Part shown: positions 1 to 64,000 of the stretch, piece by piece | Layout: every line of letters begins with the position of its first letter | How positions within the stretch are numbered: position 1 is the stretch's first letter | Assembly: GCA_965215185.1 (NCBI GenBank) | Contig: OZ244034.1 | Coordinates: 2,976,001-3,040,000 of the forward strand | Direction: 5' to 3' | From: Acidimicrobiia bacterium | GTDB lineage: Bacteria; Actinomycetota; Acidimicrobiia; Spongiisociales; ZC4RG35 | DNA length: 64,000 bases | Made by a program: the position numbers and the translations under genes | Notes under the pieces: model-generated | The model's database searches: none | The model's input: the letters and a program-made list of their open reading frames with translations, nothing else | Told to the model about the DNA's origin: nothing

Positions 1-10
1 GTCTGCCCGG

Positions 11-1711
11 TTGGACATTCCTTCGGAGTGGATAGCCGCTTTGTACGACGAGGTCGGGGTAAATCAGCGGTTCCCCTTGGCTGTGGTGGACGCTACCACC
101 GCCTATCAGTTGGAAGAGCAACTGCGTTCATTCCCGGGGGTGGTGGTGGAAAACTACCCCGAGAGGGTCTATTTAACGGGTGGCGCCATGTCACATGTGA
201 TCGGGCATCTGGGTTTTCCTTCCGCCGATGACCTAGCGAGCAGACCTTATCTGGATCCGAGTATTCGGATCGGCAAGCTGGGAGTGGAGGGCTTTTACGA
301 CGAATGGCTGCAAGGAACACCCGGTGACCGCGTCTATCGGGTTAATAAGGCTGGGCGAATCACCGAAGAGCGGACCGAAATTCCCCCCGCATCGGGCGCC
401 ACCGTCTATCTGACCTTGGATGAGCGACTTCAGAAGGTGGTGGAGGACGCCCTGTTGCAGGGGATAGAACTCTCCAACGTGATCAAGGAAGAAGAAAGAA
501 ACCAGGCTCTGGAGAAGGGGGAGGTTCCGGCGGCTCTCACTCCCGCGGAAAGGTCGGCCGCAGTGGTGATGGACATCACCAACGGGGAGATTCTGGCTTT
601 GGCAAGCTATCCGGACTTTGATCCGCAACAGTTCGTTTGGGGAATCGATCAACTCGAATTCGCTCGGCTATCCGACGAGAAAGCCTTTCTCAACCTGGTG
701 GTGGGAGGACTGTATCCCCCCGCCTCCACCTTCAAAGTGGTCACCTACACCGCGGCGCTCCTATACAACATACCCTTTGCTCAGGCGATAGAAGGGGTTG
801 ATTCGGTGAATCGGAGGATCAACTGCGACGGGGAACTGGTTCTGACCGAAATTGATGAGGGAAGTCCTCAGGTTTTTCGAGATTGGTACTACCCGGCGGA
901 ACTGGGGTGGCTGGACATTCACGGCGCGTTGGAGCACTCCTGCAACATCTATTTTTATAATCTGGCGCTGGGGGTGTGGCGCAATTGGCGAAATACCAAT
1001 CGCGAACATGTGTTACAGGAAATGGCGCGCTCCACCGGGTATGGCTCCTTTACCGGGGTGGATCTGCCTGGGGATCAGGCGGGAATCGTCCCTGATCGGG
1101 AGTTGTTTGAAAGTTGGAAGAGGATTCAACTGGAAGACCCGTCTGCTCCCGTCCGTCTGGACCCGGCTCGCTTGGCTCTGGCCAGTCCCTGGGTGGGGGG
1201 TGATCTGATGAACCTGGCGATCGGGCAGGGCGATATGTTGGCCTCTCCTCTGCAGGTGGCGATCTCCTACGGGGCGCTGGCCAATGGTGGAACCGTGTGG
1301 ACTCCGCGGGTGGTGAGCCAGGTACGCTCTCCGGAAGGCGAGTTGCTGTGGGCGGCCATCCCGGAGCCGAAAAACCAGATCGATCTTGCCCCGGGGGTGG
1401 TGGCTTCTTTGCTTTCGGATATGAACCGGGTGGTGGTGAGCGGAACAGCCCGCCGGGCCTTTTCGGGATTCGGCGCCTCGTTGGATTTGGTTGGAGGCAA
1501 GACCGGGACTGGGCAATCCTCCGCCAATCGAGACAGTCACGCTTGGTTCGCGGGGGTGGCTCCCATCAATAACCCTAAATGGGTGGTTGTGGTGTTGGTT
1601 GACCAAGGTGGATCGGGAGGGAGGGTGGCCGCGCCTATGGGCCGTTACATTATGCAGTATCTGATGGGCGAGGAGTTGGATCCCATTGAAGCCGGGGAGG
1701 CGACAAACTGA
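11..1711 (+). CDS. mrdA: Penicillin-binding protein 2 (class B transpeptidase), N-terminus outside the window
   Basis: SxxK (PASTFK), SxN (HSCN) and KTG (GKTGT) motifs; dimerisation-domain sequence (R.Y..G..MSHVIG); directly followed by rodA. Confidence 0.93.
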   Translation: MDIPSEWIAALYDEVGVNQRFPLAVVDATTAYQLEEQLRSFPGVVVENYPERVYLTGGAMSHVIGHLGFPSADDLASRPYLDPSIRIGKLGVEGFYDEWLQGTPGDRVYRVNKAGRITEERTEIPPASGATVYLTLDERLQKVVEDALLQGIELSNVIKEEERNQALEKGEVPAALTPAERSAAVVMDITNGEILALASYPDFDPQQFVWGIDQLEFARLSDEKAFLNLVVGGLYPPASTFKVVTYTAALLYNIPFAQAIEGVDSVNRRINCDGELVLTEIDEGSPQVFRDWYYPAELGWLDIHGALEHSCNIYFYNLALGVWRNWRNTNREHVLQEMARSTGYGSFTGVDLPGDQAGIVPDRELFESWKRIQLEDPSAPVRLDPARLALASPWVGGDLMNLAIGQGDMLASPLQVAISYGALANGGTVWTPRVVSQVRSPEGELLWAAIPEPKNQIDLAPGVVASLLSDMNRVVVSGTARRAFSGFGASLDLVGGKTGTGQSSANRDSHAWFAGVAPINNPKWVVVVLVDQGGSGGRVAAPMGRYIMQYLMGEELDPIEAGEATN

Positions 1712-2907
1712 TGGCCTTTCTGCCTAGACGTCAAGGTGGCTGGTGGATGGGGAAGGGAGATACCATATCCCGCCCTGACCTGGGGCTGGTGGGTTCGGTG
1801 CTGGTTCTGTCGGGGTTCGGGCTGCTGATGATTTATTCGGCTACCCGAGGAGCCTTGGAACGGCGGGAGCTATTGCCGTCGGCATCTACCGAGCGCCAAA
1901 TGGTGTTTATGGTGATCGGGTTGGTCGTCATGGGGGTGCTGAGCTACCTCGACTATCGGGACTACCGGTTTCTGGCGCCGGTTCTCTATGTGGGTTCTCT
2001 GGTCGCTTTGGCGGTGGCGTTTCTCTTCGAACCGGTGAACGGGGTGCAGCGGTGGATCAGCCTTGGCCCGGTGAACATCCAACCTGCCGAGTTCACCAAG
2101 CTGGTGCTGGTCATTGTTTTGGCGTCGCTGCTTAGCGAGGGTCCCGAAGAAACCTCCCAGCATCTTCCCTGGCGTAAAGTGGCCTACGCGGTGGTGCTTT
2201 CAGTGGTCCCTATGGTGTTCATATTCTTGCAGCCCGATCTCGGCACGATGATGTCCTATCCCGCCATTCTTTTGTTGATGTTGTTCGTGTCGGGGGCTAC
2301 CCGGGCGCAGTTGATCACCCTGCTGTCGGGGGCGGTGGGCTTGGTGGTGATGGTCTGGCGGCTGGGGTTCCTGGAGTCACATCAGATCGACCGTCTCAGG
2401 GTATTCATCGATCCTGAGTTGGATCCCCAGGGGCTGGGTTGGAGCATCCGACAGGCCAGACTGGCGATCTCCTCCGGTCAGGTGACCGGCCAGGGGCTCT
2501 TCGAAGGCACCATCACCAATCAGGGCCTGGTCCCCGAGCAGGAGAGCGATTTTATCTTTACCGCGGTGGGGGAACAACTGGGGTTTGTGGGAGGTGTGAT
2601 AGTGCTGCTGGTTTTCAGTTATATAATCTGGCGACTGCTGCGCATTGCGGTCACCGCCCCTGATCAGTACGGTTCACTGATCGCCACAGGGGTGGCGGTC
2701 CTTTTGATGTTCCATGTGTTCATAAGCGTGGGGATGACTCTGGGATTGGTACCCATAACTGGCCTTCCCCTTCCCTTCTTGAGCCAAGGGGGATCTTTCT
2801 ACCTGACCGCGACGATGGGGATTGGGATGTGCCTCTCGATTTGGAGGCTGCGACCCCATGTTTGGCCGGGCGGCGTAGCGAGGGGGAGAAGCGCTTTTTC
2901 GGGATAG
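1711..2907 (+). CDS. rodA: Rod shape-determining protein RodA (SEDS family)
   Basis: Multi-TM protein with QPAEFTK, QPDLGT, PEQESDFIF and GLPLPFLSQGGS motifs; coupled to mrdA. Confidence 0.93.
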   Translation: MAFLPRRQGGWWMGKGDTISRPDLGLVGSVLVLSGFGLLMIYSATRGALERRELLPSASTERQMVFMVIGLVVMGVLSYLDYRDYRFLAPVLYVGSLVALAVAFLFEPVNGVQRWISLGPVNIQPAEFTKLVLVIVLASLLSEGPEETSQHLPWRKVAYAVVLSVVPMVFIFLQPDLGTMMSYPAILLLMLFVSGATRAQLITLLSGAVGLVVMVWRLGFLESHQIDRLRVFIDPELDPQGLGWSIRQARLAISSGQVTGQGLFEGTITNQGLVPEQESDFIFTAVGEQLGFVGGVIVLLVFSYIIWRLLRIAVTAPDQYGSLIATGVAVLLMFHVFISVGMTLGLVPITGLPLPFLSQGGSFYLTATMGIGMCLSIWRLRPHVWPGGVARGRSAFSG

Positions 2908-3150
2908 CCATGTGGCCGGGGCATCGGGTTTTTGGTCGGAGAAGATTTCACTTTATGTTGCGGAGTTGCATAATATGGTGAGAGAGTTGGAAAAGGCTCT
3001 GGCAGGGCCTTGTCTGGCCCACCGAGGCCACAGGCTCAGGAGTTGATCTTCTTGATCTGATCCCAGCGGCGGAGTTCAGCCGAGGGAGCAGGGAAGATTG
3101 TGATCAAGAAGAAGAGATTCCGGTTCCCATTGTCAATTTGATTAGGAGGG

Positions 3151-4722
3151 TTGTTTATGGGTTGGTTACGAAAAGGCCGTACGGAGGTGATTCGCCGAGT
3201 CGGCGGTGATTATGTAGAAGAACGGGAGAGGCGCCAGGTAAACGGTTCGGAAGTAGAGATCCGTCGGGTAGCTCCCAAGAGTCTCACCAAGACCAAACCC
3301 GTTCCCAGAAAAAGAAAACCCAGGCCTCGTCAGGCCGCCTCCCGCAAGGGCAGTTCGGGTATTGCGACCAGCCGCGGGTCATCTCCGGGTCGCCGGGTTG
3401 GTACCCCTCCCGACCCCGCTTCTGTCGAATCGACGGTTCAGCCGACCGCGCTGCGCAGCAAGATATTGGTCAGCGTGGGGGATGAGACCAGAGTGGCCAT
3501 TATGGAGGGCCCGGATTTGGTGGAGTACTACTCGGAGTGCCCTGGTGAGGGGTCGCTAGTAGGGAGCATTTACCTGGCAGTGGTGCGCAATGTGTTGCCG
3601 GGGATGGAAGCCGCTTTTGTGGACATCGGCGAGGGGAAGAACGGTGTTCTCTATGCAGATGACGTATTTGTCGACCCGGACCGGTTCGGCAAAGGTGGTC
3701 GTCCTCGGGTGGAGCAGGTTATTTCGGAGGGTGATGAAGTGGTGGTACAGGTCAGGAGGGATGCGATGGGCGCCAAGGGCCCCCGTTTGCGAGGTCACAT
3801 TTCCCTGGCTGGGCGGTTCCTGGTCCTGCAGCCCGGTTATTCCAACGTGTCCATCTCCCAGCGGCTCTCCCGCGCGGAGCGTTCCCGGCTGCGACAAGTG
3901 GTGGATGAACTGGTCCCGTCCGGGTTTGGCGTGATCGTTCGCACCGCCGCGCGGCAGGCAACGGCCAAGGAAATCAAGGCGGAGGTGTCGAAGCTGGCCG
4001 ACAAGTGGAACGAGATCACCGAGGAAGCCGCCCGCGGGGGAGGTCCACGGTTGCTTTACCGGGACTCCGATCTTTTGATCCGGGTGATCAGGGAGCATCT
4101 CTCGTCGGAGACGAGACGAGTGGAAATCGATGACGCTGAGTCTTACCAGCGGGTAGTGGATTATCTTCGCTCGGCTGACCCCGACTTGGTGACCCGGGTG
4201 AAACGGTATGACCACGCTATCTCTCTTTTCGACAGGTTTCACGTTGACGACCAGGTGAGGAAGGCATTGAAACGTCGGGTCCCGTTGCCTTCGGGAGGTC
4301 ATTTGGTGTTTGACTCCACCGAGGCTTTGACAGTTGTCGATGTCAACACCGGACGTTTTGTGGGCCGCTCCAACCTGGAGGACACCATCCTGCAAAACAA
4401 TCTGGAGGCAGCCGAAGAGATCGGACGCCAATTGCGCCTGCGGGATATCGGAGGAATCATCGTGGTTGATTTCATCGATATGTCCAGAGAGGCCAATCAG
4501 CGCAAAGTTCTCAGAAAGCTGAACGAAGTGCTGGCCCGGGACAAGACCCGAACCGAGGCATTCGAAGTCTCCCGGCTGGGGCTGGTGGAGATGACCCGCA
4601 AGAATGTCTCAGCGGGCCTCTTGGAATCTTTCTCCAAGCAGTGTGACCATTGCGGCGGGCAGGGTCTGATTATCAAAGATCCAACCTTCTCCTCCCCGTC
4701 GCGGGTAGCAGCCGGTATTTGA
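3151..4722 (+). CDS. rne: Rne/Rng family ribonuclease
   Basis: S1 region (VLPGMEAAFVDIG), DVNTG, RLRDIGGIIVVDFIDM, CxxC Zn link; basic N-terminal extension; precedes rplU. Confidence 0.92.
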   Translation: MFMGWLRKGRTEVIRRVGGDYVEERERRQVNGSEVEIRRVAPKSLTKTKPVPRKRKPRPRQAASRKGSSGIATSRGSSPGRRVGTPPDPASVESTVQPTALRSKILVSVGDETRVAIMEGPDLVEYYSECPGEGSLVGSIYLAVVRNVLPGMEAAFVDIGEGKNGVLYADDVFVDPDRFGKGGRPRVEQVISEGDEVVVQVRRDAMGAKGPRLRGHISLAGRFLVLQPGYSNVSISQRLSRAERSRLRQVVDELVPSGFGVIVRTAARQATAKEIKAEVSKLADKWNEITEEAARGGGPRLLYRDSDLLIRVIREHLSSETRRVEIDDAESYQRVVDYLRSADPDLVTRVKRYDHAISLFDRFHVDDQVRKALKRRVPLPSGGHLVFDSTEALTVVDVNTGRFVGRSNLEDTILQNNLEAAEEIGRQLRLRDIGGIIVVDFIDMSREANQRKVLRKLNEVLARDKTRTEAFEVSRLGLVEMTRKNVSAGLLESFSKQCDHCGGQGLIIKDPTFSSPSRVAAGI

Positions 4723-4724
4723 CC

Positions 4725-4753
4725 TTGGCATTTTGTCGTGTGCTACATAGAAT
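4725..4753 (+). promoter_or_regulatory. Putative sigma70 promoter for rplU-rpmA-obgE
   Basis: TTGGCA (4725-4730), 17 bp, TAGAAT (4748-4753), 12 nt before the rplU ATG. Confidence 0.5.
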
Positions 4754-4765
4754 GACTGTTTCAGC

Positions 4766-5083
4766 ATGTATGCAGTAATAGCCAGCGGTGGAAAACAGGC
4801 CAAGGTCGCTCCTGGTGACGTTGTCAGCGTGGAGCGGTTGTCTTCAAATTCCGATGAAATCAACTTCACTCCGGTGTTGGTGGTGGACCGAGAGGGAAAT
4901 GTGTTGACGGGCCCGGCCCTGCGGGGAGCGACGGTTTCCGCACGCCTGCTGGGAGAGGTGAAGGGGCCAAAGATCCGGATCTTCAAGTACAAGTCCAAGA
5001 CCGGGTATCGCCGGCGGATGGGCCACCGTCAGAAGTATTCCCAGATTGAGGTCCTCGACATCAACCTACCGACCGGGTCTTAA
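4766..5083 (+). CDS. rplU: 50S ribosomal protein L21
   Basis: MYAVIASGGKQ...KYKSKTGYRRRMGHRQ. Confidence 0.97.
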   Translation: MYAVIASGGKQAKVAPGDVVSVERLSSNSDEINFTPVLVVDREGNVLTGPALRGATVSARLLGEVKGPKIRIFKYKSKTGYRRRMGHRQKYSQIEVLDINLPTGS

Positions 5084-5095
5084 AGGAGAGTCGAG

Positions 5096-5347
5096 ATGTC
5101 CAAGACCAAAGCAGGGGGCTCAAGCCGAAACGGACGGGAATCGCACGCCAAGCGACTTGGTCCCAAAGTGTTCGACGGGCAGTCGGTCCATTGCGGATCG
5201 GTGCTGGTTCGACAGCGCGGGACCCGCATTCATCCCGGCTTCAATGTGGGCCGGGGAAGTGACGATACGTTGTATGCCCGCGCCTCGGGCGTTGTCAAGT
5301 ACGGGGTGAGGAACCGTCGCCGCTTGGTGAGCGTCCTTACCGACTGA
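5096..5347 (+). CDS. rpmA: 50S ribosomal protein L27
   Basis: [28 protein letters not shown]. Confidence 0.97.
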
Positions 5348-5368
5348 TTCCCCTTCCGGCCGGTCGCG

Positions 5369-6625
5369 ATGTTCGTTGACTCGGTCAGGGTGCATATTCG
5401 CGCCGGAGACGGGGGAAGTGGTATGGTCAGCTTCGAGCGTCGGCGGGGGAAACCGCGGGGGAAGCCGCTGGGAGGTTCGGGAGGAAGGGGAGGAGATGTG
5501 GTGGTGCGCGCCGACGCTTCGGTGGGCACCCTGTTCCGCTATCAAAGGCATTCGCACCATGTGGCCGAATACGGCGTCGGGGGGGCGGATCGTCTTCGAC
5601 AAGGACGGCGAGGCGATCCTTTGGTAATACCTACGCCACTGGGTACCTCCGTGTACGACGACGCCGGCGTGTTGCTGGCGGATCTGGTGGAGGAGGGGCA
5701 GCAGGCAATTTTGGCGCGAGGCGGAAAAGGTGGTCGGGGAAACGCAGCCCTGGTCAGCGCCAGCCATCGGGTCCCGGCGGTGAGCGAAAAAGGGGAGAAG
5801 GGGTCGGCGGGTTGGTTTCGCCTGGAGATGAAACTGCAGGCCGACGCTGCTTTAGTGGGGTTTCCCAACGCCGGAAAAAGCACGCTTTTGTCGAGAGTGT
5901 CGGCTGCCCGTCCCAAGATCGCCGACTACCCGTTCACCACCCTTACTCCCAACCTGGGGGTGGTCGAGATTGACAATGACGATTTCACCATGGCGGATGT
6001 TCCTGGGCTGATAGAGGGGGCGGCGGAGGGTCGTGGGCTTGGGCATACCTTTTTGCGTCATGTGGAGCGAGCGTCGGTGCTGGTAATAATGCTTGACCCA
6101 TCTCCTATGGCGGAAGTGGCGCCCGGCGTTCAGTTGGACGCGCTCTTGGGTGAACTGGAGAGGTACTCGGCTCCGCTGGTGAAACGTCCCCGGGTGGTTG
6201 CGGTCAACAAGGCTGACCTTCCGGAATCCAAGGAAATTGCTGAAACTATTCCCGGATCCTTTTTGATCTCGGCAGTTACCGGACAGGGCCTGCTTCCCTT
6301 CTTGCGTCGGGTCAAGGAATTGATTGGGCGGGCGCGGGAGACGAGCACCGTCCGGGAAGGATTCATCCTCCATCGTCCTCAGCAGCGAGGGTTTGTGGTT
6401 TCCCGTACCGATGAGGGGTGGTTTGTGGAGGGGTTGGCCGCGGATCGAGCGGTGGCTCTGGGGAATCTCGATACCCCTGAGGCAGCCCGACTGGCTTCGA
6501 CCCGCCTGGACCGCCTAGGGGTGAGTCGAGCTCTCCGAGAGGCCGGGGCCCGTCACGGGGATACGGTTTCGATCGGGGGGGTGGAACTTCAATACGAAGA
6601 TCCCGACATCGGGGGGTGGGAGTGA
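5369..6625 (+). CDS. obgE: GTPase ObgE/CgtA
   Basis: Gly-rich Obg fold, GFPNAGKS, YPFTTL, DVPG, NKAD, C-terminal OCT domain. Confidence 0.96.
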   Translation: MFVDSVRVHIRAGDGGSGMVSFERRRGKPRGKPLGGSGGRGGDVVVRADASVGTLFRYQRHSHHVAEYGVGGADRLRQGRRGDPLVIPTPLGTSVYDDAGVLLADLVEEGQQAILARGGKGGRGNAALVSASHRVPAVSEKGEKGSAGWFRLEMKLQADAALVGFPNAGKSTLLSRVSAARPKIADYPFTTLTPNLGVVEIDNDDFTMADVPGLIEGAAEGRGLGHTFLRHVERASVLVIMLDPSPMAEVAPGVQLDALLGELERYSAPLVKRPRVVAVNKADLPESKEIAETIPGSFLISAVTGQGLLPFLRRVKELIGRARETSTVREGFILHRPQQRGFVVSRTDEGWFVEGLAADRAVALGNLDTPEAARLASTRLDRLGVSRALREAGARHGDTVSIGGVELQYEDPDIGGWE

Positions 6626-7713
6626 GGCGAGTGGTATCTCCCGATGGGGTTCTGGTGATAAAGATCGGTTCCTCCAGCCTGGTGCGGCTGGAGGACGGAC
6701 CCGATGCTGACGCTTTGGAGCGAGTAGTTGAGCATGTGGCACAGGCGTTTGCCCGCGGCCATCCCACCGCGTTGGTCACTTCGGGAGCGGTGGCGGCGGG
6801 CCTCCCGGCGTTGGGACTGTCCGCTCGGCCCACCGATTTGGCCGGATTGCAGGTAGCAGCGGCTGTGGGACAGGGTCGCCTAATGGGTCTCTACACCGCC
6901 GAGTTCGCCAAGCGGGGACTGGTGGCCGGACAAGTGTTGTTGACCAGGGGAGTGTTGGCGGATCGCACTCCTTATCTAAATGCCCGGATGGCTCTGTTGG
7001 GGATGCTGGAGCGGGGGATAGTTCCGGTCGTCAACGAAAACGATTCGGTGGGTGTGGAGGAGTTGCGGGTGGGGGACAATGACCGGTTGTCGGCGTTGGT
7101 CTCTCATTTGGTCTCGGCTGATTTGCTCATCTTGCTGACTGATACCCCTGGTCTCTATACGGCTGATCCCTCCTCACAGGACGCGGAGTTGATGGGTGAG
7201 ATCTCCTCAACCGATCAGAGACTCGACTCCATTGCCCGCCTCCCGGGAGGACAGCTTGGGTCGGGCGGTGTGTTCAGCAAAGTGGCCGCTGCCCGAATGG
7301 CAGCTTTTTGCGGCATCCCCACGGTGGTCGCTTCTGCGTCCGAACCGGCGGTTGTAGCCAGGATCTGCAGCGGGGAACGGATCGGCACCTGGGTAAATCC
7401 CCAGTCCCGAAAGCTAAGCGCCCGCAAACTCTGGATAGCATTCGGTCAGGAGACCCGCGGGCAGGTAACCGTGGACGCCGGAGCGGTGCGGGCCATAACT
7501 CAGCTAAAAAAGAGCCTGCTGCCAGTGGGAGTAAGGAAGATAGAAAGGGATTTCGATGCCCGCGACGCCGTGCAGGTGTTGGACCCGGAGGGAAGAGTTA
7601 TCGCCAAAGGAATTTCCCGCATCACAGCCCACCAATGCCGAGCCCTCCAAGAGAGTGGCAAACCCACCGTAGAGCTTATCCATAGAGACGACCTGGTAAT
7701 CCTAGTCGAATAA
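6616..7713 (+). CDS. proB: Glutamate 5-kinase with PUA domain
   Basis: VIKIGSSSL, TSGAVAAG, NENDSV, GDNDRLSA; PUA (DAGAV..KSLLPVG). Confidence 0.95.
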   Translation: MGVRRVVSPDGVLVIKIGSSSLVRLEDGPDADALERVVEHVAQAFARGHPTALVTSGAVAAGLPALGLSARPTDLAGLQVAAAVGQGRLMGLYTAEFAKRGLVAGQVLLTRGVLADRTPYLNARMALLGMLERGIVPVVNENDSVGVEELRVGDNDRLSALVSHLVSADLLILLTDTPGLYTADPSSQDAELMGEISSTDQRLDSIARLPGGQLGSGGVFSKVAAARMAAFCGIPTVVASASEPAVVARICSGERIGTWVNPQSRKLSARKLWIAFGQETRGQVTVDAGAVRAITQLKKSLLPVGVRKIERDFDARDAVQVLDPEGRVIAKGISRITAHQCRALQESGKPTVELIHRDDLVILVE

Positions 7714-7995
7714 CCCCTCTGTCCGCAACGCTAAGTCGCGAACGTCGGTGTGGGTTTGTTCCCTGTTGGGTTCCCTCCCCCGCCGCCTCCTTGCCGTTGT
7801 TTCGCGAATTGTCCAGGTTGGGTGGGGCTAGTGTTTCGCAGTTTGGTTGTTCCGGTCCGGGTGAGTTCGGGTGTTCGGATCCGGTGGGTGTTTGGTAACT
7901 TCCCATCCACCCAACATACAACAACCCTGTGACAAGACGACTGAAACACATCGCAAGCCACCCTAAACGCATGCAATATACTTGCGGCGTAGGGC
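7714..7995. repeat. Intergenic element with imperfect terminal inverted repeats (possible MITE)
   Basis: CCCTCTGTCCGCAA at left vs TTGCGGCGTAGGG at right; GGGTTTGTTCCCTGTTGGG vs CCCAACATACAACAACCC; GT-rich half then CA-rich half. Confidence 0.35.
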
Positions 7996-8072
7996 CTTGG
8001 GCGGGCCAGGAATGGATCTCGCTGGGTTGGGGCCAGGTATGGGACCGGCGCATCCCGATCCGGGCCAAACTC

Positions 8073-9566
8073 CTATTTACGCCATACAGAGGGAATGGCC
8101 AACACCAGGATGGGGAGAATCTCAAGGCGCCCGACGATCATCAAAAAGGACAAGAGCCACTTGCCCGGAATCGAGACCAGCGCGTAGTTGGTGGCGGGTC
8201 CTACGTCTCCCAAGCCGGGTCCGATGTTCCCCAGGCTGGCCACGACCGCCGATATGGAGGAAACAGTGTCGGAGGACCCGAAGGAAAGCTCAATGGTGCT
8301 GAACAGGACCGTGCCCATCCCTAGGAGGAACATGTACAACACGAAGAAGGAAAAGATACCCCTGATGAAGTTGATCGAAACAACTTGTTTGTTGAGTCGC
8401 ACCAAGAACATTCCCTGGGGATGGATGACCCGGCGCAACTCGGTGAAGGCGGTGTGTGCCAGAATCTTGATCCGAAAGCTCTTGATTCCTCCCGCGGTTG
8501 ATCCGGCCATGCCTCCCACCGTCATCAGAATCAGTATCAGGATTTGCAATGGCGGTATCCAGGCTCCGAAATCGGCAGTGCTGTACCCGGTGGTGGTCAC
8601 CATTGACACTGCGGTGAAGGTGCCGTCCCGGACGGCCTCCTCCCACTCGGTTCCCTGATTGGCCAGGGCGATGGCCAGAAAGGCTGCGGCGATCAACACC
8701 ACCACGGCGTAGACCCTGAACTCCTCATGCCGCAAATACCGGGTGGGGTTGAGAAGCGCCCGGTAGTGGAGGGAGAACGAGACTCCCGCCATGGCCATGA
8801 ATACGATGATGACCCATTGGGTGTAGGGGCTGAACCCGGTGATGGAAGTGGCCTCCGTGCCGAATCCCCCCGTGGACATGGTGGTCAGAGAATGGTTTAC
8901 GGCCTGAAACAGATCCATGTCGCCTGCCCAGAGCAGCATCAAGACCTCCAGGCAGGTAAGCGCCACATAGATGATCCATAGTCGCTTGGCGGTGTCCTGG
9001 AAACGGGGAGTGAGGCGATCGGGACTCCCCCCAGGAGACTCGGCACGGGCCAGTTCCACCCCACCAACTCCCAGCAGAGGCAAAACCGCCACGAACAGCA
9101 CGATTATCCCCATGCCTCCCAACCATTGGGTTAGTGACCGCCAAAAGAGTATCCCATGAGAAAGTTGGCTCGGGTCGAGCACCAGGGAGGCGCCGGTGGT
9201 TGTGAACCCGGAGACCGTTTCAAAAAAGGCGTTTGTTACCTCGGGGATGGCGCCTGTGAACAGATAGGGGAGAGTGCCGCACACCGACATCATCAGCCAG
9301 GCGATCCCCACGCCCGCGAACCCTGCCCGGGTGGTCAAGGTGGTGGGCTTTTCCACCGACCAGCGCAACAATGCTCCGCCAGCCACCGTCACTGCCGCGG
9401 CTGCCCCTATAGCTCTGGCATCCGAGAACTCACCGTAAAGAAGCGATACACTGGCGGCCAAAAACATCGCCAGGCCCACGGCAATGGCGGTGATGCCGGT
9501 GATCAGCAGGATGGAGGCCAACATCCCACGGCGACCCATCCAGCCCACCGCGGCGGTGAGTTTCAT
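8073..9566 (-). CDS. trkH: Trk potassium uptake membrane protein
   Basis: FFETVSGFTTTG, QWLGGMG, STGGFG, TTTGY, GSTAGGIK, LGNIGPG, GRLE. Confidence 0.95.
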   Translation of the reverse strand: MKLTAAVGWMGRRGMLASILLITGITAIAVGLAMFLAASVSLLYGEFSDARAIGAAAAVTVAGGALLRWSVEKPTTLTTRAGFAGVGIAWLMMSVCGTLPYLFTGAIPEVTNAFFETVSGFTTTGASLVLDPSQLSHGILFWRSLTQWLGGMGIIVLFVAVLPLLGVGGVELARAESPGGSPDRLTPRFQDTAKRLWIIYVALTCLEVLMLLWAGDMDLFQAVNHSLTTMSTGGFGTEATSITGFSPYTQWVIIVFMAMAGVSFSLHYRALLNPTRYLRHEEFRVYAVVVLIAAAFLAIALANQGTEWEEAVRDGTFTAVSMVTTTGYSTADFGAWIPPLQILILILMTVGGMAGSTAGGIKSFRIKILAHTAFTELRRVIHPQGMFLVRLNKQVVSINFIRGIFSFFVLYMFLLGMGTVLFSTIELSFGSSDTVSSISAVVASLGNIGPGLGDVGPATNYALVSIPGKWLLSFLMIVGRLEILPILVLAIPSVWRK

Positions 9567-10912
9567 GTCTCTTTCCCGTGAAACAGATTTTCTATTTCGG
9601 TGATGTGGTCAGGGAGACTAAACACGACGATCCGGTCTCTGGGTCGGATGACGGTATCGCCGCGGGGGAGTATCGGGGTCTTCTTGCGCACGATTCCCCC
9701 TACTATCGATCCCGCAGGAAGGTTGATGTCCACCAACCTCCGGCCGGCCACCGGGCTCTCATTGGAAATGTCCAACTCGATCGCCTCCGCGTCCGAGTCA
9801 CTGAAAGTCACCACCGAGTGAACGACTCCCCGGCGGACATAACGGAGAATGCTTCCCGCCGCCAGCAGACGAGGGGAAACAGCGGCGTCGATGCCCCTCC
9901 CTTCCAGCAGTCCCACATAGTGGGGATTGTTTAGGCGGGCTACCGCCATGGGGGCGCCCAGCGCCTTGGCGACCATACATATCAGGGCATTGGTGGCGTC
10001 GTCGTCGGAGAGCGCCAGGAGGGCGTCTCTGTCTCCCATATCCAGCCGCCCCAAAGTTTTGGGATCGGCCGGATCGTCGAATATGGACAACACCCGGGGT
10101 TCGGCGTCGGCCACCATCCGGCAGAAGTTATGATCGGCGGAGATGAAGACCACCGATAACCACGACTCCCGCAGTTTGCGGATGGCCACTCTGGCCAACC
10201 GTGAATCTCCGGTCACCACCACCCGGTTGGCCAAACGAGTCTTGATGCCCAACAACTTGGCGGCGAACCGGACGTTGCGGGGCTCCACCATCATCAGCAC
10301 ATGGTCGCCTTCCAGAACCTGCGTGGCACCCTTGGGTACGATGGTCTCCCCGTCCCTGATGATCGCCACCACCAAGAAGTCATGCTTGGCGTTGACAGGA
10401 GAAAGCTCTTTGAGGGGTTCGTGCAGAAGGGGAGAAGCGGGTTGGGCGATGGCGCCCACCAACAGCAACCTTCCTTCGGCGAACTCCCAATGCTCAGAAA
10501 GTCCGCTCAGTCGGACCAACCGGACCAGCTCGTCGGCGGTGGCGTCATCGGGATCGATGACCGCCTTAACACCCATGCTGTGCAATCCCGACCTCAAGCC
10601 TGAATCGGAGATGCGAGCGACCGTCTGCTTGATGCCCAGGGTGGTTGCCGAGTGACAGGCCAAGGCATTGACCCCATCCTGGTCGGTAACGGCGATCAAC
10701 AGATCCACCGGGTCACCCACAGCCGCTATGGCTTCTTTCAACATTCCCTGGGCGGCCCCGTTGCCGGTGACGGTTAACACGTCCGATCGCGAATTGAGGA
10801 CTTCGGCGGTTTGGGGATTCTTTTCAACGACCACCACATGTTGGCCATCGGCGGAAAAGCGCTCGGCTAAGTAGCTGCCAACTGCTCCCGCCCCCACGAT
10901 GATGATTTTCAT
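9563..10912 (-). CDS. trkA: Trk potassium uptake regulatory subunit; start corrected to the ATG at 10912
   Basis: MKIIIVGAGAVG Rossmann motif, two RCK N/C repeats; the 161 upstream codons in the ORF track look spurious. Confidence 0.92.
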   Translation of the reverse strand: MKIIIVGAGAVGSYLAERFSADGQHVVVVEKNPQTAEVLNSRSDVLTVTGNGAAQGMLKEAIAAVGDPVDLLIAVTDQDGVNALACHSATTLGIKQTVARISDSGLRSGLHSMGVKAVIDPDDATADELVRLVRLSGLSEHWEFAEGRLLLVGAIAQPASPLLHEPLKELSPVNAKHDFLVVAIIRDGETIVPKGATQVLEGDHVLMMVEPRNVRFAAKLLGIKTRLANRVVVTGDSRLARVAIRKLRESWLSVVFISADHNFCRMVADAEPRVLSIFDDPADPKTLGRLDMGDRDALLALSDDDATNALICMVAKALGAPMAVARLNNPHYVGLLEGRGIDAAVSPRLLAAGSILRYVRRGVVHSVVTFSDSDAEAIELDISNESPVAGRRLVDINLPAGSIVGGIVRKKTPILPRGDTVIRPRDRIVVFSLPDHITEIENLFHGKET

Positions 10913-11022
10913 TGCGTGTCTACTGAGTTTACAGGGCTGAGAGGGGACGCTCTTCCCCAGATTGTCGGCACACGCGGCCGCGTTAGGTAGACTATGCGGC
11001 TCCCGCACCAGGGGAGTTCCCC

Positions 11023-11886
11023 ATTCCTGACCCGTTCGAGTCCCCACAAGTAATAGCCGACGCCCTGGCAGATCAGGGTTATCTGGCCTCCGAGCGGATC
11101 TCCCAAGTGATCTTTCTGGCGACGCGTTTGAACAAGCCCGTTCTCGCTGAAGGTCCGGCCGGAGTGGGGAAAACCGAGTTGGCGAAGGCGCTGGCGTCCG
11201 CATCCGGGCGGAAACTGGTTCGCTTGCAGTGCTACGAGGGACTCGACGAATCCAAGGCGCTGTACGAGTGGAACTATCGCAAACAGTTGCTGCGCATTTC
11301 CGCCGACCCATCGTCGGGGTGGGGGGAGATGGAGGGGGACATATTCTCGGACAGCTTCCTGCTGGCCCGGCCTCTGTTGACGGCCATCTCCTCACCGGAT
11401 CCAGTGGTCTTACTGGTAGATGAAATCGACCGAGTTGAGATGGAGACCGAAGCGTTGCTATTGGAAGTGCTTTCCGAATTCCAGATCACCATCCCCGAAT
11501 TGGGGACGATAAAGGCCGATTCACAGCCGCTGGTGATTCTGACTTCCAACAACACCCGTGAACTCTCCGAAGCGCTGCGCCGCCGTTGCCTCTTTCTGCA
11601 CATTCCCTATCCCAGTCCTGAACGGGAGCGGGCCATCCTGCTGGCGCGGGCGCCGGGTCTTCCCGGGGCGCTGGCGGAGTCGATCGCCCAAGTGGCCCGG
11701 AGCCTGCGGGGAATGGCTCTCAAGAAACCCCCCTCGGTTTCGGAGACCATCGACTGGGCGAGGACCCTGTTGACTCTGGGGGTGGAGAGAATTGATCAGG
11801 AATTCTTTTCCGAAACCGCTCACGTACTTCTCAAGTATCAGGCCGACATAGACCTGGCCCGTAAGGAATTGGCCACCGATGGCTGA
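11023..11886 (+). CDS. coxD: MoxR-family AAA+ ATPase (CoxD-like); probable ATT start at 11023
   Basis: Walker A EGPAGVGKTE, RLQCYEGLD, ALYEWNY, Walker B LLVDEID, TSNNTRELSEAL; family-like N-terminus extends upstream of 11107. Confidence 0.85.
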   Translation: MPDPFESPQVIADALADQGYLASERISQVIFLATRLNKPVLAEGPAGVGKTELAKALASASGRKLVRLQCYEGLDESKALYEWNYRKQLLRISADPSSGWGEMEGDIFSDSFLLARPLLTAISSPDPVVLLVDEIDRVEMETEALLLEVLSEFQITIPELGTIKADSQPLVILTSNNTRELSEALRRRCLFLHIPYPSPERERAILLARAPGLPGALAESIAQVARSLRGMALKKPPSVSETIDWARTLLTLGVERIDQEFFSETAHVLLKYQADIDLARKELATDG

Positions 11887-11892
11887 TATAGG

Positions 11893-13359
11893 GTGCTGAG
11901 CCTCCTCACCGACTTTGTGGAGGAGCTGCGGACCGCCGGGGTTCCCGTCTCGACGGTGGAGACGATCGACGCAATGGGCGCTCTGGAAGTGGTCGATTTG
12001 GCGGATCGCAACGCCCTCAAATCCGCTTTGAGCGCCACGATGGTGAAGTCTGCTCGGTACCTGGAAGCCTTCGACACCGCTTTTGAGGTGTTCTTCGCCC
12101 TCAACCGCCCCCCACCTCCGGCGGAGACGGAGCCGGCTCCCCAGGACGTGCCCGCTGATGGAACATCCCAGATGGGGTCGGCGGGTGGGTCGGGTTCTCT
12201 GGCCGAGGCGCTGGCTGCCGCTCTGGGCAGCTACGACTGGGGAGCATTGCGCCGCTTGGTGGAACAGGCGGTGAACGAGTTGGCAAGTATGACCTCCGGT
12301 CGCCCGGTGGGAGGCGCCTATTACCTTTATCGCACCCTGCGCCGCCTCGATCTGGATTTGCTGCGGGAGATGCTGGCGGAACTGGTGGAGCAGCGAGGTT
12401 CCCATCCCGGGTTGAGCGGGGATGCCCTGGAGGACCATCTTCGCACCGAAGAGGTGAACGCGCTGATAGAACGACTTCGGAGGGAATTGATGGCGGAGAT
12501 ACGGCGACGGCTGGTGGCGGACCGGGGAAGACACCCGGTGGCGGCCACCCTGCGGGCCCCGCCGCTGGAAGAACTGGATCTCATGCATGCCTCCGAGTCC
12601 CAACTGCGTCGCATCGAAGATCTGATAGGGCCACTCACTCGCAAGCTGGCAGCCCGGCTGGCCCGGCGCGACCTTCACCGCCGGCGGGGTCGTCTTGATT
12701 TCCGTCGCACGGTCCGCGCCTCTCTGGCCACCGGCGGGGTTCCCCTGGACATACGTTTTCGTTCCAACCGTCGCTTCCGCCCTGAGATTGTTCTGTTGTG
12801 CGACGTTTCCGGCTCGATGGCGACATTCGCCCGTTTCACTCTTCAATTCACCTACGCCATGTCGGCCCGTTTCTCCAGTCTGCGGGCCTTTGCTTTCGTA
12901 GACGGGGTGGACGAGATAACCGATCTGCTCACTCCCGGGCTTCGATTTGGGGTGGTGGCCCAGCGGATCTTCTCGGAAGCCGAGGTGGTGGAATTGGATG
13001 GCCACTCCGACTATGGAAACGCACTAACGCGGTTCTCCGACCGGTATGGCAGCGAACTGACCCCCCGTTCCACCGTGATTATCGCCGGCGATGCCCGCAA
13101 CAACTATCGGGACTTCGATACAGAGGCTCTGGCGAAGGCGGCGGCGACCGTGGAGGCCATCTATTGGCTGAACCCTGAACCTCGAGCCTATTGGGACACG
13201 GGAGACTCCCTGATGTCCAAGATGGGCGCCTACTGCACCGAAGTGTATGAGGTGAGGAACCTTTCCCAGTTGGAGAGCTTTGTAGAAAGGCTGGCCGACC
13301 ACCGCCGCCAACCGCCCACCCGGCGGATCAGACGGTCAGTTGCCCCAAGCGTTCGATGA
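11893..13359 (+). CDS. coxE: VWA domain protein (CoxE-like)
   Basis: GRLDFRRTVRASL, MIDAS DVSGSM, HSDYG, GDARNNY, WLNPEP; follows the MoxR ATPase. Confidence 0.88.
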   Translation: MLSLLTDFVEELRTAGVPVSTVETIDAMGALEVVDLADRNALKSALSATMVKSARYLEAFDTAFEVFFALNRPPPPAETEPAPQDVPADGTSQMGSAGGSGSLAEALAAALGSYDWGALRRLVEQAVNELASMTSGRPVGGAYYLYRTLRRLDLDLLREMLAELVEQRGSHPGLSGDALEDHLRTEEVNALIERLRRELMAEIRRRLVADRGRHPVAATLRAPPLEELDLMHASESQLRRIEDLIGPLTRKLAARLARRDLHRRRGRLDFRRTVRASLATGGVPLDIRFRSNRRFRPEIVLLCDVSGSMATFARFTLQFTYAMSARFSSLRAFAFVDGVDEITDLLTPGLRFGVVAQRIFSEAEVVELDGHSDYGNALTRFSDRYGSELTPRSTVIIAGDARNNYRDFDTEALAKAAATVEAIYWLNPEPRAYWDTGDSLMSKMGAYCTEVYEVRNLSQLESFVERLADHRRQPPTRRIRRSVAPSVR

Positions 13360-14341
13360 GGTCGACCACTCGATTCGAATAGCCCCATTCGTTGTCATAC
13401 CAGGCCAGAACCTTTACAAGGTTGGAACCAAGCACTGCAGTGCCCCCGGCGTCGAACACACTGGAATGGGGGTTGCCGATGATGTCGGAGGAAACTACCG
13501 GCGCCTCGGTGTACTGGACTATTCCGGACAAAGGACCTGCCGCCGCCTCCCGAACCGTTTCGTTGATTTCCTCGACGGTGACTTCCTCCTTTAGCTCTAC
13601 CACCAAGTCCACTAGGGAACCGTCGGCCACCGGCACCCGCATCGCCATTCCGTCGAGCTTGCCCTCTAACTGGGGTAGAACCTTTCCCACTGCTTTGGCA
13701 GCCCCGGTGGTGGTGGGAATGATGTTCTCGGTGGCCGCCCGGCTGCGGCGGAGGTCGGCGTGCGGCACGTCGGCCAGTCGCTGATCATTGGTGTAAGCGT
13801 GGACGGTGGTCATTAGGCCCCGCCTGATTCCGTAGCGATCATCGAGGATCTTGGCGATGGGGGCGAGACAGTTGGTTGTGCAAGAGGCGTTAGAGATGAG
13901 GGCGTCATCCGGTCCAAGTAGGTGATCGTTCACGCCCAGGACCACGGTCAAGTCCAGAGGGTCTTTGGGAGGAACTGTGAGGACCACCCGCTCTGCACCC
14001 GCCTCCAGGTGTTTGGTCAAGGCGTCTCGGGTGCGGAAGACTCCGGTGGACTCCACCACCACATTGACCCCGAGTTCTTTCCACGGCAGCCGGGCAGGGT
14101 CTCGCTCGCACAGCATGTGGATCCGATGTCCGCCCACTGACATCACGCCCTCAGATAGGTCTATCTCTTCCTCCAGAGGGCCCATCACTGAGTCGTAGCG
14201 CAGGAGATAGGCCAGCACATCATCGTCGGCCAGATCGTTGACCGCCACCACCTCCAGATCGGGAATATCACGCTCGATCAGGATGCGCAGCACCGACCGC
14301 CCGATCCTGCCGAAGCCGTTGATCGCCACTCTGAACTTCAT
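13328..14341 (-). CDS. gap: Type I glyceraldehyde-3-phosphate dehydrogenase
   Basis: INGFGRIGR, catalytic NASCTTNCLAP, TTVHAYT, WYDNEWGYS; ATG at 14341. Confidence 0.96.
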   Translation of the reverse strand: MKFRVAINGFGRIGRSVLRILIERDIPDLEVVAVNDLADDDVLAYLLRYDSVMGPLEEEIDLSEGVMSVGGHRIHMLCERDPARLPWKELGVNVVVESTGVFRTRDALTKHLEAGAERVVLTVPPKDPLDLTVVLGVNDHLLGPDDALISNASCTTNCLAPIAKILDDRYGIRRGLMTTVHAYTNDQRLADVPHADLRRSRAATENIIPTTTGAAKAVGKVLPQLEGKLDGMAMRVPVADGSLVDLVVELKEEVTVEEINETVREAAAGPLSGIVQYTEAPVVSSDIIGNPHSSVFDAGGTAVLGSNLVKVLAWYDNEWGYSNRVVDLIERLGQLTV

Positions 14342-15345
14342 AAGCCACTCATCCTCTCCAGCACTTCCACGATGCGCCTGGAATAGCCCCACCCGTTGTT
14401 GTACCAGGTCACCGTCTTGGTCAGGTGGTCGTCCATGACCATGGTTGTCAGGCTGTCAAACACCGCCGACTCGGAGGCCCCGGTGACGTCCGAAGACACG
14501 ATGGGATCGGTAGAGTATTCGACGATTCCCTGGTAGCGAGTCTCACAAGCTTGGCGGACAGCCCGGTTCACCTGTGCAACATCCACCGGGCTCTCCAATT
14601 CGGCCACCAGGTCGACAGTGGAGCCGTCCACTACCGGGACATTGAGGGCCAGGGAACTCAGCTTCCCTGCGAATTCCGGCCGGGCGGCTACCAGTATTTC
14701 GGTGGTGTTGGTGGTGGAGGGAATGATATTGTCAGCCGCAGCCCGGCTAGAACGAAAGCCGGAGGTGGGCACGTCGGCCAGACGCTGGGCGTTGGTTATG
14801 GCATGGACGCTGGTGAAAAAGGCCCGCCGCAATCCGAAGTTGTCCGCCAGAGTCCACAGGATGGGTGCCAGGGCATTAGATGTATTGGAGCCGAGGGCAA
14901 TCACCTCAGTGTCGGGCTGGAGGAGGTGGTCGTTAACTCCCCGCAGCAGAATGGGAATCTCGCCCAAAGTCTGGGGCGTTGATGCCAGGACGACACCCCG
15001 GGCCCCGGCAGCGATGTGACGACGGCATTCCTCTCTGGTGTGGCGGCGTCCGGTGGATTGCACGACCAGCGAAACTCCCAAATCACCCCAATCCGCATCT
15101 CCGGGGTCCCGGGCGGCGATGAGAGGCGTTGACTGTTCACCAACCAACAGGGAACCATCCCGGTAGGCAACCGGCTCAGGGAACCGGCCATAGATGGAAT
15201 CGTATTTCAGCAGGTAGGCCAAAGCGAGGGGATCGGCCACATCGGCGATGGCTCCCACTTCCAAGAACGGGTGACCTCCGAGCATGCGGAAGACATTGCG
15301 CCCGATCCTCCCGAATCCCATAAGGGCAACTTTGACCTTTTTCAA
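14338..15345 (-). CDS. GAPDH paralog lacking the catalytic cysteine
   Basis: MGFGRIGR, LLKYDSIYGRF, WYNNGWGYS retained; active site reads ALGSNTSNALAP; likely TTG start at 15345 after GGAAGG; stop overlaps the gap ATG. Confidence 0.88.
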   Translation of the reverse strand: MKKVKVALMGFGRIGRNVFRMLGGHPFLEVGAIADVADPLALAYLLKYDSIYGRFPEPVAYRDGSLLVGEQSTPLIAARDPGDADWGDLGVSLVVQSTGRRHTREECRRHIAAGARGVVLASTPQTLGEIPILLRGVNDHLLQPDTEVIALGSNTSNALAPILWTLADNFGLRRAFFTSVHAITNAQRLADVPTSGFRSSRAAADNIIPSTTNTTEILVAARPEFAGKLSSLALNVPVVDGSTVDLVAELESPVDVAQVNRAVRQACETRYQGIVEYSTDPIVSSDVTGASESAVFDSLTTMVMDDHLTKTVTWYNNGWGYSRRIVEVLERMSGL

Positions 15346-15460
15346 AGGCTTCCTTCCGATGAACGTCTCCTGCCAACTCAAATTTAGTGCAATATGGATA
15401 ATCAGAATCCAAGGAGAGGAGGAAGGGGCACAAAAGCTGGGGTAGGACTTGAAATGCCAA

Positions 15461-15494
15461 TGCGGGATAGGTCATCTTGCGGGATAGGTCATCT
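15461..15494. repeat. Exact 17-bp tandem duplication TGCGGGATAGGTCATCT x2
   Basis: Seen at 15461-15477 and 15478-15494. Confidence 0.85.
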
Positions 15495-15498
15495 TGTA

Positions 15499-15950
15499 GG
15501 GGTGAAGAGTCACTTTTGGTTTCGGGTGGGATGGTGGGTGACTCTGGCAGCCGCCTTTTCGACGTCGTCCTTCTCCCAGGCATGGGCCGGGCCGCGCTGT
15601 GAGATACCCTCGATGCCCCCGGTACCGGGAGAGGTGATTCGTAACTTCGCTCCTCATCGCCAACCAGGCCACTGGGGTGTGGATCTGGCCTCACCGCCGT
15701 CCGGGGTGGTGCGGGCACCGGTTTCGGGGACGGCCACCTTTGTGGGGCTGGTGGCCGGAAGGAAATCGGTAACCATCACCCCCCACCCCCGGGTGAGGGT
15801 GAGCCTCTTCTATCTGTCGAAGTCGTCGGTGCTTCCCGGCCAACGGATAGCGGTTGGAGCCTTACTGGGGCGGTCGGGTGAGGATCGCGGGTTTTCCGCG
15901 GTGCACCTGTCGATGTGAGTGGATGGGCGGTACCGGGGACCCTCAACCCA
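15499..15950 (+). pseudogene. M23 family metallopeptidase with a premature stop
   Basis: HWGVDL, VRAPVSG.ATFVG.VAG, HLSM then TGA (15916-15918) followed in frame by VDGRYR, matching the usual M23 ending HxxxRxxGxYxDP; start uncertain. Confidence 0.65.
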
Positions 15951-16060
15951 CCCTGGACTGCGACAGATCGGCTGACAGTGTCTGGGGAAGGCTCAAGCTT
16001 CTGTCCCAGCAGGGCAGGTGACTGGAGTCCGCCTCAGATGTCGCGGCTAAGGTAGAAGGT

Positions 16061-16645
16061 GTGATAAGAGGCGTGTTGGGTGGTACTTTCGATCCTCCCC
16101 ACCTGGCTCATCTGGTGTTGGCGGAAGCTGCTTACCGGCAACTGGGGATTGCAGCGGTGGAATTCATCCCCACCGGAAACCCCTATTGGAAATCCTCCCC
16201 TCCACCCACGGCGGCCCATCACCGGCTGGAGATGATCAAACTCGCCACGGCCTGCGTTCCCTATTTCACTGTCAACGAATGTGAAGTTCGGCGGGACGGG
16301 CCCAGCTACATGGCGGACACCTTGCATGCCTTCCCCGCCGGTGATGAAATCTATCTGATTCTGGGCGCCGACGCCGCCCGCGGACTGTCCACTTGGAAGC
16401 GGTGGGAAGAGGTCATCGGGCGAGTCTGTCTGGCGGTGGCCTCCCGACCGGGAACCGATTTGGAGAAACTTGAGGCGGCGGTCGGACCCGTAGCTGTGTG
16501 GCTGGACATCCCTCGGTTGGACATAAGCTCCGAGCAGGTGCGGAGGCTGGGGCGGGCCGGGCGAAGCATCCGCTTCCTGGTCCCCGAAGCCGTCTGCGAA
16601 TACATCGCCGAAAAGGGGCTGTATGCATCGGAGGGCGGCTTATGA
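16061..16645 (+). CDS. nadD: Nicotinate-nucleotide adenylyltransferase
   Basis: GGTFDPPHLAH, SYMADTL, ILGADA, ISS..VR, LVP.AV..YI...LY. Confidence 0.95.
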   Translation: MIRGVLGGTFDPPHLAHLVLAEAAYRQLGIAAVEFIPTGNPYWKSSPPPTAAHHRLEMIKLATACVPYFTVNECEVRRDGPSYMADTLHAFPAGDEIYLILGADAARGLSTWKRWEEVIGRVCLAVASRPGTDLEKLEAAVGPVAVWLDIPRLDISSEQVRRLGRAGRSIRFLVPEAVCEYIAEKGLYASEGGL

Positions 16646-17061
16646 TAAGAGGGATTCCCGATCCCCAAGGGGGTGGTTCAGTAGAGACGCAAGAAGCCGT
16701 TCGGCTCGTCGCCGATGTGCTGTTTGAGAAGAAGGCCTCCGACATCGTATTGCTTCGGGTGGGAGAGGCGATAGGCATCACCGATGTCTTCGTGATCGCC
16801 ACCGGGCGGTCCCGGCCCCATATCCAAAGCCTCGCTTTGGAGTTGAAAAAGCGTCTTCGAGAAAAAGGACTGCGGCGGATGGGGGAGGAAGGTCTGGCCC
16901 AAGCCGAATGGGTGCTGTTGGACTACGGAGATTTCGTGATACACATCTTCTCTCCCGACCACCGTCAGTATTACGGCCTGGAACGCCTGTGGGGAGACGC
17001 TCCCGAGGTTCCCTGGTCGGCGCCGATCACCGAATCCGTGTCCGAACTCACTTCGGCTTGA
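16642..17061 (+). CDS. rsfS: Ribosome silencing factor RsfS
   Basis: EKKASDI, FVIATG, WVLLDYGDFVIHIF, YYGLERLW; ATGA overlap with nadD. Confidence 0.94.
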   Translation: MIRGIPDPQGGGSVETQEAVRLVADVLFEKKASDIVLLRVGEAIGITDVFVIATGRSRPHIQSLALELKKRLREKGLRRMGEEGLAQAEWVLLDYGDFVIHIFSPDHRQYYGLERLWGDAPEVPWSAPITESVSELTSA

Positions 17062-17080
17062 TATATACTTCAAGGATTCT

Positions 17081-17154
17081 GGGGCTGTAGCTCAGCTTGG
17101 AAGAGCGCTTGCATGGCATGCAAGAGGCCACGGGTTCAAGTCCCGTCAGCTCCA
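17081..17154 (+). tRNA. tRNA-Ala(GGC)
   Basis: Acceptor GGGGCTG/CAGCTCC with G3:U70; anticodon arm CTTGC-AT-GGC-AT-GCAAG; T-loop GTTCAAGT; CCA not encoded. Confidence 0.96.
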
Positions 17155-17277
17155 CAGCTATGATGTGGTGGTTGCCCAGGTCAGAGTGGCAATTGGGGCG
17201 GTGTGTTGGGGGTGAATACCACTTGGGGTGTCGGTTTTTGTTGCGGGTTGGTTCGAGGGTTGTGTGGGGGGTGTTGG

Positions 17278-17757
17278 TCAGATGTTTAGGTAGTCTGCCC
17301 AACTGTCAATTATGGCGATCCTCTTATCGAAATGGGCGGATCTGTTGTAGGCGTCTCTTTTTTTGTGGGCTAGGACGGCTTCTGCTACTTTTTCGGTTAT
17401 GTCGTCCTGCTCCTCTGCCTAGGTCCGGAACGATGCTCTGGCCCCATGAACGTCCGCGGGGATATCGCAGTCTTCGAGGAGTTTGTGCAGGGTGCCGGAG
17501 GACATGATCCCGCCTCCGCGCGCGGGGAACACCAGTCCGGTGCGGGTGCCTGTGAGTTCGGCGGTGTCTTCGAGCACTCGTATCGCCGCTTCGGAGAGGG
17601 GCACTTCGTGCTCGCGAGAATTATTGACGTTCTCTTTGGATCCGCCAGTCGCGGTTTTCGAGGTCGATCTGGTCCCAGGTGGCTTTTTGGGATTCGCCGC
17701 TTCGGACGCAGGTGAGGGTGACGAATATGAGGGCGTTGATAGCGATGGGGGGCCTGT
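17278..17757 (-). pseudogene. P4-like tyrosine integrase, C-terminal remnant
   Basis: LTCVRSGE..ATWDQIDL, HEVPLSEAA, VHGARASFRT*AEE..EAVLAH..AYNRS..WADYL; one frameshift and one in-frame TAG; adjacent to tRNA-Ala. Confidence 0.8.
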
Positions 17758-18132
17758 CAAATCCACCGCGCCGATCTCGGTAAACACCTGTTTTGGAGAG
17801 GTCCCGTTACGGTTGTTACCCGTACCATGACCCATCGGATCACCGGACTCATAACCCAAATGATCAGTCATCTCCTCAGCCAAAGCACGTTCCAGAATCC
17901 GCTTCGTCAACTCCGCCAACACCCCATCAGGACCCAAAAGATCCACACCACCCGCAGCAGCGTCCGAAACCACCGCCTCCACTACCTCATCAGACACCAC
18001 ACCAGCGGCCCACCCCAGCCGCCTCCGTCACATCATGTTCAACAGGCATCAAAACACTCGCCTCTCCGACCAGCTCTCACACCAGCCACAGCAATTAGAG
18101 AACCTACCTCACACAGACATGTATACAGGCTC
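17757..18132 (-). mobile_element. IS256 family left-end fragment
   Basis: LLGPDGVLAELTKRILERALAEEMTDHLGY..NNRNG..KQVFTEIGAVDL; candidate terminus GAGCCTGTATACATGTCTGTG at 18132. Confidence 0.8.
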
Positions 18133-18367
18133 GTCTCCCATGGGTCGAGCACAAGGGGAAGGCAACCGTAGAGCCTCAGCCGGGACCGACGCCTGCTGTC
18201 CCCCCGGCCTGCTAAGGGACAATCCGTAGGGACGCTGATTAGGAAATCCTGCCACCCTGTTGCTTTCTACATGAAGTTCGCAGTCGAGAGTTGGGCCTGG
18301 GGCCTGTCGCAAAACGAGCTGCGTTGCATCCTCCGCGAGATCAGGTGGATACCCGTACCTGGCCAGT

Positions 18368-18694
18368 AGCCATCATCCGTATGCGCAACGACCCCCGCAC
18401 CCGCCAATACGTCCAAAAACGCCAGGCAGAAGGCAAAACCCGCCGAGAAATCATCCACTGTCTCAAACGCCACATCGCAAGAGAGATCTACCACCTAATC
18501 ACCAACCCACACCAACGGCGCCCACCTGCGCACCCAACGCCACCAAGCCCAGATCAGCCTCACCCACACCGCCCAAGCGCTCCACCCCTACCACACCCTC
18601 CTCTCACGACTCGAACGAGGCCTATACCACAACCACCAACCCACTACCAACACTGGCCTCACCCAACAACCGACTTGTAGAAAATAGGATCGTC
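18368..18694 (+). mobile_element. Degenerate IS110 3' fragment related to the element at 36.7-38.2 kb
   Basis: RMRNDPRTRQYV.KRQAEGKTRREIIHCLKRHIAREIY, decayed HTH tail, right end GACTTGTAGAAAATAGGATCGTC similar to GACTTGACAACCATAGGAGCATC. Confidence 0.75.
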
Positions 18695-18708
18695 ATAGAA
18701 GTAGCCGC

Positions 18709-20385
18709 TTAGACGATCCCTAGCGCCCGAGCCAAGAACGTGGCCATCTCCCCCCGAGTAACAGAGTTTGTAGGACAGAACCGGAGCGGATCGGTTCCAC
18801 ATCCTACCGTTATCTCAGCGGCGGCTAACGCGTCGATGTTTGCCTCAGAGTATCACCCATGAGTATCACCCCCGGTGTCGGCAAACCCAGCCGCTGGCGC
18901 CGCGTCGAGGTTGAACGCACGCACAAAGAACGTGGCCATCTCCCCCCGAGTGACAAGCTGGTCAGGACAGAACCTGAACGGTGCTCTAGCACAACCCACG
19001 GTGACCCCAAGGGAGGCTAAGCGGTCAGTGTAAGGCGCCCACCACGAACCGTTGTCCACATCCACGAACCGTGTTGCCGTCTGCGCCGTCGGGTCCTCTC
19101 GGTCCAAAACCCTTACCAGCCACACAGCCATTTCCCAGCGCTGCAGTGGCCCGTCCCCGCACAGACCGCCTTCGCAGCCCGTACCATCGAAAATGCCAGC
19201 AACGTGATCACTCAGCGCCTCTATAGCAGGCTGATGCGTACCCTCAACAGGTACCTGTTGCCCGCCGGACACCACCAGCGGCAACTCGCCCCAGCACTCT
19301 ATCGACCCGGTGCTGCGCAGCCCACAGGAATGACTCGCGCCAGCGGACACTGAAGTGAATGAACCCCCCGGCGGCGACGCCCCCCCGGACCGGATGTCAC
19401 CCCAGCACAACACCGACCCGCGACTTTGTACCCCACAGGAATAGCCTTCTCCCGCCGATACCGCCGCGAAGGAACCTGCTGGCGGCGTTGCCTCCCCGAA
19501 CTCGTCTTCACCCCAGCACACTACCGACCCGCTGGTGACCAGCCCACACGAATGCCTCGCCCCTGTGGACACTGCGGTGAATGAACCTGCTGGCGGCGTT
19601 GCCTCCCCGAACTCGTCTTCACCCCAGCACACCACCGGCCCACCACTGCTGCGCAGCCCGCACGAATGACCCTCGCCTGTGGACACTGCGGTGAAGGAAC
19701 CTGCTGGCGGCGTTGCCTCCCCGAACTCGTCTTCACCCCAGCACACCACCAGTCCGTCGCTGCGTACCCCACAGGAATGATCCGCGCCTGCGGAGACCGC
19801 ACTGAATGAACCTGCCGGCGGCGACGCCTGTCCGAAAAAGCTACTGCCCCAGCACACCACCAACCCGCTGCGCAGCCCACAGGAATGACTCAAACCGGTG
19901 GACACCGAAGTGAACGAACCCCCCGGCGGCGTCGCCTGTCTGTCATCGTTTGCACCCCAGCACACTGCCGACCAGCCGCTGCGCAGCCCACAGGAATGAT
20001 CCGCGCCTGCGGAGACCGCACTGAATGAACCTGTCGGCGGTGACGCCCGCCTGGACCCGTTGTTGCCCCAGCACTCCACTGACCCGTTGCTGCGCAGCCC
20101 ACACGAATGCTCCGCGCCTGCGGAGACCGCACTGAACCAGGGAGGCCGGATGCCGGTTTGGGAGGAGGCGTATGACCAGGTCATAATATTGGATTTTCCG
20201 CTTAACTTGGCTGCGGGCCTGCCCACACCAGGTAAGGCATCTTCCGCAGGCAAATCACCTGCATGGACTGACCCAATCCCCGCTGACATGGCCACTAACA
20301 ACAACGCCATCACCCACAGAACAGGTCGAACTCTAAAAGCCGCCACGAAATCCTGCTTACTACGAAGCAGCCCTGCGGCTACCAA
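18709..20385 (-). CDS. Secreted RCC1-like repeat protein with C-terminal SLH-type domains; last domain cut off by an in-frame TGA
   Basis: Signal-peptide-like start; 8 repeats of F.AVSAG..HSCGLRS.G.V.CWG; FCP...VTRGEMATF; TGA at 18853-18855, frame continues to TAA at 18709. Confidence 0.85.
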
Positions 20386-20680
20386 GAGGGATATTCCTTC
20401 TAAAAGCCGGATTTTTCACACAATGGGTGTTTCGCGTCCTGGAAGGAGACGAGGTTGGGAGGGAAGGGACCGAGATGGACGTTCTATCCGGTGCTGTCAG
20501 TGTTGGTGATGGTGATGGCGCTAATGGGCACCGTGTGGTCGCAGGGGTTCAGCATTTCATCCAACCCTCGCACTGCTGTTTCGTCGGAGGTCCGGTCCCA
20601 TACGGTTTGACCGTTATTCAATCGGTCGCATCATCGCACCAGGCGTCCTGGTTGGTCTGTTCCATTCGCCGGGATCCCTC

Positions 20681-21551
20681 TTATGGTGCGGCGCATCGGT
20701 CCGACCGTTTTTTGTCAAACGCGGAGGTGAGGTGCGCGATAGCTTCGTTTCCTCGTTTGGTGTATATGGCGAGCGTGCGCGGGTTCTGGTGTCGGCTCTT
20801 GGCCTGGAGCAGGATGGTGGAGGCTCCTTTCTCGCCGAGGTGGGTGAGTGAGGAGTGGTGGAGTGTCCACCCGCCACTTGTTTGCTTGAATAGGGTGGAG
20901 GCGCGTTCGTAGGACAGCCTTCCCTGGCTGGCGTGTGGGCATTCGTCCCCCGTGCGGGGATGACGTTGGGTCCTCGGCGTCGTCCGGCCAGGTATCGGGA
21001 GAGAAGACGCGCTGCTCCGGATGCCCAGAACACGTATTCTTTCTGGCCGCCTTTGCCGGTGATCACGGCTCGTTTGCGGGGAAGGTCCAGATCCTCCACG
21101 TTGAGTGCGAGGACTTCCCCGGCCCGAGCGGCGGTCTCGTACAGCATCCTCCACAGGGCCTTTTCTCGCAGGTCTATGTCTCTTCGTGACCAGTGTTTTT
21201 CCAGGTCTTGGTAGGGGATCGCTTTGGTCTGGTCGCGGGGTTCCGCCGGCGTACTACCAGCATCATCGGGTCGTGGTCTATCCACTTGTTGCGTTGACAG
21301 TAGGACACGAACGACTGGAGGGCGGTGATACGGGTGTTCCAGGTGGCGGGCTGCGCCGACCCCCACCGTTGCTGGAACACATCCAGGAGTCTGCGGGGGT
21401 CCAGTTGGTCCAAGCCAAGGTCCTCGACCACGGCCGATAGTGCCTGCCGATATGCCCGGCGGGTGTTAGAAGAGAGTTGCTTGTCCGAAAAGAACGCCTC
21501 GACCGCCGACCGCAATCGCGGTGTTACCCGGTAGTCCGCCAAGGCCACCAC
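20681..21551 (-). pseudogene. Tyrosine recombinase (XerC/D-like), frameshifted
   Basis: LSSNTRRAY, PATWNTR..ALQSF; other frames carry REKALWRMLYETAARAGEVLALNVEDLDL, GKGG and SRHQNPRTLAIY. Confidence 0.8.
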
Positions 21552-22269
21552 CCGGGTGATGGTCCTCCAGGAAACTCGGAGCGGTTCGCCTGAGGTTTGA
21601 TGAGAGTCTTGCGGGATGCTCCCGGATCGTCATCATCGTCCGAGCAGATGGGTTCACATGCGGGGTTCCCAGTGGGCTTCCATCGGTTGCAGGTTTCCTA
21701 TGCCGATGGAGTGAGCAAAGTGTGGTGGACATCACCCCCCGATCTCTGGTGGACAGGGTGGGGAATTCGGTGATCAACTCTGGGAGCGGTATTTCAGTGA
21801 TCGCCATTACCACAACTAGCATCATTATCATGACGCCGTCACACTCGCTTCACGACAACCTCATAGCATGGGTTTCAGGCCGCGGCGCGCTACTTGAGCT
21901 CTGCGGTTTGTGAGTGGGATGTACGCAGCCGTCGCCGCGGCCCGGAGGGGGGCGGCACGGGCGAGCATGGGGTTTGTCATAAGCAGGAGGGTCCACGCCA
22001 TATCGGCGGCTGGCCCCTGTGGCGTTCGCGTAGGGCATATTCGGATCTATGCGGTGGCGCAGCAATAGCTAGCGCAGCCTCGGCTGGTTTCGGCATGCCG
22101 TCTAGGCGGAGGGAGCGTGGCCAGTGCCGACGCCTCCCCAGTTCGGTGCTTGCGAGAGAGCCTGGATGATCGCAGGCGCGGCCATGACGGAAGGGTGAAG
22201 GTGCACAAAGCACGCTGGCGGCGTTATGCGCGCGCCAGCGCTGTCCCATGTCAAAACCGTGGGTCCGGG

Positions 22270-22600
22270 AGCGGGAGCGTCTGGAGGGTGGCGGTTTGGT
22301 TGGCAGTGTTCGCTGTCTTGTTGCCGGTGTTTCCTGTCGGTGCGGTGGGTGCGCCGGGCGCGGTTGATGCGGACGAGGCGCGGTCGGGAGCGCAGGATCT
22401 GGGTGATGTGACGGAGTGGGACGAGCCTAGAGTCTTCGATGACGAGGTGGACGGCGCCGACGATTCGGTGGACTATTTCAGGTTCTCGTTGAGCGAGCCG
22501 AGGCTGGTGGTGCTGCGATTGCGCCGAATGGAGTTCGACGCCGACCTATTCGTGGAGGTCCCGTCGGGATGGGTGCTGGCATCCAGTCAGAGAACGGAAC
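22270..22600 (+). CDS. Giant surface protein, segment 1 (signal peptide and start of a PPC-like domain); frameshift near 22590
   Basis: VWRVAVWLAVFAVLLPVFPVGA; VDGADDSVDYFRFSL..DADLF parallels VDGNDDVVDYFAFTL..NADIF in segment 2. Confidence 0.6.
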
Positions 22601-23860
22601 CGCGAAAGAGTGGATCAGCGTTGGGCTGGCCGCGGGCGATTACTTAGTGAGGGTGGAGGCCCGGGAGCAGGGCAGCAACGCCTATCGGCTAAAGGTGGCC
22701 GCCAAGGTCGCGCCGGATGGGACGGTGTTTCATGGGAATACGGAGGGGGTTTCTGACAAGGAGTCCGAGGATGGGGAACTGGTCGACGGGTCGGTCCTGC
22801 GCTCCGCGCACGACCCGGACTCGACGCCCTCGGGAGCGACCGATTGGGGGGACGTAACGGGTTGGTCCTCGCCACGGACGTTCGATGACTCGGTGGATGG
22901 CAACGACGACGTAGTCGATTATTTCGCGTTCACATTGACCGCCACCAAGCGGATCGGGGCGGGGCTGAGCTTCATGGAGCTCAATGCCGACATTTTCCTG
23001 AAAGACTCGTTCGGCACGGTGCTGGCGTCGGGCAGGAACCGCGACAACCGCCGGGAGCGGCTGAACACGGAACTCGGACCGGGCGACTATCTGCTTCGAG
23101 TGCAAGCGCAGCAGGGCGGTCTCAACACATATGAGATCTTCTTGCAGACCGCCAAACCCGACAGTGTCACTGCGGGATTCGACACCTCTGCGGTGGTCAG
23201 GGTGGGCGCCTGCTTCGAGGGAGCCGACGGCGCGAACATTTTACCGGAGTGGGACATCGACTGGGTGAGGGTCGAGCTCACCGCGGGCGAGGTCTATGTG
23301 TTGGAGGTGCGGGGCCGCGACTCTGGATCGGGCGCTCTAGTCGACCCTGAGTTGAAAGCGGTGTATGTGGATCCGTCGGACGCGGCGGTGTTCGACACGT
23401 ACGACCAAGCGGGCCGGAGTGCCTCCGATGGACTGATCCTTGACAACGGCTTGTCATCCGAGGACCTGGACCAAGACGGATCACCCGACATATTGGACAT
23501 GTACCCGAACCTTCCCGGTCCAGTGGGGTCGCCCGATCCCATCTGGGAGAAACCGGTTCTGTCGTTTACCGAAGCATATGACCTTGACGACGGTCTTGGC
23601 CAGGATGCGTGGCTGCTGTTCCGCGCTGAGCAGACCGGATCGCACTATCTCGTGGTCGAGTCCCAGGGCGGATTCTGGGGCACCTACACCGTGGCCGCGG
23701 CCGAAGCAGCCGACGCGCCGGCGGTGTGCGGGAATGAGCCGCCGAGGCTGGAGAGCCCGGCCACAGGAGCAACAGTGGTTGAGAACACGCGGCCGGTGTG
23801 GTTGTTGAGGGTGGTCGACGGCGACGGTCAGGACGCTGTTGTTGATGTGCGTTTGGCGGG
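22590..23860 (+). CDS. Giant surface protein, segment 2 (PPC-like domains); frameshift near 23860
   Basis: GDYLVRV, DIDWVRVELTAGEVY, DDGLGQDA, start of a cadherin-like NEPP..ENT..DGD domain continuing in the next frame. Confidence 0.7.
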
Positions 23861-26800
23861 GTTCGTCCCCGGCGGGGTTCTTTGAGGTGTCTGGCAGCCT
23901 GGCGAGCGGCGATCTGCGACTGGTGACGACTGCTGCGCTTGACCATGAGGCCGGCGGCGCCAACTCCGGCGTCTACGAAGCCGAGTTGGTGATGATCAGC
24001 GGGGTCGGCGACCGAGAGCGCACTGCGAGACAGCGGTGGACGGTCATCGCGGGAGATGTTGACGAGCCACCGACCTTGGTGCAAGGTCTGCGCGCCGCAG
24101 CCATGTCGCACACCACCGCGACGCTGCAATGGGGCGCTTCGTCGTGCGACTCGGCGACCACTTGCCCGTCGATCGGCTATGAAATCTATCGGCTCGACGG
24201 GACGGAGTGGATTCTCCTTGACCGTGTTGACGCGCTGTCTTATACGGCTGTGGGTCTCGAACCAGAGACCACCTACCAGTTCCGGGTCGACGCGAACAAC
24301 GATGAAGGCACCGCTGCTGGTGCTGTGTTTAGTGTCACTACTGACGACCCGCCGCCGGACTGCGCGGGTGACATCATCACAGCGTGCACCGTGGCGGTGG
24401 ACGCCACGGCGTCGGAATCGGTCACCGAGGCCGGCGACGCCGACTGGTACGCGGTCACGCTGGGGGTGGCGCGCCTGTATCGGTTCGAGGTGTCTGGCAG
24501 GGGCAGCGATGCGCTAGAGGACCCGTTTGTGAAGCTCTATGACGACACCGGCGCCGCGGTGGCTGCGGGCGGCGTTGTCGTGGAGGACGCGGAGACCACC
24601 GGCGACGGCACCGCGGAGGTTGATTTCCGGTCGGGTATGACGGGCGAGTATTTCTTGGAGGCGGCAGCTTCTGATGGGGTCGGCACCGGCTACTACACGC
24701 TCTCGGTGGTCGATCTGACGCCGGCGTCGATGTCTGAGGGTGTCAATGATCTCCCCGAGTCGCCTTTCACGCCTGGACGGGTCGAACCTGACGGTGGGGA
24801 GGTGACTGGCGATGTGGGCACGGTCGGCGATGTGGACTGGTTCGCGGTCGATCTGGGGTCGGGCCGCACCTACCGCGTGAGCGTGGTAGGCGGGACCGGC
24901 ACCGGGGAGTTGGCTGATCCGGCGTTCAAACTTCTCGATGATGCTGGTGCGGAGCTGTCGCCTGCGGTGGGCGACACCGACGACGACGGTGATGGCACGG
25001 CCGTCACCGTGTTCACTCCCGCGGTGGCGGGCACGTATTTCGTTGCGGTGTTAGAGGACGGCGATGACGGCACTGGCGCGTACACGGTGATGGTGCAGGA
25101 GTTGGACTGCGCGGGGGATGCCACCACGGGCTGTGTTGTGGAGGTGGGCGGTTCCAAGGTGGGCGGGATCGGCGATGCGGGGGACGTGGATTGGTATCGG
25201 GTCGCTGTGGGGGCGGGCACTGATTATGAGATCAGTGTTGTGGGCGGGTCCGGCGTGGGGGTTCTGGCCGATCCGGTTGTGAGGGTCTATGACGCTACGG
25301 GCGTCACGGTGGTCGTGCAGGACAGCGACACCGACGGTGACGGCACTGCCAGCGTCGCTGTCGCGCCCACCGAGGCTGGCACCTATTTCGTTGCGGTGTT
25401 AGAGGACGGCGATGACGCCACTGGTGTTTACACGGTGATGGTGGCGGTCACCAACAGCCCACCGAAGTTCCTCGATCCGTACGCGACGGTCTTGCCGCTC
25501 GGGGAGCGGTTGGATGTGTCCTTGATGGAGAACACCGAACTTGCGCTGGACATTGACGTTTTCGACGCTGATGAGGCCGACTCGGTGTCGGGGTACAGCA
25601 TCGTCGGCGGCGCTGATGAGAGCCTGTTCGAGATCGATGCCGGCAACGACGATGCGTTGACGTTGACGGTCGTTGTGGATTTCGAGATGCCCGTGGACAG
25701 CGGCACGGACAATGTCTATGAGGTGGAGTTGCAGGCCACCAGCGGGGCGGGTGCCCGGCAGAAGACCGCGACGGTGCTGGTCGCGGTGACCGTGACCGAC
25801 GACGATTCCGAGGCTCCGGGACAGTTCATGCCGCAGGTGATCGACGAGAGGGTCGACAGCGTGTCCGTCAAGTGGACCACGCCGCAGACGACGGGCCCTC
25901 CCATTACCGGCTATCAGATCCTGCGCCGTCCGCTGCCCAATGGTGAGTGGTCGAACTTGCCTGAGGCGGCTCCGTCGGTCCTTGAGGGTGTCGTCGACGG
26001 TCTGGACTCCGGCGCCGCTTATGAGATTGCGGTGGAGGCTCAAAGTGATGAGGGCGAGAGCTTGTCGGACTCGGTGATTGCCTACACCGATGAGTGTGCT
26101 GCTTCGGCGGTCGGGTCGTGCCCGCTCGCTGTCGGTAGCCCGGTCACGGCGCGCATCAACATCTTCAACGTCGGCGTTGACGCGGACTGGTTCGTGGTCG
26201 AGCTTGAAGCGACCACGCCCTATCGCATTGAGGTCAAGGGCAGCGAGCCTGCTGACCCTGGCGGCACCGTGAGTGATCCTGCCACTCTTGCTGATCCGGC
26301 TTTGAGGGTGTTCAACGCGGGTGGTGTCGCAGTGGCTGACGCGTTCGACGCTGACGGCGGCGAGGGCCAGAACTCTGTGCTGGCGTTCACCGCGCCGCAG
26401 ACCGGTATCTATTACGTCGAGGTACGCGAGGACGGCGACGACGCCACGGGCAGTTACACCGTTGCGGTCGGCACTGACGATACGTGCGGGGCCAGCACCG
26501 CGACAGCGTGTACGGTCGCGGTTGACGGGACCGCGGCGGGTACCGCCGAGTCCGGCAGCGACGTGGACTGGTACTCGGTCGGCCTTGACCCCGACGTCGC
26601 CTATGTGTTGTATGTCGCTTCGCGCAGCGAGAACTCTGACGGCTTGGGAGATCCGTTGCTGGTGGGCGTGTTCAACGCGGAGGGGGTGCTGATTGGCGGC
26701 ACTGCTGATTCTGACTCTGGCGCGGGGCAGGACAGCTACAAGCTGTTGACCCCCGACACCGCGGCGACGTACTACGTGGCGGTCGGGTCCGACAGCGGCC

Positions 26801-29800
26801 TGGGGGGTGACTTCACCTTGTTCGTGTCGCGCCAGAGGCCGCAGAACTCTGTGTCGGAACCCACCGGCGGCGATCTGGCGTCCCATGCCGGCACGACCGG
26901 TCACGTATTGGTCGCCGGACAGTCCACCGGCGGGTTCTCCGACGAATCCGACCGCGACATGTTCGGGGTGTGGCTGGAGGCGGGGCGGGTGTATCGGATC
27001 GGGGCGAGTGGTGCGTGCAGCGACGACGCGGCACTTGTGGGCGGTACCTCCACAGGCCTGGGGATCTCGTTGGTGGATCATCAGCTGGATGCGTCCCACG
27101 GCTCAGCAGCGGTCCATCTCGGCGCCAGCGTCGGCGCGGAGTTCATCGCGTCTGCGTCGGGTGCGTGCCCGCGCTCGGCCATGGACGTTCAGGTGCTCGA
27201 ATCGCTGTTCGCTTATGTGCTGGCAGCCGATGACGGCGTGGCGGGGGCCGGGACCTACACGGTGTCGGTGTCTGATGTGTCAGCGGAGGTGACGGTGCCC
27301 GACACGGCGGGTCGCGATGCTGCTGGGTCCACGTCGACGTCGGGCCGGGCCAGGGTGGGCGTCGCGGTCACCGGAGTGATCGATCCCAGCGGCGACGTGG
27401 ACTGGTTCGCGATCGAGTTCGAGGCGGGCACCGCGTACCGCATCGATGTGCGCGGCGACAGCGTCACCGACAGCGGCGGCACGCTGGGGGACCCGTACGT
27501 GAGCCTGCTCGACAGCGCCGGCGATCCGCTGTCGCCTGCGGTGTTTGACAACGACTCCGGCGCCGACAACAACGCCCGCATCCTGTCGTACACGCCCACG
27601 GCGCCGGGCACGTTCTACATCGAGGTGAAAGACAACGCCGACGGCACCGGCACCTACACGGTGGCGGTTGGCGCGGGCGACGCCTGCGCGGCGTCGGTGT
27701 CCACCGCCTGCACGGTGGAGGCGGACAGCGCGGCCGAGGGCACGATCGGCGAGGCCAGCGATGTGGACTGGTTCAAGGCGACCGCCCTGGCAGCCGATGT
27801 GCCCTACACGCTGTATGTGGCGCCTCGGGGCGCCGCAGTCGACGATCTGGAGGACCCGAAGCTCGAGGGTGTCTACGACTCGACCGGGGTGCGGATCGCG
27901 GGTACCACCGATTCCGACTCCGGCGCCGGGCAGGACAGCTATGTGGTGTTCACACCCGACGCCGCCGCGGACACGTTCTATGTGGCGGTGGGCCGCGACA
28001 GCGGAGTTCCGGGCGGTTTCAGCGTGTTCGTAGCCCGCCGCGAGCCCGCCGCGACAGTCTCTGAGGACCATGGCAGCGACGTGCACGGCGGCGCGGGCAC
28101 ATGGGCGCACCTGCTCGTCGGCGACACAGCCGTCGGCGACCTCTCCCATGTCGGCGACGCGGACGCTGTGGGGGTGCGGCTGGCGGCCGGGCGGGTGTAC
28201 CGCCTCGAAGCGAGGGGCGCATGCCCGCAGGAACCCAACCTCAGCGGCGGCACCCTGGCGAACCCGAGCCTGACCCTCAACGATGCCGCGGGCAGCACCG
28301 ACCACAGCCAACTTGCCGCAGTCGACCCAGCCCAAGGGTTCTCCGGTGAGGGCTCCGCGGAGACGTGTGCCCCCGCAAGCGTCGACGTGCAGGCACTGGA
28401 CACAGTGCTGGTATACGCCCAGATCACCACTGCTGATGCTGTCGCCCCGACAGGGACCTGGACGCTGTCAATGACCGACATCTCCGCGCACGTCACCATC
28501 GCTGAGCCCTCCGACGGCGACGCCACCGCCGACACCGACACCGCGGGCCGGGTGGCGGTGGGCGCATCGGTCACCGGCACGATCGATCCCGACGGCGACG
28601 AGGACTGGTACGCGGTGGAACTCGAGGCAGGCGCCGCGTACCGCATCGACGTGCGCGGCGACAGCGCCACCAACAACGGCGGCACGCTGGCGGACCCGCA
28701 CGTGAGCCTGCTCGACAGCGGCGGGGCTGACCTGTCACCCGCGGTGAGCGACGACAACTCCGGAGTCAACAACAACGCTCGCATAGGGTCATTCACGCCG
28801 ACTGTCACGGGCACGTTCTACATCGTGGTGTCCGATCCCGACGGAACCGGCACCGGCACCTACACGCTGTCGGTAACCCCCGGCGCCGATTGCCCCACCG
28901 ACATCGCGACGACCTGCGAAGCCGCCATCGACGGGGCCGTGGACGGCGTCATCCACGCCAACGACGACCAGGACTGGTTCAAAGCGACGCTGGCACAAGA
29001 CACCGCCTACACGTTGTATGTGACGCCACGCGGTTCGAGTGCCGCAGACCTCGAGGACCCCGAGCTGGTCGGGGTGTATGACTCCTCCGGCGACCTGATC
29101 GCCGACACCACCGACGTCGACTCTGGTCTCGGCGCCCACAGCTACACCGTGTTCACCCCCGACGCGGCCGGTGTGTACTACGCGGCGGTGGGCCGCGACA
29201 CCGGAGGGGTGGGCGGCTTCACCCTGTGGATGGCGCGCCAGCGGCCCGGCGCCACCGTGGCAGAGCCCACCGGCGGCGACCTAGCGCCCCACGCGGGCAC
29301 CATCGGCCATCTGTTGGCCGCAGGCCAGGCGACCGGCACGATCGCCGACGATCGCGACGAAGACCTCTACGGGATGTGGCTCGAAGCCGGCCGCGCCTAC
29401 CGGATAGCGGCCCGGGGCGCGTGCATCACAGACGGCCCGCTCCACGGCGGCACCCTCACCGGCTACGGGCTGTCGCTCGAGAACGCCGCCGGCGCCACGA
29501 CCCACATCGGCACCGCCCAACGGATCCTCGTCTCCTCGACCGGCGCCGGCACCACCGAACTCTTGGGCGTCTCCCCCTCCGGCGTCGCGTTCACCGCCTC
29601 AGTCTCCCACGAGTGCGAGACCGCCAGCCTCGACGTGGAGATGCAGCAGTCAGCACCGCTTTATCTGCGGGTTGCCCCGCTCCCAGGCGAGTCAGGCACC
29701 TACACCGTGTCGCTGGAGGACATCACCGCGCAGCTGACGGTCTCTGAGCCTGTCGGGCAGGACTTTCCCGCCGAGACCACGACCGCGGGCCGAGCCGGCA

Positions 29801-32418
29801 TCGGCGGCTCCGCAACCGGAACGATCAGTTCCGCCGGTGACACGGACTGGTTCGTGGTCCACCTCGAAGCAGGCGGCCAGTATCAGATCGATGTGCTCGG
29901 TGACGTCGACCGGGCCTACGGCGGCACCCTCGCAGACCCCGAAGTCACACTGCTCGACATCGACGGCAACCCGCTGTCACCCGAGGTCAGCAACGACAAC
30001 TCCGGCTACGACAACAACGCCCGCATCCGTTCCTACACCGCCGCCGCGTCGGGCACCCACTACATCGTGATCGAGTCCGCCGACGGCACCGGCACCGGCA
30101 CCTACACCGTGCAAGTGCACAACCCCCCGCCCATGCGACCATCTGTACCCACCACCGTCACGGTGCAAAAGTCCGACTTCAGGAACCTGGTCGTCTCCTG
30201 GGAGCCTCCCGACGACACCGGCGGCGCCGAGGTCGTCTCCTACCAAGTGGTCTGGGAGTCCACCGTCGATGGCTATGACGACTTCGAAGACCTGCTCAGG
30301 CGAGGCAAGGTGGTCGCCGGCCGCACTTCGACGACCATTTCGGGCCTGCTCGACCGGCTGCCTGCATCAGGCACGGCGCCCGAATACCAAGTGAGGGTCC
30401 GTGCGCTCAATGCCGCCGGCCACAGCCGCTGGACAGAGCCCGAGACCGAAACGCCCGTGGTGGCCCCCACCGAAGTGAAGAACCTCAACCTCGAAGTGAT
30501 GAGCGCCAGCAGCATCAACGTCACCTGGGATCCCCCAGACGACAACGGCGGACTGGCCATCACGAGCTATCTGGTCGAATACAAGCCATTCTTCTACGCC
30601 TGGTCGCAGGCCAACACAGCAACCATCACCGACACGTCCTATCTCATCTCGAACCAAACCAGCGGCCGGATCTACGACATCAGCGTCACGGCGCTAAACG
30701 CCGCCGCCGGGACTGAGGGGGTCATAAAAGAGACGTTCCTGCCGTCGCTGCCCTACACGCCCACCGGCCTCACCCTGTACAGCAACCATCAAGGTTTCAC
30801 CGTCTCCTGGCAGCTAGCCCCCACCGATAGCAGACCGATCTCCAACAGCGTGCTGCGATGGAGGCGCCTCCCGTCCAACATCTGGAGAACAAAGACTGTC
30901 GACTCCGATTCGCGCCGGGCATACGACCTCAGCGGCTTTGGCAATGGCGCCGACTTCGAATTCCAGGTTGCTGCCGAGAACGACGCCGGCCGGGGCTCCT
31001 GGACCAGCTCTGTTATCGCGGCACCGGTTCACCAGCCGCAGGCACCCCAAAACCTCAGCATCGACGCTAACCACAAACAGAGTGGCACATCACGCGAATT
31101 GCGTGTCACCTGGAGTCATGACCAATCCGATACCGGCTTCACGGTCCGGTGGCGGCTCAGCACTTCGAGCGACTTCGACGCCGACGACACAAAGAGCCTC
31201 GATGGGTCCGCCAGATCAACCACAATAAACGTCAACAACGGCAAGCATTACATCGTGCAAGTAACCCGGGGCAGTCAATTCAATAACAACCTCAAGACCG
31301 CCACCGTCTCCGGTACCAACTATCAGGTCCGAGATTGGCTCAAGGACGAGTTCTTACCCAACTATACGGACGACTACCCCTGGCTCTCCGAGATCTTTGA
31401 GAGACTACCGACATTACCTATCAATGTAGTCTCGGGAAATACGAGCTATGTAAACACGGCTACAACAGACATCGATGGCTGGTCCTTAGCTGGTACTCAG
31501 AAGGTGTACCTAACCGAAGATGTGTTTAGCCAGCTCCCAGACAACGCTTACCGGAACCGAGTAGCGATCCACGAATTGGCCCACGTCTACACATTGAATT
31601 GGCGGTTCATCAACGAACCGATGGCTGTCCTGAACTTACAGCAACGTCTTGAATTCGGTACGGCATGCGACCTAACGATCGAGTATCTTGCTGAGACCGT
31701 GACATATGCAACAACCGGAAACCTGACAGACAGCTATTACCATAACTGCAGCGGGAAGTGGAACAAGTTCAGAAGCAGCACCCTAGCAACCAGCGCGGAG
31801 AGCGCACTTGCGGGCGAAACACCAGCATGGTTCGCACAAACATACGAGAATTCGTCGGGAAACATGGACATGGAGCAGATCTGGGACGATCTGACCAACA
31901 AAGAACTAGATCCGCAGGAGACTGGAAGGGATAGAGATATTCGTATCTGGGGCTTCCGCAACATGTTCGGTGGCTTCTGCTCGCATTGGGAAGCGCGCAC
32001 TTCACGGCGGAATCTCAATCTGACGAACCCGGTCAATGACAATAGTGACCCCTATGACGACGTCACCACCAACCCATGGCAAGACGGCGGATGCCTGTCG
32101 CGTCGACCCCGCGACGTGACCGCTACACCCGGCTCGGGTTCGCTGGAAATCAGCTGGAAGAAGCCGCTGTGGACCTTCGAGCCAACCGTCGACGGCTATC
32201 TCGTGCAGTGGAAACTCGCCCACAAGCCCGATTACCCCTCCAGCCAGCAGATAATCGTCGACGGCCTTACCGACACCACCACCGTCACCATCGACAACCT
32301 AGTCAGAAACGGCTACTACACCGTGCGGATCGCGGCGATCGAAGTCGATAGGCCCGGCATCCTGCGAGACCAGTTCGGTCACCAGCGCTACACAGAGTCC
32401 GACTTTCTCGCCAACTGA
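23860..32418 (+). CDS. Giant surface protein, segment 3: cadherin-like, FN3 and many PPC-like repeats, HExxH domain, terminal FN3
   Basis: LDHE/VDFE cadherin motifs; W..P....GY..GL.P.T.Y FN3 motifs; repeated D.DWF.V.L.AG..Y.I.V.G...L.DP; AIHELAH at 31570-31584. Confidence 0.85.
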   Translation, partial: GSSPAGFFEVSGSLASGDLRLVTTAALDHEAGGANSGVYEAELVMISGVGDRERTARQRWTVIAGDVDEPPTLVQGLRAAAMSHTTATLQWGASSCDSATTCPSIGYEIYRLDGTEWILLDRVDALSYTAVGLEPETTYQFRVDANNDEGTAAGAVFSVTTDDPPPDCAGDIITACTVAVDATASESVTEAGDADWYAVTLGVARLYRFEVSGRGSDALEDPFVKLYDDTGAAVAAGGVVVEDAETTGDGTAEVDFRSGMTGEYFLEAAASDGVGTGYYTLSVVDLTPASMSEGVNDLPESPFTPGRVEPDGGEVTGDVGTVGDVDWFAVDLGSGRTYRVSVVGGTGTGELADPAFKLLDDAGAELSPAVGDTDDDGDGTAVTVFTPAVAGTYFVAVLEDGDDGTGAYTVMVQELDCAGDATTGCVVEVGGSKVGGIGDAGDVDWYRVAVGAGTDYEISVVGGSGVGVLADPVVRVYDATGVTVVVQDSDTDGDGTASVAVAPTEAGTYFVAVLEDGDDATGVYTVMVAVTNSPPKFLDPYATVLPLGERLDVSLMENTELALDIDVFDADEADSVSGYSIVGGADESLFEIDAGNDDALTLTVVVDFEMPVDSGTDNVYEVELQATSGAGARQKTATVLVAVTVTDDDSEAPGQFMPQVIDERVDSVSVKWTTPQTTGPPITGYQILRRPLPNGEWSNLPEAAPSVLEGVVDGLDSGAAYEIAVEAQSDEGESLSDSVIAYTDECAASAVGSCPLAVGSPVTARINIFNVGVDADWFVVELEATTPYRIEVKGSEPADPGGTVSDPATLADPALRVFNAGGVAVADAFDADGGEGQNSVLAFTAPQTGIYYVEVREDGDDATGSYTVAVGTDDTCGASTATACTVAVDGTAAGTAESGSDVDWYSVGLDPDVAYVLYVASRSENSDGLGDPLLVGVFNAEGVLIGGTADSDSGAGQDSYKLLTPDTAATYYVAVGSDSGLGGDFTLFVSRQRPQNSVSEPTGGDLASHAGTTGHVLVAGQSTGGFSDESDRDMFGVWLEAGRVYRIGASGACSDDAALVGGTSTGLGISLVDHQLDASHGSAAVHLGASVGAEFIASASGACPRSAMDVQVLESLFAYVLAADDGVAGAGTYTVSVSDVSAEVTVPDTAGRDAAGSTSTSGRARVGVAVTGVIDPSGDVDWFAIEFEAGTAYRIDVRGDSVTDSGGTLGDPYVSLLDSAGDPLSPAVFDNDSGADNNARILSYTPTAPGTFYIEVKDNADGTGTYTVAVGAGDACAASVSTACTVEADSAAEGTIGEASDVDWFKATALAADVPYTLYVAPRGAAVDDLEDPKLEGVYDSTGVRIAGTTDSDSGAGQDSYVVFTPDAAADTFYVAVGRDSGVPGGFSVFVARREPAATVSEDHGSDVHGGAGTWAHLLVGDTAVGDLSHVGDADAVGVRLAAGRVYRLEARGACPQEPNLSGGTLANPSLTLNDAAGSTDHSQLAAVDPAQGFSGEGSAETCAPASVDVQALDTVLVYAQITTADAVAPTGTWTLSMTDISAHVTIAEPSDGDATADTDTAGRVAVGASVTGTIDPDGDEDWYAVELEAGAAYRIDVRGDSATNNGGTLADPHVSLLDSGGADLSPAVSDDNSGVNNNARIGSFTPTVTGTFYIVVSDPDGTGTGTYTLSVTPGADCPTDIATTCEAAIDGAVDGVIHANDDQDWFKATLAQDTAYTLYVTPRGSSAADLEDPELVGVYDSSGDLIADTTDVDSGLGAHSYTVFTPDAAGVYYAAVGRDTGGVGGFTLWMARQRPGATVAEPTGGDLAPHAGTIGHLLAAGQATGTIADDRDEDLYGMWLEAGRAYRIAARGACITDGPLHGGTLTGYGLSLENAAGATTHIGTAQRILVSSTGAGTTELLGVSPSGVAFTASVSHECETASLDVEMQQSAPLYLRVAPLPGESGTYTVSLEDITAQLTVSEPVGQDFPAETTTAGRAGIGGSATGTISSAGDTDWFVVHLEAGGQYQIDVLGDVDRAYGGTLADPEVTLLDIDGNPLSPEVSNDNSGYDNNARIRSYTAAASGTHYIVIESADGTGTGTYTVQVHNPPPMRPSVPTTVTVQKSDFRNLVVSWEPPDDTGGAEVVSYQVVWESTVDGYDDFEDLLRRGKVVAGRTSTTISGLLDRLPASGTAPEYQVRVRALNAAGHSRWTEPETETPVVAPTEVKNLNLEVMSASSINVTWDPPDDNGGLAITSYLVEYKPFFYAWSQANTATITDTSYLISNQTSGRIYDISVTALNAAAGTEGVIKETFLPSLPYTPTGLTLYSNHQGFTVSWQLAPTDSRPISNSVLRWRRLPSNIWRTKTVDSDSRRAYDLSGFGNGADFEFQVAAENDAGRGSWTSSVIAAPVHQPQAPQNLSIDANHKQSGTSRELRVTWSHDQSDTGFTVRWRLSTSSDFDADDTKSLDGSARSTTINVNNGKHYIVQVTRGSQFNNNLKTATVSGTNYQVRDWLKDEFLPNYTDDYPWLSEIFERLPTLPINVVSGNTSYVNTATTDIDGWSLAGTQKVYLTEDVFSQLPDNAYRNRVAIHELAHVYTLNWRFINEPMAVLNLQQRLEFGTACDLTIEYLAETVTYATTGNLTDSYYHNCSGKWNKFRSSTLATSAESALAGETPAWFAQTYENSSGNMDMEQIWDDLTNKELDPQETGRDRDIRIWGFRNMFGGFCSHWEARTSRRNLNLTNPVNDNSDPYDDVTTNPWQDGGCLSRRPRDVTATPGSGSLEISWKKPLWTFEPTVDGYLVQWKLAHKPDYPSSQQIIVDGLTDTTTVTIDNLVRNGYYTVRIAAIEVDRPGILRDQFGHQRYTESDFLAN

Positions 32419-32689
32419 ACCGCACCGGGTTTCACGCAGGCTGTGGTGTACCCCGTGTTTCGCGCCCGCCGGTTCTCGTGGTGGGTACAGCGTATCTGAC
32501 CGATGCGGGCGCGACAGCCCCGCCATCCAGGCGACGGCGGCGTCTGTGTATCCGACTTGGAGCGTTCCGAGCATCCATCGGACGGCTTCGAGTTCCGCGG
32601 CCGCGGTCTTCGGCTCCGGCGGGCGAACTGTGGGGGTGAGCGGTAGGTCTGTTGAGGTCTAGAAGGACGCCTAGATGGCGCTGGCGGGA

Positions 32690-32940
32690 TCGGGGTTTGA
32701 GGTTGGTTTTGTCAGCCAGATGGTTCCACTTGTTGACAACATCGTTGCGGGCGGACTCCCAGGCGTCGAACGCTTGGCGGTGGGTTTCGTCGTCGAGGAT
32801 TTTGGGGGTGTCGACCTCGTTGCGTGGGTGAGCACGGTCGAGGCAGGCGAGGGTGTCTGCTATCGGGGTACCGTCGGGTCCGACGTAGCGGAAGAGGGGC
32901 TGTTTCCAGTCGGCGGCACGTACTCAGAACATGTAACCGG
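32690..32940 (-). pseudogene. Protein fragment, possibly the C-terminus of a helicase-like protein
   Basis: Minus frame PGYMF*VRAADWKQPLFRYV..DTLACLDRAHP..AFDAWESARNDVVNKWNHLADK looks protein-like; family assignment from recall only. Confidence 0.3.
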
Positions 32941-33018
32941 GTGCGAAGACTCCGGTCGTGCACACCTTCGGTGTTCCCGTCTGAACGTCCATGTATGCGG
33001 GCTTGTGCCGCTGGGCTT

Positions 33019-34095
33019 TCAGGTCGTGGCCAGTTCCAGCATTCGCTGGTACATGGCGTGCGCGTCGAACGTGCCGGAGTTGGCGGTGACCCACTCGTCA
33101 ACGATGCCGCGAGTCGCTTCCTTCCACCGCTGGAGTTCGGCGTCTTCGAGCAACACTTTGGTGATTCCAGCGGCAGTGTTCTTCTCGGCTGCAGTGGCGC
33201 TCGCCCTGTCGTAAAACATGGCCACAGCCTCAGAAACCTGCTTGCCAGATAGATTCTCTATGGCGGCCTGTTGGTCTGTCGACAGCCTGTCCCAAGCGTC
33301 TAGGTTCATCACCAGGAACGACGCAAGCACGTAGCAGCCGCACTCTGTGCCGCTCTCCAGAACATCTGTCAGGTCATGGGTTGCCAGCGCGGTGTCAACC
33401 GTGAGCAGGCCATCAATCTCGCCTGCCTCCAATGCGCCGCGCAAATCAGGTGCGGCCATGCTCACCGGATTGGCTCCCAGCGCTTTGATCATCGCAGCCT
33501 GCACCGGACCTGACGACCGGATAGTGAGCCCGGCGATGTCGTCTGCTGTGGAGGCAACACCCTCCGCAAGCCACAAGTCGCCGGGACCCGTTGTCCATAG
33601 ACCGAGTATCTTCACGTCGTGATAGTCGTTGCGAAGGGCCTCAAACTCGTCGTAGAGCACCCAAAACGCCGCGGTGGCCTCCGACGAACTGTCAAACACG
33701 AATGGCATCTCCATCACTGCAGTCGCCGGGAAGCGCCCCGCCGAATACCCCTGGAGCGCCCATCCGATGTCCTGGCCACCCGCAGCGACGTTTGCATAGG
33801 TATCCGCTGCTGGACTCAAGGCCTGTTCCGCGTGGAACTCGACGGTGACTGAGCCAGCCGTCGCCGCGTTTACGTCTGCGGCCCACGGCTCCAGCACCTG
33901 AAGACGCAACGGATGCTTAGCAGGAAACGGGTAACCCAAGCTGAGAGTCACCGGGTCAGCTCGGTCGGAAGCGTTGTCGTTGCATGCAGCAGCCACCGCT
34001 CCGACCACCAACACCACAGCAAGAAGCCCACCCAGTCGAGTCAACACCAGTATGCGGGCTTGTGAGGTTGACCAACCGCTTCCTGTCTTCTTCAT
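33019..34095 (-). CDS. dctP: TRAP transporter substrate-binding lipoprotein (DctP family), orphan
   Basis: Lipobox AAAC, GRFP..AVMEMPF, GLTIRS, ALGANPV, LVMNLDAWDRLSTDQQAAI; no dctQ/dctM nearby. Confidence 0.85.
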   Translation of the reverse strand: MKKTGSGWSTSQARILVLTRLGGLLAVVLVVGAVAAACNDNASDRADPVTLSLGYPFPAKHPLRLQVLEPWAADVNAATAGSVTVEFHAEQALSPAADTYANVAAGGQDIGWALQGYSAGRFPATAVMEMPFVFDSSSEATAAFWVLYDEFEALRNDYHDVKILGLWTTGPGDLWLAEGVASTADDIAGLTIRSSGPVQAAMIKALGANPVSMAAPDLRGALEAGEIDGLLTVDTALATHDLTDVLESGTECGCYVLASFLVMNLDAWDRLSTDQQAAIENLSGKQVSEAVAMFYDRASATAAEKNTAAGITKVLLEDAELQRWKEATRGIVDEWVTANSGTFDAHAMYQRMLELATT

Positions 34096-34215
34096 ACGCT
34101 CACAATCCCATCATCTTCGGAGTAACACAACTCGCACATTCCCAAGTTTAAGGCTGTTCGCCCGGGGCCCCGCCAGCGGACTTCCCTCCCGCTGGGGGCC
34201 TTTGGGGGTCGGGGA

Positions 34216-34416
34216 TCTGGAACCAACGCCAGCTCCAGCGGCTCGTGATCGACTACATAGCGTACTACAACTTCCACCGGCCCCACCGATCGCTAATCCA
34301 GCGACCACCCCAACACACCACCCCCGACAACAACACGACTGACCACCCGCTACCCCTTCGACTCGTCCGAACGATCCGCTGCGATGGCCTCATCAACGAA
34401 TACAAACATGCCGCCT
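34216..34416 (+). mobile_element. Integrase-core transposase (IS481-like) C-terminal fragment
   Basis: IWNQRQLQRLVIDYIAYYNFHRPHRSL..CDGLINEYKHAA. Confidence 0.7.
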
Positions 34417-34752
34417 TGAACCGTTCCGGGTTTCCCGGAGAGTGTTTTACTTGAGTCCAGCTAGCTGGACTCGCTTTTGTTGACGATGGTAGTTGGCCTC
34501 CTTCTCTGCTGGTGGGATGTGTCCTATTGGTTCGAGGAGTCGGCGGTGGTTGAACCAGTCCACGTATTCGAGGGTGGCGTACTCGACCTGGTCGAGGTCC
34601 TTCCACGGAGCGCGTTTGTGGATGAGTTCTGTCTTGTACAGGCCGATGACGGATTCGGCGAGGGCGTTGTCGTAGGAATCCCCAACCGAGCCGACCGATG
34701 GTTCGATGCCGGCTTCGGTGAGCCGGTTCGTGTAGCGAATGGACAGATATTG
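34417..34752 (-). mobile_element. IS3 family 3' half, copy 1, with right terminal repeat
   Basis: QYLSIRYTNRL..SVGSVGDSYDNALAES..WFNHRRL; terminus TGAACCGTTCCGGGTTTCCCGGAG. Confidence 0.88.
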
Positions 34753-34756
34753 CCCA

Positions 34757-36203
34757 GGTTCAAGGGGTCGTTGCAACACTGCCTTGTTTGAGGGAGTGTA
34801 GGTATTCGTTGAGGGCCTCGGCTGGAGTCCTCCAGCCGAGGGTTTTGCGGGGTCGGCTGTTGAGTGCTGCAGCGACAGCGTCGAGGTCGTTGCGTGAGTG
34901 TCTGTGGAGGTCGGTGCCTTTGGGGAAGTATTGGCGGAGCAGACCGTTGGTGTTCTCGTTGGTTCCACGCTGCCATGGACTCTGCGGGTCGCAGAAGTAG
35001 ATGTCGAGGTTGGCCTCTGTGCGGAGTTGAGCATGCTGAGCCATTTCGACTCCTTGGTCCCAGGTCAACGACTTCCGGAGCTGTTGGGGCAGGGTGATGA
35101 TCGACGCAGCGATAGCGTCTCGTACGGCTTGGGCGCCATGGCCGGCGAGAGGGGGCCCGTTGTGGACCCGTTGCTGTTTTCGGTGGCCTGGCATGGGTGG
35201 GAGATGCAACAGCATCGTGAACCGGGTGGTGCGCTCAACCAGCGTCCCGATCGCGGAACTCCGAAGTCCCAGGATCAGGTCACCTTCCCAGTGTCCTGGC
35301 ACTGCCCGGTCGTCGGCCTCGGCGGGGCGTTGGCTGATCATGATCTCGGGGCTGACGAAGGTGCGGCGCCGCTGCCGGGTCCGTGCCCGCGGGACCCGCA
35401 AAGCTCGCCCGGTTCGCAGACACGCCACAAGCTCCCGTTTTAGCGCGCCTCGGCCTTGCACATAGGCCGCCTGGTAGATCGCCTCGTGAGAGATCCTCAT
35501 GGACTCATTATCAGGGAAATCGATCCGGAGCCGCCTCGAGATCTGCTCAGGACTCCACGACGTTGCCCACCGCCGATCAGCTCGCCTTCCGTGACGGCGA
35601 CCCGCCCAGCGCACCTGGGGCCCTGGCACCAGCTCACCATCCGGGCGGGCGATCTGACCACCCAAACGATCCTGCACATACTCACGAAGCTCGTCGTTGG
35701 CGGCCAGCTTCGCGACCTTCGGGCGGCTGGCACGCCGCTCCGCGTGCCACTGCGCTGTCGTTGCCCGATAAACCACACCACGACTACGAGTTGCGGCGTT
35801 GCGCCGCAACTCCCGCGAAATCGTCGACGCGCAACGACCAAGGCGACGACCGATCTCCCGCACCCCCACACCCTGCGCACAGAAGATAGCGATCTCTTCC
35901 CGTTCGGTAAACGACAGATAACGGCCCGACACCGAACCCAGAGAGATCGGCGGCATCCCACCAGCCTGGCGGAACCATCTAGACCCAACCGCCGGTGACA
36001 CCCCCGCCCCGGCAGCAGCGTCCTCGCTCGAGACACCCCCAGCGATCGCTTCCCAGAACCGGACCCGATCCTCACGCCGCGCTTTCGACGGCCGACCAGG
36101 CGACCACAACTGACCCCGCATCACACGAACCGCCTCCCGACGCTTCACAACACTCACCGCAAACCTCCTTCATCACCAAGTGTTGCGACCACCAATTGAA
36201 TCC
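34757..36203 (-). mobile_element. IS30 family element, apparently intact (transposase 34760-36157)
   Basis: YLSFTEREEI, STISRELRRN, WSPEQIS, GHWEGDLI, LTWDQG.EM, PWQRGTNENTNGLLRQYFPK; IRs GGTTCAAGGGGTCGTTGCAACACT / GGATTCAATTGGTGGTCGCAACACT. Confidence 0.93.
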
Positions 36204-36206
36204 GCC

Positions 36207-36542
36207 CAATATCTGTCCATTCGCTACACGAACCGGCTCACCGAAGCCGGCATCGAACCATCAGTCGGCTCGGTTGGGGATTCCTACGACAACGCCCTCG
36301 CCGAATCCGTCATCGGCCTATACAAGACAGAACTCATCCACAAACGCGCTCCGTGGAAGGACCTCGACCAAGTCGAGTACGCCACCCTCGAATACGTCGA
36401 CTGGTTCAACCACCGCCGGCTCCTCGAACCCATCGGAGACATCCCACCAGCAGAGAAGGAGGCCAACTACCATCGTGAGCAGAACCGAGTCCAGCTAGCT
36501 GGACTCAAGTAAAACACTCTCCGGGAAACCCGGTACGGTTCA
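36207..36542 (+). mobile_element. IS3 family 3' half, copy 2, inverted relative to copy 1
   Basis: Near-identical reverse complement of 34417-34752 (336 bp); ends CCGGGAAACCCGGTACGGTTCA. Confidence 0.88.
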
Positions 36543-36712
36543 CATCTCGAAGGTAACCAACGGACCCACCGAAGCCCTCAACAACCTCATAAAGCGGATC
36601 AAACGCATCGCGTTCGGGTTACCCAACTTCGCGAACTACCGAATCCGCGCCCTTCTCTACGCCGGGAAACCCAACTGGGACCTATTGGCCACCGTCACTC
36701 CCCACTGAAATC
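36543..36712 (+). mobile_element. ISL3 family 3' fragment; its terminal repeat is split by IS110 and resumes at ~38191-38199
   Basis: TNGPTEALNNLIKRIKRIAFG..NFANYRIRALLYAGKPNW; end CCCACTGAAATC | (C)GATGAGCC resembles an ISL3 GAGCC terminus. Confidence 0.82.
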
Positions 36713-36728
36713 CACTCATACTTAGAAG

Positions 36729-36910
36729 GTTCCTGGGCTGGGACGGGTCTGACCCAACTGAAATCTGGCCTTGTGCCTTTTCATCGATCTGTCGGCCTGT
36801 TCCCGGCCTGGGGCGTAACCCCCTGACCCGGGGCGGATGTGACCTTATAGGAGCTTTGATCTTCCTCCACCGTGAGTGGCCTGTCCACCGCTTGCCGGGT
36901 CCGGGGATCG
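36729..36910 (+). ncRNA. IS110 bridge RNA candidate with target- and donor-binding loops
   Basis: Stem 36732-36753/36791-36812 encloses ACTGAAATC and TCATCGAT (match the flanks); stem 36820-36843/36883-36907 encloses ATAGGAGC and TGAGTGG (match the element ends). Confidence 0.85.
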
Positions 36911-36944
36911 GAAATGATTCTATCCCGCAGAGGAGGAAGGTGTC

Positions 36945-38175
36945 ATGGGAGAAGATGGTCGGGTTGTGTTCGGTGGGGTTGATACCCATCGTGATACCCA
37001 TGTTGCGGCGGTGGTTGATGGCGCCGGTCGGGTCCTGGGAACGGCACCGTTCGGGGCTGATCCGGTCGGATATGAGCAGATGACCAGGTGGTTCGGAACC
37101 CACGGGCACCTGCTCCGGGTAGGAGTGGAGGGCACCGGCAGCTACGGCGCCGGCCTAGCCCGCTATCTGATGGCGGCGGGCATCGAGGTGGTAGAAGTGA
37201 ACCGGCCGAACCGGCAGTTACGCCGCCAGAGGGGCGGCAAGACCGACAGTGTCGACGCCGAGGCGGCAGCTCGGGCAGCGGCCTCGGGGCAAGCTACCGC
37301 AGTTCCCAAATCTGGTGACGGCCCGGTTGAGTGCATACGGATGTTGTTGGTGGCCCGCCGCTCGGCTACCAAGGCCCGCACCCAGGCCGCTAACCAGATC
37401 CATTCTGTGGCCGTTACCGCACCTGAACAGGTAAAACGCCAGCTCAGAGGTCTCAAGCTCAAGGCCCGGGTTCGGGTCTGTGCCCGCTGGCGTCCCGGCC
37501 AAGCACAGACCACTGCGGCGTACGCGAAGATGGCTCTACGCTACCTGGCCCGCCGATACCAAGCCCTCGACACAGAAATCGCAGAACTCAAGATCGAGAT
37601 CCGTCGCCTCTGCGCCGAGGCTAACCCGGCTCTGTTAGCCGCCAAAGGTGTGGGCCCTGACACCGCTGCCGCCCTGCTAGTCGCAGCCGGCGACAACCCC
37701 CAGCGGATGAAATCGGAACGGTCCTTCGCGGCGCTGTGTGGCGCCAGCCCCGTCCAGGCATCATCGGGACAGACCATCCGGCATCGTCTCAACCGGGGAG
37801 GTAACCGCCAAGCCAACAACGCGCTCTGGCCGATGCGCTACCACCCGGATACGCCACGACGCAGCCACCAACCAATACGTGGCACGGCGCCAGGGGGAAG
37901 GAAAGAACCGAAAAGAGATCATCCGCTGCCTCAAGCGGCACATCGCCCCACAGGTCTACCGACTGCTGACCAACCCGCCACCAACCCCGAACTGCGCCCG
38001 GCTCCGCCGCCGACGTCAACACGCCAACATCACCGTCACCCAGGCCGCCCAACAGCTCGGAACCCACCCCAGCCGCATCTCAGCACTCGAACGCGGCCGA
38101 GACCACAACCACCAACTCGCCAGCCGATACCAGACCTGGCTCCTAACCCACGAACCGGCCCCATCACCGACTTGA
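36945..38175 (+). CDS. IS110 DEDD recombinase with C-terminal XRE-like HTH; frameshift near 37830
   Basis: GGVDTHRDTH, GVEGTGSYG, KTDSVDA, GVGPDTAA, PVQASSG, RLNRGGNRQAN; continues in another frame as EIIRCLKRHIA..RLRRRRQHANITVTQAAQQLGTHPSRISALERG. Confidence 0.88.
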
Positions 38176-38321
38176 CAACCATAGGAGCATCGATGAGCCG
38201 GTTTAGGGGGGGTGCTCTGCCCCGGGAGATCCGCATCCTCGAAGAACTCGGCATGATCAACCCCCAACCCGCCCCCCTAACCAGCGGGAAGTCCGACGCT
38301 TCTACCAAGCAGACCACACCC

Positions 38322-38470
38322 TGAGGTTGACCCGCTTCGGTGGACGCTCTAAGACTTGGGATTGTTCCCAGATAGGAGTGTTCAGAGAATGCCGAAGACG
38401 AGACGGCCGTATCCGGCGGAGTTCCGAGCGGAGATGGTTCGCGTGGTCAGGGCGGCTCGTAGCCCTTTCC
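38322..38470 (+). mobile_element. IS3 family left end with truncated orfA
   Basis: TGAGGTTGACCCGCTTCGGTGGAC terminus; MPKTRRPYPAEFRAEMVRVVRA from 38389. Confidence 0.65.
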
Positions 38471-39180
38471 GAAGGACCGGGATAGGTGCCACACGCTTAC
38501 GTTGCCGATGTGGCGACCAGGCACTTCGGTACGGCGGACCGAGAAGTCGTACACTCGGGCCTCGCGCCAGGACTGCATGCTCCGTTCGACGAAGCTGGCT
38601 GCCCGGGCTCTGGTATAGGGGGCGGTCGCCCAAGGTAGGAACCGGGCCAGTTCGGTCTTGGAAGCGTTGACGGCCCGGTAAAGGGCGTCGATGTCCTGTC
38701 TCCTGAAGGGGCGTAGTACGGACCGTTCCGTGTGGCGGTCGATGGGCGGCAGGGTTCCCGCGATGATCTGCTTATGTCCGGTCGTTCCTGGATGGGCAAA
38801 GCTGCATCGAGGAGGTTCGGCTCCGGAGACTAGCTAGGCGCAATCCTGCTGAACCGAATGGAACGGGTGGGGGACTCTCTCGATGACTACACCACCCGTA
38901 CCCTGGTCCTGCACGGCACCGAGGACAGCCCCGTCCCCCTTCTGCCAGTGGGCCACCGGGCGCACTTCCGTCCGTAGATCGGAAGGTCTATCGAAGTATC
39001 AAGTATGATTCCATTGACGAACCCCTTGGAGTAGCGCTGCTCAATGACATCATCACCCGGGTACGTGAACAGGTCAGAAGTGGGCTCCAGAAGACAGAAT
39101 CACCAGAGCCTTGGGGTCATGGGGTACGATAAGAAAACTAGTAGGATAGATTGGATAACAGGAGATAAGGAGGACTGCGT

Positions 39181-40089
39181 TTGTACACGGTCACCGGAGC
39201 CACGGGCTATACCGGCCGGTACATAGCCGCTCTGCTCCTCGACCAGGGACACGCCGTCCAGTCCATCACCGGACACCCTGACCGCCCCAACCCTCTCGGT
39301 GACCGGGTGCCGCTGTTGCCGTTCAACTTCGAGCGGCCCGACCTGTTGGAGCGGACATTGCGTGGCACCGACACGCTGTTCAACACCTACTGGATACGGT
39401 TCGCTCGTGGCGACCGCACCTTCGGGCGATGTGTCGAGGAAACACGGACTCTATTCCGGGCTGCCAAGGCTGCAGGTGTGCGCCGCGTGGTGCATGTCAG
39501 CATCACGAACCCGGACCATCAGTCGTCGCTGCCCTACTTCGCCGGGAAGGCCGAGGTCGAGGATGCGCTGCGTGCCTCTGGCCTCTCGTACGCGATAGTG
39601 CGACCGACGGTGCTGTACTCCACTGAGGACGTGCTGCTGAACAACATCGCCTGGTGTCTCCGCAGGTTTCCGTTCTTTCTCCTTCCCGGGTCGGGGACCT
39701 ACGGCATCCAGCCCGTATTCGTGGAGGACCTGGCCGCATTGGCGGTCGCGGCGGCTTGCGACGACCGGAACACCGAGATCGACGCGGTGGGCCCCGACGT
39801 GTTCGAGTTTGGCGGGATGGTGCGGCTGATCCGGGACAAGCTCCCTACCCGGTGTCTGGTGCTGCCGGCGCCCAAGCTGGTGACCTACGCAGCTGCCCGG
39901 GTCCTGGGTGTGTTCCTCCGGGATACCGTCCTCACCCGGCACGAGATTGCAGGGCTGTGCTCTGGGCTGATGGTCTCTCGCGCGGACACGCTGCCTCCGG
40001 CGCCGACGCGGCTCGCTGACTGGCTGGACCGATACGGATCAGAGCTCGGAGTGACCTACGCTTCCGAGTTCCGGCGGCATTACCGCTAG
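39181..40089 (+). CDS. Atypical SDR / NAD(P)H-binding protein
   Basis: VTGATGYTG, RRVVHVSITN, YFAGKAEVE, IVRPT, QPVFVEDLA; AAGGAGG before the TTG. Confidence 0.85.
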   Translation: MYTVTGATGYTGRYIAALLLDQGHAVQSITGHPDRPNPLGDRVPLLPFNFERPDLLERTLRGTDTLFNTYWIRFARGDRTFGRCVEETRTLFRAAKAAGVRRVVHVSITNPDHQSSLPYFAGKAEVEDALRASGLSYAIVRPTVLYSTEDVLLNNIAWCLRRFPFFLLPGSGTYGIQPVFVEDLAALAVAAACDDRNTEIDAVGPDVFEFGGMVRLIRDKLPTRCLVLPAPKLVTYAAARVLGVFLRDTVLTRHEIAGLCSGLMVSRADTLPPAPTRLADWLDRYGSELGVTYASEFRRHYR

Positions 40090-40247
40090 AGGCCTGGTTT
40101 GTCAGTGACGGAGAGGTGGAGTCCTACCCCTTTGAGACGTGCAGCCATCGCCCGGATCCCTGTGAAATCCCGGGTCCTGGCTGGTGGCCAGCACAACCCG
40201 GGTACCACCACGACACCCATGGCAACTGCATTCTTGACAGCCGGCGC

Positions 40248-41031
40248 CTATCGGCCGTCCATCCACACCTGCAGTGCGATCGCGCCGGCGTCGCGTTTCT
40301 GGCGGCTGCTGATCGTGAGAGGCGTCCTCCCGGCAGGACAGAAGACGAAGAGCGATGGGTCTCCACCGATGTCGTACCAGCATGCCCGGACGGCATACGG
40401 TCGCGACCGGAGTTTGCCGCTGTCCGTCCGTTCCGAAGGTGTGCATGACCTTCCACCTGTCCAGCGCGTCGAACACGATGCGGTCCAGATGGCTTCTCGC
40501 GACGGACAGGACCACCACGTGTGGCCGCAGCGCTTCCAACAGCGAATGCCACAGCGGGAGGCCATAGACCTCGAGCGTCGCTCTATCGGAGTTGCTGAGC
40601 CTGCTCCATGTCGGGTTGGTGGCGACGGGTGAGCAGATGTCGGTGTGCAAGGCGGTCGAGGGCCAGCCCGGGTAGTAGTTCGACCTAGCGCCGTTGAGCA
40701 GCGGCTCGAAGTGTCTGAACCAGGTGTGGTACGGGTCGGTGCGGAAGTAGGCCGAGAGGGCTTTGACGTAGCGATCCCGATCGTCCGCGGTGACGCTCGC
40801 AGCGACCGGAAAACGCCGGAACGGCTTGCGTGCCGGGAACTCTTCCAACGAAGGGTTGAGGCCGACGGTAAGCATGCGCACCGGCGATCTGCAGTAGGCG
40901 TCGATGTCGCCGAAGAACAGGATCGGGATGGCAGGGCTGACGCGAGACGGCAGGCGCCCGGCGCGCTCGAACGCCCGCCATGCCTGTGCCACTAACGGGC
41001 CGAGGCGAGGGATCTGCGCGTTGCTGCCCAT
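40248..41031 (-). CDS. Hypothetical protein, possibly uracil-DNA-glycosylase-like fold; probable frameshift near 40433
   Basis: PILFFGD..MLTVGLNPS..EF; a more protein-like C-terminus (ERTDSGKLRSRPYAV..LFVFCPAGRTPL) lies in another frame ending at 40248. Confidence 0.5.
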
Positions 41032-41180
41032 CTATGCGAAACCCTTACACCGTTTGATTCGAGAACTCGCGCCACCTCGAATGGTACTGAAGGCAATCGT
41101 CCGGAAAGGATGCCAGCTATGGCCTTATGAGTTCTCGCCACGTGGTTACAGCGCGAGTTTCTGGTATCTTGCGGGTCTGA

Positions 41181-41252
41181 TCGGGAGTGGTGTAATCGGC
41201 AGCACGACAGGTTCTGGCCCTGTTAGTAGGGGTTCGAGTCCTCTCTCCCGAG
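41181..41252 (+). tRNA. tRNA-Gln(CTG)
   Basis: Acceptor TCGGGAG/CTCCCGA; anticodon arm ACAGG-TT-CTG-GC-CCTGT; GGTTCGAGTCC. Confidence 0.95.
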
Positions 41253-41278
41253 CGTTTGGTATCATTGCCGCACGCAGT

Positions 41279-41351
41279 GGCCCCGTCGTCTAGGGGCCTA
41301 GGACGCCGCCCTCTCAAGGCGGTAACGCCAGTTCAAATCTGGTCGGGGCTG
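41279..41351 (+). tRNA. tRNA-Glu(CTC)
   Basis: Acceptor GGCCCCG/CGGGGCT; anticodon arm CCGCC-CT-CTC-AA-GGCGG; GTTCAAATC. Confidence 0.95.
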
Positions 41352-41360
41352 CGGAAGACG

Positions 41361-41412
41361 GCCCGGTCGTCGCTCATCCGCCGAGGATGAACGGACCGGG
41401 CCGCTCGTATTT
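41361..41412 (+). terminator. GC-rich hairpin after the tRNA pair
   Basis: GGCCCGGTC..TCATCC / GGATGA..GACCGGGCC followed by TATTTT. Confidence 0.5.
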
Positions 41413-41790
41413 TGAAGGCACGCGGACAGGTGGGCCGGATCCTCGCGAGACGCATCCTCGCGAAAACTGTTCCTGGCGAGGCGGTTGACGTTGTCACACC
41501 GGTACCCGATAGTTGGTGATACCAGACACCCGAGCGGCTTCGAACCAGGCGTCAGTCGACCATCCGGGGATCATCGATTCAGGAACCCGGGCGCCCGTGC
41601 CGGGCGGGGAGGCGCACGTTCCGATCCCAGGCAAGGTGGTGGTGGGGGTGGGCCCTGAGGAGGGGTCGGCGCCGGCGATTTTCGCGACCCGGCACCCGGT
41701 GGTCCACGGGTCCTGAGACCCTGCCTGCCCGGGCAACCCCATCACGTTGTCCGCCGCTGACGCAGAAGCCGCGCTCCGGATGGCAGACGG

Positions 41791-42498
41791 TCAGGCCTTC
41801 CCGTAGACGGGGACCGCGGCACCCGACATGACCCCGGACTCTCCGGTCAGGATGTATTCGGCCACTGCGGCGATCTCGTCGGGGGTGGGCCACTTGACGT
41901 AGTCCGAGTAGGGGAGGGTCGCCCTGGTCGCGGGGGTGTCGATCACGGACGGGAGGATAACGTTGACGGTGATGTCGGCCTCCTCCAGTTCCAGAGCCGC
42001 CGTCTTGGCCAAGGATACCACGCCGGCCTTGGCGATGTTGAAGGCCGCCTGCCCGGGCGGGGTGTCCACCGCCGCCCGGCTTCCCACCAGCAGGATGCGT
42101 CCGCCGCCGCCCGCCTCCAGGTACGGGATGGCGGCTCTGACGGTGCAGAAGGCCGAGCGCAGGTTGAGGTCGATCATCCGGTCGAACCGTATGTCGTCCG
42201 TGTCGGCTACATCGCGCCCCCCGGCCCAGCCCCCCACCAGTGCCCCCACCACGTCGACCCGCCCGAACCGTGAGGCGATCGATGCCATGAAACCATCGAT
42301 CTTCTCCCGCTCGACCGCGTTGACCCTCCTCAGGACCAGCCGGTCCTCGTCGTAGGGGAAGCGTTCCTCGTATTCGACCGCCTCGTCGGGGATCAGGTAG
42401 GTGGCGCCGATGCGGTAACCCTTGGCGAGCAGCCGTGTGGTCAGCGCGGTGCCCAACCATCCGGTGGCGCCCGTGAGTACGGCTACAGGATCGCTCAT
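41791..42498 (-). CDS. Short-chain dehydrogenase/reductase
   Basis: TGATGWLG, FNIAKAG (F in place of the YxxxK Tyr), VNVILPSVIDTP. Confidence 0.88.
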   Translation of the reverse strand: MSDPVAVLTGATGWLGTALTTRLLAKGYRIGATYLIPDEAVEYEERFPYDEDRLVLRRVNAVEREKIDGFMASIASRFGRVDVVGALVGGWAGGRDVADTDDIRFDRMIDLNLRSAFCTVRAAIPYLEAGGGGRILLVGSRAAVDTPPGQAAFNIAKAGVVSLAKTAALELEEADITVNVILPSVIDTPATRATLPYSDYVKWPTPDEIAAVAEYILTGESGVMSGAAVPVYGKA

Positions 42499-42537
42499 GG
42501 CCGCTAAGGATAGAGTGGCCGATTCCGGTTGCGTTCC

Positions 42538-43818
42538 TCAGCCGGACTTATCGATGATCCACACATCGGCGACGTTCGTGCCGGTCTTCCCGATCCGCAG
42601 CAGGGCCCCGGCGCGTTCCAGATACGGGTAGGAGTCGCAGCCGGCCAGGTGTCGGCGGGCCACGTCGGGGTCCGTCACCGTCCTGCCGTCCACGTACCCG
42701 CCCGCCGCGTCGGTGGGGCCGTCCACCCCGTCGGTGCCGACCGCCAGGAAGCGGTGGGTGGATCCGGCGATCTCGACTCCCGCGGCCACGGCGGCGTGCT
42801 GGTTGCGGCCGCCGCGCCCCTGTCCGGTCACCTCAACGGTGGTTTCCCCAGCCAGGACCCGGACGGTTCCCTCGGGCGTGGCGGCAAGGGCTCGGCCGAC
42901 CGCTTCGCAGGCCGGTCCCGACAGGGGATCCTCGCCGAGCTCCGCCTCCAGCCCGGCATCGGTGAGATAGCCGGCGGCGGCCCTCCCGGCGGTGATGCCG
43001 TCGGCGAGGATGAGGGCCGGGCCCGCCCGGGACCGTTCCCGCCCGGCAACGGCTGGGGTGCGGGCCGATCTGCGGGCCCGCTCGGCCGCCGTACCCCGGA
43101 TGGAGAACCTTTCGAACACCTCGGAGACATCGAGCGCGGTACGGGGGGCGGCCACGGTCGGGCCGGAAGCCACAACCGCCGGGTCGCCGCCGACGTCGGA
43201 GACGACCAGGGTGGCCACATTGCCCCGGCACCGAGCGGCCAGGCGTCCCGCCTTGACCTTGGACACCGCCTGCCGTACCCCGTTGATCACCTCGATAGGG
43301 GCGCCGGAGCGGATCAGCCGGTCGTTGAGGTCGCGCACGTCGTCGAGGTTCAGACCGTCGCTTGGTGCTTCGAGCAGCGCCGAGCCTCCTCCTGACACCA
43401 GGGCCAGGAGCAGCTCGCCCGGCGCCACCCGCTCGACCAGGGCGATGGCCGCATGCGCCGCCCGGACGCTCTCGCCGTCGGGGATCGGGTGGCCGGCCAC
43501 GATCAGTTCCGCCCATCCGGGGACATCCCCCGCCTCGTCGGTCACCACCAATCCTCCCGAGATCAGGGAACCGAGCGCCTGGTCGGCTGCCCGACTCATT
43601 CCGACGGCCGCCTTCCCGAAGGCCAGCACCGCCACCCGTAGCGCCGCCAGCGGTTCTCCGTCCACCACCACGCTGTCCTCGCGGCGGATCAGCGCCTCCC
43701 GGACCAGACGGGCGGGTTCCACCGCGTCCAAGGCGGCGTCCAGCGCCTCCAAGAGGCGGAGCGTGGCGGCGGGGTCGGCCGTCCTCAGATCCCCAAGCCG
43801 GGCAGCGGCGGGTCCCAT
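42538..43818 (-). CDS. Glycerate 2-kinase (DUF4147/MOFRL family); start at 43818
   Basis: FGKAA..M, GHPIPD, LVSGGGSAL, KVKAGRL, SDV..D..VASGP, GETTV, GGRNQ, GTDGVDG, TGTNVAD. Confidence 0.9.
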   Translation of the reverse strand: MGPAAARLGDLRTADPAATLRLLEALDAALDAVEPARLVREALIRREDSVVVDGEPLAALRVAVLAFGKAAVGMSRAADQALGSLISGGLVVTDEAGDVPGWAELIVAGHPIPDGESVRAAHAAIALVERVAPGELLLALVSGGGSALLEAPSDGLNLDDVRDLNDRLIRSGAPIEVINGVRQAVSKVKAGRLAARCRGNVATLVVSDVGGDPAVVASGPTVAAPRTALDVSEVFERFSIRGTAAERARRSARTPAVAGRERSRAGPALILADGITAGRAAAGYLTDAGLEAELGEDPLSGPACEAVGRALAATPEGTVRVLAGETTVEVTGQGRGGRNQHAAVAAGVEIAGSTHRFLAVGTDGVDGPTDAAGGYVDGRTVTDPDVARRHLAGCDSYPYLERAGALLRIGKTGTNVADVWIIDKSG

Positions 43819-44573
43819 CAGGGGGTGATCCTCTTGAACTCCTCCGCCGCGGTGAGGTCGGCCCCCGCTCCCGCCGCTCGTGCCCGGGCGTGGATCTCGA
43901 CCCGGAACGCCTCGGTGGCCTCCCCCGTACGTCCGGCGCCGTCCATGGTCGTGGTGGCTTGGCTGGAGTGCTCGAGCAACGCCTCCACCTTGCGATCGAC
44001 GAAGCCTTCCACGTCCTCCCGGTGATCGGGCCGGTCGGCGGCCCACAGGAGGAGGGCGCCGGGGCGGTGATGGTCGATCCCGCCACCCAGCTGCTCGGGG
44101 AAGAAGAGATGGTCCCGGGCCGCCACCACCCCGTCCACGACCGCCCAGCCGGTGGCCCGGTGGTCGGGGTGCAGCATGTAGCGCCGCCACGGGTCGTGGG
44201 ACAGCAACACATCGGGGCGCAGCCGGCGGATCCACGCGCACATTTCAGCCCGCAACTCCATCGAGTATTCGAGTTCGCCGTCCACGTGTCCGAGGTTGAA
44301 GGTGTCGACGACCCCGAGTGCGTCGGCCGCCCGCCGCTGCTCCTCGGCCCTGGTCCGGGCGAGTTCGGAAGGCGAGGCCGAGGGATCCCAGGATCCTTTG
44401 GATCCGTCGGTCAGGACCAGCACCGTTATGTGGGCGCCGCCCGCGGCCCACTTCGCGAGGGTGGCGCCGGCCCCGAACTCGGCGTCGTCGGGATGGGCCC
44501 CCACAGCCAGTACCCGGCGCGGTGGTGTCAGGTTGGTAGATGACCGGTCCATTCCGGTGCGGTAGTCGACCAT
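43818..44573 (-). CDS. PIG-L/LmbE family deacetylase
   Basis: AHPDDAE, LTDGSKG, DGEL, HPDHR, HSSQ. Confidence 0.92.
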   Translation of the reverse strand: MVDYRTGMDRSSTNLTPPRRVLAVGAHPDDAEFGAGATLAKWAAGGAHITVLVLTDGSKGSWDPSASPSELARTRAEEQRRAADALGVVDTFNLGHVDGELEYSMELRAEMCAWIRRLRPDVLLSHDPWRRYMLHPDHRATGWAVVDGVVAARDHLFFPEQLGGGIDHHRPGALLLWAADRPDHREDVEGFVDRKVEALLEHSSQATTTMDGAGRTGEATEAFRVEIHARARAAGAGADLTAAEEFKRITP

Positions 44574-44870
44574 GAACCGAGCCTAGGCCGGTGCTGAGGC
44601 ATCCACGACCCGTCGGTCGTTCGAGGGTAGATGCGCGGGCGGTGGTGCGACGGGCAAAGGGAATCGGGATCGTCCGCACTCTTCCTGCGCGGTCAGCCAC
44701 CTGGAACGGAGGCGGTAGAGGTCTTACGATCCGGCAATCCTGCGGCTCTCAGCCTATCGGTTCGATTGGTATTGTACGAAAGGCGAATTCGGAGGTTAGG
44801 TAGTTGGTCCCATGTTCATCGTGTTGCCAAAGAGCCGATGTCCCCGGGGGTTGGTTTGCCACCCTGCGTA

Positions 44871-44976
44871 CTAGGAGAGTGCTGAGAAACCTCCCGTTGG
44901 GCCGGCGGTCGATGACAAAATGCCACGTCAGTGGACGACGGGCCAACCAATTACGCGTCTTTCAGCATTCTCCTAG
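44871..44976. mobile_element. 98-bp MITE-like element flanked by CTAG
   Basis: CTAG|GAGAGTGCTGAGAAAC ... GTCTTTCAGCATTCTC|CTAG; 13/16 inverted-repeat match; internal arms also partly pair. Confidence 0.7.
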
Positions 44977-45069
44977 GAGGCAGCGGCAGCAGTGCGGGTT
45001 CCGGACCCTCGGCCCGCTGACAGGGATCGAGCCGGCGACACCCGAGTGCCGGTCCCACATGGATCCTCA

Positions 45070-46137
45070 ATGCGGATAACGCTGGAGAGTCTCCGCGCGG
45101 TGGCCATAGGATGCACGATCCTAGGAGGGGGCGGGGGAGGCGATCCGAGGATCGGTCAGATGATGGCCGAAGAAGCGATCCAGGTTCTCGGCCCGGTCGA
45201 TGTGTACCAACTCGAAGACCTCGATCCCGACGATCTAATCCTCCCGTGCGGGATGATCGGAGCTCCAACCGTGATGATCGAGAAAATCCCGAACGGTGGT
45301 GAGGGGCGAGCCATCCGAGATGTCTACGAGGACATCTACGGCCGCGAGTTCAAAGCGGTAATGCCGTTCGAGATGGGCGGAATCAACGGGGTATTGCCCA
45401 TCGCCTGGGCAGCTCACGCCGGGCTCCCGCTCGTCGATGGCGATTTCATGGGTAGGGCATTCCCCGAGTTGCAGATGCTCACACCGCATCTGCTCGGGAT
45501 GCCGGGCAGCCCCGCGGTGATCGCCGACGAGCGCCTGCAGACCATCGTCTTCCGAACCCTCGACAACCTCTGGCTGGAGAAACTGGTCCGGAACGCAGTC
45601 GCCACATTCGGAGGGTCCGCTTGCGGGGGTATGTATCCGATGACTGCCTCCCAAGCTCGTGGTCCGCTCATACCGGGGACCGTGTCGCTGGCGGAGCAAC
45701 TGGGACGGGCTATTGGATCCGGCGCGGACGATCCGCTCGAGGCCTTGTCCGAGGTGATCCCCGTTTTCCCGCTCGCAGCCGGGAAGGTGGTCGATGTCGA
45801 TAGGCGCACCGCCGGCGGGTTCGTCCGGGGGTCGGCGGTCATAGAGGGTATAGACCGGCACCGGAACCAGGTCTTCCGTCTCGAGTTCCAGAACGAGAAC
45901 CTGGTGGTGTTGAAGGATGGGGAAGCGCTGGCCACCGTCCCCGACGTAATCACCCTGCTCGACTACCACACCGCCCATGGGATCGTCACTGAGGGAATCA
46001 GGTACGGGCAGCGGGTGAGGATCGTGGCGTTTCCCAGCCCGAAGCAGTGGACCTCACCCGAAGGTATTGCAACCGTCGGTCCGCGGGCATTCGGGTACGA
46101 CGTCGACTATGTGGGAGTAGAGCAGCGGTATGGGTGA
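45070..46137 (+). CDS. DUF917 family protein
   Basis: GCTILGGGGGGDP, GAPTVMIEK, EMGGING, VDGDFMGRAFPELQM, FQNENL, VPDVI. Confidence 0.88.
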   Translation: MRITLESLRAVAIGCTILGGGGGGDPRIGQMMAEEAIQVLGPVDVYQLEDLDPDDLILPCGMIGAPTVMIEKIPNGGEGRAIRDVYEDIYGREFKAVMPFEMGGINGVLPIAWAAHAGLPLVDGDFMGRAFPELQMLTPHLLGMPGSPAVIADERLQTIVFRTLDNLWLEKLVRNAVATFGGSACGGMYPMTASQARGPLIPGTVSLAEQLGRAIGSGADDPLEALSEVIPVFPLAAGKVVDVDRRTAGGFVRGSAVIEGIDRHRNQVFRLEFQNENLVVLKDGEALATVPDVITLLDYHTAHGIVTEGIRYGQRVRIVAFPSPKQWTSPEGIATVGPRAFGYDVDYVGVEQRYG

Positions 46138-47716
46138 TATCGCCTGGAGGATCGGTATCGATGTCGGCGGAACCAACACCGATGCGGTCGTTCTCGACTC
46201 GCAGGACCGTCTGCTCGCCCGAGTCAAGACATCGACCAGCGAGGACGTGACTACCGGAATCGTCAACGCCCTGGAACTCGTTCTCGAAGAACTGGACGGG
46301 CCCGTATCCAACATCAGCCACGTGATGCTCGGCACCACCCACGCTACCAACGCCATCCTCCAGCGAAGGGATCTCTACAAGGTGGCCATGGTCAGGATCG
46401 GAGGCCCCGCCACCCGCTCCATTCCCCCTCTCGCCGGCTGGCCTTCCGGGCTCCGCTCGGCGGTGTCGTGCGGGGAGGTGGTGATCGACGGGGGAGTGGA
46501 GATGACCGGAGAGCCACTGGTCCCGCTGGACGAAGAAGCCGCTCGATCGTTTCTGGGTTCGGTCGCAGGCAGCGCCGAGGCCGTATCGGTCGCCGGAGTC
46601 TTCTCACCGGTCGTGGCGGACCAGGAGCTTCGCATCGAGGAGATAGCCCGCGAGGAGATGGGGGATGTCCCGATCTCCCTGAGCAATGAGATAGGGTCTC
46701 TCGGTCTCCTCGAACGTGAGAACGCCTGCATCCTCAACGCGGCGCTGGTCCGGGTAGCCCGACGGGTGATCGACGGCCTCACGTCGGCGATAGCGGCCTA
46801 CGGAATCTCGGCCGAGGTCTACGTGGCTCAGAACGACGGCACTTTGATGGGCCTCGACTACGTCCGCCGCTACCCGGTTCTGACGATCGGGAGTGGCCCT
46901 ACCAACAGCATGCGGGGCGCCATCTACCTGGCCGGCCTGACCGACGCCCTGGTTGTGGATGTTGGCGGGACATCCACCGACATCGGCATTATCAGCAACG
47001 GCTTCCCTCGCGAGTCGTCGACGGCGGTGGAGGTGGGTGGGGTGCGTACCAACTTCCGCATGCCTGACCTGGTATCCATCGCGATCGGGGGCGGGACCAT
47101 CCTCACCGACGATCCGGCAGGTGTGCGGATCGGACCCGAGAGTGTCGGGTTCCGCATACGCGAGGAGGCTCTCGTATTCGGCGGGCGAACCCCCACCCTC
47201 ACCGACGCCGCAGTGGTGGGCGGCAGGGCCGATTTCCTGGGCAGCTCCGAACGGTTGACGAACCAAGCCGACCTCCTTGGGAGGGCGATGACGGCATGTG
47301 ACGAGTTCGTCAGCGAGGCTGTCGACCGCGCCAAGGTCTCGAGAAAGGAGCTTCCGCTCATAGCCGTAGGCGGTGGGAGCATCCTGATCCCTGCAGCCAT
47401 CCCGGGGGTATCGGAGGTGATCCGGCCGGACCAGTACGACGTGGCCAACGCTATCGGGGCCGCCATCGCTTCGGTCTCCGGGGAGATCGACCGGGTTTAC
47501 AAGCTCGGTCCCGGCGGGCGAGAGGAAGCGGTGTCGGACGCCGTAGCCACCGCCAAGGGTGAGGCAGTCAGTGCCGGAGCCGATCCGGTCTTGGTGGATG
47601 TCGTGGAGATCGAGGAGGTTCCCCTTGCCTACCTGACCGAACCCGTGATCCGAATCCGGGTCAAGGCGGCCGGACCTCTCCGACCTCCAGAACATGTCCA
47701 GGAGTCGATGCCATGA
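46130..47716 (+). CDS. Hydantoinase/oxoprolinase family protein
   Basis: IGIDVGGTNTDAV, GTTHATNA, QNDGT, SGPTNSMRGA, DVGGTSTD, VANAIGAA. Confidence 0.92.
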   Translation: MGDIAWRIGIDVGGTNTDAVVLDSQDRLLARVKTSTSEDVTTGIVNALELVLEELDGPVSNISHVMLGTTHATNAILQRRDLYKVAMVRIGGPATRSIPPLAGWPSGLRSAVSCGEVVIDGGVEMTGEPLVPLDEEAARSFLGSVAGSAEAVSVAGVFSPVVADQELRIEEIAREEMGDVPISLSNEIGSLGLLERENACILNAALVRVARRVIDGLTSAIAAYGISAEVYVAQNDGTLMGLDYVRRYPVLTIGSGPTNSMRGAIYLAGLTDALVVDVGGTSTDIGIISNGFPRESSTAVEVGGVRTNFRMPDLVSIAIGGGTILTDDPAGVRIGPESVGFRIREEALVFGGRTPTLTDAAVVGGRADFLGSSERLTNQADLLGRAMTACDEFVSEAVDRAKVSRKELPLIAVGGGSILIPAAIPGVSEVIRPDQYDVANAIGAAIASVSGEIDRVYKLGPGGREEAVSDAVATAKGEAVSAGADPVLVDVVEIEEVPLAYLTEPVIRIRVKAAGPLRPPEHVQESMP

Positions 47717-47790
47717 TTGGGGTGAGCCCTGCGGCTGCCGTGGCCCGGACCAGTCAAGACAAGGAACGATATGACTAGGGAAGCCAGAAA

Positions 47791-48789
47791 ATGACCACAG
47801 AATCTAGCTCACGCGTCGGGGCGATCATCCCGACATCCATCGCCGGCCCGGAAGACATAGCCTCCGCTGCCCGATTCGTCGAGGATGCCGGGTTCGGCGA
47901 GGTCTGGGTCGCCGAGGACTACTTCTTCTACGGTGGCATGTCTACGGCGGGCTTGGTGCTCGAAACGACCGAATCCATCCAGGTCGGCCTCGGCGTCGTG
48001 GCGAGCGTGGCTCGCCATCCGGCTGTGACCGCCATGGAGTTCGCCACCCTCGGCAGGGCCTACCCCGGCCGCTTCCTCCCCGGGATCGGTCACGGGGTAC
48101 CGGCATGGACCAAGCAGATGGGCCTGTACCCGAAGAGCCCGCTCGGCGTGTTCCGTGAGGTCGCCACCAGCGTCCGCCGGCTGGTCGAAGGCGAGACCCT
48201 GGACGAATCCGGTCATTACACCTTCAACTCGGTCACCCTCACCCATCCTTCGCCCGGGTTGGAGATCCTCGGCGGGGTGGTAGGACCCAAATCGTTGCAG
48301 CTGTCCGGCGAGTTGATGGACGGGACCGTACTGTCGGTGCTGGCCGGTCCCAAGTATGTCGAGTACTCCATCGACCATACATCCAGAGGCATGGCGAAGG
48401 CCGGGCGGTCCGGTGACCACCTACTCCCGACGTTTGCCCTGTTCGCGGTGGACGAGGACGGCGACGCTGCTCGGGCTTCCGCCAGAGGAATCGTCGCCTT
48501 CTACCTTTTTGCAGTCGGGCCGACTCCCCTTACCGGGGTTTACGACGCCAACCCGGCGCTCATCGACATGCTCCAGCGGGGCGGGCCGGAGAAGGTCGCT
48601 GAGGAAATGCCCGACGAATGGCTCGAAACGTTCGCCGTGGTGGGCACACCCTCCGAATGCGCGACGAAGATCGAGGCCCTGCTGGCTGCCGGCGCCTCGT
48701 CTGTGGTCCTGTTCCCGGTCGCTGCCGATCAGAGCCGCACCCAGCTCGAGATCGCGTCCCGGCAAGTTCTCCCCAAGATCGGCAATTGA
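47791..48789 (+). CDS. LLM class flavin/F420-dependent oxidoreductase
   Basis: GFGEVWVAED, RHPAVTAMEFATL, GRFLPGIG, GPKSL.LSGE..DG, VVGTP.EC. Confidence 0.88.
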   Translation: MTTESSSRVGAIIPTSIAGPEDIASAARFVEDAGFGEVWVAEDYFFYGGMSTAGLVLETTESIQVGLGVVASVARHPAVTAMEFATLGRAYPGRFLPGIGHGVPAWTKQMGLYPKSPLGVFREVATSVRRLVEGETLDESGHYTFNSVTLTHPSPGLEILGGVVGPKSLQLSGELMDGTVLSVLAGPKYVEYSIDHTSRGMAKAGRSGDHLLPTFALFAVDEDGDAARASARGIVAFYLFAVGPTPLTGVYDANPALIDMLQRGGPEKVAEEMPDEWLETFAVVGTPSECATKIEALLAAGASSVVLFPVAADQSRTQLEIASRQVLPKIGN

Positions 48790-48883
48790 ACATGTGCTAC
48801 CCGGACCCGCACAACACGAAGGTCGCAGAGCCCGGCTGTAAGTGCCGGTTGCCGGACATATCCGCTCGTAGAGGAGTCGTGAC

Positions 48884-49762
48884 ATGAAAGTCAGAAGAGT
48901 TACGACCACCGAGGAGGCGTTGGAGGCGCTGGCCGAGCTCGGAAGCGCCGCCCAGCCCCTCGCCGGTGGAACCGACGTGATGGTGCAGCTGTCCCGCAGC
49001 GAGATCTCACCCGAGGTGTTGGTACCCATCCATGAGTTGGAGGAGCTGTCCAACATCGAGGTCAACGGCGGGCCACGGGTCGGAGCGCTCGTCACCCATG
49101 AGACGCTCGCCAAGGGAGCACTGGGATCGGCTTACCGGAGCGTGGCCGAGGCTGCTGTCACCGTAGGTGGGTGGCAGACCCAGGCGGTGGGAACGCTGGG
49201 AGGGAACATCTGCAATGCCTCCCCGGCCGCGGACACCCTACCCCCGCTGCTGGTTCACGATGCCGAAGTGGAGTTGCGATCCAGGACCGGGATGCGCACC
49301 CTTTCATTGGGCGAGTTCATCGTCGGTCGAAGAGAGACCCTTCGGGAACCGGATGAGTTGCTTACAGCGGTCGGACTCGCTCCAGGCGCCGAGCGGAGCG
49401 GCGATGTGTACCTCAAGGTCGGCCGGAGGGGCGCCATGGAGGTAGCCATCGTGGGTCTTGCCATGCGTCTCGTCTTCGATGAGAACGAGACCGTCTCGAC
49501 GGCCCGCCTCGCTCTCGCGTCGGTGGCGCCGGTGCCGCTACGGGTACGAGCGGCCGAGGCACTGCTGGAAGGCCAGGCCCTGGACGGATCGACCCTGGAC
49601 CTGGCGTCCGAAGCAGTACTCGAAGCAATCAACCCGATCGATGATCTGCGGGCCTCGGCTTCCTACCGTCGGCTTCTGATCCCCGGGCTGGTCCGTCGCG
49701 CCGCCGGTATGTGCGCCGGCCGGGCCGGGATCTCAACCGAAGTGGAGGAGGTGCAATCATGA
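48884..49762 (+). CDS. Xanthine dehydrogenase family FAD subunit (cluster 1)
   Basis: LAGGTD, GTLGGNICNASPAAD, PIDDLRASASYR. Confidence 0.92.
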   Translation: MKVRRVTTTEEALEALAELGSAAQPLAGGTDVMVQLSRSEISPEVLVPIHELEELSNIEVNGGPRVGALVTHETLAKGALGSAYRSVAEAAVTVGGWQTQAVGTLGGNICNASPAADTLPPLLVHDAEVELRSRTGMRTLSLGEFIVGRRETLREPDELLTAVGLAPGAERSGDVYLKVGRRGAMEVAIVGLAMRLVFDENETVSTARLALASVAPVPLRVRAAEALLEGQALDGSTLDLASEAVLEAINPIDDLRASASYRRLLIPGLVRRAAGMCAGRAGISTEVEEVQS

Positions 49763-50232
49763 GATCACCAGTCTCGTTCGCCGTCAACGGGCGGGGGGTG
49801 ACGGCCGATGTCGACGGTGCTGCCACCCTTCTCGATGTCATCCGCAACAACCTCGGGCTCACCGGAACGAAGGAGGGCTGCAACGAGGGCGAGTGCGGGG
49901 CTTGCACCGTCCTCATCGACGGCAAGCCTGTCCACTCGTGCATCTACCCGGCCATATCCGTCGCGGGTCACTCGGTGGTGACCGTCGAGGGCATGTCGGC
50001 CACGGGGACGGGTCGGGCCGTGCAGGAGGCTTTTTGGGACTCCGGCGGTATCCAGTGCGGGTTCTGCACCCCGGGTTTCATAGTGACCGTCACCGCCTTG
50101 CTGGAGGAGAACCCCGCCCCTAGCGAGGATGAGGTGCGCCTGGCCCTAGCAGGAAACATCTGCCGTTGTACCGGCTATAGCCAGATACTCGACGCCGTAG
50201 CAGGAGTCGTAAGTGGGAAGGAGCGAACGTGA
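49759..50232 (+). CDS. (2Fe-2S) subunit (cluster 1)
   Basis: GTKEGCNEGECGACT, QCGFCTPG, GNICRCTGY. Confidence 0.93.
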   Translation: MRSPVSFAVNGRGVTADVDGAATLLDVIRNNLGLTGTKEGCNEGECGACTVLIDGKPVHSCIYPAISVAGHSVVTVEGMSATGTGRAVQEAFWDSGGIQCGFCTPGFIVTVTALLEENPAPSEDEVRLALAGNICRCTGYSQILDAVAGVVSGKERT

Positions 50233-52532
50233 CGATTGTAGGTGAGCGATTCCGCCGGACCGACGGTGAGCCCAAGGCGCGGGGCGAAGCCATCTTCGGC
50301 GTGGACTATCTGCCCCAGGGAACGATCCACGGCGTGCTGCTCCGGTCGCCGGTGCCCTCAGGCCGGATCGTCAAACTTGATGTGTCGGCGACTGAGCAGA
50401 TGCCCGGGGTTCGTGCCGTGGTGACCTCCGCCGACATGCCCGACAGCCTGGCCGGATGGGTGCTGCGCGAGCAGCCGATGTTCGCCCGGGATCGGGTCAG
50501 GTACGAGGGAGAGCCGGTGGCGGCAGTCGCCGCGGACACCCTCGAACAGGCCAGGCAGGCGCGCGACGCCATCGTCCTCGAGATCGAGGAGACCCCGGCC
50601 GTGGCCGACCTCGACTTCGCGTTGAGCGACGACTCGCCGCTGCTGCACCCCGACTGGGAGAGCTACGTGCCCATGCTGGGCGAGTACCCGAGACGTAGGA
50701 ACATCGCCGCCGAGTGCATCTCGGATCCCGAGGGTGTCGACGAGGCCTTTGCGACGGCCGACCGGATCATCGAGGACGAATACCGCGTGCAGCGGCAGTA
50801 TCAGGCGTACATCGAGCCCAAGGCAGCTGTCGTCATCTATCAGGGCGGCCGGTACGAGGTACACACGGCCCACCAGTTCCCGTTCAACGTGCGGGACCGT
50901 ATAGCTCAGTACCTGGACATCCGTCCCTCGCAGATCCGGGTGATAGGTCACACGATCGGGGGAGGGTTCGGAGCCAAGCTCGACGCCGGTATCGAGCCTC
51001 ACGCCTGCGCTCTGTCCAGGGCGGCCGGGGGTCTCCCGGTGAAGATCGTCAACAACCGTGCCGAGGACATGCTCACGTGTCCCTCCCGCGAGGACGCGGT
51101 TACCCGCATCAGGACGGCGCTCGACAAGGACGGCAACATGACCGCCCGCGAGCTCGTGGTGATCGCCGGCAACGGGGCCTACAGCGGTGAGATGCCCTGG
51201 CTGGCCTCCATCGCCCTGCACTGCGCGCGGGGCGTCTACAGGGCCGGACCGACCCGGGTCAAGTCCTGGCTCGTCTACACGAACACCGCTCCGACCGGCG
51301 CCTTCCGGGGTGTCAACGGTGCCTACCTCTACCATGCCGTCGAGCGGCATATGGACCACATCGCCGCCGAGTTGGGACGCGATCGGCGCGAGTATCGCCT
51401 CGAGCACCTGTTCCGGGCCGGTGAGGTGCTCCTCAACGGCCAGGTTCTCGACGACGCGGGCATCCTCCGGGAAGCCTTCGATGTCGTGGAGGGAGCCGCC
51501 CCCTGGAAGGAGCGGCTCGCCGCCACGGCCGGTCCGATGAAGGGGGTTGGTATCGGCGCCGCCTGGTGGGTCACCAATCCGATGCCCGGCACCGCGACCC
51601 TCAAGCTGAACGAGGACGGCACGATCGGTGTCATCACCGCCGCCACCGACAACGGCTCGGGCGCGGTGACGCTCGGCATCACCCAGATCGTGGCCGAGAA
51701 ACTCGGTGTGCAGCCGGAGGATGTGTACGTGACTATGCCGGACACCGACGTGGCAGGATTCGATGCCGGTTCGCAGGGGAGCCGCACGACCCGGATCGTC
51801 GGGAAGGCCGCCTCTATCGCCGCCGACGAGGTGATCGGTAAGATCAAGCAGACCGCCTCCGATCTTCTGGAGGCGGCACCCAGCGACATCGTCGTATCCG
51901 ACGGAAAGGCATACGTGGCGGGTTCGCCCGATGCGGGTCTCTCGCTTGCGGATGTGGCGGCCACGGCCACCTGGACGGTAGGTCCCATCCAGGGCACTGG
52001 TTCGTTCCTCACGCCCTTCCCCGATTTCAATCCCGGTTGCGCTACCGGACTCATGTTCCCGTCCTTCCCGACCCCCACCTATCACGTCCATCTGGCGGAG
52101 GTGGAAGTCGATCCGGTGACCGGAAACGTCAAGGTGACGAGGTACGTGGTGGCCCAGGAGGTGGGGAAGATAATCAGCCCCGACGGCGCCTACGGCCAGG
52201 TGTCGGGTGGTGTGACCCAAGGCATCGGCTACGCCCTGTACGAGAGCCTCGCCATCGGTGAGGACGGGCGTTACAAGGAGAGGAACCTCGAGAACTACCG
52301 ACTGCCCCTGGCCGTCGACATTCCCCGGGTCGAGTTCTTCCCTCTGGAGCATCCCGATCCGGACGGACCCTTCGGCGCCAAGGGAGTCGGCGAGAACTCC
52401 GTACTCCTGGGCGGCGCGGTGATAGCGAACGCGGTAGCCGATGCCGTAGGCGCGCCGTTCGATCAGCTGCCCATAAAGCCGGAAGCGGTCTTGAAGGCGA
52501 TCGCAGCCAAGCGTGAGGCACCTGTGGCATGA
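50229..52532 (+). CDS. Molybdopterin-binding subunit (cluster 1), substrate unknown
   Basis: GGGFGAK, loop GAFRGVNG, GSQGSR, GAKGVGE. Confidence 0.92.
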   Translation: MTIVGERFRRTDGEPKARGEAIFGVDYLPQGTIHGVLLRSPVPSGRIVKLDVSATEQMPGVRAVVTSADMPDSLAGWVLREQPMFARDRVRYEGEPVAAVAADTLEQARQARDAIVLEIEETPAVADLDFALSDDSPLLHPDWESYVPMLGEYPRRRNIAAECISDPEGVDEAFATADRIIEDEYRVQRQYQAYIEPKAAVVIYQGGRYEVHTAHQFPFNVRDRIAQYLDIRPSQIRVIGHTIGGGFGAKLDAGIEPHACALSRAAGGLPVKIVNNRAEDMLTCPSREDAVTRIRTALDKDGNMTARELVVIAGNGAYSGEMPWLASIALHCARGVYRAGPTRVKSWLVYTNTAPTGAFRGVNGAYLYHAVERHMDHIAAELGRDRREYRLEHLFRAGEVLLNGQVLDDAGILREAFDVVEGAAPWKERLAATAGPMKGVGIGAAWWVTNPMPGTATLKLNEDGTIGVITAATDNGSGAVTLGITQIVAEKLGVQPEDVYVTMPDTDVAGFDAGSQGSRTTRIVGKAASIAADEVIGKIKQTASDLLEAAPSDIVVSDGKAYVAGSPDAGLSLADVAATATWTVGPIQGTGSFLTPFPDFNPGCATGLMFPSFPTPTYHVHLAEVEVDPVTGNVKVTRYVVAQEVGKIISPDGAYGQVSGGVTQGIGYALYESLAIGEDGRYKERNLENYRLPLAVDIPRVEFFPLEHPDPDGPFGAKGVGENSVLLGGAVIANAVADAVGAPFDQLPIKPEAVLKAIAAKREAPVA

Positions 52533-52845
52533 GCCGGGACGTGCCGGAGTCATGCGGAAGGAGGACCCGCCACTGAAGTTCGGATAGTTGTGCAGCCACG
52601 AGTCGTACCAACCCGAACGCCTCGTGCGATACACCCTCGTCGACGGGGCCGAAGTCCTGATAGAGACCTACAAGCCACTCGTGCATGAGATTGACGCCGA
52701 CTACGTATCCCTCCAAGTGGCGAGCAAGCAACCGGAGAGGACCATAGAGATACACCGCAAGGAAGTACTGCCCGAGTTGCGTAGTCCCTTGTAGGGACCG
52801 ATATCACTCTGGGTTCAGGTGGATCTCCAGGATCCCGGCCGACTC

Positions 52846-53322
52846 CTAAGCTCGCAGCCGCCCTGCGGCGTCAAGGACCGAGTCGATGACGAACTGGTAG
52901 CCCGTGCACCGACACAGGTTGCCGGACAAACGCTCGCGAACCTCGGCTTCCGACGGGTTGGGAGACTCCCTGAGAAGTTCTGTTGCGGTGATCAGGATTC
53001 CAGAGGTGCAGAACCCGCACTGGAGTCCATGGTTGTCCCGGAACGCTTCCTGCAGCGGGTTCAACCTGCCGTTCTCCGCCAAACCCTCGACCGTGGTAAT
53101 GGTGCTTCCATCGGCCTGCACAGCGAGCATCAGACACGAGCGAGCCGAGACGCCATCGACCAGGATCGTGCACGCGCCGCAAACTCCGTGCTCGCAGCCG
53201 AGATGAGTTCCCGTCAGTCCGCACTCGTGGCGGATGAAATCCGCCAGCGTCAGCCGCGCCTCGCAAACACCCTCATACCGATGACCGTTGATCGTCATGC
53301 TCACAGTCTGCATGTCGCTCAT
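52846..53322 (-). CDS. (2Fe-2S) subunit (cluster 2)
   Basis: GTHLGCEHGVCGACT, QCGFCT, GNLCRCTGY. Confidence 0.93.
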   Translation of the reverse strand: MSDMQTVSMTINGHRYEGVCEARLTLADFIRHECGLTGTHLGCEHGVCGACTILVDGVSARSCLMLAVQADGSTITTVEGLAENGRLNPLQEAFRDNHGLQCGFCTSGILITATELLRESPNPSEAEVRERLSGNLCRCTGYQFVIDSVLDAAGRLRA

Positions 53323-54197
53323 CCCACACCCCCCTTCGCTCGTTCGACCGCTTGAATCAGGGCACGTCTCACGAACACCCGGGTCATGTCCCTCCGGTAC
53401 GCCTCGGACCCATGGATATCCCCAACGGGATTCACTGCTCCGGCGGCCGCCTGGGCCGCAGCCTCGATCGCTTCGTCTGATGGCTCTGTGCCGAGCAGAC
53501 CGGATTCGGCGTCGCGCGACCTGGCCGGAGCCGCCTCGACACCTCCGAGGGCGATCCGGGCCATGTCACACCTCCCGTTCCGGTCCAGATGCACCACCGC
53601 CATCGCGATCACGATGGCGAAGTCACCATGACGCCGAGCAAGCTCGGTAATCGCGGCCCCGGTTCCGTCAGCAGAGCACGGAACCCTGACCGAGGTGATC
53701 ATTTCAGTCGGTGCGAGTTCAGTGGTCATCGGACCGACCACAAGGTCGTCAGCCTGGACCGTTCGCGTGCCGTCGGAACCTTCGACCACTACCTCACCAT
53801 CGAGAGCGAGCAGGGCAACCGGGAGTTCGGCTGCCGGATCAGCGTGGGCGAGGCTACCGCCGATCGTACCCCGATTCCGGATGGTGACGTGTCCGACATG
53901 GCCGAGCGTCTCCGCCAACACCGGCACGTTGTCACGGACCAACCGGCTGGTCTCGACGGTCCGCTGCCTGGTCATAGCACCGATCACGATGTGCCCGTTG
54001 TCCTCCCCGATGTGGTCGAGGTCGGTCGCCGGGTTCAGGTCGATCAGAACTCCGGGTTGGACCAAGCGGTAGCTCATCAACGGCACCAGGCTCTGGCCGC
54101 CGGCGAGGAGCTTGGCTTCGTCGCCGTGCTCGCCGAGGAGGGCGACTGCATGTTCGCGCCCCTCGGCTCGCTGATACTTGACTGACGGTGGCTTCAT
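53319..54197 (-). CDS. FAD subunit (cluster 2)
   Basis: LAGGQSLVP, IRNRGTIGGSLAHADPAAE, RRHGDFA. Confidence 0.92.
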   Translation of the reverse strand: MKPPSVKYQRAEGREHAVALLGEHGDEAKLLAGGQSLVPLMSYRLVQPGVLIDLNPATDLDHIGEDNGHIVIGAMTRQRTVETSRLVRDNVPVLAETLGHVGHVTIRNRGTIGGSLAHADPAAELPVALLALDGEVVVEGSDGTRTVQADDLVVGPMTTELAPTEMITSVRVPCSADGTGAAITELARRHGDFAIVIAMAVVHLDRNGRCDMARIALGGVEAAPARSRDAESGLLGTEPSDEAIEAAAQAAAGAVNPVGDIHGSEAYRRDMTRVFVRRALIQAVERAKGGVG

Positions 54198-56578
54198 GAC
54201 GACACCTCCCCGTTCTCTGCGTGCCGTATCTTCTCGAGGAGACGCATGGGGGTCATCGGGAACCTCGTAACGGTGACACCGATGTCGGAGAGCGCGTCAT
54301 CGATAGCCGAACCGACCAACGAGACACCGGCGATCGTGCCCGACTCGCCCACGCCTTTCATCCCACCGGGAATGTGCGGCGATGGCGTCTCCTGGTGGAT
54401 GACCTTGAACGGCGGGATTTCCATGGCGGTCGGGATCAGGTAGTCCATGAAACTCGTGGTCAGCAACTGACCCTCTTCGTCATAGACGAGTTCTTCGAAC
54501 AGCGCCCCTCCGAAGGCCTGCGTGAATCCGCCCGCCAACTGTCCATCGACGAGCAGCGGGTTGATCACCGTCCCACAATCGTCGGTCTGTACGAAATCGA
54601 GGAGTTTCACCACGCCGGTCTCGCGGTCCACTTCGACGAGCAAAGCGGCGCAGCCGAACGAGGTCGCCATGTTCTCGGGGTCGTAGACATCGGTTTCTTC
54701 GAGCGTCGGCGTCTCGTCCATGGGAAGGCGCCCGTTGAGGCGCCGGTACGCAGCATCGCCCACCTCCTGCATGGAGACGGTCTGGCCGGGTGAACCCTTC
54801 ACCGAGATGATGCCGCTCTCGATCACGAGGTCGGCCGGGGAAGCCTCCATGAGTTCAGCGGCAATCCGGAAGACCTTCTCCTTAAGCCTGGCCGTCGCTC
54901 TGATGATCGCTCCGCCGCCCAGCGGCGCGGCCCGGCTCCCACCGGTTCCGTAGCCCGTGTACGGGCACGAATCCGTGTCGCCGGTAACGACTTTGACATC
55001 CTCGATCGGCACCCCGAGCCCGTCCGCAGCGATCTGGGCATAGATCGTATGGGTACCTTGACCCATATTGATCTGACCGCTGTAGACGGTCACCTTGCCC
55101 ATCGGGTCGATCCGAACGACCTCTTCGTCGAACCCCGAGTGCTGCAGCCCGACCAGATTGAGGATCCGGCTCGGCCCGTACGCGCTGGGCTCAATATGGA
55201 ACGAGTACCCGATTCCCAGCGACCGGCCGTCGGCGCGGGCATCGGCTTGGCGTTGACGCCACCCGAGTTCGTCGACCGCGGACAGGGTCGAGTCCAGCGC
55301 GTCGGCATAACGCCCGCTGTCGTATGTAAAGGCGACGCCGCTGAAGTGCGGGAACTCCTCCGGCGTGGGAAAGTTCATCCTGCGCACCTCGTTGGGGTCC
55401 AATCCCAGTTTCCGAGAAGCGATCTCGAGCAGGCGCTCGTGCACGATGTTCCCGTTCTGCACACCCCAGGCTCGGAACGATCCGAAGGGTGAACGATTGG
55501 TCATCACGGGTTTCACCGTCACATTGATGTTGGGGATCTTGTATGGACCCATGCAGGTCAGGGTCGACGCCCAGGCGGGCCCGGATCCGACAGTGCCGAG
55601 GGCGCCTCCCATCACTCCATATGTGGTACCGCGCAGACCGGTGATGGTGCCGTCGCTCTTGAATGCCATCTCGTAATCGAGCCGCATCTCGCGCGAATGC
55701 ACCGTTGCGAAGAAGCTGTCACGACGGTCCTCTACCAGTTTGACAGGACGACCCGTGCGCCTGGAGAGCACCGAGGCCATCACCTCCTCGCCATAGAAAT
55801 CGAACTTGTTTCCGAACCCGCCGCCCAGATCCGGGGTTCGGACCCGGATGTGGTTGACAGGCATTTCGAACACCTCGGATAAGAGATCACGGGCCAGGTT
55901 GGGCGATTGGGTAGAAATCCACACATCGAGCGTCCCCGCGAACGGATCCCACGACGCGATGCAACCCCTCGGTTCGAGTGGACACCCCAAGGCCCGACCG
56001 TGCTCAAGTATTTCCCCGACGACCAGGTCGGCCTCGGCGAAAGCGGATGCAGCGTCACCGAACTCATAGGTCAGAGATCCGCTGACGTTGTCCGGCCAGT
56101 CGTCGTAGATCTTGGGTCCGCCTTCGGCCAGAGCGACATCGAGGTCCGCGACGACAGGTAGAGGCTCGTACTCGACATTGATGAGGGCGAGTGCATCCTC
56201 GGCGACGTACCGGTTCGCCGCGGCGATCACAGCAACGGCTTGGCCGACCCACCGAACGCGATCAACCGCCAACGCGTGGAAGCGCGCCATACGTTGCCCT
56301 GGAATCGGGTGCCAGATGATCGGTTGCTCGTTTGCGACTGCGGCGAGGTCCTGGCCGGTGACTACATCGAACACGCCCGGCAGCGCACGAGCTTCTGCGA
56401 CATCGATGCTGGTGATGTCGGCGTGTGCGTAAGGACTGCGTAGGACAGTTGCCTCGAGCATACGGGGTACGGATATGTCGTCGATGTATTGGCCGTTCCC
56501 CGCGAGAAGACGAGGATCCTCCCGACGTCGGACTGATGACCCGACGAACTTGCTCGGAGCACTCTCGGTGACGGTCAT
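54194..56578 (-). CDS. CoxL-like molybdopterin subunit (cluster 2), not form I
   Basis: RREDPRLL.G, GGGFGNK, loop GSFRAWG, YDSG.Y, GTGGSR, GMKGVGE. Confidence 0.9.
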   Translation of the reverse strand: MTVTESAPSKFVGSSVRRREDPRLLAGNGQYIDDISVPRMLEATVLRSPYAHADITSIDVAEARALPGVFDVVTGQDLAAVANEQPIIWHPIPGQRMARFHALAVDRVRWVGQAVAVIAAANRYVAEDALALINVEYEPLPVVADLDVALAEGGPKIYDDWPDNVSGSLTYEFGDAASAFAEADLVVGEILEHGRALGCPLEPRGCIASWDPFAGTLDVWISTQSPNLARDLLSEVFEMPVNHIRVRTPDLGGGFGNKFDFYGEEVMASVLSRRTGRPVKLVEDRRDSFFATVHSREMRLDYEMAFKSDGTITGLRGTTYGVMGGALGTVGSGPAWASTLTCMGPYKIPNINVTVKPVMTNRSPFGSFRAWGVQNGNIVHERLLEIASRKLGLDPNEVRRMNFPTPEEFPHFSGVAFTYDSGRYADALDSTLSAVDELGWRQRQADARADGRSLGIGYSFHIEPSAYGPSRILNLVGLQHSGFDEEVVRIDPMGKVTVYSGQINMGQGTHTIYAQIAADGLGVPIEDVKVVTGDTDSCPYTGYGTGGSRAAPLGGGAIIRATARLKEKVFRIAAELMEASPADLVIESGIISVKGSPGQTVSMQEVGDAAYRRLNGRLPMDETPTLEETDVYDPENMATSFGCAALLVEVDRETGVVKLLDFVQTDDCGTVINPLLVDGQLAGGFTQAFGGALFEELVYDEEGQLLTTSFMDYLIPTAMEIPPFKVIHQETPSPHIPGGMKGVGESGTIAGVSLVGSAIDDALSDIGVTVTRFPMTPMRLLEKIRHAENGEVSS

Positions 56579-56993
56579 ACTTAGTCTCCTGTGCTGGTCG
56601 CGTCGTTCGGTGTGTGAGTGTAATAGGAGCGCGAAACCGGCGTCCCGTCCAGCGGCGAAGTATTTTGCAGTTCCTGCAAGCCTGGACCGGAGGTCGCTGG
56701 GGCCCGCCTCAAACTCGATCCAGGCTTGGGCCGCTCACAATCACCGGCAACCCGACGGCGTAGGAAGCGGCCAACCATCCCACTACCAATCCTGTCATCC
56801 GCCTCTGCGGGAGGGACGACCAGTTGTCGGCTCGGCGAGCCTAGGCCGGTGGTCGATTATCGACCGAACCTGCACCAGTTGGCGGCGTTGAGCAACCCAT
56901 ACGCCGATTTGACGGACATGTAACCAACGAATCCCGACGTAGATGGGCTGTCGGTGCTAGAAAAGGGGGTAGCGAACGCAGGAGGTTAGGTAG

Positions 56994-57869
56994 GTGTATC
57001 CATCCGCATTCGACTACTCGGCTCCCGAGTCCCTCGACGAGGCGCTGGCCACCCTCGGCGAGGTAGGGGACGAGGGTCGGGTTCTGGCCGGAGGTCAGAG
57101 CCTCATCCCGATGATGAAGCTCAGACTGGCGGTGCCTGACCACCTCGTCGACATCAACGGTGTGTCCGAGTTGTCATACATAAGCGAATCGAACGGCGAT
57201 CTGGCCGTAGGCGCCCTCGCCCGCCACGCCGATATCGCCGCGTCCGATCTGGTGAGCCGTACCAACAGCACCATGGCGTCGGCCGCGCCGTGGATATCCG
57301 ATCCCCTGGTGCGCAACCGGGGCACCTTGTGCGGTTCGGTGGCCCACTGTGACCCCGAGGGCGACTGGAACTCGGTCATGCTGGCGGTGGGCGCCTCGGT
57401 GGTGGCCCGCTCGTCGTCGGGAGAGAGGGTGATACCGATCTCCGACTTCGTGGTGGACTTCTTCACCAACGCTCTCGACCCGGGGGAGATGGTCACCGAG
57501 GTGAGGGTGCCCAAATACTCGGGTCCGGCTGGTGGCGCGTACCTCAAGCTGGAGCGCAAGATCGGCGACTACGCCACCGTAGGTGTGGCGACCCATCTCG
57601 TTCTCGACGGCTCGGGCAACGTGGCGGAGGCCGGCTTGGGCCTCACCGCCGTTTACGGGCACAACCTCAAGGTGACCGAGGCCGAGGCGATGATGGTGGG
57701 ACAGACTCCCGGAGACGAACTCTTCTCCGAGGCCGCGGCGATCGCAGCCCGGACCTGCGATCCGGACAGCAATGTGAGGGGTCCGGCCGAGTACAAGCGG
57801 GCGGTGGTCGCCGAATACACCCGGCGCGGCTTCGCCCAGGCACTGGCAGCGGCGCGAGGGGAGGGCTGA
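56994..57869 (+). CDS. coxM: Aerobic CO dehydrogenase medium (FAD) subunit
   Basis: LAGGQSLIPMMKLR, VRNRGT, KLERKIGDYA; M-S-L gene order. Confidence 0.92.
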   Translation: MYPSAFDYSAPESLDEALATLGEVGDEGRVLAGGQSLIPMMKLRLAVPDHLVDINGVSELSYISESNGDLAVGALARHADIAASDLVSRTNSTMASAAPWISDPLVRNRGTLCGSVAHCDPEGDWNSVMLAVGASVVARSSSGERVIPISDFVVDFFTNALDPGEMVTEVRVPKYSGPAGGAYLKLERKIGDYATVGVATHLVLDGSGNVAEAGLGLTAVYGHNLKVTEAEAMMVGQTPGDELFSEAAAIAARTCDPDSNVRGPAEYKRAVVAEYTRRGFAQALAAARGEG

Positions 57870-58330
57870 TGCAGATCACCACCACCGTAAACGGGACCAG
57901 CGAGACCAGGGATGTCGAGCCCCGTCGCCTGCTGGTCGACTTCATCCGTACCGACCTCGGCCTGACCGGCACCCACATCGGCTGCGACACGACTTCGTGC
58001 GGGGTCTGCACGGTGCTGTTCGACGGCCGGCCGGTCAAGTCCTGCACGATGTTCGCTGTCCAGGCCGACGGCAGGGAGATCACCACCGTGGAGGGCCTCG
58101 GGCAGAACGGGGGCCTGCACCCGGTCCAGGCGGCGTTCAAGCAGCATCACGGACTGCAGTGCGGCTTCTGCACGCCGGGCATGATGCTGGTGGGCGCCTC
58201 ACTACTAGAGAGCAACCCCACGCCGACCGACGACGAGGTTCGCTGGGCGATCTCCGGCAATCTCTGCCGCTGTACGGGATACATGAACATCGTGACTGCC
58301 ATCCAGGCAGCCGGTGGAGAGGGGAGCTGA
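57869..58330 (+). CDS. coxS: Aerobic CO dehydrogenase small (2Fe-2S) subunit
   Basis: GTHIGCDTTSCGVCT, HGLQCGFCTPG, ISGNLCRCTGY. Confidence 0.93.
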   Translation: MQITTTVNGTSETRDVEPRRLLVDFIRTDLGLTGTHIGCDTTSCGVCTVLFDGRPVKSCTMFAVQADGREITTVEGLGQNGGLHPVQAAFKQHHGLQCGFCTPGMMLVGASLLESNPTPTDDEVRWAISGNLCRCTGYMNIVTAIQAAGGEGS

Positions 58331-58331
58331 C

Positions 58332-60704
58332 ATGACGACAGTTCGCGAGCTACGCACCAGCCCCGAGGTGGGCGGGGTCGGCCACTCGGTGCTTCGCAAG
58401 GAGGACGACCGGTTCATCAGGGGCGCCGGCAACTATCTCGACGACCTCACCCTTCCCGGCATGCTGCACATGGCTATCCTGCGGTCCCCCGTGGCTCATG
58501 CCCGGATAGTGTCCATCGACTCCTCGGAAGCGATGGCCCTCGACGGCGTGCTGGCGGTCGTTACCGGTGAGGCTCTGGCGGCGCACGGGCTGGCCTGGAT
58601 GCCGACTCTGTCGGGCGACACGCAGGCCGTTCTTGCCACCGACAAGGTTCGGTTCCAGGGCCAGGAGGTCGCGGCGGTCATCGCCACCCATCCCTACATC
58701 GCCCGCGACGCCCTCCCGTTGATCGATGTCGACTACGAGGAACTCGAGGCGATCACCACGCCCCAGCAGTCCCTCGGCACTGACACCCTGATCCGGGACG
58801 ACAAGGAAGGTCAGACCGACAACGTCGCCTACACATGGGCGGCGGGTGATCAGGACTCCACGGACTCCGCCTTCGCGGCCGCAGCCAGGGTGGTGAGCCT
58901 CGACACCCACTACCCGCGGTCCCATCCGGCGCCGCTGGAGACGTGCGGGGTGGTCGCGGATGTCAACTCGATCACCGGGCAGTGCAACATCTACATGACC
59001 AGCCAGGCGCCCCACGCCATCAGGACGGTATTCGCCCTGGTAGCGGGGCTCCCGGAGGAGAAGATCCGGATCATCACGTGCGACATCGGCGGAGGCTTCG
59101 GCAACAAGGTGCCGGTGTATCCGGGGTACGTGGTGGCCACGGCCGCCTCGCTGTTGATCGGCAAGCCGGTCAAGTGGATCGAGAGCCGCACCGAGAACCT
59201 GATCTCCACCGGTTTCGCCCGCGACTTCCACATGCACGCCGAGTTGGCGCTGGACGGGGACAACCGGATCACCGCCATGCGGGCCGACATCCTCTCCGAC
59301 CAGGGTGCTTTCTTCTCGGACGCGCAGCCCAGCAAGTTCCGGGCCGGATTGTTCCACATCTGCACGGGCAGCTACGACTTCCCATCCGCTCATGTCACGG
59401 CCAAAGGCGCCTACACGAACAAGGCGCCCGGCGGGGTGGCCTACCGGTGCTCGTTCCGGGTGACCGAGGCCTCCTACCTGATCGAGCGGTTGGTGGACAA
59501 CGCCGCCCATGAGGTGGGGATGGACCCGACTGACTTCCGGGCCCTCAACTTCATCAACGCCGACCAGTTCCCCTACCTGTCGCCCACCGGGTTCGTCTAC
59601 GACTCGGGCGATTACCACGGGGCGATGGACCTGGCGAAGGAGATCATCGACTACGACGGTTGGCGGGCCCGCCAGGCGGAGCAGAACGCCGATCCCGACG
59701 CCACCAAGCTGATCGGTATCGGGGTGGCCTCCTTCACCGAGGTGGTGGGCGCCGGTCCCTCCCGCGAGTACGACATCCTGGGCCTCAAGATGTTCGACTC
59801 GGCCGAGTTACGGGTCCATCCGACCGGCAAGGCCATCCTGAAACTGGGTGTCCAGACCCAGGGCCAGGGGCACGAGACCACCTTTGCCCAGATCGTGGCC
59901 GAGGAGCTCGGGATCCCGTACTCGGACATCAAGGTCCAGTACGGCGACACCGACAACACGCCCTACGGCCTCGGTACGTACGCGTCTCGCTCCACCCCGG
60001 TGGGCGGGGCCGCCACGGCGATGGTCTCCCGCAAGCTGCGGGCCAAGGGCCAGAAGCTGGCCGCCCACCTGCTGGAGGCCGCCGAGGAGGACCTCGAGTG
60101 GGAGCCCGGCAAGTTCACCGTGCGTGGCACCGACCAGAGCGTCACCATCCAGGATGTGGCCTTCGCCGCCTACACCAACCATCCGGAAGGTATGGAGGCA
60201 GGTCTCGAAGGCGTCACCTACTACGACCCGCCCAACATGACCTACCCGTTCGGCACCTACATCGTGGTGGTGGAGGTCGACACCGGCGACGGGACGTGGA
60301 AGGTGCTGGACATGGCGGCGGTGGATGACTGCGGCGTGCGCATCAACCCGATGATCGTGGACGGCCAGATCACCGGCGGCCTTACCGAAGGGTTCGCCAA
60401 GGCCAACATGCAGTGGATCACGTTCGACGACGACGGCAACTGCATCGGGTCCAACTTTATGGACTACCTGGTGCCGACGGCGTGGGAGACGCCCAAGTAC
60501 AAACTGGGCGAGACCGTCACCCCGTCGCCCCATCACCCGATCGGGGCCAAGGGCGTGGGCGAGTCGGCCACGGTGGGTTCGCCGGCCGCTTTCACCAACG
60601 CGGTGATCGACGCTCTCTGGTCCAGGGGCGTGTCCAACATCGACATGCCGGTGCTTCCGCACCGCGTGTGGGGCGCGCTCAACGGTGTGGAGGCGGGTCC
60701 CTGA
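58332..60704 (+). CDS. coxL: Form I aerobic CO dehydrogenase large subunit
   Basis: Diagnostic AYRCSFR at 59439-59459; GGGFGNKVPVYPGY; HHPIGAKGVGES. Confidence 0.96.
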   Translation: MTTVRELRTSPEVGGVGHSVLRKEDDRFIRGAGNYLDDLTLPGMLHMAILRSPVAHARIVSIDSSEAMALDGVLAVVTGEALAAHGLAWMPTLSGDTQAVLATDKVRFQGQEVAAVIATHPYIARDALPLIDVDYEELEAITTPQQSLGTDTLIRDDKEGQTDNVAYTWAAGDQDSTDSAFAAAARVVSLDTHYPRSHPAPLETCGVVADVNSITGQCNIYMTSQAPHAIRTVFALVAGLPEEKIRIITCDIGGGFGNKVPVYPGYVVATAASLLIGKPVKWIESRTENLISTGFARDFHMHAELALDGDNRITAMRADILSDQGAFFSDAQPSKFRAGLFHICTGSYDFPSAHVTAKGAYTNKAPGGVAYRCSFRVTEASYLIERLVDNAAHEVGMDPTDFRALNFINADQFPYLSPTGFVYDSGDYHGAMDLAKEIIDYDGWRARQAEQNADPDATKLIGIGVASFTEVVGAGPSREYDILGLKMFDSAELRVHPTGKAILKLGVQTQGQGHETTFAQIVAEELGIPYSDIKVQYGDTDNTPYGLGTYASRSTPVGGAATAMVSRKLRAKGQKLAAHLLEAAEEDLEWEPGKFTVRGTDQSVTIQDVAFAAYTNHPEGMEAGLEGVTYYDPPNMTYPFGTYIVVVEVDTGDGTWKVLDMAAVDDCGVRINPMIVDGQITGGLTEGFAKANMQWITFDDDGNCIGSNFMDYLVPTAWETPKYKLGETVTPSPHHPIGAKGVGESATVGSPAAFTNAVIDALWSRGVSNIDMPVLPHRVWGALNGVEAGP

Positions 60705-60717
60705 ACTTTAGGGCTCG

Positions 60718-61611
60718 GTGACCATCCTCCGGCAGGCGGCTCGCCTGCAGGAGGATGGGCGGGCCTTCGCGCTGGCGACCGTCACCTGGTCACGCGGGCC
60801 GTCGTCCGGCAAGGGCGGATCGAAGGCGATCATCCACCCGGACGGCCGGGTGGAAGGCTGGTTGGGAGGTGCCTGTGCAGCCCCGACCGTGGTTCGTCAC
60901 GCTCTGGAGGCCCTCGGCGACGGCTCGGCACGGGTGCTGATGCTGGGCGAAGGTGACCTCCGGCCGGGTGTGACGGACGTGGCGATGGCCTGTGACAGCG
61001 AAGGCGCGATGGAGGTGTTCGTGGATCCGATCCTGCCGTCTCCCCACCTGATGGTCGTCGGGACCTCACCGATGACGGACACCTTGAGACGGATCGCCGA
61101 AGCGGTCGGGTGGCGGGCCGAAGTGGTCACCGAAGTCGGGGACATCGGCGGGGCCGGCAAACGCTCCTACATCGTGGTGGCCACCCAGGGTCACTTCGAC
61201 GAGCCCGCTCTGGAAGCGGCCCTCGCCACTCCGGCGGCGTATGTGGGTCTGGTGGCTTCCCAGAAGCGAGCATCGTCGGTGATCGCCTGGCTGCGGGAAC
61301 GGGGGGTGTGTGAAGGGGCGCTGACGAGGGTGCATGCCCCGGCGGGTATGGATCTCGGTTCGACCACCCACGAGGAGATCGCCGTCTCGGTGATGGCCGA
61401 GTTGGTGGCCTTCAAGGCGGCCGGAGCGGGAGCCCAGGTGGTGGACGTAGAGATGCCGCCCCATGTGGTAGACCCGGTGTGCGGCATGTCGGTGGACATC
61501 GCCGCGGCGCGTTTTGTCAGCCACTACGCCGGAGCCGAGGTCTACTTCTGCGCCGCGGGCTGTCAACGAGCCTTCGAATCCGATCCGTCGGCCTACGGAA
61601 GGCCTCGTTAG
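60718..61611 (+). CDS. XdhC/CoxF-family accessory protein with C-terminal YHS domain
   Basis: GWLGGACA, VVATQGHFDE, YVGLVAS.KR, PAGMDLG, EIAVS; DPVCGM..YFCAAGC. Confidence 0.88.
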   Translation: MTILRQAARLQEDGRAFALATVTWSRGPSSGKGGSKAIIHPDGRVEGWLGGACAAPTVVRHALEALGDGSARVLMLGEGDLRPGVTDVAMACDSEGAMEVFVDPILPSPHLMVVGTSPMTDTLRRIAEAVGWRAEVVTEVGDIGGAGKRSYIVVATQGHFDEPALEAALATPAAYVGLVASQKRASSVIAWLRERGVCEGALTRVHAPAGMDLGSTTHEEIAVSVMAELVAFKAAGAGAQVVDVEMPPHVVDPVCGMSVDIAAARFVSHYAGAEVYFCAAGCQRAFESDPSAYGRPR

Positions 61612-61666
61612 GGACCGATCCGATCCTTGACTCTCTCCAGCCGTACAGGCAACGCAAGGTTGTCAC

Positions 61667-62023
61667 CTACAGCCACCAGACCCAGGACTCTCCGGTAATG
61701 GGTGGACAGGCGACGAACTTTGACAGCGCAGCGATGACATTGCCGGGATAGGCGAGCGAGGCCCGGTTGAACCGGGTCGGGTTGGTGAAGATCACCCCCG
61801 CGTGGGCTGTGCCCGCGCTCGCCCGGCGAGTCATGAGAAGCGAGAAGACCCCTAGGTTCTCGGTAACCAGCACTCGGTCGGTGGCGGCGGCGTGGTCCAG
61901 CAGATCCGCGTCACTCAGTCCCCGCAGGGATGGTTCACCCGCCACGGCGATGACATCGATACCCTTCTCGGAGAGCGCCCCGCCAATGGTCGGCGAGTGC
62001 ATCTCATCGAGCAGGAGCCTCAC
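61667..62023 (-). CDS. DUF5615 PIN-like toxin (VapC45-like)
   Basis: MRLLLDEM, GLSDADLL..A....RVLVTEN, HAGVI. Confidence 0.82.
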   Translation of the reverse strand: MRLLLDEMHSPTIGGALSEKGIDVIAVAGEPSLRGLSDADLLDHAAATDRVLVTENLGVFSLLMTRRASAGTAHAGVIFTNPTRFNRASLAYPGNVIAALSKFVACPPITGESWVWWL

Positions 62024-62442
62024 TTCCTGAGTAACGCCTGCCGGCGGGCCCAGGCAGCCTCGGCTTCGTCGGCGGCCCGCGCCCTTTCAGCGAGTTCGGC
62101 ATCGATCTCGTCGGTGTAGTCCGCGTAGTAGGCGAGGCCTGCATCGACCATCGCAATGCTGACTGCCATCAAGTCGGCCGCTCGGGCTCTTCGCTGCTCG
62201 ACCGGAACGTCTCCGCCGACGATCGCGCCGATGACATCGGCCACTTCGGGCCCGCCGGCCAGCGCGGCCCGCCTCCCGGTCGGGCCCTCCCGGAAAACAA
62301 CGGCGGGGTGGGCGTCCATTCGCAGTCCCTCGTCGATCAGCCGTTCGGCGAGTGCCGAGACCGCCTGCCGGCGTGACGACGCTCGCGCTTTGAGACGGTG
62401 GTAGGCGGCATCGTTGGAGAATCGAATGGACACAACCGGCAT
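62020..62442 (-). CDS. Putative antitoxin (RHH-like plus DUF433-like domain)
   Basis: SIRF..LAERLIDEGLRM..HP.VVFREGPTGRRA.L.GGPEV..AYYA.Y.DEID; overlaps the toxin start. Confidence 0.78.
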   Translation of the reverse strand: MPVVSIRFSNDAAYHRLKARASSRRQAVSALAERLIDEGLRMDAHPAVVFREGPTGRRAALAGGPEVADVIGAIVGGDVPVEQRRARAADLMAVSIAMVDAGLAYYADYTDEIDAELAERARAADEAEAAWARRQALLRK

Positions 62443-62499
62443 GACTACAGTGTAGTCAGTTGTATTCACACCCTTGAAGGTCGATTCAGCCCTTCCCGA

Positions 62500-62965
62500 C
62501 CTCTCCGGCCAGCACTTCTTCTAACGAGAGCGGCGTGGCATGTTCTCGGGCCAGTCGGCGAGTTGGATAAGCGTCCCGTGGGCGCTGGACGGATAGATGG
62601 ATCACTCGCTCCAGACACCCGGATCGTCGTAGAGCCCGACCACCTTCAGCCCGCCGGGCGGCGTCGCTCACCGACGACACCTTGAAGGTGAGGTGGTGCA
62701 CGCCCTCGCCTCTCGACTGAAGGAACCGCCGGAGGAAGCAATCGTCCGAGACGGGGGCGAGGGCTTCGATCTTGGCGCCGCCCGGCAGCCGGTAGTGGAT
62801 CCACCTGAAACCCTGCCTGGCGTTGTCGGCCCCCGTGATGAAGGTACCTCCCAGTAGCTGGAATAGCCGAGCCGCCGCCCGGAGGTTGTGCACTCCCGGG
62901 GCGACGTGGTCGAGGTAGTCGATCAGATCGGTCAGCGGTTCCAGGTGTTCGGGAAGGTCGAGCAT
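62500..62965 (-). pseudogene. VOC / methylmalonyl-CoA epimerase-like gene, frameshifted
   Basis: LDHVA, KIEALAP, FL..RGEGVHHLTFKV; conserved IYPSSAHGTLIQLA lies in a different frame. Confidence 0.7.
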
Positions 62966-63134
62966 GGTTCCAACATCTCCGGGATGGCGCGAGAATCCGA
63001 CGCCCCCGCGTCGGGAGGCACCGGATCTCACTGTCTGTCGGGTCCGACCGACCGGGCGGCCGGACGATATTTTCTGTCTAGCTACTGGCGGGCATACCCT
63101 CGGTTGGGCCGATGTGCCTCTCGTAGACCTCGTC

Positions 63135-63265
63135 GAGCCCCCTGCGATGTCGGCTATGTACACTGTGTCCCCGCGCCTGGCCAACCGCTCGGCGATGCCC
63201 CGTCCGATTCCTCTCGCGCCACCGGTTGCCAGAGCCCCGATAGGGCGACCCGCTACCCACTCATG
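63135..63265 (-). pseudogene. SDR N-terminal remnant
   Basis: ATGGARGIGRGIAERLARRGDTVYIADI, preceded by a stop and then truncated. Confidence 0.6.
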
Positions 63266-63311
63266 GCCCCTCCGCCGGCAGCCGCAGTCATTAGCGCAGA
63301 GTGGTCAGCCG

Positions 63312-63920
63312 TCACCTGACCCCTTCCGTATCCAAACCCCGCTCGGTCAGCCAGGCGCCTCTGGGATGGCGGGCCGCCACCGAGAGATCGGCCGGCCGGT
63401 CGATATCGAGGGCGAACCCGAGCGAGGCGAGCACGACGGGAAGGTGGCCGCTGTGCAGATGGCGGTGGAAGCTGGCCACACCGTAGGAGAACGGGAAAGG
63501 GCCCGAACCGCCCAAGGCCGGGGTTCCCCCGTCGTACGAGAAGGCTACGACATGGCCGCCGGCTCGGACCGGCTCCAAAGCCCTGCCCACCTCTACCGCT
63601 GTGAGGCAGGGTAGGTCGGAGTGCAGGATCAACCACGGTCGACCCGCCGCGTAGCGGACGGCTTCTGCGGCTGCTCCGTCCAGACCCCCGCCCGGCGGAT
63701 CGGCCAGGACATGGAGGTTCCGGGTGGCCGCCCACTCCCTGACTTCGGGCGAGGATGAGACGATCAGCGGCGCCGGGCCCGCCCGCTCGACCACGCGGGC
63801 GGTGCGGGAGGCCAGGGCCCGGGCGAGGAGGGCCCGGGCCGTAGGATCCAGCGCGGCCGCCAGCCTCCGGAAGGCGTCCCGGAAGGATCGGATGGGCAGC
63901 GCGACCACCGGGTCCTGCAT
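63312..63920 (-). CDS. cofC: 2-phospho-L-lactate/PEP guanylyltransferase-like protein (F420 biosynthesis)
   Basis: LPIRSF..A..RLA, GLDGAA, SDLP, DGGT, F.YG..SF.RH, LDID.P.DL. Confidence 0.82.
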   Translation of the reverse strand: MQDPVVALPIRSFRDAFRRLAAALDPTARALLARALASRTARVVERAGPAPLIVSSSPEVREWAATRNLHVLADPPGGGLDGAAAEAVRYAAGRPWLILHSDLPCLTAVEVGRALEPVRAGGHVVAFSYDGGTPALGGSGPFPFSYGVASFHRHLHSGHLPVVLASLGFALDIDRPADLSVAARHPRGAWLTERGLDTEGVR

Positions 63921-64000
63921 CCTTGACCCTACGCCCTCGTGGTCTGCGAATGCCCGAGTCGGGGCAGCGGCCGCTCGTCGATCGGTATGTGGATGACCGC

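Follow-up and report, generated by a model that had tools for sequence, protein, structure and literature searches.

Muller, Lauf and Herrmann reportedly described in 2001 the integration of IS1383 into the inverted repeats of IS1384 in Pseudomonas putida, and IS4321 and IS5075 are said, from work by Partridge and Hall in 2003, to target the Tn21 family's terminal inverted repeats. Judging by its title, the former report concerns an IS110-family element that, as in the case treated here, specifically targets a different insertion sequence at its terminal inverted repeat, and it is a closer precedent for inverted-repeat targeting than IS4321. IS1384 is classed in the IS5 family in the accessible part of one source (PMC5141477), unlike the ISL3 target described below. 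IS4321 and IS5075 share with our element a constant position and orientation within the terminal repeat of another transposon, but they belong to the IS1111 group, which the available portion of PMC11187229 defines by subterminal inverted repeats and a non-coding RNA region downstream of the gene. Our element has neither of these features: its non-coding region precedes the gene, the stop codon is followed by only 16 nt, and its two ends (ACTCATACTT and CATAGGAGCATC) form no inverted repeats by eye.

With IS621 of E. coli and other IS110-type elements, as portrayed in the accessible parts of three papers (PMC11208160, PMC11208158, PMC11187229), the element shares a DEDD and Tnp recombinase, an RNA region upstream of the gene, and two internal loops, each with a 5' strand that agrees in sense with the left half-site plus core and a 3' strand complementary to the right half. 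Also common to them, within the same sources, are a fixed second and free first core base, a handshake-type extra pair and a -35 box in the right end. The differences from IS621, as far as those sources describe it, lie in the core, which is NC here (donor TC, target CC) and CT in IS621, and in the target, an ISL3 inverted repeat here and a REP-like sequence there. In addition, our recombinase has 409 aa with a C-terminal HTH_31, the left guide occurs in two registers within one clade, and the present system is described from its sequence. ISPpu9, ISPpu10 and other REP-targeting IS110 members likewise use a multicopy, non-essential repeat as a landing site; their target is a host repeat, whereas here it is another mobile element. 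Both the bridge-RNA mechanism and the insertion of IS110-family elements into another element's inverted repeats are already known, and the overall picture is unchanged; what is new is the ISL3 target, together with relatives aimed at other mobile elements, as further examples. No report of ISL3 as an IS110-family target was found in the literature listings searched, although the per-guide target-motif data of PMC11208160 may include some.

The locus lies in a window of 64,000 nucleotides, the whole stretch of Acidimicrobiia DNA that was analysed, and its features are listed in Table 1. We consider it very probable that site-specific recombination placed a bridge-RNA-guided IS110-type element here, in an ISL3 right inverted repeat (IRR) and 8 bp away from its tip. 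The IS110-type element measures 1478 bp and sits 8 bp inside the IRR of an ISL3 remnant, itself truncated to a 171-bp stump by an adjoining IS3-family element whose tip type is found at 5 uninterrupted places in the genome.

Table 1. Features of the IS110-type insertion and its surroundings, in window coordinates.
Feature	Position	Strand	Evidence or remark
IS3-family element, 3' part (rve_3 integrase core), tip ...GGTACGGTTCA	36180..36542	+	Pfam rve_3, E 2.5e-11; tip 36532-36542
ISL3 remnant: final ~55 transposase codons (..GKPNWDLLATVTPH), stop codon 36706-36708, inner IRR through crossover C 36713	36543..36713	+	3'-end identity
IS110-type element (ACTCATACTT...CATAGGAGCATC)	36714..38191	+	Junctions against uninterrupted IRRs; orthologous empty/occupied locus
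-10-like hexamer CATACT	36717..36722	+	Would lie 17 nt past TTGACA in a circle joined GGAGCATC then ACTCAT
Target-binding loop (predicted): 13-bp stem 36740-36753/36791-36803, 13+13-nt internal loop, 3-bp capping hairpin 36767-36777	36740..36803	+	Consensus fold
Left target guide ACUGAAAUC	36757..36765	+	Identical to target 36704-36712 (9/9)
Right target guide UCAUCGA	36781..36787	+	Reverse complement of TCGATGA, right junction 38190-38196
Donor-binding loop (predicted)	36833..36891	+	Stem paired in 86.3% of cells
Left donor guide AUAGGAGC	36847-36854	+	Identical to right end 38181-38188
Right donor guide GUGAGUGG	36872-36879	+	Complementary to CCACTCA(T), left junction 36712-36719; G.T pair at 36719
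Recombinase gene: DEDD_Tnp_IS110, Transposase_20, C-terminal HTH_31	36945..38175	+	Pfam; frameshifted
TTGACA, candidate -35 box of circle-junction promoter	38172..38177	+	Also target of other paralogs (GATTTGACAA)
ISL3 IRR outer 8 bp (GATGAGCC)	38192..38199	+	Uninterrupted-end comparison; unrelated sequence beyond

A first-pass annotation had read the left flank as the end of an ISL3 transposase, and this assignment holds: the 59-aa flank, which alone gives no Pfam match, shares 86-93% identity with the 3' ends of four further ISL3 copies in the genome. A full-length relative (genome 2517827-2519259) encodes an intact 443-aa protein with DDE_Tnp_ISL3 (PF01610, E 1e-57) and Zn_ribbon_ISL3 domains and a weak HTH_Tnp_ISL3 match slightly below the Pfam cut-off; its left inverted repeat (IRL) reads GGCTCTTCGGAAATGAGGGGGGAGT and its IRR, as reverse complement, GGCTCATCGGATTTCAGTGGGGAGT. 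The target shows the characters of the ISL3 family, namely a DDE_Tnp_ISL3 transposase and imperfect terminal repeats beginning GGCTC. We take GGCTCTT to be typical of ISL3.

At the left junction ...GGGAAACCCAACTGGGACCTATTGGCCACCGTCACTCCCCACTGAAATCC runs to 36713 and is followed by ACTCATACTT, and at the right junction ...CATAGGAGCATC runs to 38191 and is followed by GATGAGCC; the target C at 36713 recurs as the C at 38191, a single C being common to both junctions. Uninterrupted ISL3 ends are exemplified by CCCCACTGAAATCCGATGAGCC (genome 2519238-2519259) and ..CTGATATCCGATGAGCC, and their IRRs read ...CACTGAAATCCGATGAGCC in 22/24 cases, the two single-C ends being exceptions to the CC rule. 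The first-pass annotation had left one C of the rebuilt terminus optional, with AAATCG and AAATCCG as alternative cores. That C is real: AAATCCG is the form of the intact ends in 7/8 cases in the genus and 15/16 in G041, the Ca. Spongiisociaceae chromosome, and since uninterrupted ISL3 ends carry the extra C, the rebuilt site is correct when it includes this base. The junctions are fixed by one orthologous locus in two genomes, empty in G012 (L101) and occupied, with a 21-bp remnant, in G002 (L071); the empty target ...ACTGAAAT[CC]GATGAGCC becomes ...ACTGAAAT[CC]ACTCAT...GGAGCA[TC]GATGAGCC when occupied. An alternative delimitation, in which the element begins with C (CACTCAT) and enters a single-C target (AAATCGATGAGCC), was rejected on four grounds: CC is present in the great majority of the uninterrupted IRRs (the 22/24 above) and in 3/3 IRLs, the orthologous empty site has CC as well, the IS3-type and IS3-orfA targets behave in the same way as the ISL3 target, and the right donor guide reads CC.

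Ahead of the ATG lie 231 nt of non-coding sequence (36714-36944), for which the predicted fold has the anatomy of a bridge RNA with two guide-bearing internal loops. Over 18 paralogs, pairing in the target-loop stem holds in 98.7% of cells, compared with 45-56% for the full structure once the partners are slid. Covariation within the stems is weak, with 3 pairs changed on both sides and the covariation score reached in 37/500 shuffles, because the scaffold hardly varies. A search of the RNA region against Rfam gave no matching family, the best being a weak snoRNA (E 9.4).

The target guides had been described in the first-pass annotation as matching the target exactly, which is true of the left guide as a perfect 9-mer; however, this 9-mer is shifted by one base from the expected register, and the right guide contributes 5-6 bases only. 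The latter spans 6 nt (CGATGA) of the uninterrupted target, with an overall match of 5-7 nt, and with the U that follows it the match reaches as far as the donor A at position 38189, resembling the handshake guide of IS110 bridge RNAs as set out in the accessible part of PMC11208158. In paralogs compared with their empty sites (c1005) the last two guide bases stand opposite the core, and the 9-mer of the window stops one base sooner, so that the second core C would either face a U, as a possible wobble, or one base would be bulged. The 14-nt site spelled by the guides, which lacks that C (..AAATCGATGA), is found in 2/24 uninterrupted IRRs. By a rough estimate, a 9-nt flank repeat would be expected ~0.003 times by chance within the 231-nt left end, and given the family-wide covariation and the recurrence of the junctions the match between guide and flank is far beyond chance. 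On the donor side, the guides and both element ends are invariant among paralogs. In 6/7 paralogs examined, those bases of the right donor guide that face the core agree with the core at the left junction (our reading, under the proposed model), and the last two bases of the left donor guide (UU or CU) do not match the AT of the right end.

By analogy with IS621, the left end would be transcribed mainly from a promoter of the excised circle (TTGACA, 17 nt, CATACT), the donor loop would bind the joined element ends, and the top strands would be cut after a 2-nt core with a fixed second base (C) and a first one that may vary (target CC, donor TC). The ISL3 repeat offers a multicopy landing site away from host genes and is split by the insertion; the ISL3 would presumably be immobilised in this way, and its repeat may act as a 'safe site'. 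In the integrated form no sigma-70-like promoter was found on the + strand. No circle junction (right end to left end) was seen among the contigs of 4 runs, where contigs drop rare forms. Metatranscriptome contigs from two libraries of one study cover 36705-36896, possibly through DNA carry-over, and those of the same two libraries give zero cover of the 5' part of the recombinase gene, which is not evidence of absence.

Among 23 distinct paralog copies the left guide agrees with the flank at a mean of 8.0/10 positions (shuffled 4.77, sd 0.30), and the right guide at 4.0/7 (n=12; shuffled 2.14, sd 0.32); in both cases 0/10,000 shuffles reach the observed value, a test that overstates independence because the paralog copies are related. 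Paralogs with near-invariant ends and scaffolds differ in their guide windows, and their sites, which comprise IS3 ends, IS110 right ends and IS110 recombinase codons, differ correspondingly. From the bridge-RNA anatomy together with this covariation we infer RNA guidance. The choice of site could instead be directed by the protein, with the recombinase reading the ISL3 repeat, perhaps via its C-terminal HTH, and the RNA complementarity being incidental. The additional HTH_31 domain would suit such a role, the right end GGAGCATC is similar to the ISL3 tip GGCTCATC (6/8, our reading), and one full-length paralog, L032 of G011, occupies the same ISL3 IRR base with foreign guides that match at 3/10 and 2/7 positions. 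We nevertheless regard this explanation as highly improbable, given that guide windows and sites vary together while ends and scaffolds hardly change, and that RNA guidance has been demonstrated for IS621 and ISEc11-type elements, according to the accessible portions of the papers on them. L032 and L048 are the 2/23 copies that do not fit the covariation. L032 resembles a c1005 scaffold fitted with the loop of c979. A helper with ISL3-type guides was sought for L032 in L108, the sole exact ISL3-type guide match in G011, and was rejected: L108 has a different right guide and belongs to another IS110 subfamily, shared with c255 of this genome (G000) and with L167/L168 of G041.

The first-pass annotation had proposed that the IS110 is programmed to insert into the terminal repeat of ISL3 elements, and besides the junctions, guides and covariation, recurrence supports this proposal, RNA guidance being the inferred part. 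When the flanks of copies with the window guides were tabulated, as the same annotation had suggested, 2/2 copies in this genome lay in ISL3 IRRs at the same base, the 16 remaining genus genomes yielded no more, and 16/17 copies in G041 were in ISL3 IRRs, the off-site copy being L159. Junctions between an IS110 right end and an ISL3 tip number 17 across 7/17 genus genomes (reversed-pattern control 0), with ~11-12 distinct sequences past the ISL3 tip. In 17/17 of these the insertion occupies the fixed base, 8 bp inside the tip, and the right end points toward that tip; base and orientation are also constant in the 14 ISL3-embedded G041 copies with a recovered right junction. The surroundings in the window are a nest of IS3, IS30, ISL3 and IS110 fragments, and the locus might be merely an IS graveyard in which elements piled up at random and the guide match is fortuitous. 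Since the genus has at least 11 contexts in which the same base was struck and G041 has 16, with reversed-pattern controls at 0, we consider this extremely improbable.

A different origin for the recurrence would be hitch-hiking, that is, a single entry of IS110 into one ISL3 followed by transposition or duplication of the ISL3::IS110 composite, the resemblance of the guides being irrelevant. The copies are indeed related, the ISL3 end and IS110 of the window jointly share 97.8% identity with one G041 locus across 1660 bp, and every composite keeps ISL3 tips at its outer border. On the other hand, the same base holds two IS110 types that are only ~82% alike, and in G041 two ISL3 sequence variants each carry both types and also occur unoccupied; it can therefore be argued that several separate insertions took place. 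The equivalent base is occupied in ISL3-type ends whether the tip is GATGAGCC or GAAGAGCC, the orthologous empty site is known, and an IRR split 8 bp from its tip should impede the ISL3 transposase. Hitch-hiking also leaves the guide/flank covariation of paralogs with other targets unaccounted for, and we judge it quite improbable. Of the ISL3 right ends counted in one chromosome, 16/32 are occupied, and this occupancy of about half suggests a real effect on the ISL3 population.

The recombinase of the window shows the domain arrangement of IS110-type elements, with an N-terminal DEDD (RuvC-like) domain (DEDD_Tnp_IS110, PF01548, E 5.6e-25) and a C-terminal Tnp domain (Transposase_20, PF02371, E 8.9e-16), both also present in an intact 409-aa paralog. 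One extra G at 37835 breaks the gene, frame 1 covering 36945-37834 and the C-terminus lying in the frame of ORF 37738-38175. A programmed frameshift at this position was rejected: the site (CCGATGCGC) is not slippery, and the intact 409-aa versions, copy2 of this genome and L150 of G041, are one G shorter. The window copy is thus probably non-autonomous, as judged from its reading frame, but its RNA region and both ends are intact, and copy2, whose guides and donor ends are the same, could mobilise it.

In a broader and tentative reading, to which we give slightly less than an even chance, one IS110 clade of sponge-associated Acidimicrobiia keeps its donor ends and scaffold fixed and swaps or mutates a ~45-nt target loop, so that its paralogs land in conserved sequences of other mobile elements; the window would be one node of this network, in a kind of RNA-guided warfare or hyperparasitism between transposons. 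The targets in this reading would be the inverted repeats of ISL3 and of IS3-type elements, a segment of IS3 orfA, the -35 box within the right end of IS110 paralogs and, in IS110 recombinase genes, two blocks of conserved codons. Because donor ends are shared, the RNA of any paralog would be able to move any paralog; such cross-mobilisation, if true, would account for the three copies in 'someone else's' site and for the spread of the frameshifted copy. If the reading as a whole is true, rival transposons are disabled while host genes are spared.

The locus offers a clean natural case of the IS110 type, as distinct from IS1111, in which guide, empty site and occupied site can all be read, and among its relatives one shared scaffold carries a compact natural set of re-programmed target loops. 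This set bears on how bridge-RNA specificity evolves, by point change, modular loop swap or cross-mobilisation, and on the slack in left-guide register (a one-base shift, with U opposite the core), which is relevant to off-target prediction for recombinases used as tools. Finally, a public genome collection was scanned with an 18-mer containing one two-fold position, for which we estimate ~35 chance matches in 596 Gb, and 37 hits were returned. Twelve of these, in Streptomyces, Massilia, Acinetobacter and others, have no IS110 right end upstream and were taken as chance, and 26 matches do have the IS110 right end upstream.

The first-pass annotation had proposed that the IS110-type element of the window is programmed to enter ISL3 terminal repeats. 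The window sits at 2,976,001-3,040,000 on one 3.12-Mb contig, where the ORF of the element is preceded by a 231-nt non-coding left end and followed by just 16 nt, and where the right flank consists of the 8 bases GATGAGCC and then unrelated DNA. With the ISL3 stump on the left, this tip of the right inverted repeat (IRR) on the right, and both junctions read against empty sites, the location inside an ISL3 terminal repeat was confirmed. The 59-aa stump gave no match in a Pfam search and shares 86-93% identity with the 3' ends of four other ISL3 copies of the genome. A full-length ISL3 (genome 2,517,827-2,519,259) encodes a 443-aa product with DDE_Tnp_ISL3 (E 1e-57) and has the repeats GGCTCTTCGGAAATGAGGGGGGAGT (left) and GGCTCATCGGATTTCAGTGGGGAGT (right, in reverse complement). 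Upstream, an IS3-family element, whose tip lies at 36532-36542, truncates the window ISL3 and is itself interrupted by an IS30-like element. Two near-identical 3' fragments of IS3 orfB in opposite orientation (34447-35034, minus; 36180-36512, plus) flank an IS30-like gene (34760-36157, minus), and this arrangement at 34447-36512 resembles the outcome of an inversion or of a double insertion.

The IS110-type element, its ISL3 host and the other targets of IS110 paralogs with matching guides
Feature	Window position	Extent	Description
IS110-type element	36714-38191	1478 bp	ORF with DEDD_Tnp_IS110 and Transposase_20
ISL3 remnant	36543-36713	last ~170 bp of ISL3	transposase C-terminus ..GKPNWDLLATVTPH, stop codon, bases ACTGAAATCC
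Paralog target			IS3-type terminal repeats, ..AAACC[C]GGYRCGGTTCA
Paralog target			multicopy IS3-family orfA segment
Paralog target			GATTTGACAA box in IS110 right ends
Paralog target			IS110 recombinase codons ..GDRQLN/QAI..
Paralog target			IS110 recombinase codons ..IRCLK/RYIA.. (our own translation)

The site itself had been left open as AAATCG or AAATCCG. Uninterrupted ISL3 right ends read ...CACTGAAATCCGATGAGCC in both cases in the window genome (one with GATATCC), in 7 of 8 across the 17 genomes of the genus, and in 15 of 16 in the Ca. Spongiisociaceae chromosome OZ253564.1 (G041), three of them with the tip GAAGAGCC. These intact ends match the rebuilt site; two ISL3 ends differ, with the single-C form ..AAATCGATGAGCC. 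One chromosomal locus is empty in the relative G012 (..CTGGAATCCGATGAGCC/GCTAAAGCG), holds a 21-bp IS110 remnant in G002 (L071 = L126; ..GGAATCC ACTCATACTTGTAGGAGCATC GATGAGCC/ACTAAAGCG), and carries nested remnants of IS110 right ends in the window genome, G011 and G004. From the uninterrupted ends and the empty and occupied locus, the insertion is therefore AAAT[CC]GATG -> AAAT[CC]ACTCAT...GGAGCA[TC]GATG, with only the second C common to both junctions, which settles the site as AAATCCG. The 21-bp 'solo' remnant (ACTCATACTTG + TAGGAGCATC), retained in the ISL3 IRR of G002, joins 36723 to 38182, apparently through deletion between short TAGG repeats in the left and right ends of the IS110; contigs with this joint also occur in two metagenome runs (X1, X4).

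We then tabulated the flanks of copies with the same guide pair, the RNA segments of the predicted bridge-RNA loops. The window genome has two, the window copy and copy2 (3,102,724-3,104,201; 81% identity overall, 97% over the first 100 nt), both at the same base of ISL3 IRRs; the remaining 16 genomes of the genus yielded no additional copy. A junction-pattern scan of public genomes returned 37 stretches: 16 loci (17 matches) in OZ253564.1, of the class Acidimicrobiia, nine further loci, all in MAGs, with an IS110 right end upstream, and twelve without one, which fit chance matches. G041 carries 17 copies with both guides, and the left flank is the ISL3 IRR in 16, the exception (L159) being located elsewhere; 14 of the 15 right junctions recovered are GATGAGCC or GAAGAGCC, with a different sequence after each. 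With 16 IRRs in G041 unoccupied, the occupied share of those counted is about one half. Two types, about 82% similar to each other, can be told apart among the G041 copies, the window copy belonging to one and copy2 to the other. Two ISL3 sequence variants each carry both IS110 types and both also occur empty, a pattern that favours several independent insertions over the spread of a single composite. Within the genus, 17 junctions between an IS110 right end and an ISL3 tip were found in 7 of 17 genomes (reversed control, 0), with about 11-12 distinct sequences beyond the tip. The window stretch 36541-38199 (ISL3 end and IS110) shares 96.6-97.8% identity over ~1660 bp with three G041 loci (L166, L156, L151), a similarity that suggests recent exchange between different Acidimicrobiia (window genome 3.12 Mb, G041 5.05 Mb). 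A junction of the IS110 right end with an ISL3 tip also occurs on a 1604-bp contig of a Dehalococcoidia MAG (L144, JAAXHR010000031.1), binned to another phylum; mis-binning or transfer could account for it.

In the predicted bridge RNA, the scaffold is near-invariant among twelve paralogous left ends of the window genome, and more in its relatives, and contains two short hypervariable windows. The consensus fold places these on opposite sides of one internal loop (13+13 nt), closed by a 13-bp stem and capped by a 3-bp hairpin. Among 18 paralogs this stem is paired in 98.7% of cells and the proposed five-helix structure in 90.2%, against 45-56% with the partners slid; compensatory changes are sparse, with 3 pairs altered on both sides and a covariation score reached by 37 of 500 shuffles. 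The left target guide, ACUGAAAUC on the loop 5' strand (36757-36765), is identical to 36704-36712, and the right guide, UCAUCGA on the 3' strand (36781-36787), is complementary to TCGATGA of the right junction and to CGATGA in the empty site. In the second loop, AUAGGAGC is identical to the right end and GUGAGUGG complements the CCACTCA of the left junction. An Rfam search of the RNA region matched no family. The layout agrees with the published bridge RNA (PMC11208160), and the U after UCAUCGA also pairs with the donor A preceding the core, which fits the 'handshake' rule (PMC11208158). By analogy, the mechanism would be that of the IS621-type bridge or seek RNAs.

The proposed match of guides to site stood for the left identity and the right complementarity, but the left guide is one base out of register. 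In c1005-type paralogs, checked against five empty copies, the last two guide bases lie opposite the 2-nt core; the perfect match of the window left guide stops one base earlier, as it does in paralogs aimed at IS3-type ends (compared with empty sites). With the shifted guide, the second core C lies opposite the U after the guide; either this U could wobble-pair with the G of the bottom strand, or one base may bulge.

Covariation of guides and sites was assessed on 25 left ends with flanks (23 distinct) from the window genome and its relatives, a set restricted to copies whose left end fitted the search pattern. Left guides matched left flanks at a mean of 8.0/10, against 4.77 (sd 0.30) when shuffled among copies, and right guides matched right flanks at 4.0/7 against 2.14 (sd 0.32; 12 copies with the right junction recovered), values reached in 0 of 10,000 shuffles in both cases, figures that overstate independence because the copies are related. 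Two of the 23 distinct copies misfit, L032 (G011) and L048 (G002). L032 occupies the same base of the ISL3 IRR, yet bears another paralog's guides (matches 3/10 and 2/7), and resembles a c1005 scaffold with the target loop of paralog c979. Each site of L032, L048 and L159, whose guides are unlike their sites, resembles another paralog's target; such misfits could arise by cross-mobilisation or by loop swapping.

The recombinase of copy2 is intact (409 aa, C-terminal HTH_31), whereas in the window copy a single additional G at 37835 shifts the frame after ..NNALW. The extra G is also present in 3 of 4 aligned G041 copies of the window type, the fourth (L150) being intact, and in most contig depth of one metagenome run; the defective variant has therefore spread. 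With guides and donor ends shared, its spread is consistent with mobilisation in trans. The ISL3 hosting copy2 is frameshifted too, and the sole ISL3 of the window genome with an intact gene is unoccupied. The XRE-type helix-turn-helix HTH_31 lies C-terminal to the Tnp domain (E 3.6e-6 to 2.9e-8; window 37738-38175, L002 1755-2981).

The insertion of IS110 into the ISL3 repeat is real and well supported, and its principle is already known. Insertion into the terminal repeat of a different element has precedents: IS4321/IS5075 are described as entering the terminal repeats of the Tn21 family and IS1383 those of IS1384, tabulated as IS5 family (PMC5141477). An ISL3 repeat as IS110 target was not reported among the literature matches listed, nor is ISL3 mentioned in a preprint of 2026 that deals with expanded IS110 loci. 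The main value of the system is a natural series of guides re-programmed across paralogs.

Past several GAAGAGCC-type ISL3 tips the flank is an IS110 right end, ..CCGATTTGTAAAA.ATAGGAGC (window genome 370,953 and 1,000,652; G004 L066; G002 L067; G006 L062), and ISL3 and IS110 are therefore nested both ways. A three-deep nest of IS110 paralogs lies at genome 1,095,836-1,098,940 (L004), with c1097 in the TTGACA box of the c1098 right end and c1098 in an IS3-type tip inside the donor loop region of the oppositely oriented c1095. A 1.4-kb insert interrupts the interior of a second ISL3 with an uninterrupted IRR (genome 2,505,813-2,507,223); the two ORF fragments of the insert give the impression of a mutator/IS256-type transposase, and it is matched at 92.7% by the left flank of the IS110 paralog c2345.

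Follow-up and report, generated by a model that had tools for sequence, protein, structure and literature searches.

A probable two-loop bridge RNA in the left end of an IS110-group insertion sequence from an Acidimicrobiia sponge symbiont

The element, its insertion site and its recombinase

This study analyzed a window of 64,000 nucleotides, the whole stretch of DNA presented above, from a genome that forms one contig of 3.12 Mb with 60.7% G+C. The window contains an insertion sequence of the IS110 group, reading ACTCAT...GGAGCAT on the forward strand at 36714-38190 and flanked on each side by one common C. The features of the element and its insertion site are as follows.

36513-36712, + strand: 3' remnant of an ISL3 transposase gene with the ISL3 right end (PF01610, DDE_Tnp_ISL3, E 6.9e-10 on 36523-36705)
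36713, + strand: left copy of the core C; the same base stands at 38191, and the boundary is ambiguous by one base
36714-38190, + strand: IS110-group insertion sequence, its ends kept in paralogs and orthologs
36729-36910, + strand: probable bridge RNA with approximate ends, drawn from the fold, the pair counts and a match of covariance model R1 over 36722-36919 at 199 bits
36945-38175, + strand: recombinase gene; one extra base near 37835 breaks the open reading frame (ORF), and the intact form has 409 aa
37996-38103, + strand: C-terminal helix-turn-helix (HTH_31/HTH_3), XRE-type, in the frame downstream of the frameshift (residues 351-386 of the relative L093)
38181-38191, + strand: right end, ATAGGAGC-AT plus the core C (38191), conserved in paralogs and orthologs
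38192-38199, + strand: final 8 bp of the ISL3 end, GATGAGCC; flanks diverge beyond GATGAGCC or GAAGAGCC

The non-coding left end comprises 232 nt (36713-36944), and the right end extends 16 nt past the stop codon (38176-38191). Such a long non-coding left end and short right end without terminal inverted repeats are characteristic of the IS110 family, as is site-specific insertion with duplication limited to the core, which was seen when empty and occupied sites of three specificities were compared. The left flank consists of the final 60 codons of the ISL3 transposase; the left target half, ACTGAAATC at 36704-36712, overlaps the ISL3 stop codon TGA (36706-36708), and the right target half, GATGA at 38192-38196, lies within GATGAGCC. 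The IS110 element is inserted 8 bp from the ISL3 tip and splits the ISL3 terminal repeat, and four further ISL3 ends are present in the genome. The surroundings resemble an insertion sequence graveyard, containing an IS30-like gene on the minus strand (34760-36157), then a C-terminal piece of an IS3-family integrase (36180-36512) and then the ISL3 remnant. The ORF at 38356-38670, which encodes the peptide MPKTRRPYPAEFRAEMV, presumably resembles an IS3-family orfA. The nearest named relatives of the element were found in MAGs labelled Candidatus Spongiisociaceae or Acidimicrobiia and in sponge bins; given these Acidimicrobiia sponge-symbiont MAGs, the term actinobacterial, used in a preceding sequence-only reading, is appropriate in a wide sense only.

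The IS110-group identity proposed in that reading was borne out by protein homology. The N-terminal DEDD RuvC-like domain (PF01548, DEDD_Tnp_IS110) was matched over residues 11-155 with an E of 5.4e-25, and Transposase_20 (PF02371) with an E of 1.4e-15; the frameshift cuts the latter at profile position 69 of 87, and this domain is complete in the intact relative L093. The L093 protein scored 200.2 bits, against a cut-off of 140, with the NCBIfam model NF033542 ('IS110 family RNA-guided transposase') over residues 10-343 of 409. The solved homologues were the recombinases of ISCro4 (9t56; E 2.4e-13) and IS621 (8wt6; E 1.5e-10). The SSG motif of the recombinase aligns with the ESG motif of ISCro4, and we take its serine to be the catalytic one, after S241 of IS621. 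The helix-turn-helix tail lies outside the NF033542 model and is absent from the solved IS621 (328 aa) and ISCro4 (341 aa) chains. The IS110 of Streptomyces coelicolor and other long actinobacterial IS110 transposases (approximately 400 aa) belong to the same phylum and are of similar protein length.

The frameshift became apparent when the gene was compared with intact copies of 409 aa from a related genome. In the genome itself, three paralogs have retained ORFs of 404-409 aa; one of these, a sibling 90 kb away (genome position 3102724) with a 409-aa ORF, has guides identical to those of the window. The frameshift-repaired enzyme that had been envisaged for recombination assays is unnecessary, since natural intact copies exist. 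With a frameshifted recombinase and broken insertion sequences all around it, the copy in the window can probably no longer move on its own; its bridge RNA looks intact.

Guide segments and fold of the left-end RNA

The predicted parts of the RNA are the following.

36735-36809, + strand: target-binding stem-loop, with an upper stem of approximately 36735-36753 paired with 36791-36809
36757-36765, + strand: left target guide, ACUGAAAUC, in left-flank sense, 9/9 to 36704-36712 and covarying with flanks
36781-36785 (whole segment 36781-36788), + strand: right target guide, UCAUC; the reverse complement equals 38189-38196
36820-36907, + strand: donor-binding stem-loop, with a stem of 36820-36843 paired with 36883-36907
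36847-36854, + strand: left donor guide, AUAGGAGC, equal to 38181-38188; TAGGAGC is kept in the loop and in right ends
36873-36877 (whole segment 36873-36879), + strand: right donor guide, UGAGU; the reverse complement equals 36712-36718

The four guide matches reported in the sequence-only reading were all exact at their coordinates when read from the sequence. ACTGAAATC at 36757-36765 is identical to the left flank at 36704-36712, and ATAGGAGC at 36847-36854 to the right end at 38181-38188. The other two segments are reverse complements, TCATCGAT (36781-36788) of ATCGATGA at the right junction (38189-38196) and TGAGTGG (36873-36879) of CCACTCA at the left end (36712-36718). The small hairpin GGC-CTTGT-GCC was located at 36767-36777. 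The tails of both right guides are handshake-like: for the target guide, G 36786 stands opposite the core C and AU (36787-36788) opposite the last two bases of the donor, and for the donor guide, G 36878 faces the core C and G 36879 the final left-flank base. When 36729-36910 was subjected to 5000 dinucleotide-preserving shuffles, matches of the observed length arose by chance in 34 shuffles for the left flank, 69 for the right flank, 3 for the right end and 133 for the left end; two or more matches occurred together in 5 shuffles and all four in none. In this copy, parts of the two target guides can pair with each other, and the minimum free energy (MFE) fold joins UGAAA at 36759-36763 with UUUCA at 36779-36783.

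Folding of 36725-36915 yielded -83.0 kcal/mol (z = -2.17), a value reached by 5 of 200 shuffles, and reproduced both of the stems previously proposed at their coordinates. By contrast, when the whole left end (36713-36944) was folded (z = -1.57; 10 of 200 shuffles), stem 1 was kept, but the second half paired otherwise and stem 2 was missing. Thermodynamics by itself is weak support, and the structure rests on covariation because the z-scores of the MFE folds are modest (-1.6 to -2.2).

Across 51 distinct relatives, 92.1% of the cells were paired, and compensatory changes on both sides were found in 36 of 43 pairs. This pairing level was reached by none of 500 shuffles, and slid controls were 34-57% paired; the pair counts were taken on a model-fitted alignment, and kinship among the sequences inflates the shuffle tests. 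In helix 2, the target stem, 98.9% of the cells were paired, with both-side changes in 10 of 13 pairs, and in helices 5-8, the donor stem, 82-96% were paired, with both-side changes in 14 of 16. The two stem-loops with large internal loops that characterize bridge RNAs are conserved by covariation in this family, with robust support for the upper loop 1 stem and for the loop 2 stems. Stem 1 is ambiguous in its lower part, which may form either the long stem of the sequence-only reading or a 5' hairpin together with a middle hairpin. Single-sequence folds produced the long lower stem in 25 of 40 distinct relatives and the 5' hairpin in 0 of 40; the consensus fold of eight paralogs split the lower stem into two small hairpins, and the pair counts on the model-fitted alignment support the two forms equally. 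A search of 36000-39000 against Rfam 15 returned no match at E up to 1.

Covariation with insertion sites and the crossover core

Approximately a dozen diverged left-end copies, with 73-91% identity, are present in the same genome. Covariance model R1, built from eight paralogs, detected the RNA in 22 of 61 related genomes, this one included. It was present in 14 of the 16 other genomes of the genus and in 17 of 36 in the family; among the order's other families, 4 of 24 genomes were positive. The positive genomes include the unpublished G039. In G061, a named MAG of 5 Mb, 35 matches were found, and among its 16 copies with the guides of the window, 15 lie at the same ISL3-end site.

The layout of loop 1 is fixed, comprising GGUCUGACYC, 10 nt, UGG, the mini-hairpin, GCCUU, approximately 6 nt and GAUCUGUCGG. 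The 80 rows available for guide counting were reduced to 46 left and 32 right pairs, rows with an unreadable left end, anchor or right end being excluded, as were 11 of the 58 covariance-model rows (below 100 bits and with different anchors). For the nested loci L063:1501 and L076, the outer right end was used, the inner one being that of the inserted sibling; this choice favours a match.

The results revealed that the left guide matched its own flank in at least 8 of 9 positions in 31 of the 46 distinct cognate pairs, compared with 8 of 1942 non-cognate pairs, and in all nine positions in 15 of 46 compared with 0 of 1942; the remaining 15 of the 46 left pairs scored 7 or less. The right guide matched fully (5/5) in 13 of 32 cognate and 3 of 954 non-cognate pairs, and in at least four positions in 22 of 32 and 9 of 954, respectively. 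The left guides, of which 31 are different, form 15 clusters, each having a member that matches its own flank in at least 8 of 9 positions. The first loop covaries with both the left and the right target flanks, in the bottom-strand/top-strand pattern of a bridge RNA, and the covariation anticipated in the sequence-only reading was confirmed on 46 distinct relatives for the left guide and 32 for the right. That reading had named flanks varying without corresponding changes in loop 1 as the case against it; the reverse was found, loop 1 following the flanks in all 15 clusters. The right target guide had been given as 8 nt long, of which five are specific and covary with the right flanks, whereas the following G-A-U is invariant.

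Loop 2 behaves otherwise. Its motifs TAGGAGC and GAGUG are conserved, as are the element ends ...TAGGAGCATC and ACTCAT..., and the second loop matches the right and left ends of the element, both nearly invariant. In an ACTCC subfamily, the left end and the guide change together, with ACTCA/ACTCC concordance in 36 of 37 elements.

The crossover core is a single C, as indicated by empty sites of three specificities. The empty site of the target in the window reads ACTGAAATC-C-GATGAGCC, that of the target of a paralog TATGAAACC-C-GGCAC and that of a third target GGAAAC-C-GAACT; a contig from an RNA library also shows an unoccupied target, ...ATCC followed by GAAGAGCC. Comparison of empty with occupied sites revealed that insertion adds ACTCAT...GGAGCAT and one C. 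Every right junction has ATC after TAGGAGC regardless of the target, and the left-junction bases before ACTCAT vary with the target. Of the two cores suggested earlier, ATC or a single C, the latter is supported by the empty sites, whereas the former is not, since AT belongs to the element. A core of ATC, or of TC with two donor Cs, was rejected: the right junction always shows one C and the empty site two. The donor has a T before the core C; in targets, that position holds A, C or T. The CT core dinucleotide of the IS621 clade is not found here, and the single-C core separates the element from that clade, not from bridge RNAs generally.

The bases adjoining the right guides fit the other DNA after strand exchange, as handshake guides do, at the level of sequence. 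The invariant G-A-U of loop 1 fits the core C and the last two bases of the donor (donor ATC). The loop 2 dinucleotide corresponds to the last two bases of the target in 18 of 37 elements; the shuffle mean was 6.6, and 0 of 5000 shuffles reached 18. In the published description of IS621, the right guides pair after top-strand exchange with the incoming core and two preceding bases (PMC11208158).

The position of the left target guide within the RNA is the same in every element, and the crossover C is either the ninth paired base of the guide or the next base. Among 25 matches of at least 8/9, the C is included in 16, and the match stops one base earlier in 9, the window included; both of these main registers were confirmed by empty sites. 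In the second register, the next RNA base, U, could wobble-pair with the G opposite the core. A third register was found in a subfamily in which CGG replaces UGG. The left donor guide ends two bases before the core. A variable left-guide register is not predicted by a rigid IS621-like geometry.

Three other explanations of these matches were weighed. A single old insertion might have spread as a passenger of ISL3 transposition or duplication, in which case the copy counts would overstate the targeting evidence for the specificity of the window. We consider this unlikely. The 15 matching G061 copies and both copies in the own genome do lie at the identical ISL3-end position, with flanks that differ past the 8-bp ISL3 tip, as expected of moved composites. 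However, the inserted elements differ by up to approximately 19-22% (81% nucleotide identity between the window and its sibling, and 78-99% protein identity), whereas the ISL3 left flanks of the window and the sibling are at least 93% alike; the insertion also splits the ISL3 terminal repeat 8 bp from its tip, and unoccupied ISL3 ends exist. The covariation result is independent of the ISL3-end copies because these collapse to few distinct pairs and 14 other guide clusters match too.

The motifs might instead be DNA-level binding sites for a protein, or part of a cis-regulatory leader of the transposase mRNA, rather than RNA guides. The near invariance of the loop 2 motifs and of the element ends would suit sub-terminal sites, and only one donor position covaries. 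Covariation of loop 1 with flanking DNA outside the element cannot be explained by such a model, though, and the compensatory changes in the stems are typical of structured RNA; homologous recombinases have moreover been solved in complex with such RNAs (PMC11208158). This explanation is therefore highly improbable. Chance matching in a GC-rich non-coding region can practically be dismissed, as single matches of 7-9 nt occurred in 0.06-2.7% of shuffles, but all four in 0 of 5000, and the same arrangement recurs with different guides in 15 clusters.

Mechanism, known systems and sibling elements

A candidate promoter for the RNA is divided between the two ends of the element.

36717-36722, + strand: CATACT, -10 half of the putative circular-junction promoter, with a 17-nt spacer from TTGACA
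38172-38177, + strand: TTGACA, -35 half of the putative junction promoter, overlapping the stop codon at 38173-38175

On joined ends, TTGACA-17-CATACT or CATAAT was found in 36 of 53 elements. The IS621 promoter is described as split between the right and left ends (PMC11208160), and by analogy the junction sequence may function as a promoter here. No sigma-70-like promoter on the + strand was found upstream of the RNA in the integrated copy. A promoter-like site on the minus strand, from 36946 to 36917 (ATGACA, 18 nt, TAGAAT; 10/12), points antisense into the bridge RNA region; it was the only match in 2 kb, and shuffles gave 0.3. RNA libraries of two studies yielded contigs that cover 36694-36917, although contigs do not prove transcription. 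Four RNA-library runs gave no contig over 36920-37135, which is evidence neither of a 3' end nor of absence.

Taken together, the findings strongly suggest that 36714-38190 is an IS110-group element whose left end encodes a bridge RNA of approximately 180 nt, with two loops that read the insertion site and the element's own ends for recombination at one C; we hold this reading to be very probable. Its basis in hand consists of the sequence matches, the conserved fold, the guide-flank covariation, the one-base core and the protein homology. From IS621, ISCro4 and ISEc21 we infer that the RNA is expressed and bound, and likewise the chemistry and the promoter. In the proposed mechanism, nine bases on the 5' side of loop 1, the target-binding loop, would stand in the sense of the left target, and five on the 3' side would be antisense to the right target; G-A-U would fit the core C and the last two bases of the donor once strands have been exchanged. 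Loop 2, the donor-binding loop, would read the joined ends, AUAGGAGC corresponding to the right end and UGAGU to the left end, and the two bases after UGAGU would fit the core and the last target base. A tetramer of the DEDD/serine recombinase would hold both DNAs on the bridge RNA and exchange strands at the common C. A circular element would thereby be inserted without duplication beyond the core C, and the joined ends of the circle would form the TTGACA-17-CATACT promoter driving the bridge RNA.

Bridge RNAs of IS110 elements were reported in 2024; in that survey, 85.7% of the IS110s in the catalogue were predicted by covariance models to have one, and covariation was reported for thousands of pairs of target and RNA (PMC11208160). 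The element resembles IS621 of E. coli, as described in PMC11208160 and PMC11208158, in having the RNA in its left end, upstream of the DEDD/Ser recombinase, and two stem-loops with internal loops, the first variable and the second conserved. Also as described for IS621, the 5' side of each loop follows the left half-site in sense (8-9 nt) and 4-7 nt of its 3' side form the antisense of the right half-site, the handshake bases adjoin the right guides, and the putative promoter is split over the right and left ends. Unlike IS621, for which a CT core is described, the element has a core of one invariant C (donor TC, target NC); its left target guide includes the core or stops before it, and its left donor guide is two bases short. 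The recombinase also differs in its 409 aa and extra C-terminal helix-turn-helix, the solved IS621 chain having 328 aa, and the host is an Acidimicrobiia sponge symbiont rather than E. coli.

The best solved homologue is ISCro4 (PDB 9t56), for which two aligned stretches span both catalytic domains; the similarity is distant, and the comparison was made at the protein level alone. Unlike the recombinase of the element, the 341-aa ISCro4 chain has no helix-turn-helix tail. A preprint describes the use of the ISCro4 bridge recombinase for human genome rearrangement (10.1101/2025.05.14.653916). The seekRNA of ISEc21, as described in PMC11187229, likewise derives from an upstream non-coding region, needed there in cis or in trans, and ISEc21 shares site-specific insertion with no duplication of target bases and a circle junction that generates a promoter; the element, the host and the targets differ, and this likeness is one of published description. 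A limited literature search found no paper linking IS110 elements to Acidimicrobiia or sponge symbionts, and relatives of the element may already appear in the ortholog tables of PMC11208160.

Several related copies do not conform to their own guides. The loci L043, L078 and L092 occupy sites not matched by their own loop. L092 (G061:C1:3664903-3665101) carries the guides of the window, but its site fits the loop of a co-resident L141-type element in 8 of 9 left and 4 of 5 right positions; the L141 type has the left guide AAAGAACAC, the right guide AACGC and the same donor ends as L092. Insertion of L092 in trans by the RNA of its sibling is plausible because the sibling shares its donor ends. 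RNA supplied in trans is reported to work for IS621 (PMC11208160) and for ISEc11 and ISEc21 (PMC11187229), and a preprint reports 'half-match' off-target insertion (10.64898/2026.08.31.748434). The genome of L043 (G011) contains a truncated sibling with the left guide of the window and another right guide, which gives a half match only, and the site of L078 agrees with its sibling L089 in only 7 of 9 and 3 of 5 positions. The possibility that L043 is a chimera of the type in the window and the c979 type was rejected, the copy being closer to c979 over most of its length.

Some further observations concern the range of targets. Unoccupied ISL3 ends fit the guides of the window, exactly at genome 2519242-2519259 or with one mismatch (also at 2507889), and these exact or near-exact targets stay empty although an intact sibling carries the same guides. 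A subfamily with the left guide UUGACAAAC and a right guide fitting ATAG targets the right ends of siblings, between TTGACA and ATAGGAGC; its copy at C1:1097484 (minus strand) is nested in the right end of a sibling element from 1098933 (minus strand), and it is also found at locus L063, at 2341231 and 909139, and at L108 and L148. In G061, L141-L143, L146 and L149 form a distant subfamily with the same ends and loop anchors and approximately 55 extra 5' bases in the left end, which are probably an added stem-loop. L048, L067, L073 and L082 (G015 and G007) represent a further specificity and are inserted inside the coding region of ISL3 transposase genes, with the flank ...GGCATCAACAACCTCATCC. 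The IS110 elements examined here repeatedly target other insertion sequences.

We tentatively suggest that co-resident paralogs form a guild with common donor ends and loops and at least 15 target loops, in which the RNA of any member may place the DNA of any member, copies with a dead recombinase, like that in the window, included; we regard this as possible rather than probable. Separately, and with equal reserve, the guide-to-core register may not be fixed, three registers having been seen and two confirmed by empty sites. The first suggestion, if true, would explain elements at sites unmatched by their own loop and make sense of a subfamily that targets the -35 box in the right ends of siblings; the second, if true, would loosen the design rule taken from IS621.

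The element is a new representative, in a broken copy, of an already known RNA-guided recombination system. A specialist would not be surprised by it; what is of use is the natural series of target loops, whose targets and empty sites are known. Bridge recombinases are under development as programmable tools for DNA insertion, excision and inversion, and orthologues with other core requirements widen the range of addressable sites; the family described here requires nothing but a C at the crossover. Its members amount to a reprogramming series made by nature, in which one donor loop is combined with at least 15 target loops, each beside its own target and three with empty sites. The series is a ready source of data on the rules that guides follow, on how far mismatches are tolerated and on where the core stands relative to the guide. 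The extra helix-turn-helix domain and what looks like cross-guiding among siblings raise further questions that can be tested. For the genome itself, the finding explains the piling up of IS110 copies at ISL3 tips and inside each other.
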